From: Camelus ferus
Lineage: Eukaryota
Length of the DNA stretch: 64,000 bases
NCBI RefSeq assembly: GCF_009834535.1
Contig: NC_045696.1
Location: 60,948,001-61,012,000 of the forward strand
Direction: 5' to 3'
A model generated the notes under the pieces. The model was not told where the DNA came from and searched no databases. It worked only from the letters and a program-made list of their open reading frames with translations. Position 1 is the stretch's first letter, and each line of letters opens with the position of its first letter. Shown in pieces: positions 1 through 64,000 of the stretch. The position numbers and the translations under genes are program-made.

Positions 1-972
1 ACTTAATAAGAAAAAAACAAACAACCCAATCCAAAACTGGGCAGAAGACCTAAACAAGCAATTCTCCAAGGAAGAAATACAAATGATCAATAGGCACATG
101 GAAAAATGCTCAATATCACTAATTATCAGAGAAATGCAAAACAAAACTACAGTCAGATATCACCTCACACCAGTCAGAATGGCCATCATTCAAAAGTCCA
201 CAAACGACAAATGCTGGAGAGGCTGTGGAGAAAAGGGAACCCTCCTACATTGCTGGTGGGAATGCAGTTTGGTGCAGCCACTGTGGAAAACAGTATGGAG
301 ATTCCTCAAAAGACTAGGAATAGACTTACCATATGACCCAGGAATCCTGCCCTTAGCATATATCCAGAAGGAACCCTACTTCAAAATGACATCTGCACCC
401 CAATGTTCATAGCAGCACTATTTACAATAGCCAAGATTTGGAAACAGCCTAAATGTCCATCGACAGAGGACTGGATAAAGAAGATGTGGCATATTTATAC
501 AATGGAATATTATTCAGCCATAAAAAAGACACAATGGAATATTATTCAGCCATTAAAAATGACAACATAATGCCATTTGCAGCAACATGGGTGTCCCTGG
601 AGAATGTCATTCTAAGTGAAGTAAGCCAGAAAAAGAAAGAAGAAAAAAAGAACATAAATACAAACCAGAAACAGACTCATAGACAAAGAATACAAACTTG
701 TGGTTGCCAAGGGGGAAAGGGGTGGGAAGGGATAGACTGCGAGTTCAAAATTTGTAGATACTGACAGGCATATGCAGAATAGATAAACAAGATTATACTG
801 TATAGCACAGGGAAATATATACAAGATCTTGTGGTAGCTCACAGCAAAAAAAAAAAATGTGACAATGAATACTTATATGTTCATGTATAACTGAAAACTT
901 GTGCTGTACACTGGAATTTGACACAACATTGTAAAATGACCATAACTCAATAAAAAAAAGTTTAAAAAAAAA
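1..972 (+). mobile_element. LINE-1 3' part (ORF2 C-terminus, 3'UTR, poly(A)); runs off the window start; young subfamily
   Basis: ORF 83..412 encodes the L1 ORF2 CCHC knuckle ([18 protein letters not shown]). It ends AATAAAAAAAAGTTT+A-tail and is nearly identical to 51939-52890. Confidence 0.95.
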
Positions 973-1559
973 GAAAAGAATTTCTTCAGAAATTTTAAAA
1001 GAGATCCTTAAAATGATAATCCAAAAATTCAAAGTAAAACAAAATGTTTAAAATACAATAAGGAGAAAATAAATCATACATACAAAAAAATAACTTCAAC
1101 AAAAGCTCTGGGAAAACATGATACCAACTACCAGTAATAACCAATCAACCACCTTTATCTTCTATATTGGAGGGGGACATGCACGTTTGGAACCACAGCA
1201 GTACAATATATCAATTTAATCTTGTTATATATATTTTATGACTCCATAATGATATGTAAAACAAGACAGAAACAATTGAAGGAATTTTGCAACAAACTGG
1301 AATTGGTTTATTTTAGATTCAAAAATCATACTTCGAAAAGCTCTCTATTTTTAAAAGCTATATTCATGCTTAGAACAGTGCCTGAGACATAGGCACAAAA
1401 TATAATTTTACTAAATAAATAACTAAATAAATAAATAACAATAAGGCATTGAAGTAAGCAGGAGAAAGAAAAGAAAGGAGAAAATAAACGAAGCTAAGTT
1501 TTACACATAAGCATGGGAACATTTGTTAATTGTTCCATATGGCTACAATCTTGTTCAAT

Positions 1560-1710
1560 CAACAAAATGTCCTTATGAGGTAGGCACTGTGCACATGAGG
1601 AAACTACCATTTAGGAAGGTTAGGAAACATGCCTTGGGGTCACACAAAGTTAGTAAGTGACTGAACTGAAATTCAAATCTAGATTTCTCTGAATTCAAAG
1701 CCCATGCATA
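1560..1710. mobile_element. MIR SINE remnant
   Basis: GAGGAAACT...GGTCACACA...AGTAAGTG...ATTCAAATCTAG...TCAAAGCCCATGC is the typical MIR core. Confidence 0.65.
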
Positions 1711-2487
1711 AATATACTTACACAAAACACTATTATACTATAAATTATTATTTTTAAATGCTGAAAAACAGGTACATGATTAACAGGCAGCTCCACTATC
1801 CCAGTAAAAATCAGGATTTTTAAAGATACTATTTAATACTGATATTATACAGCATCATTAAATTATTCTTCAGATAGAGACTCTTACTAAATGTTATCTT
1901 TAAGATTCATAGGAATTATAGGCTATATAACTACGGTATACTTGTATCCTGCTATGTTAATAGACTGGACTTTCCTTCACATCTTAAAACATAGAAAGGC
2001 TGAAAAGTTATAATGGAAAGAGATAGGGGCTACTTTTCTAAGTCTTACACATGCTCCCTGGCCTGCTTTTCAGTATCTCTTGGAATTTTTATTCCTTTAT
2101 TTTCTTGGGGGAATATTACTATAATTTTTAAGAAGTATTTAATAAAACTTTTAACAAAATGTTCTTATATTGTGATCAGTTTTACTCTCCTCCCACCACT
2201 CAACAGTTCCTAAAAAGTGAAAGGCAGTTTTCAGTTTTAAAAGAAGTACGGTAGGGGGAATGATACAACAAAGTTTCCATACAGCAGCAAGCAATGCACT
2301 AGGACTTCCAAATGCAAAGTTGTATCAATGAAGATTTTAAAATACTGGCCCTTCAAAACTGCAGCTTTAGAATTTAGATAAATTCTTTCGTTTGTAAACT
2401 GTCAAAAATAACTGATGTTGTGAATTTAATGGAGAAGTTTTTTAAAAATAATTATATAATTATCAGGAGATTTTGTATATTCCATGG

Positions 2488-2676
2488 CAATGCCTATCAA
2501 ATTTTAGTATGCATCAGATTGACCTGGAAGGCTTCTTAAAACACAGATTGCTAGGCCTTGTGCCCAGAATTTTTGATACCACAGGTCTGGGGTGAGACCC
2601 AATAATACGTATTTCAAACAATTTTCCATGTGATGCTGTTGCTACTAGTCTAGGAGCCACATTTTGAGAACCAGTG
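2488..2676. mobile_element. MER5A-like hAT-Charlie MITE
   Basis: GCATCAGA..ACCTGGAAGGC..TTAAAACACAGATTGCT..GGTCTGGGGTGAGACCC..TTTGAGAACCAGTG matches the recalled MER5A layout. Confidence 0.75.
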
Positions 2677-4462
2677 CTCTATGTGTAAGCTATGGTAAGC
2701 CCAAAAGAATTGCATATTGGCAGAGAAGGTATAGGATTTCTAGTCTAAGACAATAATTTGAATGTTTGCTATTAAGAGCAATAGGGTTTTTTCTTTCTAT
2801 TTTCCAAGAGAAACTAAATGATTAGTATTCTGTAATTAACTCTGTGTGTTTGTGTTTGCCACATTTAGAAAAAATATACTAAGAAACTTGAACTCTGTAT
2901 TATCATGAAGTTGTAACTGCAATATAGTTCTATGTTGCAGTAAGGTTTCTTCCTCCAGAAAACAGACGAAAATAAAAATAATTCAAACTTTTGATACATA
3001 CTCTAAAGATAATAGTAACCCAACAAGTTAAAGAAAAATGGAAAGTTATGAGTCACACCAAGAACCCTGGCAAAGCAAAAAATTGCCTTTTTGACAAGGC
3101 AGCATAATATAAGACAGCAAAGGATATTTCATAATTTGCAAAAACCATAAACCCTCACTGAGACACAGATTATATGAAATAACTCATACTACTTATCTTG
3201 ATAATTGTTATCTTATACTGAATTTAAGTAATAGCTGTTAAATTACTAGATATCTTAGTTCAAATGCATTTTGCTAGAAAGTCATTAAGCATATAGATTA
3301 TAAATATTCCTTTGTTTAGAGGAAGAAGATAAATCTTTGGTGAAATTGGTCTTGATTAATCTGCTGGATACACATATGAAATCAGACTAAGTACACTGAG
3401 GAAACTAAGGAAGTTAAATTTAGGAGCCTTCAAATATACAGGATCAATGACATCATATAATGAGATTTATTGAAAATGAGCATCAAAAGTTGGCATTTAA
3501 ATGTCAATATTTCTGAAACTTTTGATAATACTTTAATTATAAGTTTGGTAGAATAACATATAGTAACATGGTACCTAAAATATGACTACACTGGGTATGA
3601 AGGAAAGGAAAAGATAGTAACTCAGTTTAAAACATAAATGCAAATCAACCGAAAGTTTTAATATTAGAGTAAGAAAAAAATTAAGTCAAATGAGAGTTAA
3701 AATTGTCCACATTCATGACTTTGAAAGGCTCCTACTACTTCACATAAATTATCTAAGTTGTCCCTTATGCCATCCTGTCTGGTATCAGTTGTCACATGAA
3801 GTAGTATAAAAGGAGGCTGCAATAGACAGACTGTAATCCTGTATCCTATTGCTCACTAAAAGGAACCAAGACTGCTTAAAGATAACAAATGCGCTATTTG
3901 GGGGAGAGGGAAATGAGATGGATCTAGAAAATCTTTTTGTTCTTGGAATGCAATTTTCAAGTTCTCAGCTCTCAAGAGGAGGGCTCCCACCCATGAAGGG
4001 TTCAGGTAGTGACATATGAGTACTGTATACAAAATGTAGAGCCAGTTATAAAGTTCTTGAATCTCTAAGAGATCTTTAAGTCCAGAAGGATCCTAAAAAG
4101 GAAAGGTAACATGAAAGGTGCTATGAAGAAATCAATACCTATCATGAAAAATTCTCCTTTTGTGACAAAAGGAGAGGATAGTCAAGACATAAATTCTACA
4201 GAAAATAAGTCTTTAAGTTGTATTTGTCATTATCTTATGTTGGAAAATAAAGAAGTGTCTACAAATTGCAAGTACTATGATAAGACAGCAAAATTAATAA
4301 ACCTGTGCCAGTCACTGTTGATCTGACCTCAAGAATGTTTAGTTCCTATTGTTACTAAACAGTGTCTTCATAAGCAAGATGAACAATTGAACCAGCACTA
4401 ATTAGGCTTCTAAAGCAAATATGAAAAACAAATATATCGATGAGAAATGAAGACCTACTTTT

Positions 4463-5761
4463 TTTTTTCATTTTTCTGTTTTATTAGGTACAACTGTTAC
4501 ACTTTGGCTGCACATATACAATTCATTGCATGTAAATACATATACACAATATACTGCACATATTATTTAAATTTACATATATGTACTGTTCATTATTTCT
4601 AAGAGCGTTTAGAGCTTTAGCTTTTTAAACTTACATAGTTATCAAAGGAATAAAGCCAACCACAAAATAAGAATTAATTCAAAAAGATACATACATCCCA
4701 CTATTAACAGCAACATTATTTATAATTGCCAAGATATGGAAGCATACTAAGTGCACATCAACAGATGAATGGATAAAGAAGATGCAGCATATGTATGTAA
4801 TGGAATACAACTCACCCATAAGAAAGAAGGATATTTTGCCATTTGCAACCCTTCATTCACTTTTTTTCCCCACTTCAAAAACCAGAATTTTAAAACTGAC
4901 AGAAACATTTCCATTGCATCAAAAATACCTAGAAATAAACTTAACCAAGGAGATTATCTATACTCTGAAAACTGTAGAACACTGATGAAGGAAACTGAAG
5001 ATGATACAAAGAAATGGAAAGATTATCTTGTGCTCTTGGAAGAATCAACATTACCAAAATGGCTGTACTACCCAAAGCAATCTACAGATCCAATGCAATC
5101 CCTGTCAAAGTACTCACAACATTTTCACAGAACTAGAACAAACAATTCCAAAATTTATATGGAACCATAAAAGACCCCAAACTGACAAAGCAATCTTTTA
5201 TGGGTCTTTTTTTAATCTCTCTCTCTTTCTTCATTTTGTTCTCTTTTCTTATGGTTTTATGACTAGAGAAGTTCCTTTAACATTTGTTGTAAAGCTGGTT
5301 TGGTGGTGCTGAAATCTTTTAGCTTTTGTTTATCTGTGAAGCTTTTGGTTTCTCCATGAAATCTGAATGAAAGCCTTGCTGGATAGAGTATTCTTGGTTG
5401 TAGGTTTTTCCCTTTCTTCACTTTAAATATATCTTGCCATTCTCTTCTGGCCTGTAGAGTTTCTGCTGAAAAATCAGCTGATAACCTTATGGGAGTTCCC
5501 TTGTATGTTACTTGTTGCTTTTCTCTTGCTAACTTTAATATTTTCTCCTTATTCTTAATTTTTGTCAGTTTGATGACTATGTGCCTTGGTGTGTTCCTCT
5601 TTGGGTTGATCCTGTGTGGAAGTCTCTGTGCTTCCTGGACTTGGGTGACTGTTTCCTTTCCAAAGTTGGGGAAGTTTTCGGTTATTATCTCTTCAAAATT
5701 TTTCTCAGGTTCTTTCTCTCTTCTCTTTCTAGGACCCCTATAATGCAAATACTAGTGCACT
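4463..5761 (-). mobile_element. 5'-truncated copy of the composite half-L1-like (HAL1-like) element
   Basis: ORF 5263..5748(-) encodes the L1 ORF1p C-terminal half. It is followed by inverted ORF2 pieces, a unique tail and poly(A), collinear with 40206-41513. TSD-like AATGAAGACCTACTTTT (4446-4462) / AATAAAGACCTGCTTTT (5762-5778). Confidence 0.9.
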
Positions 5762-6262
5762 AATAAAGACCTGCTTTTGGTATTACAATTTTGGGTAGAA
5801 AGTCCCAATCCTCATTAGAAGTGGGGACAAAAAAACACAGGAAGATTGAGCTGTGGACACAGGTTGGGGTTTCTGCATAAGCTGAGATCCTTACTGCACC
5901 AACAGGATGACATACTAAGGCTTTTTTTTTTAACCTTTTCTGCATAACTTTGGCAGCAGCCCTGCTGAGCCAAGACACAGTCCAAAAGGACTTGCTAACA
6001 TCACATTTGACTCTCACCATATACATAACCATGTTATGCCCAAATCATGAGCATATTATATCCTAGGAACAAGGTAAGTGATGGTGTAACTTTCTTCTTT
6101 GCCTACTGTATACTTTTCTCTTTTTAAAACAGACTGATGTTGAGAGTGCTCAATTTGGTTGGCCTATGTGGCATGGGGTTAGAATAACTGGGTTCAACTA
6201 TTTACTTAACTCAGAGACCCTCTGGAAAAAAAAGAGCAACCTCAGTCACCTGATTAGCTGTA

Positions 6263-6420
6263 GAGCAGTCCTTCTCAAACTGTAATGTTCTCATAATTAC
6301 CTGGAGAACTTATTAAAATGCAGATTCTAATTCTGGGATGGGATTTGAAATTCTGCATTTCTCATAAAATCCTAGGTGATGCCATGTTGCTGGTCTACAA
6401 ATCACACTTTTAATAGCAAA
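6263..6420. mobile_element. MER5-like hAT-Charlie MITE
   Basis: CAGTCCTTCTCAAACT..ACCTGGAGAACTTATTAAAATGCAGATTCT..TCTGCATTTCT..AGGTGATGC..GCTGGTC..CACACTTT. Confidence 0.7.
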
Positions 6421-7466
6421 ACTTTATAGACCCATAGATCAACTTGAAAATTTCAAAGATGTTATATAATGGTAGAATCCTAGGAAAAGCGAATCATAAC
6501 AAAAAGGATAAATATGACTTTGAATAGTATTTATCAACCAAGAAAACAGAAAAACTGTTACTGAAACCAAATAACCACCAAGAATTTTTCAATCCACAGA
6601 GGCAAGAGGCTCTGCAAACCTCAAGTAAGATACATATAAAGAAAGCCACATCATAATCAAACTGCAGAAAATCAAAGACAAAGGAAAAAAAAAATCTTAA
6701 AAGCAGCCAGAGAAGAAACATCCAAATCTTACTCCCAAAGTGACATTCTCTCTACCACACCCAAACCCACCTCTTCAAATCCCTGGGAACAGCTTAAACA
6801 TTAAAACTATCCCACCTCCCATTTCATATACACACTGGCTTGTTTTGTATATGCTACGAAAGGAATCCCTTGTCATCTATAGCACTGCTTCAAGAAATTC
6901 CTTAAGTCTTTGTCTTCTAAAATCCTTTCCATTTGAACAGGGCACCACTTTCTAACCCTGAACTCCATACTTCAGTCTCTCATTTCCCATACTGCCTCAA
7001 AGTAGAGCCTACAGTGCTCGCAGATACTTAACATTAAATTCCCTTTCTCCTGCTTAAACATCATTAAGAGGCTAAACACTGTCTGATTCTGTAGTCTCCA
7101 AGGGAGGAACATGAGCCTGCTATCCAGGGGATACATAAAATGACCCACCAAAGGATGGAAGAAAAACATTACAACTTTTATTTCCATTTGTTTACTTTCT
7201 TTAAATTTTGTATTTATGTCTATGTCTATTTTATAATACATATAATTTTAGTAAATTAGTATATGCACATAATATATAAGTAACCGTACATTGTTAAAAA
7301 TATCTTACATTAGGGATTACTGGCTAAAATGCAATGGAATACTGTTCCTAGTTATTGGGATTTGGGACACAGCAGACACTTGAAATGATACGAAGTAGAA
7401 GGACTGTTCATCCTTCTCCTCAAATTAATGCATACTTCAGATCTTAAAAAGAAACTGAAGGTACTC

Positions 7467-7499
7467 TCAGAATAAAAAAAAAAAAGAAAGAAAGAAAAG
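7467..7499 (+). mobile_element. Poly(A)-only retrotransposition scar with 17-bp TSD
   Basis: TCAG-AATAAA-A-rich tract flanked by AGAAACTGAAGGTACTC (7450-7466) and AGAAACGGAAGGTACTC (7500-7516). Confidence 0.75.
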
Positions 7500-8402
7500 A
7501 GAAACGGAAGGTACTCCTTGAAAAGAATCTAATTAATAATCTTTTCCTTCTCACTCCCAACTAAACAAAGAAATGAAACGTTTAGTTGTAGAAAAGCTAC
7601 ACTAATTACAATCAGTAAAATGCCTACTGCATCATATATATTGATTACTGTGCATCAATAATTATATTCTCCAATGAAGGTCCAACTGTTCACTTGATTT
7701 AACCATTAAATACAACTTGTAGTTAGACATATGCCATTTTTTTAGGCTGCCCAGGATCTAAACACTATTCCCATGTTCGAGGAATCCAATACTTTCTGAA
7801 ACAGACTTCTTTCCTCAACAGAAGCTGAAAAATGCCACACAGTATGTTTGCTTTCCTGACCTCTCTCGTGGCTAGGGGCACAGGCACATGATCTAGGTTC
7901 CCCCAAGCAGACACATCCTCCCCTAACCTTGAACTGAAAGCAGAGTGGTAATATACACCCCTATTTCCACAGACAGTGGTGGCATTAGTTCCAGCACTGG
8001 TGTAGAGTGTCCATCATCTCTAGTGGTGGTACACGTTGAAGTGTCTATCCCCAGTGGCAATGCTAGCGATGTCTTCACAGGACAAGTTCTGTCACATGAT
8101 TTTGGGCATTATTCCTGGTTACTTATCCTTCCAGCCTGGTTTTCCAGTCCTCCCAGAGATTTCGTGGGCTAGTCATAACCACAGTTGGTTTCTGTCGCTC
8201 ATAACCAAGATCCTGACTAACCATACATGCTCAATTTTCATAGTTTATTTTTTCATGTAAATTGGTTATCTATCTGTAACTTTAACAACACAGTTCTTCA
8301 GTGACAGTACCTTAAAAACAAATAAACCAATCTTTCAAGTGTTTATTCTATATCAAAGTGCTCAATTTTACAAAATGAAGTATGTGTTTTATACTTAAAA
8401 AA

Positions 8403-8519
8403 TTGTTTTGAGGGGGAGAAGTAATTAGATTTACTTATTTTTAGAGGAGGTACTAGGGATTGAACGCAGGACCTCATGCATGCTAAACATGTGTTCTACC
8501 ACTGAGCTATATCCACCCC
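8403..8519 (-). mobile_element. tRNA-Ala-derived SINE (camelid Vic-1 type)
   Basis: Reverse complement reads GGGGTGGATATAGCTCAGTGGTAGAACAC...GAGGTCCTGCGTTCAATCCCTAGTACCTCCTCTAAAAATAAGTAAATCTAATTAC, the same body as 12033 and 26965. Confidence 0.85.
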
Positions 8520-8639
8520 AAAACATTTTCAGCTGAATAATATCTTTAGCTTACCTAATCAAGATATCTTTAGAAGTGAAAAATTACTATTTTTCTAAAT
8601 TAATTTTAAAGCAGCAAAGTCTATGGAAGAATTTCTTAG

Positions 8640-8802
8640 ACCACCTGCACCTAGAACCATCAGACTGCTTCTTAAAAATGAAGCTTAATGGACCCCACCC
8701 CAGAACTCCTGAATCAGACTCTCTAGGGTCTGGTCCCAGGAATGTACATTTTTTTTTAAGTGTCACAGGTGATTTTATGCACATTAAAGTTTGAGAATCA
8801 AC
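8640..8802. mobile_element. MER5-like hAT-Charlie MITE
   Basis: ACCACCTGCACCTAGAA..CCCCACCCCAGAACTCCTGAATCAGACTCTCTAGGG..AGGTGATTTTATGCACATTAAAGTTTGAGAA. Confidence 0.7.
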
Positions 8803-9429
8803 AGACTATGGTCTGTCATTTGATGACAGATGACCAGAAATCACAATGTTACTAAGCTAGAAAAGGATCACATATTTACCAGGCTAAGATTCTCCTTAGA
8901 TAACTGAAACTTGCATAATTATCAAAGTTATAAATATTGAATACACATGGAAAGCCAACTTTACTGTAAGGAGTTTAAAATTTTTTTACTCTTTTATTAG
9001 CAAATCGAGGCCCTATTTTGAAATTTTTCAAACCCCTAAAAATTCTCAATTGCTACTGGTTATGTTTTCGGGTCCTAATTCTTAGCACACATAACATCAT
9101 CACTCTTATCCTCTATGACACCAATTAATGAGGGTCTGAATGCCTAACTCTGATATAAAAGGGAACTATATTCACTGGTATTATCCTTGAAAATGTTTTG
9201 ACTGAATTCTACTGTATGACTGAAGCCCCAAGGGTCCTCATTAAACCCAGTCACACAGAAGTCAGTTGTTACTATTTCTAAAGCTAAGAAAGTGAATAGG
9301 CTCTTCATTTCCTGTTTTTGCCTTCTCATTCACTCACCCATCCATCCCATCTATCCATCCAATAAACAAGGGGTATTTGGCATTGTACTAGGTGATGTAC
9401 AATAAGAGGAAAGTAAGACAGAACCCTCT

Positions 9430-9980
9430 ATAGTAGGCAGAACCCTAAGATGGCCCCCAAGATCTCCCACCCTAATCCTTGTAACTGTAAATGTGAAATA
9501 TATTCTGATTATATTCCTTATGTGGCAAAAGGGATTTTGCTGCTATAACTAAGTAATTATTAATCAATTGACTCTGAATTAAGCAAAATAGAGACAATCT
9601 GGCTATACTCAATCTCATCACAGGAGCCCTCTAGCTGGTAGCAGAAGTCAGAGATTCCAAGCAGGACACACCACTGTTGGTGTGAAGGTGGAGGGGGCTA
9701 CGTAAGGAATGTGGATAGCATCCAGAGCACCCCAAAGCTGACAACTAGCAGAGAAATGGGACCCTCAGTTTTATAACTGCAAGAAACTGAATTCTGCCAA
9801 AACCTGAATGATTCTGGAAATTCTTCCTCAGAGACTCCATATAAGAGTCCAGTCTGGCCAACACATTGATTCTGGCCTTGTGAGACCATGAGGAGTCCAA
9901 ATGAGTCCAGTTTTCTGACCTACAGAACTGTAAGATAATACAGGTGTTTTATTAAGGTATGTCTAGAGCAATTTGTTATG
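9430..9980 (+). mobile_element. MaLR solo LTR (MLT1-type)
   Basis: Starts GTAGGCAGAA..AAGATGGCCCCCAAGAT; contains GGCAAAAGGGATTTTGC and AACTGAATTCTGCCAA; ends AATTTGTTATGCAGCAA..AAACTAATA. Confidence 0.75.
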
Positions 9981-12032
9981 CAGCAAGAGGAAACTAATAT
10001 ATCTCCTTCAAGAAGTTCCCAATCTAGTATGAGAAAAGACAGTATCGTTCACTGTGACAGTAGAAAAGTGTAAACAAGGTATTAGGGAAGCAAGAAAAGT
10101 GCCTGATTGGGGAAGGGGGATCACAGGGAGATAAGGAGGAAAAAGAGAAGGTTAAAAAAGAAGAGGTGCTATGAATAATACATGAGTTAATGAATAAGTA
10201 AGACTAAATAAAGAAGTAAATGAAAATAAAGTAAATAAACCATAAATGTACAATTAAAAAAAATGAAGTGAACACCCATATAGGTGATGAACCTAGGGTA
10301 AAGAATAGAATATTTTCAGTACTTCAGAAACACATCCACCCTTAACCCACTGCCCCCTTTCCTCTAACATTTTCCCTCTCCTACAGGTAACCATGTTTGT
10401 TGTATTTATTGGAAATCTCTTTTCACTCCCTATGTGGCTTATCTTTTCACTCTCTATGATTCCAGGTCATTTTTTAAAACCTGTTTTTAATGGAAAAGTC
10501 AATTACCTAGTTTTTGTAAGAAATATATTTAATAAATCAGTTAAAATCCTTGGTTTAAGATTTCCTTCAAATAATAAAAATTGAGAAGTTTAGAAGAACA
10601 AGGAAGAAAGTTAAAAGTAAGGAAATACCTTAAATTTTTAGGAGTTGTTTAGGATTCTAAAATTAGTAGCATTGCATTTGATATTGCTGGCTGCTTCAGG
10701 AACTCAAAATAATGTCCCTTTGTGTGAATTACTGTATTTACCATATATTTTTCTCCAAACTTGAGTGGAATAATTGTTTCATAAATGAACTGAAAAAATA
10801 ATGAACATGTATGTTACTATTTAAAAGTCATGGTTCATGTTATAATGATATAATAGTAATATTATTAATATTACTAATTAACCATCCATCCCTAAATACA
10901 GCCACTGTAAAAGGAAATGAAACCTAGGAAATCTTTGCCCCAACACTGCTGCCATTCTTCTAGACTCAATATTGGTTTTGTGGTGATCTATGATTCATCT
11001 TCTCATCCCTCCTAGAAGCACCATCCTACTATCTACCCTTCCTATTTAGAAAACAATGCCAGTAAAGTTGAGTCTAGATTTTTACCCCTGAAACATAAAT
11101 TTAAATCTTACTTCAGGCGCCTTTATACCCAACAGCCTCTCTTTATAAAAGAGGGGCTATTGCAGGGGGTCACGGTGGCAGGGAGAACATAAGCAACAGA
11201 AATCTTTTAAAGTCCTTCCTATTGTGTCAGTCCAGTATAAGAATTGAGCTGATCCTCATGCAGAAGAGAAAGGAAGAAGCATGTGAATAAGACTGTATTA
11301 GAGCTATGAGATTTCTCATTCCAAACAGAAAGTAAAGTTATGAGAGGAGGGGAGTTATAAACGTTTCCTGAGATGTGTTCTTAGCATCCTGTATTTCAAT
11401 TTAATATGCATACTTCCATAGAAACTGTTACAAAGAGTAGTATTACATAAAATACTACATCCATACTTGTAAACCTGGGATACTCATGGGGGCAGGGGGT
11501 GGATTCCAGAAAACAACAGAATAAACAGTACAGAAACTGATTTGGCTTGGTGTTCCTTAATGGCAATTTGAAGGCATAGATTTGTATTAAAACAAACATG
11601 AATATATAATATAGGGTGGCACCCTTAAGAAAATCCCAAGTCTTCAAATTTCAAGTTCCCTACTGAGGCTACTTCAAGTTCTATACCCCAGACCTTCTCT
11701 GAGGTTAGAGGTACTTCAATAAAAATCTGTGTCATTAACACATATACACACTCTTTACAGAGAGAGATGTGGGAGATCATGGCCTTTAGGTATAAAGAGG
11801 CATGAAATAAATGAGTTAGGATGACTTTCATGTTTAGAAAAAAAAAATAGGTTTTTTTGTGGGTGGCCTGTAATCCTAGTTAAGCTACATACAATAGGTA
11901 ACACTGTTTCTATGAGAAACTGCTTTTGTAACTTTGTAAATTAAGTTTAAGTTTAGAAAGTTGTGTACAATTTGTTAGAACAATTCCATTTCTAGGAATT
12001 TATTCAAAGGAAATAATAAGGAATGTGAGCAA

Positions 12033-12195
12033 GAGGGGGAGGTATAGCTCAAGTGGTAGAGCACGTGCTTAGCATGTATGAGGTCCTGGGTTCAATCCCC
12101 AGTACCTCCTCTAAAAATAAACAAACCTAATTACCTCCCCTCCACCAAAATAAAATAATTAAATAATACAATAATAAATAAAATATTTTTTAAAA
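12033..12195 (+). mobile_element. tRNA-Ala-derived SINE (camelid Vic-1 type)
   Basis: A box TAGCTCAAGTGG, anticodon-like CTTAGCAT, B box GGTTCAATCCC, AT-rich tail. TSD AAGGAATGTGAGCAA (12018-12032) / AAGAAATGTAAGCAA (12196-12210). Confidence 0.9.
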
Positions 12196-13844
12196 AAGAA
12201 ATGTAAGCAAAGAGTAGTATAGAAAATGTTCATAGCTTACTTACAACAATAAAAAATCAGAAATAGTCTAAAATGCCCAGTAAAGGGATCTGGTTAAGTA
12301 CAAAATACAATTAAATACTCTGCAGCCATTAAAATTCTATTCTAAGAAAATATTAACAGACATGACACCATATTTCTAATATACTATGAGATAGGAAAAC
12401 AAACTATAAAAAGTTAATACCATGTTTTTCAATATATACGTACATGTATTAAAAAAACTTGGAAGAATATGTCAAAATGTTCATAGTGGTTTATCAATGC
12501 AGTAGTATTATTCCTTTTTTTTCTTTCTCCATCTTGTGTATTTGTTTTTCCAAATTTTCTATGGTAAATATATATTACTCTTACAATTACAAAGGAATTC
12601 AAATTAAATATACAGGAGTTTATATGCATGCACAAAGAGCTTCTGATTCTTTGTCATCAACTGGTTCTGTGACAAAAAGTCACAGGAAAAATTAGAAAAA
12701 AATAAATATTTCCCCTTGTATTTATATATCTTTTCTTATTGTAGTAAAAATCATATTCCTCAAGTTGCACTGAATACAGAACAAGGAGATAGCATCTCTC
12801 ACCTATCAGACTGACATAGATCAAAATGAATGAGATCTGTGGATGCAAATGGAAGACAACTCATGCACTGCTGGTATAAATCTAAGTTGAACAATCCTTC
12901 TGGAAGGACAATTTTAAAAACTGTATTAAAAAACCCTAAAGTTGTGTGTACCTTTTAACCAATTAATTATATTTCTAGGAATTTATCCTAAGAAAATAAT
13001 TAAACAAGTCTGCTAAGACATACGTACTAAGCTATTCTCAGCAATATCATTTGTAATAGTGAAAGTCAAAAATAATACCAGTGTGCATCAATAAGGTAAG
13101 TTAAAAGACAGTATCTATAGTGGTCTACTATTAAAAATTAGGCTATAGATTTCTATTTTCTGATACTGTATCTTATGTAGTAAGAAAAAATCAGATAAAA
13201 CAGCCTCTGAATTTTTTAAAAAGTGAGAATGTGAAGAACATTTCATGAAGAAAATGTTTGAAGATTTCAAACCAGGGTTCACTACCAGTTATCTCTGTTA
13301 AGTGGAATTACTTATGATCTTTAGTGTCTCCTTTATAATTATTTGTACCACAATGACGACGTATAACTCTTAATATCAGAAGAAATGATTTTTAAGTACA
13401 CTAAATTGAACCAGCCTGATGTAATCAAATAAACTCGCTTCGGTGTTTTCTACTCTTTTCTCATTGCTAAAGCTCTTAGAAGGCTCCTAATTTAATGCAT
13501 AATACTCAGTAGATGGTAAATTTGTCAAATATATAGCTAATGCCTTTATTAACAAAGATGATGTGCTGAAATGCTAGTCTTTATTAACAAGGTTATTTCT
13601 AAAAGAAAAAATTATATATCCCCCTCTCCCAGCCCTAAGATACTAGCAAAGATCTTATATTATGGCTGAGCCCCCATTTGCTGCTACCCCCTCCATTTGC
13701 CTCTGCCCTCTCAATCATTAAGGTGTTTTCAGTTCTAGTTACCATGGTGGCTTACTATATTATGGATATAGAAAAATACTGCCAAAAGAAGTATGATTTA
13801 TAAAATAAATCATGCAGAAGAAAATGTCAATTCTATTCTAGACA

Positions 13845-14085
13845 GTATGCCCCAGCATCACTGTCCCATATACTTTCTGTGATGATAGAAAGGTTCTATT
13901 ATCTGTGTTGTCCAAAATGACACACAGCAGGTCTGTCTGATGTGCTGTCCAATATGACACATGTGGCTACTGAGCACTGAAATGTGGCTAGTACAACTGA
14001 GGAACCAAATTTTTTAATTTTAACTTAGTTTAATTTTAATAACCACTTATGACTAGTAGCTACCAAATTGGACAGCACTGCTCTA
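13845..14085. mobile_element. MER3-like hAT-Charlie element
   Basis: CTTTCTGTGATGATAGAAA..CACATGTGGCTACTGAGCAC..AATGTGGCTAGT..TTGGACAGCACTGCTCTAG. Confidence 0.75.
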
Positions 14086-14939
14086 GAAAAATTCACATAC
14101 ATATTACTGTGGTTGATACAAAATATACATAAATAAGGATCCAAAAAAAATATAATTTCCACTTAAGCTCTGGCACTCCAGTGCATATTTCCAAGACTAA
14201 CGAAACCATAATTTTGTGGGTCACCAATTGCTTCCTTGAAAAACTAAATGGTCTTTTAAGCAATTCTCATTCTTCTTTACCTAGGAAATAAGTATCCAAC
14301 TCTTGAAAGCCTTAATTCTCATGGCTTCAATAAGACTGTGTTACTTTGGCCTACCCATTACCTCTCAATTTTTTTGTTTTTTTGTATAATCTTAGTCTCC
14401 CCCATCTGCCTCCAACCATAGGCTTTTTACCAACTGGATCCTTGGTTTCTTGTTTTCTACCTTCTACTCAGAAAAAATTTCTTATACCTTTAACCATGTT
14501 TCTGTGAAACAGCACCACCTTACTATATACTCTTAAACGCATCATTTAACCTCTTTTGGACTGCTTCTCATCTGTAAAATAACTTAGGTGGTGACTATAG
14601 TTCCTTTGGCTTTAGGAGTCTCTGAATTCTATCCAGTACAGGCTTCATTATGAAAACTCTGTTTCTGATTTTTCCTCAGGCTGATTCCTCTTCTTGGCTT
14701 TTTAAATGCTGGTATACTTCATAGTTGTCAGTGCCCAGCTTTTCTACTCTCCACACTCTTTCTCCAAGAATCTCATAAACTCTCCATTATGACTCTTTCA
14801 ATTTTATGCTATAGCCCTAACTTCACTATTAAACTCCCAGATTTACATTTCTGTGTGTTGCATACAATTAACTAGATGTGGTGCTAGCCTCTTAAAGGTA
14901 TCAGGCGAGCTGAAGAAACTGTGTACCAAATTTCTTTGT

Positions 14940-15090
14940 CAGTATGGCTTAGAGATCAAAAACACAAGTTTTAGGATCAGATGTATCTGAATTTGAATCC
15001 CAGTTTCGTTACTTATTAGTTGTGTAACCTTGATCAGATTAATCTCAAGTCTCCTTTTTTTCATGTGTAAAATGGTTTTAAAAATAGTAC
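14940..15090. mobile_element. MIR SINE remnant
   Basis: TTTGAATCCCAG..TTACTTATTAGTTGTGTAACCTTG..TCATGTGTAAAATGG. Confidence 0.6.
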
Positions 15091-15592
15091 TTACAACTCA
15101 TATGGTTGTTATATGTACATTTTATATATACAGTTGGGAATATGCTAACAGTTCAATACACATTAGTTACTATTATTATCAGCAGCATTACCATCTTTTT
15201 AGTCCTCCAGGTTTAACAGCACAGTCATCTTTGATGCACTGTCTCTTTAAAAAAAAAATTCATTCACAAGGTCTATAAAATACATCCTTATTTTTCTCTT
15301 CCCACTGTCAGTATCTGGAGTAGATCCTTTTTACTTTGTCACATACTAAGATGTCTTCTTATTTTTCTTTCTCTAATACTATATACAGTCCAGTCCATAC
15401 CATATGACATCAAACCGGGTGTTCTCCTGTCCACTCTTGGTTCCCGGTGGCCCCCACAATGGTCGTTTAGGTTTCCTTTAATTTGTTCCACAATGCTGCC
15501 CTTAATCTGATGTCCAGCCTACTCTCCAGTCTTGCCCCAGCACCACTATACCATCGACTGAGATAAACGGATTTACTCATTGATGTCAAAAT

Positions 15593-15594
15593 AA

Positions 15595-15677
<83 letters not shown>

Positions 15678-15679
15678 AT
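15593..15679 (+). repeat. (AAAT)n microsatellite, about 21 units
   Basis: Perfect AATAAATAAAT... array read directly. Confidence 0.97.
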
Positions 15680-16137
15680 TCAGTCAGCATTTATACATTT
15701 TTATTTTCCAGTATGAACTCTGACTGTTTTTCATTCCTGGACTGTTATCACAGCTACTCAACCAGAGTACTAGATTTTTAATGCTTACAGATTAGACTCT
15801 CTTATTTTTGTTTCCACTATATTACCTAGCATAATGCCTTGCACATAAAAGTTTTATTATTATTAGACAACTCAAAATCTTTACAGCTGTTTACTCCTCC
15901 ACTAGATCCCTTAAATTCTTCAAGGACAGGGAGTATTTTGGTCCCCTTTGTATATCTACATCTGCCCAAATCCCTTAGTCAATAAACATTTGACATTTGA
16001 CTACTGACTAGTCTCCCTGTCTCCAAACCCATAATCTAGCTGCCTCAAATGCAAAAGGTAGCTCTTATATTCTCTAATCGAACCACTTATTCTGATTAGA
16101 CTGGCCTCCCCACAACTTCATAAAGAGCAGTCTCACT

Positions 16138-16565
16138 ATATTAGTCAGGACTCTTATTTTGTATCAAAAAGTCTACTCAAATTAAGCAGGAAAGGGAATT
16201 TATTAGCTTGCATAATTTGAAAGTCCAAGGATACCACTAACTTAAGGTCTGGCTACTGATCCAAGGGTTCAAACAGATCCAAAGGTTCAAACACTATCAT
16301 GAGAACTTGGCCTCACTCCTTCCATCTTTTGGCTCCACTTTCAATTTATTGCCAAGTTCTAGACTCATATTCTGTTCTCTTAGAAACCCCAGGGTTCAAA
16401 GTATGCCTCTTTCTCAATAGTTCCAATAAAAAATTCAGAATTTACACTCTTGTGTGCTTACTGGAAAATGTGTCCATCTCTGAACCATCACTGTTGCCAG
16501 AGGGATGGACTACACTGACTGGCTAGTCCTGCATCATGGCCACACCCCTGTGTCAATGTGGGATT
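16138..16565. mobile_element. Old MaLR LTR (MLT1J/K-like) with an internal 18-bp tandem duplication
   Basis: TATTAGTCAGGACTC..GGGAATTTATTAGCT..TGTGTCCATCTCTGAACCATCACTG; GATCCAA(G/A)GGTTCAAACA occurs twice at ~16258-16293. Confidence 0.55.
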
Positions 16566-18929
16566 CATTCCACTGCCTAGAATAGCTGTCATTCTCATTT
16601 CTGCCTCCCTAAATCCAAGCTACAAGCTTTCTGCCCCCAAAAGTCTTTTGTGATTTCTTTTAAAATATTCCTTGTCCACTAGATCAAGTCATCCATTCCC
16701 AAATATTTCTCCCTTTCTAGAGATCTACCTTTTAAAACAAACAGGAGGGAAAAACCTTAAGAAAATGTTGCATGATGAATTCTAATCATGTCAAATTATA
16801 AACAGTATGGGTAATATGTGCTGTTACTTAAAATGAAAACTCTTGAAAGACAGCAGCTCCACCAGATACATTCTATACATTAAAAAAGAACAGACTGTGT
16901 GGTAACTTTGATAAATATATCATTCAAATAATTTTCTTGGCTTTAAGTTTCCTGTAGGGTCTAAACAGAACATTTTAGCTAACATAAGTTATGTCTGAAT
17001 TCAAAGTACCTAGTGTAATAGGTAGACTATAGTTTTGGAGTTAAACAGGATTTCATCAAATCCTGGCTAACACCACTTTCCTTGGACATTAGCTACAGGT
17101 CTTTGAGCAAATTATCTCTCCAAACTCTGGTTTCATTATCTGTAAAAACAAGAATGATAATATCTATCTATACGTAAGAAGGCTCTGTTGTACAGTGGAG
17201 AGAAAATTAGTAAGATAGATTCAGGTAGTATTCTACCACTAATACTATTTATATGACTCTCTCTGAGTGATTCCTCATATGTAAATTTGGGATAATAATA
17301 TTTAATCCATTGGTTGTTAAGCATTTAACAAGGAGATGTATTTTAAAACACCTACCACAATGAATAGTAAACAGTGAAAACTCAATCATTGATGTTTTTC
17401 ACATCAAATTATCTATTTAAAATAATTCAGTATTTTTGTATTTACCAAGATCTGCCAAAGACTTCTTATACTTAATAAGTGATATTTCTAACATGTTAGA
17501 GGTGAATCTAGTCTAATAGGTTATAAAATACCTCATAATCTTTTTCTTTTCTTGTTTACTTTTTGACCAGATAAAATGTCAACCAACAAATAATTTGGTT
17601 TATAAAATATTAAGTAACAAAATAAGTATGGATAATAAACTAAAAATTCAGAGCATAGTTAGGGAAAAATTCATTGGGACTACCTATTATTCTTCATAAA
17701 TGCCCTTGGGTTTCTTTGTTAATAACATATTTCTTAAAGGCAAAAGACATTGGTCCTAGAACTATTTAAAAGCAGGTAAGATAACGAACTAGATAAACTC
17801 CTGGAATCAACTTGTTCTTTAACTTCAGGCTTAATGTAGTAATATTGAAATGACTCACACCAATATGAAATAACTATGCTACCCATCTCCTAAACCATAT
17901 GCCATATAGCAATTTCCTGAACAGAATCATGAAATCTGGGTATGAATGACAATATTAGATGTTGTCTCTCAGAACACATGCAAAAGGCAAGTGGCTGTTC
18001 ATATCTACATTAGCAAGGAAGTTTAATTTTAATACCATTCACTAAAAAATACAAACTATATTCAGTACAACTGTTTCCAATAAGAGGCTAAACAAGTAGG
18101 CATTTGATTTTCATTTTACATGATAGCAGAAGTTTCTTTGGAAAGAACAGTTTCTTGAAGTAGTTTAACAGTTCTGTTTATTTTTCTAACATGGGTGAAT
18201 CATATGTAATACTTACCAACCTTTAGAGTGGACAAACATAGGAAAGGTGTTAAATAAGAGATTTTAAAATAAAATAAATAAAATGTAATAAATATAACAC
18301 ACAAAGTACTACACATTCTATGGCTGCAAATACACTGTGTGAAAATAAAATATTTAAGTACATCATACTATACTATACGTAAGGGATTTTTTTCCCTCCT
18401 TTTTATTTGTATAAGAATGAATAGATTGTTTTTAATCAACCCCCTGAGGAAGCAACATTTTAAACACAAGAGAAACACGTTGAACACCTTAGTCACCAGA
18501 CATTGTACTCTCCAACTAAGAAAACCAAATATATCTCATTTCTTACCTTATCTGTGTTCAGAAATATGTATAAAACAAAGTAATGTTTGTTTCTAAAAAG
18601 CATTAAATACAGATAGGGTAGGCAATCTACATATCTTTTCTAAACAGTTTTCTTCAACTTCTTGGTGGTGGCCATGAGGAGAGAGGAAAGTAATGGGAGT
18701 CTGAAGGTGGGTTCCTATTATTTTTTACAAATACTTGTAGTAAGCCAGCTAGATGAAGAGGAGAAAGAAAAGTTAAAAGTGTTTGGGTTCACATTAAAAA
18801 CTCCTGAAAAAAAGCCAGAGCTGAGAGTCATACTTTCCTGACAATGCAGCGACCAATGCTAAGTTGATCTATTAAGAGCGCGCTACAATCCCAAATCTTA
18901 GTGAAGTCAATTTGGCATCCCAAATCCGA

Positions 18930-19680
18930 AAGGGCCTGTAGAAACCGGGGCGGGGCAAGGGTCTACCTCAGCAGCTGGGGAAGTTAATTTTCTAGGAGAG
19001 TAAAACACTACCCATCAATCCTCTACGGGCCTCTTCCCCGAGAGGCTGCTGTCCGCCTCGCCGCAGGCTCAGGGTCTGGCCCGCAGGCTCTGGGGCTGGG
19101 TGGGTTGGGGCAGTCAGCTTCTCCCCGTTACCCGGGAACCATCCAGGAGTTACGGGACCAGTTACTGTAACTACTGGCGATTTCCCCTCACCGGCTGGGG
19201 CGGCCTCCAGCCGCGCCCAGGGCCTCCGATCGGCAGGGATGCCCCCTGCCCCACTCACCCGCCCGGGTGGTGTCTGTCAGGTCGTGGTTGGCCGCTCCCC
19301 GGGGAAACTCCCTCAGTTTCCGGCCGCTCAGGCTCAGCACCCCGGTTACCGCCGCCTCCTCCAGCGCTCGGTCGAGGGAGCGGCTCCACGAGCCCGGGCC
19401 AGGACCAGGACCTGCCCCGGAGTTTGGGCCACAGTTAGAGGAGAGGTTCCCTCCCGACGCTCCTGGGCCAGAGTACTCTGCAGCCGTGGCCACAGAGACC
19501 AAGCCCGTGGCCGCCATTTCCCAGCCGACAACTCTCCGGCCCGCCGGCTCGGCGCATGCGCAGCCAGATGATGGGTGGGCGGGGAAAGGGGCGCACAGAC
19601 CCCGGACGATCCCCTTGATGGACAGGTTTGCGGTGCCCCTCGGCACAACTAGGCTCTTGCCTCCGCCCACATCAAGGTTT
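18930..19680 (-). promoter_or_regulatory. LRCH3: LRCH3 CpG-island promoter with NRF1 and YY1 motifs
   Basis: GC/CpG-rich. NRF1 palindrome GCGCATGCGC at 19552-19561, YY1 motif CCGCCATTT at 19511-19519 overlapping the ATG, GC boxes at ~19573-19583. Confidence 0.8.
19259..19517 (-). CDS. LRCH3: LRCH3 coding exon 1 (leucine-rich repeat and calponin homology domain protein 3), 86 codons + 1 nt
   Basis: Translates MAATGLVSVATAAEYSG...GSWSRSLDRALEEAAVTGVLSLSGRKLREFPRGAANHDLTDTTRA, matching the LRCH3 N-terminus. Ends at G|GTGAGT donor. Confidence 0.95.
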
Positions 19681-22600
19681 TCAAGGGAAATTAAAATGGA
19701 ACTCACAAATCTGGAGCAGGTCCCTACTTTAGGCTCCCAGTAACCTTCCTAATAGGCCACTACAAAAATATCTTTCGGATAACGCTCCTCACCAAAACTT
19801 CTCTACCTTCCTGCCTCAGTACTGGAGGATTAAACATTAAGTCTAGTCTTCTAAATATCGTTGCTGCCACAAACTTAGGCAGTGAGGAGACCCTGAGATA
19901 TGACCCAAAATGTTTCCTGACTTCTGTCATCCTGTGAACCAAACGATCTAAATGGAGACTTGGGGATTTATTAACTATTGTCGCCCGAGGGAAAAATGAG
20001 TATTAACCTGGCTCCCAAATATCATAATTTTCATTGAAAGGGTTACACAAATATTTTAGACCCTCCGTTTGACAAAACAGCCTCTTAACGAACATAAAAC
20101 AAACATCCTAAATAGCAATTGCCCTTTAGGCAATATTGTTGAACAAAGCTGGATGAACGGCATTAAAGTCTAAAATTTTGGTCTGGAACCAAAATTAAGG
20201 AAGAGAAAATGATCTGGCTATAATCTACATGTGTGAATTAAAGACAGACTGAAGAAATGGTTAAAAAAGAAAGAGAAAAAGAAAAACCACTCAGTTACTG
20301 GAAAAGTAGAAAATACCACTTCATTTTAAACCAATTAGACCTTACATTGCTCCCGGCCTTCAGCATATGGTTTCACACATCTAAGTCATTCCTGCTACAT
20401 GATGTAATTGTCCCCGACAATCAACTAGTATCTACTGTAGGAAATAGGCTGTCAGATACAATCCTCTTCCTAGATTATCTAATTATGGAATCCAGACAAA
20501 TATACCAATTAGAGATTAAAACTGCAAAAAAAAAAAAAAAAAAAGGTGGGGGTTGAGTAAGGATTTTGGGGATTATCCATCAGAATTCAGAGAAAAGGAA
20601 TCTAGTATATGACGGATGAATGAGGTTTTTAAGCAAATCTGAAGGATTCTGAAGTGGGATATGCTAGAAGATGAGAGCAATAACCCAGACTGGGAGGCGT
20701 ATCAGCATGAACACATCCAGGGATGATTTATAATGGTACATGTGGAGAACATTGCCACAGCCAAAAAGTTCATGTCAGATAGCAAAAGAAAGGTTGGAGA
20801 GGTTCTACCCATCATTCAAGATCCAACTCTTCAATGAAACCTTGGTTAGCACTTTCCCCAACGACTAAATGGAAGAGATTGTTAAAAGGTTTAATCTCAA
20901 TGTTAAGGCTAATCTTATAGTAGTAAGAGTTGTTCTGTGAACTTTTACTACTATGTTCTAGGTTCTTCAGTGACAAGTTCCATAGTCAATGTCAGTTATA
21001 AACAATGGCAAAGGATATATTTGTCATCCCTAGGAACATTTATCCAATGCATAAATTGGTTTTTGCTATTCGGGACTTCCTAAAAATTTTGTTATTCTTA
21101 GAAAGACTTAAAGCTATTTGAGACCAAGACCTCACTTTATATTTTTTAGAGCAATTTCAACCACAACTAAAAGTGCAACCATATATTCCATATTAACACA
21201 TTGCTATAGAAATAGCTGCCAGATACCTAAAATGCACAACTGTCATCTATGATTACCTACTACCTTCCACATTTACACTAAATTCTCCTTACGAGTTCTC
21301 CATAATATGGCCTCATTCTTCCTATCTACCTGCATATCTCATAACTGCAACACATCATGCAAATCCTGGTCTCTGAACTTCTGACCAAGTTTATATATTG
21401 ACGTTACTTTATCTATTCAACTAGATTAAGGTCCTTAATGTTAAACCCTATAATTATCTTCCATAACCTAGGGCTGAGTATAGCAATAGGAGTTTAAAAA
21501 CAGTAAGAATGAGTGGAAAGAAGCAGAGATAGGAGATGAGTTATGTACTAACACAGGAGAGATGGTTGGGAGAAAAAAAAAGAATTGTAATTCTTGAGAA
21601 CATTAAGGGTACATTAAGTGTGTAGATATTTGAAGGCCAAAACAAAGGCCTTGTGGATACAGGAAAAATGAAGACGCTATATATACACCATTATATGAAA
21701 ACAAGTCCTAGGTTAAAAAAAAAAAAAAAAAGCTAGAAGAAAAGATAGATCAAGGAGGTAATTTTGAGACTTTCAAGGATTTGAAATTTCATCTATGAAG
21801 TAAGGGTAGAATATGAGGAAATTCTCATCCTATCCTTCAGTCTTCTCCATAAAGCAAGGGACAAGATCATCCTGTGAGAATGAGGTTTAGGAAATGGAGT
21901 CATTGTAGGGAGTTAACCAGAGTCTAGTGATGAATAAAAGAAGTGATGAGAAACAGTTGCAAATAGGGCTGTGAGCAAAAAAACTACAGGGATCTATAAC
22001 CTACTCCATTACTGCTTCGTGATCTGGAAACATGAAAAGATAGGCAATCGGGATTACTGTTTGGAATTAACACAGAAAATTTCCCTGCTTCTTCCTGTGT
22101 ATTTTACAGGTAGAAAGTTTACTGACTTCCAGGAGCAAAAGTTTTACTCAAATCTCAATACCTCTCTCCAGCTCTTCATCTCACCTTATGGAGAAATAAA
22201 GCCCTTTCTCTGCTTTTACTCACTATAAATACATTATGGTCACTCCTTTAAGATTCCAAACTTTATAAACTCAAAGCAGTAGGATTAAAATCTTCACCAA
22301 TCCCATTCTCTTCAAATATAAAGCACAGAAACTGGTTTGTTGAATATATTCCCTTCCCTTTCTGACTCCTTTAATAAGAAGTATTAATAATTGACTTTTT
22401 AAAAATTTATATAAGAAAATTTAAACAATGTGATTTCCTTCTCATTAGAGGAAAATGGAAATAGAAATTAAACACATGCACTCTAGGGAAATAGTTTCCT
22501 ATTCATCTTTAAACATCAGTAAACCTCATCTGAATACACTGAGAAAAAGGAATTTCAGTTCCAGAATAGTATCACATTTCCTTGCTTTATCATGCTTTTT

Positions 22601-23828
22601 GTTGAATAGATTTTGGATACAAAGTAATTTGTAATGGCAGAGGAAAAAAAGAGACATTACAAGTCAACAATTTATATACAAATCTTTAAGTCCCTATCAA
22701 CAGCCCACAGTAGCCCAAAATTCTTGTTGTAAATGCTTGGGATTTATTAGTGTCATTTCAAAAAAAAGGGCTACCTCCAAATTGATCTATGCAAAAAGAA
22801 CTCGCTTTTAAGGAAAGCTTAAATCACGTTTAATTTTTTTTTAACAGAGGCAAAACACAAATAATCATGTAACTCTCATGAAAGTTCAAAGGTATATTGA
22901 TCAGAAATGAAGACATCATTTTGTCCTAATACTGCCTGCATTCATATGGTATTCATTCTCTGAAGTGCAAAGTCAGCTATTTCTTCACTCTTATCTCCTT
23001 ACAGTAAATATAAATCAGAACAAAAATTATCCTAACACTGTGCATGTCGTGTGAATTTAAAGCTACTGACAGCAAAATATGATATACATATATACCTATT
23101 GCAACAAAAAATAACAATTGGGCAATAAAGTCTCTTAAGTTTCTTCACACTTACAAGTATTTTATAAATACTTGCTTATAATTAAAACTGTAGTGAAGTT
23201 TATGTCTATTAGGAAAAAATATGTAATGTCTGATTAGGAACACTGGTCTTTTCTAATTAGCCTACCTAACTTGAATACCAAAGTGATGAAATCTCATAAT
23301 CATCACTGGCAGAGTGTATTTACTTACCATGCTATAAATGCTAAAGCATAGCTGCTACCACTTCTTAAGAGATCTGACAAGCCACACACCATTCCACTAC
23401 TTTCTGTTGGTGTTCAATTCATAGGAACAGTTTATTATGCATTGAGAATTAAAAGATCTGAGCTTAAAAGATGACTCTGCCACACACAAGTCTTGAAAAG
23501 CTGGGTCTCACTGAATCAAGAGGTAAAAAGAAGGGTTAAACTGGATGATCTCTAAATGCTCACCCAGCCTAATATTCTGCATTCTAAGTAAATTCAATTC
23601 TCTATTTTAACTCCTCCTGGCTAGTTCCTGTTGGAGCTATGAATGAAATAGGCAAAGACAATTAATGGGATACCAATATGAATGTAGACTGATTTACCAA
23701 TTTAATTGGTAGGTAGCTTTTCAAACCCTAAAAATTATAGTCACTACGAAGTTCTTTGTAACACAACAATCTAAAAACCACAACTCAATCTTTACAGCTA
23801 AGAATAAATCATGTGAGACCTGTAATAT

Positions 23829-23834
23829 TTTATT
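23829..23834 (-). terminator. FYTTD1: Candidate FYTTD1 polyadenylation signal (AATAAA)
   Basis: TTTATT on the + strand ~2.3 kb past the stop, with U/GU-rich sequence downstream on the minus strand. Other AATAAA candidates exist. Confidence 0.35.
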
Positions 23835-26106
23835 TGTTAAAAATGAAAAGCTTCAGAATAGATCTAAATGTAACTTTTCCAAAAAACACCAAAAAGTACA
23901 GTGTAAATCATCTCCTCATCAAGTACAAACTTTCATTTTGTGATGCACTGCATCAATGTTTTGTATACACCTTGATGCAAAGGGAATTTTAAGTTGCATC
24001 CTGTTTTTAAAAAAACTTTAAGAACTGAAAAAAGGATGACTACAACCAAATTCCAAGAAAGGAAAATTTTCCTCCAAAAGCATATTCTTTTGTTTATATA
24101 CATGTTAACACTCAAGAATTTTAATTTGGTTGTAATAAAGGCAAGATATTATATTTTAAAAAATGAAATTACAGATGCATGAAGAGCAAAAGTTTAATAT
24201 ACCAAAGACATTTTGATGCACTTAATATTTGGGGCAATTTTTAAGGTTTTCCCAAAAAAAGGCATTAGTAATAGCTCTGTACAATATTTAAAATAACAAC
24301 AAACAAAACATCTTTATAGCATATTCTCACACACTGTTCTAAAGACACAAACTCGTGCTCAGTTGTTTTTCTTTTGCTTTAAAATAAGCTACCAGTAATT
24401 CTAAACCAGTCTAATATGAATTGTCCATGGATCAAATCTAAGGATTCATACTTGCAAAAATGTTTTGCAATGAGTTCTTGGCCTAAAGAGAGACTAGAGT
24501 TTATTTTCAAATTGACTAGATTCCAACAACCCCTTATTAGTAGACTTACAAGCAAAATACCAGATATTAAGGATCAGACTTAATTCTTTGGTATAAGCAT
24601 GAAACTGTTATTGATAGCTTTCCGTGGCTAGAATAAATCAAGTAACCCAAGAAGCATAAGAGACAACAATGTAGTATACACAAGGCAGGCAGGAGCCATA
24701 ACTCAATGTTCTGTTTTGTATTTTATATAGGGAAAATCAAGACTAATACACTGTAGGGAAACTAACACCTACTTAGAGGTTTTAACATTAGAGCAAACCA
24801 AAAAGTTAAGCTTCAAAATGACCAAAACTGTAACCTGTAGCTTGAATATTTTGCTGCCTTTTGCCTTTATACCACAACTTACAGTCTATAACCATCTGAG
24901 GACTTTTAGCACTAGCTTGGCACAACAAACTAACTCATCCTAACCTTCCAGAGTATGGGGGAGAAAAACTCTTTTCTCACCATAAACTGCTTGAACTTTA
25001 TACAAGAAATCAGAGTCAAAGGTACAAAATAAGGTTACAATGTAACTCTATTATCATTTTGCATTTTTTACCTTATGACATATACAAGAATATTTTTATT
25101 TTTGGAGCTGCTGTACACTGTTTAATTTAGCAAACTGAAAAGCTTATAACTTTTTGAATAAGAAGTCTGGGATTTTATGGCTAATTTTACTATCAAAATA
25201 TCTAAGGGACTCAATTCATTTTAATAATTATAATTATTCTAAGTATCATTTGAAGAATCTGTGGACCCTAGACTAAACACAGTAAATCCAAACAGTATAC
25301 CTATGACCTAGGTTTTACAGTTTTTCACCTCAGTTACCTGTCTTCCACCTGCTACTACTTTCATGTTTTCTTCATTTACTAAACACAAATTGTCAGATTT
25401 TTATGTTGGACCTTCCTCCTCCGAGGCTCTAACAGATAACTTTCTAAACACAAATTTACAGCCTTCAAATACCAACATTTTGAACTGAGACTAATGCTTA
25501 GAGTCACATTTCTTGTTAAAAGTTCAGCATTAAAGATTTATAACTCTGGAGGATTAACCTGAAGTTATCTGAAAAATGAATCAAGTTCCAGATATTCCCA
25601 TAAATCTTAAATTCGAAAACTGAAATTCTAATAAACTGTTTATATCCCTAATAAAGTTAACTGCACTTATTACATCAACATTATTAAAGGATAAATGACA
25701 GCAACGAAGGGACTTACTCATATTTCTGAAGACCAAGATTTACCATGGCAAGGGTAAAAAATGGGCAAAGATGAAGAGATCCTAAATATCACTATCATAA
25801 AAATAATTACTTTCTATCCTTCTGCTTTCTTTCTGCTGCATGAGGAACCAAAAAAAGTCAAATAGAGAATTGTTCTGTCTGAGCCAACCATGAAATCTTT
25901 AAGAACATATAGTTATATTCCCTGTAATTCTTTCAGGGCATTTTTTATACATGTTTAAAAAAAACACACACACAACTTCAAAAATAAAAATAAAGGTTAT
26001 TTAGCCTTGTGAATATCTTGAAATAAAGTTTCTTGAACTTCTGTAATGAACTCGAAGAAATTCAACTTTTAAGAGTCATCACTCCAAAGTCCCTTTGACA
26101 CGGGAT

Positions 26107-26205
26107 CTATCCCACGGTTACAAAGCGGCTTCCTCCTTTGTTGAAAGTAAGAGTGGCTCTTTGTTCCTTCAGGATCCCAAATCGCTCATTCAAAGTCATC
26201 CCTGT
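26107..26205 (-). CDS. FYTTD1: FYTTD1 exon 9 (last coding exon)
   Basis: TAG|ACA GGG ATG...: [32 protein letters not shown], stop TAG at 26109-26107. Confidence 0.96.
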
Positions 26206-26211
26206 CTACAG

Positions 26212-26212
<1 letters not shown>

Positions 26213-26240
<28 letters not shown>
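26213..26240 (+). repeat. (AAAAC)n tract forming the exon 9 polypyrimidine tract on the minus strand
   Basis: AACAAAACAAAACAAAACAAAACAAAAA read directly. Confidence 0.85.
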
Positions 26241-26243
<3 letters not shown>

Positions 26244-26849
26244 ACAACTTGACTGTAAGACACACCTTACTTTGAAACAATTATGTTAACATAATTCACA
26301 GTAATAATAGCTAACATTTCCTGAATATTCAGGTGTATGAACTCACTTAATTCTAACAAAAACCATACAAAACAGGTAAATCTGGTGAAGTTTAGAGAAG
26401 TTAGTTAACTTGCCCACTTGGAGTTCCAGAATTTAAACTTGACTCAGAATCCCTATCTCCTAACCACCATAATGCCTACATTATACACTATATAAAACAC
26501 ATATATTATAATGCTTATAGGTCATATATCCAAAAATTTCTCTATCTAAATTATTTTTAGGCTCTGCAAACAGTGCCACCAACTCTAGAGATGCCTCTGA
26601 TAAAAGTTTTTTAGACTTGTATTTTGAAACAAATTTTCTTGCATTTTGGTGAGCTCATAACAGAAATTTAAGTCAAATTCAAATCAAAATCTGGTTTTGA
26701 TTAATGATAGAAAAAGCACCCAAATTACATTTCATCATTTCTGAAAGGAAAGTAACAAGTCATAAAATAAAAATAAGCAAAATAAATTTGGTCAAATTTC
26801 TTTCCATACTTATCTTCAACTCCACAGATTCTTCTGTCAGTGGACACAA

Positions 26850-27925
26850 ACAAAAAAATCTGACAAAATGCAACACCCGTTCACGATAAAAATTCTCAGC
26901 AAATTACTAATAGAAAGGGAACTCCCTCAATCTGATAAAAAGAATCTACTGAAAACCTGCTGGTGGGGAAAGGGTATAAAGCTCAGTGGTAGAGCACATG
27001 CTTAGCATGCATGAGGTCCTGGGTTCAATCCCCAGTATCTCTATTAAAATAAGTAAATAAACCTAATTACCACTCCCTTCCAAAAACAAAAACAACAAAA
27101 ATCAAACTAGTGGTAACATCATACTTAACACTGAGAAATTTAATGCTTTCTCCTCAAGCCTGGAAATAAGGCAAGCATACATGCTCTCAACATAGTACAG
27201 AAGGTCCTGGCCATTATAAGAAAAAGAAAAAGTTTAAAGATTGGAAAGAAACTTGGAGAATAACATAATTGTTTACATAGAAAATCCTAAGGAATCTATA
27301 TAATTACTAATTTTAGCAAGATTACAAGATATAAGGTTAAAACAAAAACTGTCAAAACCGTGTGAGATTTACCACTTCATGTGCATCTGAATGTTTACAA
27401 TCAAGTGACGTAATAACAAATGTTGACAAAGACATGGAGAAATTTAGAACCTTTAAACATGTTGATAGGAATAGTACTACAGCTACTTCTTTGGAAGGCA
27501 ATTTGGTACCTCCTCAAAAAGTTAAACACATAGTTACAATATGATCTAGTTATTCCACTCTTAGATATTTCCCAAGAGAAATAAAAACATATACTCACAC
27601 AAAAACATAAATGTACAGGTTTTTGCATGAGCATATGTACATGAATGTTCAGAGGAGCATGACTGACAATAGCTAAAGAATGGAAACAGCCCCAATGTCC
27701 ATCAACTGATAAATAAATGTTATATCCATATGATGGAACATTATTCAGCAATAAAAAGAAATGAAATACTGATACACACTATAAAGAAACCATGAAAACA
27801 CTATGCTAAATGAAAAAAGCCCATCACAAAAGTTCACATATTGCATGATAACATTCATATGAAATGTCCAAAATAGGCAAATCTGGAGACAGAAAATAGA
27901 TAGACCAGTGGTTTCTTAGGATTGA
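26850..27925 (+). mobile_element. Old L1M fragments (ORF2 and 3'UTR), interrupted by a SINE
   Basis: ATAAAAATTCTCAGCAAA..GAAAATCCTAAGGAATCTA..TGGAAACAGCCCCAATGTCCATCAACTGAT..AATAGGCAAATC. Confidence 0.75.
26965..27101 (+). mobile_element. tRNA-Ala-derived SINE (camelid Vic-1 type)
   Basis: GCTCAGTGGTAGAGCACATGCTTAGCATGCATGAGGTCCTGGGTTCAATCCCCAGTATCTC..AAACCTAATTACC + A-rich tail. Confidence 0.88.
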
Positions 27926-28027
27926 GGAAAGTTAGGACACCCTATATAATTAATTATACAACATTTGTTTTGTGAACTAAAATATTTTCAGTGATTGGCC
28001 CAAAGAAATACAGAAAAAAAAATTTAC

Positions 28028-28154
28028 CTGTTTTCCAACACTATTTATGTCAAATTGTAGGGGGACACCTTTAGGAACTTTCTTTACATCAGATTGCTCT
28101 CGTTTTGTCAAGAATGAGGGTACAGCAGTACGAGTTAATCGTGGTTTCTGAGTT
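28028..28154 (-). CDS. FYTTD1: FYTTD1 exon 8
   Basis: CAG|A...[48 protein letters not shown]; 127 nt, in phase. Confidence 0.96.
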
Positions 28155-28289
28155 CTGTTAGGAAAAAATTAAAATTAAATGAGACCAGCTTAACAATCAA
28201 AAGAAGAAAAATAAATCATTTGGTATACAAGACATCTTGACTTGTACACATGTTCAAATGTGTGAGGGCTACTTTATTTACTGTATACT

Positions 28290-30160
28290 GTGAAAGTATA
28301 GGTGATTTACACAATATTGTGTTAGTTTTAGATGTACAGCAGTGACTCAGTATTTTTGCAGATTATATTCCATTATAGGTTGTTACAATATACAATATAT
28401 CCTTGTTGCTTATCTATTTTGTATATAATAAGTCTGTATCTATTAATCTCATACCCCTAATTTGCTCCTTCCCCCTCCCCTTTTGTAACCACAAGTTTGT
28501 TTTCTATGTCTGTGAGTCTGTTTCTGCTTTGTATGTACATTCATTTATATTTTTCAGATTCTGCATAAAAGTGATATCATATATTGTCTTCCTCTGACTT
28601 ATTTCACAAGGCATAACATTCTCTAGGTCCATTCACACTGCTGCAAATGACAGTATTTCATTCTTTTTATGGCTGAGTAATATTCCACTGTATATATTCT
28701 ATATTTCATACACACACTACATCTTCTTAAGCCAATCATCTATTGATGAGCACTTGGGTTGCTTCCATGTTTTGGCTATTGAAAATAGTGCTGCTATGAA
28801 CACTGGGGTACACAGTGTCTTGAATTAGTGTCTTTGTTTTTTCCAGATACATACTCAGGAGTGGAATTGCTGGATTATATGGCAATTCTATTTTTAGTTT
28901 TTTAAGGAACTTCTATACTGTTTTCCACAGTGGCTGCACCAATTTACAAACAGTGTACAAGGGTTCTGCTCTTTTCACATCCTCTCCAAGTTATTTGTAG
29001 ACTTTTTGATGATGGCTATTCTGACAGGTGTGAGGTAGTCTCTCACTGTGGTTGTGAGTTGCATCTCTCTAATAATTAATAATGTTGAGCATTTTTTCAT
29101 GTGCCTGATACCCATCTGTATGTCTTCTTTGGAAAAATGTCTAGTCAGAAAAATAGCAGAAGCTCCATTTTTTGATTGGATTGTTTGGGTTTTTTGACAT
29201 TGAACTCTATGAGCTGTTTGAATATCTTGGATACTAACTTCTTGTCAGTTGCATCATTTGCAAATATCTTCTCCGATTCCATAGGTTGTCTTTTCATTTT
29301 GTTGATAGGTTTCCTTTGCTGTACAAAAGCTTTTAAGTTTAGTTAGGCCCCATTTGTTTATTTTTGCTTTTATTTCTTGTGCCTTGGGAGACTAATCTGA
29401 AAAAGTATTAGTTACAATTTATGTCAGAGTGTTTCATGTATGTTCTCTTCTAGGGGTTTTATGGTCTCATATCTTAAATGTAGGTCTTTAAACCATTTTG
29501 AGTTTATGTATACAGTGTGAGGGAATGTTCTAATTTCATTGTTTTACATGTGGCCTTCCAGTTTTCCCAGCACCACTTGTTGAAGAGACTGTCTTTTCTT
29601 CATTGTATACTTCTGCCTCCTTTGTCATAGACTAATTGACCATAGGTGTGTGGCTTTATTTCTGAGCTCTCTTTTCTGTTCTACTGATCCGTGTGTTTGT
29701 TTTTGTGCCAGTACCAGACTGTTTCAATTTCTATACTTTTGTAGTACAGTCTGAAGTCTGATAAGAGTTTTATCTCCAGCTTTGTTCTTTTTTCTCAGGA
29801 TTGCTTTGGTAATTTGGATCTCCTGTAGATCCATAAACATTTTTAGGATTTTTTGTTCTAGTTCTGTGAAAAATGTCTATACCTTAGGCAACATTCTGAT
29901 AGGGACTGCATTAAATCTGTAGATTGCTTTGGGTAGTATGGCAACTTAAGTAATATTAATTCTTCCAATACAAGAACATGGGATTATCTTTCCATTTTTT
30001 TGAATCATCTTCAATTTCCTTTATTAGTGTTTTATAGTTTTCAGCATATAGGTCTTTCACTTCCTTGTTTAAGTTTATTCCAGGTTTTTTTAATAGCAAT
30101 TTTAAACAAGACTGTTTTTCTGTATATTAATCTTGTATCCTGCAACCTTGCTGAATTAAA
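28290..30160 (-). mobile_element. 5'-truncated older LINE-1 (ORF2 3' part and 3'UTR)
   Basis: Antisense L1 hallmarks (TTTTTATGGCTGAGTAATATTCCA, CAGCACCACTTGTTGAAGAGACTGTC, CTGTAGATTGCTTTGGGTAGTATGG); many disruptions. Confidence 0.9.
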
Positions 30161-31345
30161 AAAAATACTTGATTCTTAACTGACTAATCTAGAGACTAAA
30201 ATTTATAAACTGCTCACAGAATCTATGTAAGTAGAACTATAAACTTTTCAACAAATTGGAGTAATTAGTAATTTCCAGGTCATGATCATCTACCAAAATA
30301 AAGCAACCTCTAAAATCTTAAGAGAATCATCCTACGTTTTCACTTCAATCATTAAAATGGCTGGATACATAAAAGAAACTCTGTAAATACAGAAAGTTTT
30401 TTTTTAATATTTAATATTTAATTTTCTTTTTAAAATATGTTCACTGTGACTCACAGAATTTACTTCATTACCTACTAATGGGCAACACACATATTGTGAA
30501 GAACATCAACACAGAGACATTTTCCTCTGCTGTGTTAGAAGCTTGAGAATGTCTGTTTGATGATCAAAGAAACCAGCCAATCTGCTCGACAGCTGGCTGG
30601 TACAGGACTCTAAGTGGTAAGTATATAGCTTAGATTTTCATTCCTGATACTTTTTGATGGGAAAAGTTTAAGAGTACCAGTTATGTTATGGTCTAGTGAG
30701 GATCCAATGAGACTTTCCATGGCTAGGTCAACTATCAGGTTGGATTTAACAATATGGCATTAGAACTTTCTTGGAATACATCATTGACCTCCAGCCCAGT
30801 GCTGCAAGTCTCACATCTCCCCCAACAAACTGGAGTTGAGCTCACCCTCCATACCTTAGGCAACATCACTTCCAGCCTCAACCTAGAAAGCTTGTAACGC
30901 AATAAATATAATGGAATGGTCATCCAGATATAAAAGAATACACTATGAAGTCTTTAAAAAGAAGGTAGATCTTTATGTACTGGAAAGTAAAGAAGTGCAA
31001 AATATATTAGGGGGGAGAAGGAAGCAAGTATGTATTGTATTACCTCATTTATGATCACACACAAAAAAACCATATGTACGTATTATGTTATACATGCACC
31101 AAATTTTTTAAATGAATATATGATTTTGTTAAAAGTGGTTACTTTGGGGCCGTAGAAAAAGAAATCTAGGGAGCTTTCACTTTTAACCTTATACTATATT
31201 ATTTCCGTGTTGTACCGTAAGTATTACTTTTATTCTTGTCTCAGTTTACCCTACCTTGGACATCATCTGAGGAGAAGATGAATACTTTCCTATGATCTTA
31301 TGTACTGAGAGGTTATAATTTTTGCAAAATAAAGAAAAGACTTAC

Positions 31346-31420
31346 ACTGGGCACTGCACTGCTCCTGGATTATCAATAGATACAGTCAAAATTCCTCCAT
31401 TTGTGGTGGAAGTCCGCCAC
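31346..31420 (-). CDS. FYTTD1: FYTTD1 exon 7
   Basis: TAG|G TGG CGG...: WRTSTTNGGILTVSIDNPGAVQCP(V)|GTAAG; 75 nt. Confidence 0.96.
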
Positions 31421-32917
31421 CTAGTTTCAAAAAACCAAAAACTTCATTAAAATGGAAGTTTATAAATCTTATAGTGTATTCCACATAAAAACATACATTT
31501 TAAAATAGCCATTATTTTTTCTTAGCTTTTAGGAAATACAGATACCTGGGCCCCACCATTAATCAATCAGCATCCTGGGTGTAGGAACTGGACACCTGAA
31601 TTTATTAAATGTTTTTTAGTTAACAAATATATGTACCTTAAAAAAAAACATCAAATACAGAAAGGTTGCCAATGAAAAGCAACAGTCTGTTTCCCCACTA
31701 TCCTTCCCATCCCTTCTCCCCAGAGGGAACACTTTTCAATCTTTCCTGTTTTTGCTGCTTGCTAGCTACCTCCAGTTCACTAAGCAAGATGTTTATGTAA
31801 TAATAACTTACTATGGTAAGGATTCAGCTCATCACACTATCCTCTAGTTTCCCTTCCTACCCCTAAAGTTTTGATGGCTACATCATTATTTTATTTCTAT
31901 TATAACTTTTAAATATATTTAAATCTTTTTCAACAGTGTCTCTTGACATCATCCCCTTTTCACTTCGTATGAAAGGACAGTAGTATCTATAATTCCTTCC
32001 TTCCACCTCTTCTCCCACTTTGTACTTTCCACTTTCCATCAGCTGTACTTTGATATTTATGTTGGTAAAATCTAACATTAATATTACAATGTTACCAAAT
32101 TAAGAATTCTGTGCTTTGTGCTACAGATTGACTCTCAAAGTTCAAAACAAGTAAACAGCATTTATATTATTACAATTATGTAAATACTGTTCATTGCAGA
32201 AGCTATTAGGCCATGATTACCATTTCTTTCCTTACGGTTTCCAATGTTTGACTCCTGTGCAAAAGAATACTGCTAGCATCAAGTTCAAATAGTTGTCCTT
32301 CTTATATTCTGATTGCTCAAAACCATGCCCATTTTAGATGGCATCATATCTGGACCATGATCAAGTTTTATGTTTTGTTTCCTCAGAAGTAGCCATAATG
32401 TTAAATTATTTCATCTCAAAAACTGATCATATTAATGGAATGTTATGTCTCACACTTGAGAAGTATAATTCTAATAGACAAAAATATATTCTTAAAAAAA
32501 CCTTTATGGGGTAAAGGGAAAAAAAGAGTATGTGAAAAGAAAACATCCTATTGTTCTTAAAAATTTACACATTTTCCAGAAGCTCTATTTATTGCCTGAA
32601 TAGGTTCATTTGTATGAAAGTAGTTATAGAAAATAAAGAGCTATTTCATTAAAAAGGAATAAACAGGCATTAAAAAATTTTTTTGAATAGAATAATGTAT
32701 TTGGTGCTAAAATTGTTACAACACTGATATGGGAAAATGCAAAAGTTTTGAGGGAAAAAACAGACAAAAACAAAATAGGATTTATTTATTTCAGGCTCAA
32801 TGGTTAATCTACTTTGGGTCTCATTTAATTTCTCTTTAACTGGGGCACACAGTAATTGGGTTACCTAGTATTCTGGGAGTTTTGAAATGACATCTTGAAA
32901 AACAAATTGAAACTTAC

Positions 32918-32979
32918 TGACGAGTTCTCTTTGCTACTACATCGTCTAGCAGTTGTTCTGTGTTCAACTGGGCCTGAAC
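32918..32979 (-). CDS. FYTTD1: FYTTD1 exon 6
   Basis: CAG|VQAQLNTEQLLDDVVAKRTR(Q)|GTAAGT; 62 nt. Confidence 0.96.
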
Positions 32980-33391
32980 CTGAAGGGGAAAAAAAAAGCA
33001 GTAGATCCCACAGAAAGCAGAGGACTTGAATCCAAAGACCTATCCTCCTCTGTAACTTTAAACCAGTGTAGTGTGTGTACAAATGCAGGAAAGGAGTATG
33101 TGCCTATTCTGACAACACTTCTTTGTTGGGGTTCCAGTAACAGAACAAGTAGTAAAAACAAGTTTATCCCTAAATAACATGTCAAATTCTTACAAGACAT
33201 TGCCATTGAGGACAATAGAAGAGAGAACAGGAGAAAAAAAAAAAGAATTAATCTAATGTCATGTTCTCCATATCCTAAACCCAAACTCTACCTCATTCAG
33301 GGGCCATATCTATTCCTGAGGATTATTTAAGGTGGATGTTCAGGATCCTTTGTTTGGGTAAAAAGAAAACACTGCCAAGGGTTTTTTATAC

Positions 33392-33488
33392 CTTAAGGCC
33401 TCTTCTGAAAAGAAAAGTTGCCTGACGAGTGTCCTTCTGATGACTTAATTTATTTCCACTTCTGGTAAAATTGGCTGGAATGTTATTT
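33392..33488 (-). CDS. FYTTD1: FYTTD1 exon 5
   Basis: CAG|A..NNIPANFTRSGNKLSHQKDTRQATFLFRRGLK|GTATAA; 97 nt. Confidence 0.96.
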
Positions 33489-35018
33489 CTGCAACAAAAA
33501 CACATAAACCATGAACAGTCTAGGCCACTTAACAACTTTCAAACATCTTGAGAAGAAAAAAGCAAAAATAGTTAAAACTCATAGGCTGAAAATTTGAGGT
33601 ACACTAAAGACTCACGAAGGTATACTACACAAGGACTCTGAATTATATCCTTGTTTACCTGAAGATACTGCGATCTGATTTACAAGTATCTCCCTCTGTA
33701 GCATATTACATAATAATCTGGTTAATTCTGAACTAATTCATCTTTCATATATTCAACTTTCTAATGTTCCAACATTTAAGGTCTCTTGTGAAGACATTAA
33801 AAATAAAATTTAAATGCTATTTCCTAAATTTGGTAAAAGATAAAAAATGTACAGATTAACAAAATTATTACAAAGAAAATCACACCTAGGCACATCATTG
33901 CGAAACTGCGGAAAACCAAAAATGAAATCTTGAAACATAAGATCTTTTCCAATTTTCTCTCCTCCGCACAGAAGCCTTCATATATTATTATAAATCACAT
34001 AGAAACTTACACTCTTCCACTGTTTGCTCCTTTCTTGCACAAAACAATATAATCTTAATTATGTTTGACTTGATTTTCACCAATTTCCTTCTAGTTTCTA
34101 TAGAAAGTTGGTAAAATATGAGAAAACAAATTTCACATTTATCTACTTATTTATTTTTATAAATAAATGTTTAACAGGTGTCACCTCATCTTACCACCAA
34201 TCTTATAGAAGCTCAAATGCAAAATTTCCCTTGCCAGCCCAATTAACATGGGCTCATTAATAGCTCTTGTAGTTAACAAGCTCTCATTTGAGAAGTTCCC
34301 CTTTTCCAAGAAGTACTCCCAAATGATTCCCAAAACAAAAAGAGATGATAATGAAGTAAAACTGCAATTGTAGCCATTCCAGTTATACAAAAACTTCATT
34401 TCAGGGTTTTGTTGTTCTGAATTATCGTCTACAAGAGATGAATAAATGGTATTTGAAGCTGAAATAATAAAACTTCACAGACTTAACTTCCTGTCTGTCC
34501 ACTTTACCCTTACAGAGAATAGAATGTCATAACAATAGGTCACAATTTTAAAGTTTTGTTATATTTTCAATTTAATACAAAAATAATTTCAGCTTAAGAA
34601 GCATTCATGAGAATTTTTTTCTAGTTAGCATTTCCTGCAAATAATACATTCTATTAAGAGCCATTGAGACTGTGTAACAAATTCAGCTTTCAGAATTCTC
34701 AATTTTGAATAATTCTGGCTGAGATGTTTTTACCAAAACAATCATCTTTTACAATTTTATTCTATATGTCAAGAGAGGCTTTTTTAAAAAGTTTAATATT
34801 AGTTAAACTCATCAGTAACACTGGATCTAAAAAATAAGAAAGCTATTACTGAATGCTTCCATATCAGATGTGTAGATAGACATCCTAAATGTCTGTATTG
34901 AAAATGACCAAATAACTACAAGCATCACTGAAAATCCATTCCTTTGAACACTCAGCACAAGAAGTGCATCTTTATTTATGAAGGATAACATATTATTGTC
35001 TTGTATTTGAGTACTTAC

Positions 35019-35131
35019 TTTCTATTTAACTGGTTAGGTCTCTTGAGAACTGCAACTGGTTTTCTCTGCACTTCATTTTGTCTCAGAAGGTTTGCCTTCC
35101 TTTTTAACGCTGGAAAATACCGTTCTATATT
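35019..35131 (-). CDS. FYTTD1: FYTTD1 exon 4
   Basis: AAG|NIERYFPALKRKANLLRQNEVQRKPVAVLKRPNQLNR(K)|GTAAGT; 113 nt. Confidence 0.96.
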
Positions 35132-36399
35132 CTTTCAGAAGGCAAGAAACTATGTTAATTGGATTGCTTTTTGCTCTATACCCTACTACAACAAACATTT
35201 CTGAGGCAGAATGGACAGTGACTGACCACTGCTTAGATGTACAGGTTAGAGACAGAAAAGCCAAAACAACTTGAGTATTTCTAGTCTACGGACAAAAAAG
35301 ATAACCACATTATACTTAAGATACTTGTAACCAAAGAAAAATTCACACAGATGAATGTATTTTTTCTATTTTGGATATGTTCAGTTTGAAGTACTCCGGG
35401 TGATGCACAGGTGATGAAGAAACATGGCTCTGGAGCTCAAGAGGAGAATCAGAGAGCCAGAGATGTAAACTAAGGAATCTTTTATATTAATATGATTTTT
35501 TATATCAAGTGAAGGGATAAAACAGCCAAGTTCTGAAACTAATGTGTGAGAAGGAAAAAAAAGAGGAGGCTGTGGTAGCAAAGAAGCCTGACTAGAAATG
35601 GCTACAGAAAAAAAAAGGAATTAAGAAAATCAGTATCATAGCAAACAAGCACATGAAATGTCTATTTTTTCCCCCTCCACATATATTAATTCAATCCATC
35701 ATTAACGTCTAATTCAGGTTTCCACACTTTCCATGAAATCTTTCCAAAAGTCTTTTGACAATACAGACCGTATCTTATACTTAACCTGGATTCCCTTATA
35801 TTTTAAGCATATGAAAAGTACTTCATAAATATCAACTGACTAAAAAACACAAAAATTAGAAGTTCTCATTTTCATAAACATTTGTAAAAGAAATTGAAAA
35901 ACAGTGATAAAAAATACCAAGAATATAGGAGAAATGTTGTGAAATCAGACTAACAGTGGCCCATTCTGAGCTTTGTATTCTGTCTTTAATAATAACACCA
36001 AGGACTATTTTATAGGTAAATGTGAAAGTTCCATGACGTTATTGTCACATATTACTTTCCTTCAAAGTATCTGCCATACTATAATCATACAGTTATCTGT
36101 GTGATAATTTATATAATAGTCACTTGAGTTCTCCATGAGTACAGCGATTTTCTATTGAGTTACTGAAGAATCCCTTGCATCTAGGATATACTGAGTATTC
36201 AGTCAACGTGAGTAAAATGATGAATACAAGGATAAAAGTTGTAACAAACCATTAATACATGGTGAATTTGTGTTCCAAGGATCTAAGGTTTGTACATGTG
36301 TATAAAAGTGTTCACAAAATCTAGGGAGTAAGTTTTTCTCACACCATTTTGATATAAAAAATTATTCCTTGAGGGAAAGAAACTATTTAGTTTAATGTT

Positions 36400-36745
36400 A
36401 TTAAAGTATTATTATACACAAAATTTTAAGTGTACAGTTAAATAAATTTGGATAATTACATATAATCATGTATGCACATCACAATCAAGTACCTTCACCC
36501 TAAAATGTTTCCTTGTGCTTCCCCCAAGTCAATTCCCTTCCTTCACCTGACTCTCACCCCAGGCAATAACTTATCTGTCACTTACCATTTAGCCTTTTCT
36601 ACCATTTCAAATATATGGTATCACAGTACATAGTCTTTGGTGTTTGACTTCTTTTGCTTAGAATGACGTTTTGAAATGTATCCATGCTGTCCTGTGTATT
36701 AACATTTATTCCTTTTTTATTGTTGAATAGAATTCCACAGTATGA
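36400..36745 (-). mobile_element. Old L1M 3'-end fragment
   Basis: TTTTAAGTGTACAGTT..CACAATCAAG..CCCCAGGCAA..ATCCATGCTGT..TTTTTATTGTTGAATAGAATTCC. Confidence 0.65.
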
Positions 36746-38241
36746 AGATAAGGTATTTATAAACCGTCAAAATCAGACAAATGACTAAAACTACCCATTA
36801 GCAGAAAATAACTGGTAAATATGCAGCAACAACAATTTTTTTTTTAAGTTCACAGAAGCACTAAAAGATTTAGTATTATTAGAGTCAACTTAAAAGTTAC
36901 ACAAAATAGAACATATCCTCAGCTTTGGGAAATTCTGAATCTAAAAGGGAAAAGTTATAGAACTGACATTGACAAGGTTATATATTCAGGTAGAAGAATC
37001 CCTTAAGAACTTAAACTCAACTTTCACTTGGCAGATATTTTAAGTTGATTCTAAATAAAAAGAAAATTCATTCTTAGAAACAACCATTCCTCTCCTAGCA
37101 CAGTCATTTGTTCTCTCAGTAAATACTAGTAATGTAAGTAAGTATGCTATCTTTCCTTACTTAGTAATTCACTTCATAGGTAAGAAAATGCAATTTTATT
37201 GACATAAAATCTCACTAATTCATATAAAGTATGGAAAGGCAGAGATAAAGTAACGAAAAGTCTAATTATGGTCAAGACTTTTTTAAAGGAAATTTCCAAG
37301 TATATGTAGCAATTCAAAGACAATTAAATTATTTAGGTAGTTTGTTTAATGACTAGAAAAGGCTGGTTATTTGCTAGAAAGTGATCTGTAGCACTCACTA
37401 TATTCTCTCCTGATCAGACATTAATCTATATTCAGGTTAAAAAAGGGTTCTTAAGAAATATACCTTTTCCAAAATCATTCAAACTTTGAATAAGTGGATC
37501 TTCAGTGCATTCTGAGTATACAATAATTTAACACTTTCAATTTTCACTATTTTCAAACAACTCAAAAGACTACCACATGTGGTAATTTAAAATTTTTCTA
37601 GAGCTAGTTCTGTGATAAAGTTTTAAAGAATAGCTGTTGGTGGTAGCAGAATTGAAAAGTTAAGAGGTGAAGACAGTTGTAGTTAACCAGAACACACACA
37701 TTTAAGTAATTTAAGAAATGAATGTCCTGAATTTTTTTTAACAAATGTGTATTACTTTCATAATCAGAGAAATCAAAAGGATTTAAAAACAGAACAGTGG
37801 AACAGATTTGGTGGCTTAGATTTACTAAACATAAGAAGCTAAAGAAACCCATCTGTGAAACTATTTTCAGGAATGCTTCATTTAGCCAATTCAAAAATTA
37901 CTCATTAAGATGTAAATAAAAATTCAGTTAAAATTTGAAAAGTAGTTAACTTATGGTGGGTAAATAATTGTAACTCTTTAAACCTAAGAGAAATGAAAAC
38001 CTGTGTCCATTACAGACTTACAGGTGATATTAACAGCAAAAAAATTTGCAATACCCAAAACAGTGGAAACCACCACAGTATCCATCAAGTGGTGAATGGA
38101 TAAACAAAATATAGTATATCTATATAATAAAATATTATTCAGTAATAAAAAGAGAAAGTACTGATACATACTACAACATGATGAACCTCAAAAATACTAT
38201 GGCTAAATGCCAGCCGACATATTATTGTATGATTCCATTTA

Positions 38242-38766
38242 CAGGCATACCTCAGAGTTACTGCCAATTTGGTTCCAGATCACTGCAATAAAGCAAATAT
38301 CGCAATAAAGCCAGCCACATGAATTTTTTGGTTTCCCAGCACATATAAAAGTTATGCTTACACTATACTGTAGTCTATTAAGTGTGCCATAACATTATGT
38401 CTAAAAAAACTATCTTAAAAATACTTTATTGTTAAAAAATGCTATCATTTTATACAACATTGTAAAATGATTATAAATCAATAAAAAATGTTTAAAAAAA
38501 TGCTATCACCTAATCCTTCAGCAAGTTGTGATCTCCTTGCAATAATAACATCAAAGATCACTGATCACAGATCACCATAACAAATATCATGATCGAACAG
38601 TTGGAAATATTACAAGAATTACCAATATGAAACTGAGCAAATGCTGTTGGAAAAACGACACCAACAGACTTGCTCAAGGCAGGGTTGCAACAAATCTTCA
38701 ATTTGTAAAAAAGGCAGTATTTAGGAAGCACAATAAAGTTGATGACAGTAAAACAAGGCATGCCTG
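38242..38766 (-). mobile_element. Tigger1 internal-deletion derivative (TcMar-Tigger MITE)
   Basis: TIRs CAGGCATACCTC... and ...AAGGCATGCCTG, TA target duplication at 38240-38241 and 38767-38768. Confidence 0.88.
38448..38494 (+). mobile_element. 47-nt extreme 3' tip of an L1 inserted in the Tigger1 element
   Basis: ACAACATTGTAAAATGATTATAAATCAATAAAAAATGTTT matches the L1 ends at ~924-963 and ~52851-52890. Perfect TSD AAAAAATGCTATCA (38434-38447 / 38495-38508). Confidence 0.85.
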
Positions 38767-38784
38767 TATATGAAACGTGCAGAA

Positions 38785-41513
38785 GTTTTTCCTGTTAAGA
38801 TGGCGGAGTGGTATGACCACGAGCTTGCCTCTCCTCATGACTACAAATAAGACCACAAATGACTGCTAAACAACCATTGAGAAAAAGACTGGAACCTAGC
38901 AAAAAAGAGCCTCTTCAACTGGAAACATAAAGAGGCAACCACAGCAGGATGGTAGGAGGGGTGTGCTCACGATATAATCAGGCCTTATGACCCCCTGGGA
39001 TAATTAAGGATAATTAAGTCGCAGAGGCCCTCGCACAGGAGTGAGAGTTCTAAGCCCCACATCAGGCCCCCCAGCCCGGGGTTCCAGCATTGGGAGGAGG
39101 AAGAGACCCCAGGACACCTGGTTTTGAAGGCCAGTGGTGCATAGCTCTAGGAGCCCCATGGGACTGGGGGCAACAGAGTCTTCATTCTCTTGGGAAGCGT
39201 ACACAGAATCTCATATGCTCCAGGTCCAAGGGCAGAGGCAGTGATTTCATAGGAACCTGGGCCAGGCCTGCCTGCTAGTTTTGGAAGGTCTCCTGGGGAC
39301 ACAGAGGACAGCTGCAGCTCACTCAGGGGACATAAAAGCTCGTGGCGGACATTCCAGGAGTGCTCATCTACATGAGCTTTCCTGGAGGCTGACATTTTGA
39401 TTGAATCATTAGCACCAAGACCTAGCCCCATCCAACAGCCTGTAAGGAAGCCTCAGACCAAACAACATACTGGGTGGGAACAGACTTCCTAAGCCAAAAA
39501 GGCCTCTAGCTAAGGCTCTACCCAAAAGAGGTCCAGGATCAAGTTTCATCCAGCAGTGGGCAGGCATACAGCTCCTCCTGCCAGGAAATCTGCATAAACC
39601 TCTAGTCCAGTCTCATTCAGGAGGCAGATACCAGAAACAAGAAATCAACAATCCCAAAGCCTGTGGAAGGAGGAGACTCAAACACAGGCCAGATTCTAAC
39701 ACTGGGACCAGCTGGACCTTAACCCTTGGGTGACAAGAGATAAGTATACTGCTGGGATGCATAGGACATTTCTCCAAGGTTGAGAAACATAACTAACCTA
39801 TCTAAAAATACAAAAAGAAAGATAAATATGAGGCAACAGAGGACTATGTCCTAGGCCAAGGCAAAGATAAAATCCTAGAAGAATAAATGAGTGATGAGGA
39901 GATAGGCAATGTATCTGAGAAAGAGTTTAAAGTAATGATGGCAAAGATATTCAGACAACTCAAGAGGAATATAGATGCATAGAGTGAAGTTTTAGCAAAG
40001 AGTTGGAAAATACAAAGAATATCCAGAGTTGAAGAATAAAATCACTGAAATGAACAACATGCTAGAAGGAATCAAGAATAGAATAAATGAGGCAGAAGGA
40101 CAGATCAGTGAGCTAGAAGACAGGTTAGTGGAGATCATTACTGCAGAACAGAAAAAAGAATGAAAAGAAATGAGGATAGTTTAAGAGAACTCTGGGACAA
40201 CATGAAGCACACTAATATTCACATTACAGGGGTCTCAGAAAGAGAAGAGAGAAAGGACCTGAGAAAAAATTTGGAGAGTTAACTGAAAACATCCCCAACT
40301 TGAGAAAGGACACAGTCACCCAAGTCCAGGAAGCGCAGAGAGTTCCATACAAGATCAACCCAAAGAGGAACACTCTGAGGCACATAGTCATCACGTTGAC
40401 AAAAACTAAGGATAAGGAGAAAATATTAAAATTAGCAAGAGAAAAGCAACAAATAACATGCAAGGGAACTCCTATAAGGTTATCAGCTGATTTTTCAGTA
40501 GAAATTCTATAAGCCAGAAGGGACTGGAAAGATATATTTAAAGTGATGAAAGGGAAAAACCTACAACCAAGAATACTCTATCCAGCAAAGCTCTCGTTCA
40601 GATTTGATGGAGAAATCAAGAGCTTCACAGATAAACAAAAGCTAAAAGAATTCAGCACCACCAAACCAGCTTTACAACAAATGTTAAAGGAACTTCTCCA
40701 GTCATCAAACCAGACGAAAAGAGAACAAAAAGAAGAAAAAAGAAAGAAAGAAAAAGACCCACAAAAGATTGCTTTGTCAGTTCGGGGTCTTTTATGGTTC
40801 AATATAAATTTTGGAATTCTTTGTTCTAGTTCTGTGAAAATGTGAGTACTGTGACACGGGTTGCAATGGATCTGTAGATTGCTTTGAGTAGTACAGCCAT
40901 TTTCATGATGTTGATTCTTCCAACCCAAGAGCACAAGATATCTTTCCATTTCTTTGTATCATCTTCAATTTACTTCATCAATGTTTTACAGTTTTCAGAG
41001 TACATAGATAACCTCCTTGGTTAAGTTTATTCTAGGTATTCTGTTGTTTTTGATGCAATGGAAATGTTACTGTCAGTTATAAAATTCTGGTTTTTGAAGT
41101 GGAAAAAAAAGTGAATGAAGGGCTGCAAATGGCAAAATATCCTTCTTTCTTATGGGTGAGTTGTATTTCATTACATACATAAGCTGCATCTTCTTTATCC
41201 ATTCATCTATTGATGCACACTTAGGATGCTTCCATATCTTGGCAATTATAAATAATGTTGCTGTTAATAGTGGGGTGTATATATCTTTTTGAATTAATTC
41301 TTATTTTATGGTTGGCTTTATTTCCTTTGGTAGCTATGTAAGTTTAAAAAGCTAAAGCTCTAAACATTCTTAGAAATAATGAATAGTGTACGTATGTAAA
41401 TTTAAAAAAATATGTGCAGTATGTTGTATATATGTATACATGCAATATATTGCACATGCACAGTCAAACTGTAACAATTCTATCTAGTAAAACTGAAAAA
41501 TGGAAAAAAAAAA
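38785..41513 (+). mobile_element. Full-length composite half-L1-like (HAL1-like) non-autonomous retroelement
   Basis: YY1 site AAGATGGCGG (38797-38806), ~1-kb 5'UTR, decayed ORF1 (~39828-40701), antisense ORF2 pieces (~40765-41062, ~41122-41295), AT-rich tail, poly(A). TSD GAAA(C/T)GTGCAGAA at 38772-38784 / 41514-41526. Confidence 0.9.
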
Positions 41514-41760
41514 GAAATGTGCAGAAAAGGTAAATTTATAGAAAATCTACAGGAAGCAGAATAGTGGTTGCCTGAGGCAACTGAAAGGGTATGACTGTGA
41601 ATGGACATGAGATTTCTTTTTAGAGTGATAGAAATGTTCTAAAATTTGATTATTGTGATGACTGTACAACTCTAAGTTTTCTAAAATTTCACTAAATTGT
41701 ACAGTTAAAATAAATTTTATATTATAAAATTATACTTTAATAACCTGTTAAAGACTGCAA

Positions 41761-41778
41761 ACATACATACACACACAC

Positions 41779-41810
<32 letters not shown>
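41761..41810 (+). repeat. (CA)n microsatellite, interrupted
   Basis: ACATACATACACACACACAACACACA... read directly. Confidence 0.95.
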
Positions 41811-41812
<2 letters not shown>

Positions 41813-42017
41813 GAAAGTCAGGAACCTGGAAAAAAAAATTTATATTTGAAAATGTGGTAATTTAGATATTCTTCATGAATGGCAATGATTTTTATTTAGT
41901 TATTAAATTTTTTATATAAACCCCAAAGTACTACATTGTGAAAATCAAAATATTCAAATAAAATACTCTCAAGCTCATTCACAGAAATATTAGTACAAAT
42001 AAATGGAAAAGTGTTTC

Positions 42018-42304
42018 TTTTTTTTAATTGAAGTATAGCTGATTTATAATATTGTGTTAGTTTCAGTGATTCAATTATATATACATTTTTTCAGATTATT
42101 TTCCATTATATGTTGTTACAATATATTGAATATAGTTCCTTGTGCTATACAGTAAATTCTTTTTGCTTATCTATTTTATGTATTGTAGTTTATATCTGTT
42201 AATCCTATACTCCTAATTTATCCCTCCCCTCCCCTTTCCCCTTTAGTAAGTGTAAGTTTGTTTTCTACATCTTTGAGTCTGTTTTGTATAAAGATTCATT
42301 TGTA
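42018..42304 (-). mobile_element. Short L1 3'UTR fragment just downstream of FYTTD1 exon 3
   Basis: TTTTTTTAATTGAAGTATAGCTGATTTATAATATTGTGTTAGTTTCAG... (antisense L1 3' end). Degenerate TSD GGAAAAG(TG/GA)TTTC at 42005-42017 / 42306-42318. Confidence 0.8.
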
Positions 42305-42344
42305 AGGAAAAGGATTTCGGACTCAGGATTAGTCATCATCCTAC

Positions 42345-42493
42345 CTTGTCACTTAGAAGTGGTCGATTCATAGGACTAATTCCTTTTCGAATTCCAGTTG
42401 CTTTCCTAGCTGCAAGGCCAGTGATAACTCCATAAGGACGTCTCTTTCCAGGCATCACTCTTCCTCTACGGCTCAGATTATTCTTACCAAAAC
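42345..42493 (-). CDS. FYTTD1: FYTTD1 exon 3
   Basis: CAG|GT TTT..: (G)FGKNNLSRRGRVMPGKRRPYGVITGLAARKATGIRKGISPMNRPLLSDK|GTAGGA; 149 nt. Confidence 0.96.
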
Positions 42494-43229
42494 CTGTAGG
42501 AGAGGGAAAAAAAAAAAGAAGAAAAAGTAATCTAAGAATACAAGTGAGTGGCACAGGGGTCACAGGATATTCTATTTCTAAGCAAGGTGAAAGATATGAG
42601 TGCTTTATTTTTTTATTTATTATTTATATGATATTTCTTGTATTACTATTAATATACATTTCTTTAAAATTACATAAAATATTTCATTTTTAAAGATGCA
42701 ACAAGCTGTACTGGAAAGAATTCTGTTGCTGTAATGGACTGCAAAAGACTAGAGGATTCTCACATTTCCCCACTAGCTATCCTCTCTCTGGCATTATTTT
42801 CTCAACAAACACAACAGCCTCAACTTTCCTTGTGCAATGTGGTAGCCTCTAACCAAATATGGTTACTGAGTACTTGACGTATGACTAGTCTGAACTGAGA
42901 TATAATAAAAGAATGTATAATACTTCATTAATAGTTTTATATTAATCATAAGTTACAATATTTTAGATATATAAGGTCAAATAAAAAATATTAATACGTG
43001 GCTCACATTTTATTTGTTGGATGGCACTGATCTAGAGTGGAATCACTACCTCATCTCTTATTTACTATGTTGCAATCTGGCTTCTTTATTTTCAGTCATA
43101 CTGTATTCAAACTGCTTCTGCAAGTCCCCAGGTAAGTTCCAATAGATACTATATTTTAATCTCTATAGTATGTGGCATTTCCGACTTTGCTTTTCCATCA
43201 TGTGTCTTATCTATTTAAATACTTTTTTC

Positions 43230-44580
43230 TAACTATGAAAAAGTAAACATACTCATTGAAAAAAATCTTAAAACCATATAAAATACAAATAAGAAAATAA
43301 AAGCCACCACCATTAGCCCACTGCCTAGAGATAACTACTACTAATAATCTATGTTTTTCTAGTCTTTTACTTGTATACATACATTTCAAGTTAACACTTT
43401 TAGTTTCAAGTGTTTTTAAGCAATTCAAGACTACTATATGAGGTAATTGACAATTTTGTAGTACCAAGTGCCTAGAAGGTAAATTGAGTCAATCTTCTAG
43501 CAACCACATTTCATACTCCACATACTACCTTGTAGTCTACATTAACACTATATTATGAAAATTAATCCCATGTCTTTTATACTCATACTAGTCACTTAAG
43601 TTACTCCTAATGTTACATACTATAAATAACATTACAATAACACTACAGTTAACATTTTCATGACTATTTCCTCAATATATAAATTTCCAAAGGTTGAAAT
43701 GCTGTATCAAAGAGTAAAGCAAATCTTTATGGATTTTGATTCTTATTATAAAAACTCCTTCCAGAATGAATATATTTATTTATATTTCCAGAAACATAAG
43801 GGTGACACTCTTTCCATATCATTGACTACTCTGAATATTATCCTGTTTAATCTTTATCACTTAGCATTTGGGAAAAAAACGTGTCTTATTTGGTAGCATA
43901 CTAGTGAGAATGAACATTTTACATGTGTTTTTTGGCTGTCTGTATTATTCCATTCACAAACGGTCATGTTCATAAATCAGTTTTCTAGGGTCAAATTCTA
44001 ATTACCTTTGATGCTTTGATAGAAGAATTACTTCAAATTTATAATTAATTTTTCAAGAATTAATATCTTTATAATTTTCAGGAATATGTTATATCTTTCC
44101 ACTTATCCAAGTCTTCTTTTATGACAAATTTGGCTCAGTAAAGTTTCAAGCTTTTCCTCCCATAGGTCTTCCACAGTTCTTGTTAAGCTTATTACTAGGT
44201 ATTTTATACATTTGTTGTCAATCACAAAAAGATCCCTTACCTATTAATAATTTTCATATTGGCATTCCTGGGAATACAGAAGGCTATGGGTTTTAATCGA
44301 CATCTTTTAATTAGCCATCCCCTTGAATTCACTTATTAGTTCTAACACTTTTTCAAATTATTTTCTTGGGATTTCTGAATGACAGTCATATCACTCACGA
44401 ATGATGTTTTCTTCCTTCCAACAATTACACCTCAAATTCTTTTATTTCTTAATGCAATGGCCAGAAATTCCAAAGAACTATGCTAAGTAATAACTGTGAT
44501 ACTGGGCATTCTTATCTTAATTCTAATTTTGGCGGTAATGTCTTTAGAATGGTATCTTGCATACTATACACCTGCAATAT
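43230..44580 (-). mobile_element. Highly decayed L1M remnants
   Basis: Patches such as CAAGTCTTCTTTTATG, TTCTTGTTAAGCTTATTACTAGGTATTTTATA, GGGCATTCTTATCTT. Confidence 0.5.
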
Positions 44581-44794
44581 AGTAATAGATCTTTCAACTT
44601 ATTTCACAAACTACATGAAGTTAAACAGTTTTCTTTACTGTAGAATTTCTCAGGACCAATGTGTGCGATGACTCTCATAAGACACAGATAATTATGTATG
44701 TCATTCTCAAGTTTATCTACTTCCAGAACGCTTTAGTGTGGTGTTTCCACTTTGAGACCAGAATTCAACAAGACAATCAGGAATACCTATAAAC

Positions 44795-45310
44795 ATTACC
44801 ATGGTTGAACCATTTACCAGTTTATTGTCTTTCAGTTCCCAATTCACTCTTTACTGCCCGGCTTCTGTTGCTGGAACATTTCTCTTACCAGCTGGCATGA
44901 TGTTAAGCTTTGTCAGCAGAGGGCGCTGGAGGGACTCTAGAAGAAGAAGGAGCTTTTCTTCCAGGTTCCAGTGTGCACCTCAAGGCTTGTTCCTGTGGCA
45001 TAGGATACCCAGTGGCACTCATTATCCCTCCCCCGCAAGCTGAGACTATGGTGAGGCAAGAGAGGCGCCTAGGGCACAAAATCTGAGAGTGAGTGACGCC
45101 TTAAATGTTAGGCCCTAGGCATCTATCTAGATCCAGTCCTAGGCATCACTCTAATTCTGGCCCTGCTCATTCTCCAATGAATTTAAGCTCCATCATCCTT
45201 ACAGATCACTTCCCAGTGAATTCCACCAGCATGGCTATTCAGTGTGGCAGGGAGTTCTTCCAGATTTGTTCCTTTCTTGGGTGCTCTGCCTCAGTACTAA
45301 AGGTACTGAC
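44795..45310. mobile_element. ERVL-type LTR remnant (LTR41-like) with a nested hAT-Tip100-like (MER91-like) piece at ~45045-45165
   Basis: GC-richer patch with AAGCTTTGTCAGCAGAGGGCGCTGGAGGGAC; inner GGTGAGGCAAGAGAGGCGCCTAGGGCACAAAAT...CTGGCCCTG. Family names from recall only. Confidence 0.45.
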
Positions 45311-45516
45311 TTTATTACTTTTATAATTAGGAAAAAAGCAATAAAGGTATACTTTTATAAAATGTTAAAATCAAATTACTGCTGCTCTATGTTTGATTTC
45401 CTTCTAGAACAGCAACCAAAGATTAAGCCTATTAGAGAAACTTGTATATTTAAATTAAATCTACAACTACTTGCTATTTTTAGTTATATTAAATGAAGCA
45501 GCTACCATTAACTGAA

Positions 45517-45658
45517 CTAGGCATTGTGCTGAGTACCTTAATTTAAATGAGAACTTGATGAAGTTGATGCTAATATATCCATTTTGAAAAAGTGAGCAAA
45601 GTAGATGTAGAACTATGATTACCCAAAGGTCAGTTAGTAAATGGCAGAGCCATGATCT
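45517..45658 (+). repeat. MIR-derived 142-bp segment, donor of a local duplication
   Basis: Nearly identical to 46810-46952; AGGTCAG..AGTAAATGGCAGAGCC is MIR-like. Confidence 0.9.
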
Positions 45659-46809
45659 GCGGTGCAAGTTTGTGTGGCTCCAAAAACTGAAAGTTTCCAA
45701 ACTGTTATATATAAAAAACTAAAGAATAATAAAAGGCAGAATATAATGTATGGTACATTTCCAAAGATAAAAAAAAAAAACTATTACAGAAAAAGCAGGT
45801 TCTGAGCTAGTTATTATACAACGGGCAAACTATGAATAGGAATATAGACAAAGTGACAAGTACAAAGACATGGGCAACCACAGTTATTGAGAGACAGTCT
45901 AGGGAAAAGGATAAGAAGTGAATGGACGTGGTGGGTGCAAATCACAGGGCTGTAAGCGTGGATAAAGACTACACTTGACAAGGAATGGGGTGGAGGTCAC
46001 AGAATTCATGATCAGACTACATCAGTCTAGAAGCAGTACCTTCTAGTGAATGAAAGAAGAGAGAAGGTAGTGAGACCATTTCAGATGCAACTGCAACACT
46101 CAGCATAAGAGACTGGGTGAGGAACAAAGAATTTATAAAAAATACAAATGAATCAGTAGAGCTAAGAGAAAGTTTAAAAAGAGGAAGAATCAACTATTAT
46201 ACTAAAATTTTAATCTTATGTGAGAAAGACTCATGAAAAAAATCTCACTAACAAGAATAAAGCTGGTTAAAAGGAGAAAAGTATGGGATAGAATTCTATT
46301 CCTGGGTCCCTTCTATTTCTGACTATTATAGACATTCCCATAGTCATCACCCTTTCTCCCATATTCTTCTTCCTTTCTTGTCAGTGGCTTCTTCTCCTTT
46401 ACCTTCTAGCAAGCCTGGATCATCCGTTCTTCCTCCCTTCTTTTCTATCTTTGAACAAACTTCATTAGCTATATCTCAATTTTAGCAATGGTTCTATTTT
46501 ACCCTTTCATTGCCATGTTTCATGCAATAGTCTTTTCTTAGTTTTCATCCATTTAACCCCTTAAAAAGTTCTCTTCTGTTTTTCCAGAGTACCTTCATTC
46601 TCATTACTTCAACTACTACCTCTATGAAGATCTTTCATTTTCACCTCCACTGGAGCAGCAGTTTAACACAATAGCTATGTATCAAAAGCACATATGGAGC
46701 TAAAAAAAAAAAATCCCTAGGCCCTACTTCTACAGATTCTGGTTTAGTAGCAATGGAGTGCAGCCAGCGCATCAGACTAATTTATAAAGCTCCACTAATT
46801 TATAAAGCT

Positions 46810-46952
46810 CTAGGCATTGTGCTGAGTACCTTAATTTAAATGAGAACTTGATGAAGCTGATGCTAATATCTCCATTTTGAAAAAGTGAGCAAAGTGAGAT
46901 GTAGAACAATGATTACCCAGAGGTCAGTTAGTAAATGGCAGAGCCATGATCT
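46810..46952 (+). repeat. Duplicated copy of 45517-45658
   Basis: 4 substitutions and 1 indel relative to the first copy by manual alignment. Confidence 0.92.
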
Positions 46953-47166
46953 AAGGCTAAAGTTTCCTCTGAATCCTTAGCCCAATTCCTTCATGAATTT
47001 CTTTCACAAACACATCCACTTGCCTCAGTACTTTCTATAGCCTGATCACTTACATGAAGATTTGAGGGATTTTCTGGAAAATGTATCAGAGTGTATGTTA
47101 TCATGTTACTGGCTCCTTCTCAAAATAGCCTACAAATACTCTTGTCTCTTCTACCTCTAAAAGAAA

Positions 47167-47665
47167 CAGCATTCTCAAACTTTTTGGTCTCAGGACTTCT
47201 TTATACTCTTAAAAATTACTGAGGACCCCAAAAAATATGTTTATTGATATTTACCATACTACAAACAAAAACTATGACATTTAAAAACTATTTATTATTT
47301 TATTAAAATAATAAACTCACCAGATATAGGGCTAATAACATATTTTTTAACAAAAAATAACTATTATTTTCCCTAAACAAACAAAAATTCTTAATAGGAA
47401 GAGTAGCACTGTTTCACATTTTTGCAAATCTCTTTAGTGTCTGGCTTAATAAAAGATAAGATTCTCATTTCTGCTTCTGTATCCAAACTGTTTGAATTAT
47501 CACACGTCATGTAGACTTCAGAAAAGTTCATTATACATTCATGAGAGAATAAGGCTGAAAACACAATTAATATATCTTCGTATTATTATAGAAATAGTTT
47601 TGAACTTGTGGACCCCTTGAATCTTAGGGATTCCCCGGGGTCTCTGGACAACACTTTGAGAACTG
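47167..47665. mobile_element. hAT-Charlie element (MER119-like)
   Basis: Termini CAGCATTCTCAAACTTTTTGGTCTCAGGAC... and ...ACACTTTGAGAACTGTTG form imperfect Charlie-type TIRs. Confidence 0.65.
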
Positions 47666-49495
47666 TTGTTGTATAGTATTCCATCCCTGGAGAACATCTA
47701 GGTTGTGCAAGCATTTACTGAGTGAAAAACTATATTTCAGGCACAGAATTTGGAAGACTTTATTCACTTATTTGCTCAGCCATCAAAAAGAATTTATTGA
47801 GTATATGCCAAAGGCTCTCTGTGCTACTCGTTCTCTTACCTCAAGCTAACATCCTCAGTGACATTACAATGTAGAAATCTGAATTATTCCTAACCAGAGC
47901 TTAAGACAATCCCATATCTCTCTGCACATTTAGTCACAGCAGCAGCTGTTCTATTTTAGGCCATCACATGTAAATGGAGAACATACAAGTATAAATTCAA
48001 TCTCAGAAGATCCTAAACTGCCCCGAGGTATCAGTTAGCTCAAGGCTTAGATTATAATTCCTGAAAAAGGAAAGCTTTTTTGATCCAGATTCTATTTCAT
48101 CTTATCCATTAAATCACCACTGATGTTGTTAGCATAAAATCCCTATCTAAAATCTGACAGTACTAAAAGTATTTCCCTTTGACACTTCTCAACTCTATGT
48201 TTTCTATCTTATCTCTGTTCCTAGAAATTCCATGAAGTATGAGACTACATCTTTACATATCCTGAGAACCTGGTCAGTTCAGAGCATTCACTGGGTATTT
48301 AACATGCAATTAAAATAAATAAATAAAATTATTTCGAAACAAATCATATGTAAATTATGGTACACTGAATAACATTTATAAGGAAACTTTTAAGTATAAA
48401 TCACTAGAATTAAATATTAATTTTCTATAGCTAAATACCTGTCACAAAATTTACTCACTTGAGTTCAGCTATTCAAGAAATTATTAGGGAGGAATAAAAA
48501 TTCTTGTAGCATTTAATCTTAATTATAGACATATTTTGAGGATATGTTGGTATACTAACTGCTAAACATAGAATTAATTGAATTAATTATGTTCAATCAC
48601 TTGGAGATTATTTTTTATGTTTTTTAACATACAGGATAAAAATCAGCTCACGAATTAGTTTATCAAACATTTTTTCATATGTATAAAAAAGATCTAGAAT
48701 TTTTTAAATCTCAACAAAGATTTATTTAAAAATGCTGATGTAACTGCTAAAAAAGTTAATGAGTCATATATAATTAATAGTGTTCAGTTACTGCCCAAAG
48801 TCCATTTTGGAAGAAGATGTTCTAAATAAATAAGCTTCTAGATTACCAAAAATAACTGTATATGTAGAGTTCCAATTCTGTGTCATCTTCGGAGGATTTA
48901 AAAATTTCAAAGGTCCTGGATGATAAGATGAATAACCTAGAAGTCATTTTCTATGCACAATAATAGCTTCCACATATTTAAAATGTTTTCATACAGAAAA
49001 GGGAGTTTGCTTTCTATAACTCTGTAGAATTAACAGAAAGGCAAGATTTAAGTCAAGAGAATTGTCTAGTGAACAGTGCTGTCTCCAATAATGGAAAAAG
49101 TTACCTTGTGAGGTGGTATACTCTTTCATCGAATATATTTAAACTGGAATTACAGTCACTTATCAGACAGATTGTTAAATGAACATGTAACTAGGAAGGA
49201 GATAAGATTTCATGATACGTAAGATTCTTTACAAATCTACAGCCCTAAATATAATATAGACTATGCACAGAGGTTACTTTAAAATGACCTGATGTTTCTA
49301 AGAAAGTGTTATCATCTATTTAAGTTAACTTGAATTTTTAGCAGATTTTAAGATTAAACAAAACCCGAGAGTAAATACAAATCACAAACAAAGGGTACTG
49401 GTATGTTTCCTCCAAGTTTTAAGTATGTATCAAAGTTAGTATACTATGAGCCTACAAGTAATAGCTTTTTATTAAAACTTATTTGCAAAACTTAC

Positions 49496-49624
49496 CAGAA
49501 TTCTGTTGAAGTCCCCATCGGACTCTCATCCTGAATTGCCGGGCACCACTTTGCTGGAGTCTTCTATTTAGCCTCGGGAAATTCTGCTTCTTTCCTTCCT
49601 TTCGATTCAATTTGATGATATCAT
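49496..49624 (-). CDS. FYTTD1: FYTTD1 exon 2
   Basis: CAG|AT GAT ATC..: (D)DIIKLNRKEGKKQNFPRLNRRLQQSGARQFRMRVRWGLQQNS G|GTAAG; 129 nt. Confidence 0.96.
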
Positions 49625-51340
49625 CTGTGATAGAGGAAATGTAATGATTATTTTCATTTTAACTCAATGACTCAACTACTCAGTCTTATTTTCTAGTTAA
49701 TAGATTTCCTATGCCCCTAACTTCTTTTCTATTTTGAAAGCACTTCCATAAGAGGATATAATTAAAAGTATATAAAAAGCTCAAATCAGCCAAAACACTT
49801 GCAGCACTGAAGAAAGTTTTGAAGGAAAAGTTCAAATCAATAGCTCAAAGCAGATCAACCAATTAATGAAGATTTCTGTTATCCCTGATATATGTAAATA
49901 AGCAAAAGCCTGCTTACAAAAATTACTCATATTTACTTTCCATAATCACAGAAGTCTCCAGTTTTTAAAGATGACCACCTTTCAATAAAACCACTGGCAG
50001 TCAAAAAATAAGTCATTCAATAAAAGATTAGATTTCTAAGTTCATCTCAATTCAGCAAATATTTATTGAGTATGTGCAATGAGTATATGTGTCAGACTGT
50101 ACTGTAACAGAAACAAAAGTAAAATATGATTCCTGCTCTCAGTAAGTTTAAAATTAGTGACGGAAACAGACATGTAAATAGTAAATACAAAATTAAACAA
50201 ATACCATCATAAAGGTATAGTACCAAAAACAAACTATTGGTTGGTTCTTTGCTCCTCTAGCAAAGCAAGTCAGGGTTACCTTATTTTTCTTTCCACATTG
50301 ATCTCTAAGTCCCATTATTTCCAAAAACATTTCAAACTGCCCCAAGGTAATTTACAAACATCACCCTGCTGCAATAGCACAACAGAACAGTGTGAAGATC
50401 AGGAAACTAAATGTACTCCAGATTCCTATATACATCTGTTAAAAGGAGGTTACTAAAAGCCAAAAATACTCATTTAAGAAGATTTCTCCAAAGTCCCAAC
50501 TCCAATACTAATTTTGGTAATTGAAAATACAATAAATAAACCAAAGAAACTGAAAGCGATCAACAACTTAATAAAATTCACAAAACTAACTAACCTGTTA
50601 TTTCTTCCAAACTGCTATAAACACAAATAATCTAACAACTATATCAATATAACTAGTCTTTTCTGAAGTCAAAGAAGGAAATATAAACTACAGGGATCTT
50701 TTTTATACATTACATATTACTACTCTACCTCACCTATCTGTAATCTTTAAGACTCTTAATCACATTCAAACAAATATTATATAAAATAATTCAAATCTCC
50801 CCAAAATAGTTTGTTCTTTGATCTTTCTTTGATCTTCCTAAGGAACAATCCTTCAACTACAAAAAAGCTCATCAAAGTTAAGACACTCAAAAAACATTTT
50901 TTTACAAAATAGAGATTTCATAAATATCAGTTGCATGAACATCTTAAATTACCAGTGAGCAGAAAGGGAATAGTTAGAAAGACACTACTTTTGAAACACT
51001 ACTTTCCTTTAACAAGGTGCTACTTGAAATCTCAGAGACATGAGTACCTCTTAAAAATGAATTTGGTTTGGAGACCACCAAAAAAAGGGGGGTGGTCGGG
51101 GCACAAGTATAATTTTGACTAATCAGGTTGTTTTAAAACTAGAGCACTATAGAGTATAAACATAATTAAAAATTAAAAGTAGCAAAGCATATAAAATATA
51201 AAATTATGTTTTGTAAACATTTTATTATTTAACTCAAGTTAAATAGAGCTATTATGACAGGATTCTTCCAATCTAAAAGAAGGAAATGGCTTTTTCCTAA
51301 ACAAGGAGTAAATAGGGTAGGCATCAAAAGAAAAAAAATC

Positions 51341-52890
51341 TACTGAAGGAAAAGAAAGAAGCTGGAGGAATAACTATCCCAGACTTCAGACAATATTACA
51401 GAGCTACAGTAATCAAGACAGCATGGTACTGGTACAAAAACAGACATATAGACGAATGGAACAGAAGAGAGAGCCCAGAAATGAACCCACAAACTTCTGG
51501 TCAACTAATCTTCGACAAAGGAGGCAAGAATATACAATGGAATAAAGACAGTCTCTTCAGCAAATGGTGTTGGGAAAACTGGACAGCAGCATGTAAAGCA
51601 ATGAAGCTAGAACACTCCCTTACACCAGACACAAAAATAAACTCAAAATGGATCAAAGACTTAAACATAAGACAAGATACAACAAATCTCCTAGAAGAAA
51701 ATATAGGCAAAACATTATCTCATATACATCTCAAAAATGCTCTCCTAGGGCAATCTACCCAAGAAATAAAAATAAAAGCAAGAATAAACAAATGGGATCT
51801 AATTAAACATACAAGCTTCTGCACAGCAAAGGAAACCATAAGTAAAACAAAACGACAACCTACGGAATGGGAGAAAAGTTTTGCAAATCATGAAACCGAC
51901 AAAGACTTGATCTCCAGAATATATAAGCAGCTCATACAACTTAATAAGAAAAAAACAAACAACCCAATCCAAAACTGGGCAGAAGACCTAAACAAGCAAT
52001 TCTCCAAGGAAGAAATACAAATGATCAATAGGCACATGGAAAAATGCTCAATATCACTAATTATCAGAGAAATGCAAAACAAAACTACAGTCAGATATCA
52101 CCTCACACCAGTCAGAATGGCCATCATTCAAAAGTCCACAAACGACAAATGCTGGAGAGGCTGTGGAGAAAAGGGAACCCTTCTACACTGCTCGTGGGAA
52201 TGCAGTTTGGTGCAGCCACTGTGGAAAACAGTATGGAGATTCCTCAAAAGACTAGAAATAGACTTACCATATGACCCAGGAATCCTGCTCCTGGGCATAT
52301 ATCCAGAAGGAACCCTACTTCAAAATGACACCTGCACCCCAATGTTCATAGCAGCACTATTTACAATAGCCAAGATTTGGAAACAGCCTAAATATCCATC
52401 GACAGAGGACTGGATAAAGAAGATGTGGTGTATTTATACAATGGAATATTATTCAGCCATAAAAACCGACAACGTAACACCATTTGCAGCAACATGGATG
52501 TTCCTGGAGAATATCATTCTAAGTGAAATAAGCCAGAAAGAGAAAGAAAAATACCATGTGAGATCGCTCATATGTGGAATCTAAAACAAAAACAAAAACA
52601 AAAACATAAATACAAAACAGAAACAGACTCATAGACATAGAGTATGAACTTGTGGTTGCCAGGGGGACGGGGGGGTGGGAAGGGACAGACTGGGATTTCA
52701 AAATGTAGAACAGACAAACAAGGTTGCACTGTGTAGCACAGGGAAATATATACAGGATCTTGTGGTGGCTCACAGCAAAAGAGAATGCGACAACGAATGT
52801 ATGTATGTTCATATATAACTGAAAAATTGTGCTCTACACTGGAATTTATCACAACATTGTAAATGACTATAACTCAATAAAAAAAGTTTT
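51341..52890 (+). mobile_element. Young 5'-truncated LINE-1 (~1.55 kb) in FYTTD1 intron 1, antisense to the gene
   Basis: Uninterrupted ORF2 frame 51343-52584 with the CCHC knuckle, 3'UTR, AATAAA. TSD AAAAAAATC at 51332-51340 / 52891-52899. Confidence 0.95.
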
Positions 52891-53484
52891 AAAAAAATCC
52901 ATTATGATGAGCTACTTTTATAAAAAACAGGGGTATATACATGATAATAATAACAGTAGTAACTAACAGGATTGTTCTGAAAACCGGTATTCATCCAATT
53001 CTCACAAAAAGTCTATGAAATAAATATTATAACACCCATTTTCAATTAAGAAACTGAGCTACACTGTGACCAGCTATTGCTAACCTTGATAGATAATTCT
53101 ATATGAATATTCATAAAACCTGATAGTCATGATTCAAAACAAAACAAAAAAATTAGATTCTAAAACCTCTAAAGACCTGATAAAATGGAGTATTTACAAA
53201 GCATCATTCTTATCTAAAATAGATGTCTCTTCATACATCTGTAAAATTCTCACTTAAAAAAAAAAAAAAGACACCTGACAGAATGCTGTATGTTCTAAGG
53301 GAAGAGACCAAACTCTATTCCAGCTACCCACTGCACTTCACTTCTACCTTCAAACAGAATTATCTCTGTTTTCTTCACCTGAACATCCTCATCACCACAC
53401 ATAAATACAACAAAAATCCTAGAAATAAGAAATGTATTGGTTATGAAAATACATGTCTAACACTTCCTACAACATCTGTAGCTT

Positions 53485-53945
53485 GGTGCTCTAGAGCCAG
53501 ACTGAAATTCTGACTCCATCACTTACTTGTATGACTTCGGGCAAGTTATTTAATTTCTCTACACCTCAGGTTTTGTAAAATGGGAATAACAACAGCTTAT
53601 ATGCTGTGTGTGAATATATGTAAATACAGTACTGTGTACGATTCTAAGCAGATTACATACATCTATTGATTCATTTAATACTTAGACCAACCGTCTGAGG
53701 TAAAGGAGCACTATTATTACCAACACCTTCTTACAGATGAGGCACTGAAAAGTAATCTGCCCAAGATCACAAGGCTAATAAGTGGCAAAGGTAGGATTTG
53801 AACTGAGTGGGAGCTTCTGAATTCCATGCTCTTTATCATTTGGAGTACATACCACACAGGGTTATTATAAAGATAATTTAACACATATAAAATACTTAGC
53901 CCAGTGCCTGGCATGTAATAAGCACTCAACAAACATTTGTTATTA
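53485..53945. mobile_element. Cluster of MIR remnants
   Basis: CACTTACTTGTATGACTTCGGGCAAGTTATTTAA..GTAAAATGGG; TTACAGATGAGGCACTGA..TGCCCAAGATCACA; CAGTGCCTGGCATGTAATAAGCACTCAA. Confidence 0.7.
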
Positions 53946-54549
53946 TATTTTTTTCTTGGTCTTAGTTTAAAGATTTCTCATTTCTTTAGAGGTCAGTACT
54001 GACGAGCCACAAGGTAAGACTTGAAATCAAACCTATGATTTCGCATGATTTGCTTAATTCATACATTGGGTTCCAAATTGTGGTAATTATGGAGACCAAG
54101 AGTTCTCGACTTTTGGCTAAAAACTACAGAAGAATCACAACAAAAGAGAAAAATACCGTCCCCGGAAAAGTTACACGTCTGTATTCACTAGTCAGGTACT
54201 TTTCAAATACCCGAAAAACTGTAGGCCACAGGAGGAGCAGGCAGAGCTAACCACATCTAATACCATAACCTGAACCCTGACAGAAGTGCAATTACTTTTA
54301 AACCAACCACGTCAAACACAGAAACTAGTGCCTCAGTAGTGTTAGGTCCGGATTTTTCACCAAACCTCCTCTTCCTAATCATCACCAAAACCACCTCACT
54401 CTTCCAGTCCCCATGCTTTACCTGGCTCTCCCGTCAACCTATGCAAGTCTCGCCTCTGGTTTTCGCTTCGTTTTTTTTTTCCAACTTGCTAATTCGGAGG
54501 CTTAGGTGAGAAGAATGGGCTTCTACCCAAGCACAGCCTAACACAACAA

Positions 54550-55850
54550 CATCCGATGAAATCCTTCCTAACGATCTTTTCTTTCTGTCAAGAGCCCGTC
54601 AGAAAACGCCAACTCCTGGGGCGTCTTTACGCTGCCCGCACGGGGCCAGACGTAGGCCCGGGCGGACAAAATGCCCAACCGGCCCTTCCTGGAACCCCAG
54701 ATCCAATCGAACGCAGCCCCAGCCGGGCTCCGGAAGAGCTTTCCTCAGAAAGGGTCGCTCCTCGGATCCTTGCCCTCACTTCCCTGATAACGCCCACAGC
54801 GCACACGCTGGAGACGAAACCCTCCGAGTGTTCCTCACAAAGAGCCGGGGTCACCCGCGAGTGGTAGCGCCCCTCTAAGGGGAAAGAGGGTCCGCACCCT
54901 TCGACCCTCCCAACCTCCGGGCCCGAAGTGCCCCCACCCGCCCGCCTCAGACACAGCCCGGCGGAGGGGACGCCCCGGGCCCTCAGGCTCGACCGCGACA
55001 CCGATAGCGCTGCCCTGTCCCCACCGGCCCTCTCTTGGTTCCGCCCACCCGCAAGAAAACTCGATCGACAACTGCGGCCAACCGCCCCTACCCCCACAAA
55101 CCGCGGTACTTGGTTCCACCCACACCTCCCCCGACTCCAACCCTGTCCGACTCGGCGCCTCACCCAAAGACATATCAATTTTGTCGAGGTTTTCGTTACT
55201 GCGAGCTTTCGGTGGCGGCGGCGGGGTCGCCGTGACTCCCATTAACCGCGTACCAAACCGGCTCATGACTGGAGACGCGCTGGAACAGTCAGCGGAGAAG
55301 GCCGGAGACAGGCCTGCCACCTCCCACTCACGCACGCAGACTAGCTGCACCTACAGAGCGCGCACGCGTACTGGCGGCGTCCTCGCCCTCCCACCCACGG
55401 CTGAGGGAGGGGGAGGAACCACAGAGACGAGCGGCGGGAGAGAGGGGCCTCACGCACGGGACTCGCTCCTAGCGGCCCTTGCGGAACCGGAGGAAACATT
55501 GCACCTGTCGCCCCAGCCGCTAGCGAGGGCTGCTGTTTTAGCAGTTCGCCTTTTCACCCAAATTGTACTGGCCCTTGAGCACCTTAAAATCACATGCTTT
55601 AAATGAGATCATGTTCCTCCGTGCCCTTCGAGTCCCTCCTGCTACAGAAAGGCCCCCTGAGCTTTGATACACACGAGTCTTCCATACCCTACTGCAATGC
55701 AGCCTCGGAGGCAAGACAGCCCCTGCGACCGTGGATTGCAGAACTGTGCCCCAGCTCCCCTCTCCCTGGCCAGCCCCTACACCTGCAGCATGCGGAGTCG
55801 CCACGTCTGGACGCAAAGCAAAGACTGCACTGACAATTCTTGCGTCACCT
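54550..55850. promoter_or_regulatory. FYTTD1: FYTTD1 CpG-island promoter (probably bidirectional)
   Basis: CpG-rich region around exon 1, with NRF1-like GCGCGCACGCG (~55358-55368) and ETS-like CGGAA (~55482). Confidence 0.8.
55164..55266 (-). CDS. FYTTD1: FYTTD1 coding exon 1 (UAP56-interacting factor UIF, mRNA export adaptor)
   Basis: MSRFGTRLMGVTATPPPPPKARSNENLDKIDMSL G|GTGAGG. With exon 2 this forms the UAP56-binding motif DKIDMSLDDII. The nine exons sum to 954 nt (317 aa + stop). Confidence 0.96.
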
Positions 55851-57668
55851 TACTAATAAAAGTAAACGCTAATGTTTCCCGTGTCTCTACCAATTCTCAG
55901 CCGACACTCTCAAAACATTTTGCTCGATACTAGCTATCTTGATAAGACCTCGTCTTCCTTTGGGAGAAGGGTAAGTACCTCTGCTTATTTGGCTGCATTT
56001 TTCTCTATTCATTTGCGTTGGGAATTGATAGGAAGATTCGTTTTCTTTCTAATCATCCCTATAAGAAAATTCCTTAGTATTTGATAAATTCCTGCATAAT
56101 AACTTTTTTTTCCTATTTACAAAACATAATATCCCCACTCTTCTTACCTTCTTCCCCTCCTCCAAAGTAACAGTGCTGGTATGGAGGCATTTAGATTATA
56201 TCATCCTCATAGCAGCTTAAACTAAGACATTTGCATCTAAGGAAACACTCAGGGACAGGTATTCTGTTCATTTAGAAATCTCCGCTACTTCAAAATTTCT
56301 TTTTATATAGAAACAAATCAGTGACCTAAAGTATTTCAAATCCACAGTAGCCTGTAAATTTTTTTCCAAGACAAAAATACAACCATATGAGAAGAGTCAA
56401 AAAGCTGAAGACATTCTTATGAAAGGGTATAAGAAATTTAAATGATGGAAGAAGGATTGGACTCAAAAAGACCCAAAAACAATATTCAGCATGTCAAGGA
56501 AAGTAGCATGTATGCTCTTAGCACAATGTGCTTGATTTTATTACTGTTTCATCCTACAGCTCCCACTGCTCTCCTGACTGCTATGAACTAGGGAACTGGA
56601 TTTTACAGAAGTACTAGAAACACCTAAGTTTCATTGAATGGTAACTTTCACTCACATCAGTCATTCACCTTGTGAACTTGGGAGAGTATCTGGGCTTCAT
56701 ACTCATTTTCAAAACAAAAGTAGTTATACTAAATATATGTTATATTTATTTCTAAGATTCCTTACAGTTCTAAAATCTAAGCACAAGACATTTTTCTCCA
56801 CACTGTCCTTCCCTCACTAGAAATACCTTCTACAATCTCTACTTATGTATGGGAGCAAACTACAGGGAGGAACATTAAATTAAGTTCTCAATTTTAGAAA
56901 GAAAATTTATGCATTTAGAGTGTGGATACATTTTTTACTCAGGCAGTATAAGACAGATAACAAAAATCCCAAATGTATAAAACCCTCCCCACACCAATAT
57001 AGAAAAATTCCCTTTTATCCTGGTTGAAGGATTGAAGCCCCATACCAACTCTCCTTAGCTCTAAAGGGAACATGCCCCAGTGTTTCGTGAAGCAATTCTA
57101 GCTGTTGTGTTTCAGACTTTGAGATTTCTCCAAGGACTGAGGGTCTCAGAGTCTCAGAGCAGTCACCCAGATTCCAAAGGGAAAAACAAGAGAACAAGAG
57201 GCATTGTAGGTAAGGATAGGTCAGCCACACACAAAACAATACAAAACAAAACAGCAACTTGAGACACATACAGCAAAAGTGAAGAGGGAAACAAGCCAAG
57301 AAATCAGAACTGGGGCTTGTCCAAGAAGTTGACCAACCAGCTACAGGGCTAGAAGGTCAACCGTGCAATTTTCTGGGGCACAAGAGGCAGCTATTCATTT
57401 AATCATATATTCATTGAGCACCAGGCATTGTAATGGGCCCTGGGGATAAAATGGTGAGCAGACTGGATGCTGTCCCTGTCTTCACATAGCTTGCAAAGCA
57501 GAAAAACATTTTCAGAGCATGTACTGTGAATAAGTCACTGTGCTGGACACTGAACATACAGCCCTTGTCTTCTGTTCAGCAGCTTCATCTAAGTGAAAAT
57601 AAACATAGAATTCAAGCAACTGCACCTTCTAGAGGCTTGATTTCATACAATGTAGATAAGACAATGTC

Positions 57669-57922
57669 TAGGATTGCCAGATAAATACAGGACCAGCTAA
57701 ATTTGAATTTCAGGTAAACAATGAACAATTGTTTAGTATAAGTTTTATCCCAGGTTTCAGACAAACAGCGTTTTTTTTTGTTTTTGTTTTTGTTTTTTTT
57801 TTACCATAGAACACTGCATGTAATATTTAGGATGTATTTATACTAAACAATTATTTGTTGTTCATTTGAAATTAAAACTTAACTGGGAGTCTTTTATTTT
57901 ATTTGCTAAATCTGGCAACCTT
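57669..57922. mobile_element. MER53-like hAT MITE
   Basis: TIR-like TAGGATTGCCAGAT... / ...ATCTGGCAACCTTA, with internal AAATTTGAATTTCAGGTAAACAATGAA. Confidence 0.7.
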
Positions 57923-58052
57923 AACAATATACTTTTCTATTAACATGTTTCATACTGTGCATAGAGATCAACATTCTCTTCAAAGGTAAGCACAACTCAT
58001 ATATTTCACCTCTTAACTTTTTTTTATTAGTTTGTAATCTCTTTTAAGTCCC

Positions 58053-58860
58053 CCTTTTTCAACTTTATTGAGGTATAATTGACATACAATAAAAGACATT
58101 TAAAGTGTGCAGTTTATACAGGTGTGAAATATATATCTGCAAAAATACCATAATCAGCATAATAAATATATCCATTATCACCTGAAGTTTTCCTGTGCTC
58201 CTTTCTAATTCCTCCCACTAACCACTGCCCAAGCAACCACAGATATGTTTTCTGTCACTATAGATTAATTTGCATTTTTTAGAATTTAAATGGAATAATA
58301 TAATATTTGCTCTTTTTTATCTGGAATATTTCACTTAGCATAATTGTTTCCAATCTGTATGCCTTCTATTATTTTTCCTTGCCTTACTGCACTGACTGGG
58401 GCTCTAGTACCATGTTTAATAGGAATGGTGAAAGTGGACATCTTTGCCTCATTCCCAACCCCCAGGGAGAAAACATTTAGTCTTTCACTCTTAAGTATGA
58501 TGTTAGATTTTTTTTTTTTTTTGTAGATGCCCTTATCAGGTTGAGGAAGTTCCCTTCTACTCCTGATTTGCTGAGAGTTTTAGTTATGCATGAAGGCTGA
58601 ATTTTATCTAATGCTTTTCCTGCATATGAGATGACCAAATGGTTATTTTTTAATTTATTAATATGATAAATTATATTGGCTGATTTTCAAATGTTGAACC
58701 ACCCTTGCATTTCTAGGATAAACCTACTTGGTCATGGTGTATTATCCTTTTCACATATTGTTGAATTTGGATTGCTAATATTTTGTCAAGAGTATTATTT
58801 CTTTTTTCATGAGTGATATTGGTGTGTAATTTCCTTTTCTTGTAATATTTTTGTCTTTAT
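58053..58860 (-). mobile_element. Old L1M fragments
   Basis: AACTTTATTGAGGTATAATTGACATACAATAAA; TCAGGTTGAGGAAGTTCCCTTCTACTCC; ATGTTGAACCACCCTTGCATT. Confidence 0.8.
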
Positions 58861-59754
58861 CAACTCTTTTGCTTTTCAGATGAGTATTTTTAGAATTCAT
58901 ATGTTGATGTAATTTGTCTTATACTGGAATAATAAGGGAGCTAGGTATAATTTGTATTATATGTACATATAGTATGTATCAGTTAGGTGTAATTATTATT
59001 ATTATACCTAACTCCCTTAAGCTACTTGTATGTAAAGTACAGTTTTTCTCCACTTTTCTGCTCAATTCTTCTCATTACCCCTTTTGCCACTGTTTTCTAC
59101 TGCAGTAGCTTTTCTTTGCCACTTTGCTACAGCTTCCTCTTTCTCTTTTGTACTGCACTTTTCTTTTGTTCTAAATGTTTCTAGCTGTTCTAGTCTTCTG
59201 CCTTTTAATATCAGGGTTCATTCATTCATTTATTCAGAGTTTGAGTCCCTGCCCTGGGCAAGACACTGTGCTACGCAGTACTGTGATACAGCTGAGAACA
59301 CGACAGGCAGAATTGCAGGCATTGCTGGAGGCATTACTAGTCTCTAATTCCCTGACTATCAGTTTTCTCTAACTAGGTAACCTGCTTGGATCAACAGGGG
59401 AAATTGAAGGGGAATTCTTCCTCGACCTCTAGCCCACTCTTTATTTGGCCTTGTCTTCTCTGGGCAGGGCAGGGGTCCTGTCAACCAAGGGTTCTAGGGT
59501 AATTCCCTGAATGACTAATTGTGGAATTTTCTAAAGCTACACAAATTCACATAAATCACACAATTTCCCCCTAGTTATGTAAAAACTGTTTCTTTAAAAA
59601 GATGTATCTTCAATTCCCTCAATTTGTAAAAGATAGATGGTAGTCTAGGAAGGCTCTGGAGAGCCAGGATTCAAGGCTTGGTGTGCTATTAGACAATCTG
59701 AGAGTAAGTTGCAAATATCATGACTCTATAAAGTCTGTATCTAAGGATCTTCTT

Positions 59755-60460
59755 GTATATAACCATGCTAAAATGATCAAATTCAGGACATTTAACACTG
59801 ATGCAATTCTATTCTCTGATGTATAGTCCATATTCAAAATTTGCCAATTATTCTAATAAATAATTATACTTCATAATTTTTTTTTCAATCTGGGATCCAA
59901 TCCAGCTTCACCTGCTGCATTTCTTTGTCCTGTGTCTTTTGTATCCTTTCATCTGAAAAAGTTTGTCAGCCTTTCTTAGTCTTTTTTGATATTTACATTT
60001 TTGAAGATTGAAGGCAGTTGTTGTATAGGTTGTCCTTCAATTTGGTTTTGTCTTATTCTCAGCCTATGATTAGATCAAGGCATTCATTTTTGTTGAGAAT
60101 ACTACATAAGTGATGTTGAGTTCTTCTCAATCCTTAACATCAGGAGGGACATGATGTCAAATTGTCTTATTGGTGATCTTAACTTTGATCACTTGGTTAA
60201 GGTGATGTCTGCCAGGTTTCTTCATTGTAAAGATACCTTTTTCCCTATATAAAATGAATGAGTTATCTGAGAGGAAATGGTTTGAGTCTGTGTAAATATC
60301 CTGTTTCAGAACAAATTTCACTAATGGCTTTAGCATCCATTGATGATTCTTGCCTGAATCAATTATTACTATGATGGCTACATAGTGATTTTCTAACTCT
60401 ACCATTACTCTACATTCATTAGTTGACATTCTACTATGAAAAGAGCTTTACTTCCCTGCC
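59755..60460 (-). mobile_element. Old L1M 3'UTR fragment
   Basis: ATCAAATTCAGGACATTTAACACTGAT; AACTTTGATCACTTGGTTAAGGTGATGTCTGCCAGGTTTCT. Confidence 0.7.
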
Positions 60461-61344
60461 TCCTTTCTTCCTTCCTTTTTCTATTTATTTATTTATTTGC
60501 AAACTTATTTATATACACGTATAAGTTTCCATAGAAATTCACAGACTTATTTTGTGTTCAGAAATTCCCTTCTGAAAAGCAAAGGGGTGCAGAGTGTAAG
60601 CGTTTGTTTACCTTTGAAAAGAATGTAGTTATGTGTATATATATCATGAATTAACTCATTTTGATGCTCAAATTTCTTTTGACTTGGCTAGTGGGAAACA
60701 CCTCTTAGCTTTTAAAGTGTATTTTTAAAAATGCTGCTGAGAATACTTTTAGTAAATATAATAAAGAGAAAATATTCATGACTATAGTTGATATTGTTGA
60801 ACGTATTCAAGAAGAGTATTCTTAAAACTAAATTTTTGGCAAGTAGGTAAGTATAATGAGCTTTAAAAATCTGTTATTTGAATAAGTGATTCTTAAGTGA
60901 AATTTGCTTACTGCCAGTGGTACTCTAGGACCAACTACTATTTGTATAAAAATTGCATCCTAGTGATCTTGAAAACAAATAGATTGATCAAAGATCAATA
61001 AAGCTCTTCATGTTTTTTTGACTATTAAAAAATTAATTCAGCAAGCATTGCTAAGTAAGGTCATTACATTTATGTGACCATTACATTTATTGAACCCTGA
61101 TGCTAGATATTTTTGCATATTTGATAACTTTTTGCATTTGGATCCCAGATGCACAAAACTGGGTTAATCATAATCCTTGGTTCATGACATACTCTCATCA
61201 TTTTCCATGCATGGCCCATTTTTTGTTGATTAATTATTTTAAATAACAATAATTAGTTATGGCTTCATAACTAATTAGTTACTTTTAAAATTGCATTCCT
61301 ACAGACCCATCACTCAAAACAAAAGCTAGAATGGACAATGAACC

Positions 61345-61800
61345 TATGACTTCCACTTCTAGACATGTACCCAAGAGAAACTATTGCTCATATACGAGAG
61401 GTGACACGTAAAAGAATATTCATAGAAGCAGTTTACAATAGCAAAAACCTGGAAACAACCCAAATGCCTATCAATGGAAGACAGCATGAATAAACTGGTC
61501 CGTTCACACAATGAACTACTATAAGCAATCAAAATCAATGAGCTATAGTGACACACAACAATATAAATAAATATTATCAATGTAATACTAAGTCAAAAAA
61601 AAAAAGGGCCCCAAAGAATAAATACAGCTTAATATCCTTTTTATAAAAGTAAAACACAAAAACTTCTTAAACATAATTTTTAGGAATATGGATACATGCA
61701 AAGGAACTATATAAAAAGAAAAGCAGTGGAATTATAAACAAGGGATTCAGGGTAAGGGAAAGCAGAGGGATGGGATGGGATGGGGGCTGGGCACATAGTG
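61345..61800 (+). mobile_element. Old L1M 3' fragment
   Basis: TTCCACTTCTAG..TACCCAAGAGAAAC..AATAGCAAAAACCTGGAAACAACCCAAATGCCTATCAA. Confidence 0.7.
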
Positions 61801-63319
61801 TAAGTTATTGTCATATTTATTAACTGACTGCTTTAAAGAAAATAAGTGTAAACCCAGTCTTGGATAGATGGAGAAATTCCTGTTTTCTAGAACTTTTACT
61901 ACAATTTTAGTTCTAGAACTTCCTGATAAAGCTGATTGACTTTCATGTAAGTAAATGTAAAATCATGTGGCAATAATTTGGGATTATAATGTACATGCCA
62001 AAAAATGAAGTTCATACATTTGTAGAAACAGATGGTACTGAAATTCCAATGACTAATACTGCCCCTTTCTTAAAAAGTATAACCCTGTAGTTGGAAAATA
62101 TGAAAAAGTTTGAATAAGGAGTATTTTTTATATAAATGGAAATTGGAACTCATAATTTACATTAAAATTCTCTTTCGTTTCACTTTTAATTCACAAAAAA
62201 GTTTTCTTAAGTTTGAAAATTCCTATAAGTCATATTATTTTTAATGGAGTACCTAGCTTTTATGGAGTTAGCCTATACCCCTCCCTCACAGAGTAGTGCT
62301 GAGTCTATTGCCTTACTGTGGCTCTAAGCCCAGCCTCCTTGTTCCATACAGCCAATGCCCTCGTTTAGGCCTGAACTTGCAAACTAGTAACCCAAAAGCC
62401 ACATTTAGCCTACAGATTTGTGGGTTTTTTTTTTTTTTTTGACGGGGGGGGGGGGGCGTGTAATATTTACATTAAAAAAAAATCTCTTGCCAATTTTTAA
62501 AAATTTGTAAATTGTACTTAAAAATGCAGATTTCAGCTTCACTGAAAAATCAGGGTATTTGACAACTCTAGGCCCATATGCCCATTTAGCAACATTCAAT
62601 TATAGCTAAGGTGAGACTTTTCCTTCTTGGTTGAGTCATGGGGGTTCCAGTTCAGAGAGTACCATTCTCCAACAACTTGCTCACTTCACTCATTGACATT
62701 ACTTGCTTGGCTACTATAGGGACTTCCAACTTCTCATATCCATTCTTCTGCCCTTATCTCCAACATATCGCATTCCCTCTCTACGTTGTCAAAAGTAGCT
62801 TTCTAAGCAGGCTTGATCAAATCACTTCTTAATTTGCATTTCCATGATTTGCTCCTAATTGTTCTCAGAACAAAAATCCAAACTCCTTAGAATGGCTTCA
62901 TGATCTGGTTTGTCTGCTCACCCACACCATAGTGTTCCTCACCTCTTCCCAGCTCTGATTACTACACAGAACCATCAGTTCCCAAACCAGCATACTTCCT
63001 CATGTCTGTGCGGCTCTCTCCACCTTCTCTTCCTTTCTTCTCCTGGCTAAATCATACTCATCCTTAAAAACTCCGCTCTGACATCAGTCCTCCAGGAAAG
63101 CCTTTTCCTCCTGCTCTTCCTTTGTGATCCCAAAGCAACCTGAACCCTTCTGACTGAGCGCTTCATTAACATATTTGAGGTCCTCAAACACCACCACCAA
63201 GTGTTAAACCAGGGTAGGCCGAAGTGGAGTTAACCGAACTTGGATTAAGACCAGCATTATTTTCTAGTCTAGCCCTCCGACCAAGTTGGGTCCCAAGGGT
63301 GAAGAGTTAACAACAGTGC

Positions 63320-64000
63320 GTTAAGACTCCGGCCTCCGGCCTCCGGCCTCCGGAGACCAGCGTTGGTGGGCGTTTCAGACCTGGTACCCAGCGGGGCGCA
63401 CGACGGAAAGCTCGCAGACTGGGTCTGAAGTCCGCCGCGAGCGCAGCCTCTGATTGGATAGGGCGTTGCATGCCGGGCCTTCGAAGTGCTTGCTGGGAGT
63501 TGTAGTTCTTAGAGCCGGAAGTGTGGGTGGCAGGGATAGAAACCGCAGCTGAGGCAGCAGTCACTGCCGCTGCCATCACCCGGCTGTAGTGCATCACCCT
63601 GCGCCCACCGGCGGTGGGTGCCTCCTCCGCTCCCAAGGGGCTCAAGGAGTCCTGAGGGGCGAAGCGGCAGGGACGCTTCTCTCTTCAGAGAAGAGGCGAC
63701 GTCGCAGCCCCGGATGCGGCCAGAGGGCGCGAGAATGGAGCTTGGCGGCTGCGAGGAGGGCTTGCCGGAGGAGAGCAGGTGGGCTGGGAAAGGCCAGGGG
63801 AGTCGCGGGCGGATGGATGCGCTGAAGCAAAGGGAGGCTTAGAAGGGCTCGGAGAGCACGGGGAGACGTGCTGGATGCGACAGACATGAGGGAGACTGTT
63901 GTGGGCGACTTGTTTAGGAAGAAATTCTGAAAGGAGTGACGGGCAGGGCGTGGATAGGACGGACGAGGGAACAAGCTCAGTGAGGGTAGAGGAGGAGGGA
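63320..64000 (+). promoter_or_regulatory. RUBCN: RUBCN CpG-island promoter with CCAAT, ZNF143-type and ETS motifs
   Basis: ATTGG at 63453-63457, GCTGGGAGTTGTAGT (reverse of ACTACAACTCCCAGC) at 63492-63506, CCGGAAGTG at 63515-63523. Confidence 0.8.
63714..63778 (+). CDS. RUBCN: RUBCN (Rubicon, KIAA0226) coding exon 1
   Basis: MRPEGARMELGGCEEGLPEES(R)|GTGGGC matches the recalled Rubicon N-terminus [22 protein letters not shown]. Divergent from FYTTD1, as in the conserved synteny. Confidence 0.92.

Follow-up and report, generated by a model that had tools for sequence, protein, structure and literature searches.

A composite L1 derivative with an ORF1-only head and two antisense ORF2 scraps, inserted twice in a 64-kb stretch of the Camelus ferus genome

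A 64 000 nt stretch of Camelus ferus contig NC_045696.1 (positions 60 948 001 to 61 012 000), referred to below as the window and numbered from its first base, contains an element that starts as an L1, has no sense-strand ORF2 downstream of ORF1 and carries instead two pieces of ORF2 in reverse orientation. The question raised by this locus is what kind of element this is, and how it came to be assembled and copied. In a first-pass annotation, made from the letters alone, it was described as a composite HAL1 (half-L1) element that had been mobilized as a unit and belonged to a family.

Structure of copy A and its surroundings

The whole element, referred to here as copy A, occupies 38785-41513 on the forward strand (~2.7 kb). 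It lies between 13-nt target-site duplications, GAAACGTGCAGAA at 38772-38784 (+) and GAAATGTGCAGAA at 41514-41526 (+), that differ by 1 mismatch, and an equally good match was obtained for 1 of ~2000 random pairs of 30×30-nt windows. An L1-type 5′ UTR of ~1040 nt (38785-39827, +) is GC-rich and CpG-depleted, and includes near the 5′ end of the element the decamer AAGATGGCGG (38797-38806, +), which we take to be a YY1 site. ORF1 (39828-40701, +), with a putative start ATG at 39828, was delimited using Pfam matches and a frameshift-aware alignment to P0005 and P0010. An A-rich stub of ~65 nt (40702-40764, +) follows the position of the ORF1 stop. By eye, it is similar to the short pig L1A1 spacer and to the P0030 and P0061 read-through tails, and is likely to be the inter-ORF spacer of the parent L1, broken before ORF2.

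The two ORF2 scraps are both antisense to the element. Scrap 1 (40765-41066, −) represents approximately aa 755-861 of human ORF2p, with the lower bound deduced from its length. Its copy A version matches aa 792-830 (E 4e-11) and the version in the second copy described below (copy B) matches aa 822-861 (E 0.004-0.007). Two other scrap 1 frames that were searched gave no ORF2 match, as expected for a frameshifted fossil. Scrap 1 is 72.5 % identical to the L1 at 29799-30088, relative to which both copies have a 4-nt gap. A 55-nt spacer (41067-41121, no strand assigned), the same in copy B, has no convincing match elsewhere within the 64-kb window. Scrap 2 (41122-41296, −; ~aa 1186-1244) matches human ORF2p aa 1189-1244 (E 2e-8), and four further L1 pieces of the window are 72-78 % identical to it. 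A younger, 5′-truncated L1 at 51316-52897 includes a 422-codon open stretch of ORF2 and shares 84 % identity with an L1 end located at 1-970; scrap 2 is just 75-78 % identical to these two. The AT-rich 3′ end (41297-41503, +; ~200 nt) includes the poly(A) signal AGTAAA at 41486-41491, for which copy B has the canonical AATAAA at 4480-4485, 27 nt from its end, and is followed by a poly(A) remnant of 10 A (41504-41513, +). When this tail was compared, on both strands, with the 3′ regions of five L1s in the window, eight of the ten scores were in the shuffle range and two were slightly above it, in gappy, AT-rich alignments, so that none was convincing.

The anatomy is thus as set out in the first-pass annotation, namely a ~2.7-kb element between 13-bp duplications, an L1-type 5′ end, 5′ UTR and ORF1 (the last now backed by Pfam matches) without a sense ORF2, two non-adjacent reverse ORF2 pieces (now placed at ~aa 755-861 and 1189-1244), and a ~200-nt AT-rich tail ending in poly(A).

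The surroundings of copy A (38028-41750) are nested. An old L1 3′ end is split at TA by a DNA-transposon remnant, presumably Tigger-like, with terminal repeats at 38243 and ~38768, and copy A is found a few bases beyond it. The old L1 3′ end that starts upstream of the element resumes in the flank beginning at the 3′ duplication of copy A. In an empty-site test, the outer flanks, taken upstream of the adjoining DNA-transposon remnant and from the 3′ duplication onward, aligned end to end (positions 389 and 392) on the 3′ end of another old L1 within the window. The downstream flank scored 115.5, above all shuffles (maximum 84.5), and the upstream flank a borderline 73.0 (shuffle maximum 75.0). 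Copy A is antisense within an intron of an FYTTD1-like gene (55250-27980, −), exons of which match Pfam FYTT at 55.2, 49.5, 35.0 and 28.1 kb. Part of copy A is present in 20 of 24 sequencing runs (at least half of its words in 16; 8 recorded as RNA), but these matches do not separate the copy A locus from other copies and were not used as evidence; the intronic position is the likely reason for copy A sequence in RNA runs. The window also contains a 156-nt direct repeat (45517-45671 and 46810-46965, 93.6 % identity, 1.3 kb apart) and a repeat of ~115 nt in three copies (8406-8519, 12036-12155 and 26976-27091, ~84 % identity).

Two independent insertions of one composite

The second copy, copy B (4463-5761, −), is 5′-truncated inside ORF1 and has the junctions and tail of copy A. 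The alignment of 40210-41512 with 5757-4459 covers 1316 nt at 89.3 % identity and is colinear over all three junctions, with the similarity ending at the poly(A) and at the copy B truncation point. Copy B has its own 17-nt target-site duplication (3′ at 4446-4462 and 5′ at 5762-5778, both −), with 2 mismatches, and none of ~2000 random pairs matched equally well. The nick sites, TTTC/AT for copy A and TTTT/GG on the cut strand for copy B, are both close to the YYYY/RR given in passages of PMC4859970. Copy B would lie downstream of, and on the same strand as, a first coding exon (19191-19748, −) with a CpG island at 19001-19500; this exon resembles LRCH3 and has no Pfam match.

The two copies are 33 kb apart, inverted, and their flanks are unrelated. 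A segmental duplication, which shared flanks would have favoured, was rejected as the origin of copy B, which has a 17-nt duplication, a poly(A) and a truncation of its own and no flank in common with copy A. Copies A and B each go back to a separate target-primed insertion of the same composite RNA, an independent insertion at ~4463-5761 having been proposed in the first-pass annotation. Copy A has a duplication and poly(A) at its own borders, which implies that a third copy served as the source. The further claim that this is a family and not a one-off rearrangement is retained insofar as there are two separate insertions; the family as it stands consists only of these two and the source that they imply.

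The alternative is that there is no family and that copy B is a local derivative of copy A, arising by DNA duplication or as a single retrocopy. The proximity of the copies, a frameshift that they share (see below) and the finding of no third copy here would all suit it, but DNA duplication is excluded by the features of copy B listed above and copy A bears the marks of being a copy itself. L1 insertions are not known to favour sites close to their source, and we consider a local derivation highly improbable. The scans for a third copy using junction motifs covered viral and prokaryote collections, not mammalian genomes, and returned 0 and 0 matches. The tail motif was found at two loci in metagenome contigs, over only 24 and 22 nt, both attributable to chance. 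A protein search with the frame across junction 1 gave 32 matches, the best-scoring 64 % identical over 77 %, with no recognisable family copy among them. Protein searches with scrap 2 returned short ORF2 fragments only, with no full ORF2p and none clearly entering the 55-nt spacer.

A one-off twin-primed L1 was also rejected. The 5′ part is in the sense orientation, the ORF2 pieces are both reversed, and two insertions have this same structure; the pattern of an inverted 5′ part with a sense L1 3′ part and poly(A) was not found.

ORF1 and the origin of the composite

The intact ORF1 for which the first-pass annotation had suggested looking is not present in copy A, where the reading frame is dead, with at least four frameshifts, 2-3 stops and loss of the native stop (CAG in copy A, TAG in copy B). 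Three of the eight frames submitted match Pfam Tnp_22_trimer, Transposase_22 and Tnp_22_dsRBD, representing the trimer, RRM-like and C-terminal domains. Among the best 120 of 463 matches, those most similar to ORF1 and carrying a name are L1 proteins of cetartiodactyls, with identities of 77-81 % for whales and 77 % for pig, and the best unnamed one is 83 % identical. One frameshift, in a purine run at 40240-40252 (+), is also found in copy B (~5707-5720), where ORF1 is open from that point to the TAG, over the last 152 codons. The anchors used are 50 nt apart in copy A and 53 nt apart in copy B, whereas 71 of the 73 scored homologues have a distance of 57 or 54 nt. The 489 nt of ORF1 that are present in both copies hold no other frameshift, and this one has the same place and size in each.

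Of the conserved ORF1 columns, 6/119 are changed alike in copies A and B (outgroup P0005-P0120 under 330 aa). The small number of changes shared in the RRM-like and C-terminal domains indicates that ORF1 was under constraint until shortly before the copies separated. Selection on ORF1 after the split was rejected, as the A-B dN/dS of 0.53 is inside the simulated neutral range of 0.31-1.58. For scrap 2, 11/47 conserved residues are altered alike (outgroup P0121-P0279), which differs from ORF1 with a Fisher p of 0.001, noting that the homologue sets differ in make-up. These shared changes and the common 4-nt gap in scrap 1 indicate that the scraps were non-coding before the split.

The shared frameshift is due either to a broken ORF1 in the source, to double slippage of the purine run or to an old gene conversion. 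Judged from the reading frames, the element from which A and B were directly copied may already have lacked the ability to make ORF1p, and would then have moved as a long, non-coding passenger that relied on L1s for both proteins in trans. The identity of the sole frameshift in place and size argues for this, and mobilization in trans without its own ORF1p is plausible by analogy with SVA, LAVA and pol II transcripts, which take ORF1p and ORF2p in trans according to PMC5174737 and PMC2666806. However, the run is slippage-prone, with 14 of the 73 homologues one codon shorter at this site, and a 1-nt loss could recur. Gene conversion between inverted copies 33 kb apart could also have spread the lesion, and the scarcity of shared changes in the RRM-like and C-terminal domains speaks for constraint on ORF1 until not long before the copies separated. 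A source with a dead ORF1 is therefore possible but, in our assessment, somewhat unlikely. It is compatible with the explanation favoured below, from which it differs in that the label would shift from HAL1 to SVA/LAVA-like.

We consider that the element is probably a dead HAL1-type composite with a captured scrap tail, copied in trans by the ORF2 enzyme of full-length L1s. An ancestral L1 would have lost ORF2 just past ORF1, by deletion or 3′ truncation, and its promoter would then have read into adjoining DNA that contained a functional AATAAA as well as two L1 scraps in antisense orientation, already in decay. The read-through RNA, made up of L1 5′ UTR, ORF1, scrap tail and poly(A), would have become the source element, presumably located elsewhere and copied in the manner of HAL1, with the ORF2 scraps as passengers. 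As the element encodes no ORF2, the reverse transcriptase must have come from elsewhere. Mobilization of a non-autonomous L1 derivative as a unit, as originally proposed, accords with the two target duplications, the poly(A) tails, the truncation of B and the shared junctions. The HAL1 reading holds in that this is an ORF1-only L1 derivative, but whether that ORF1 was coding is doubtful because of the shared frameshift, and because two copies cannot decide its cause HAL1 membership is provisional.

On the L1 strand, the scraps are in the order aa 1189-1244, then ~aa 755-861, so they do not come from one L1 with a single deletion or a single inversion. This order and the decay that preceded the split best fit capture of the tail from flanking DNA, as in gibbon LAVA, and 3′ transduction by read-through is a known process (passages of PMC4859970). 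Against this, there are two copies only and no source or progenitor locus is seen in the window, a source providing ORF1p for itself is at odds with the shared frameshift, and decay before the split would also be expected if the scraps had aged within a long-lived source lineage.

Alternatively, the scraps could derive from the ORF2 of the parent L1 itself, through a two-step breakage and inversion at the site followed by trimming. Read along the element, ORF1, aa 755-861 and aa 1186-1244 indeed follow one another as in the parent, with each piece flipped, and both scraps are internal ORF2 without a 3′ UTR. Most L1 fossils, unlike internal ORF2 scraps, include the 3′ UTR. A 9-bp inverted repeat also flanks the ORF1/scrap-1 junction in both copies (40740-40805 and 5158-5223), but the hairpin is weak (folding z ~-1.9, with 9 and 7 of 200 shuffles folding equally well) and was not accepted as meaningful. 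Two inversions and several deletions would be required, and the 55-nt spacer and 200-nt tail would still need another source. Twin priming, as described in passages of PMC4859970, inverts the 5′ end and keeps the sense L1 3′ end, which is not seen here. Overall, an in-place origin of the scraps appears unlikely.

The distance between copies A and B is 0.101 (K2P) and, at the 1-2.2e-9 per site per year quoted in passages of PMC6501411, the pair would be ~23-50 My old. At that age, the element is predicted to be present in both camels and alpacas. The element as it is known represents one further, likely independent, origin of a half-L1. For annotation, repeat maskers are likely to split such copies into one sense and two antisense L1 pieces. 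The unique spacer and tail would allow the progenitor locus to be traced, as was done for LAVA. The usual explanation for the success of HAL1 elements, in passages of PMC2241872 and PMC5786205, is that L1 reverse transcriptase acts more readily on their RNA because of the ORF1p that they encode. This could be tested directly by comparing the numbers of copies that carry and that lack the shared frameshift. An uncatalogued camelid half-L1 lineage that had multiplied to many copies, as a non-coding passenger of 2.7 kb, after ORF1 broke in the source is an outcome that we regard as doubtful. Were it true, spread on this scale would be a natural test, indicating that HAL1's own ORF1p is dispensable for success.

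Comparison with HAL1, LAVA and other composite elements

HAL1 elements were reportedly described by Smit 1999 and Bao & Jurka 2010. They are ORF1-only, polyadenylated, flanked by target-site duplications and dependent on full L1s (passages of PMC5322556, with characteristics drawn also from PMC5786205 and PMC13756887), and arose independently and repeatedly in mammals (passages of PMC5753468). Lineage families are described in parts of PMC3183009 and PMC3342881 for marmoset, guinea pig and bats, of PMC2241872 for rat and of PMC6501411 for pig. The camel element is like HAL1 in its homology to an L1 5′ UTR and ORF1 without a sense ORF2, in the poly(A) and target duplications found with both copies, and in that reverse transcriptase and endonuclease would have to be supplied by full L1s. 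It is unlike HAL1 in that the 3′ part consists of two out-of-order antisense ORF2 scraps and apparently non-L1 DNA, no L1 3′ end was detected in the element, and a frameshift in ORF1 is present in both copies. A bipartite non-autonomous LINE, as described in passages of PMC5786205, keeps the 5′ and 3′ parts of its parent after internal deletion; the camel element is not assigned to this type, as two of the ten tail comparisons above were only slightly beyond the shuffles and the other eight within them.

Pig HAL1_SSc (L1A6 in PMC6501411) has a similar plan, with a length of 3016 nt, a 5′ UTR of 944 and an ORF1 of 906, and at K 0.069 its age is comparable to that of the camel element. The 5′ UTR of pig L1A/HAL1_SSc has a 29-nt motif that recurs in copy A at 39036-39064 with 1 mismatch (0 matches in 100 shuffles). 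By eye, the pig element differs in having a longer spacer, a different AT-rich tail without scraps and an apparent L1 3′ UTR end. Three exact junction and tail motifs had 0 matches in the PMC6501411 supplement, where line breaks could mask one. An independent origin of the two elements is likely. A literature search that included main-text passages of the camelid TE survey PMC8605555 found no naming of a camelid HAL1, and a Repbase table for the camelid casein cluster (~190 kb) has six HAL1 entries, all named for tree shrew or bat and 73-85 nt long. That the element is new to the catalogues is unproven, the pig HAL1_SSc consensus being the only one with which it was compared.

No VNTR or long internal repeat, as in SVA and LAVA, was found in the element. 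Gibbon LAVA is a non-autonomous composite, the 3′ part of which is made up of AluSz, antisense L1ME5 and short unique spacers from one locus (passages of PMC5174737). The camel element is like LAVA in being a non-autonomous composite with antisense scraps of old L1 in its tail. However, the head of LAVA is SVA-derived and non-coding and its progenitor locus is known, according to the same passages, whereas the camel element has an L1 promoter and ORF1 as its head and no known progenitor locus. The resemblance is limited to the likely way in which the two elements gained their tails.
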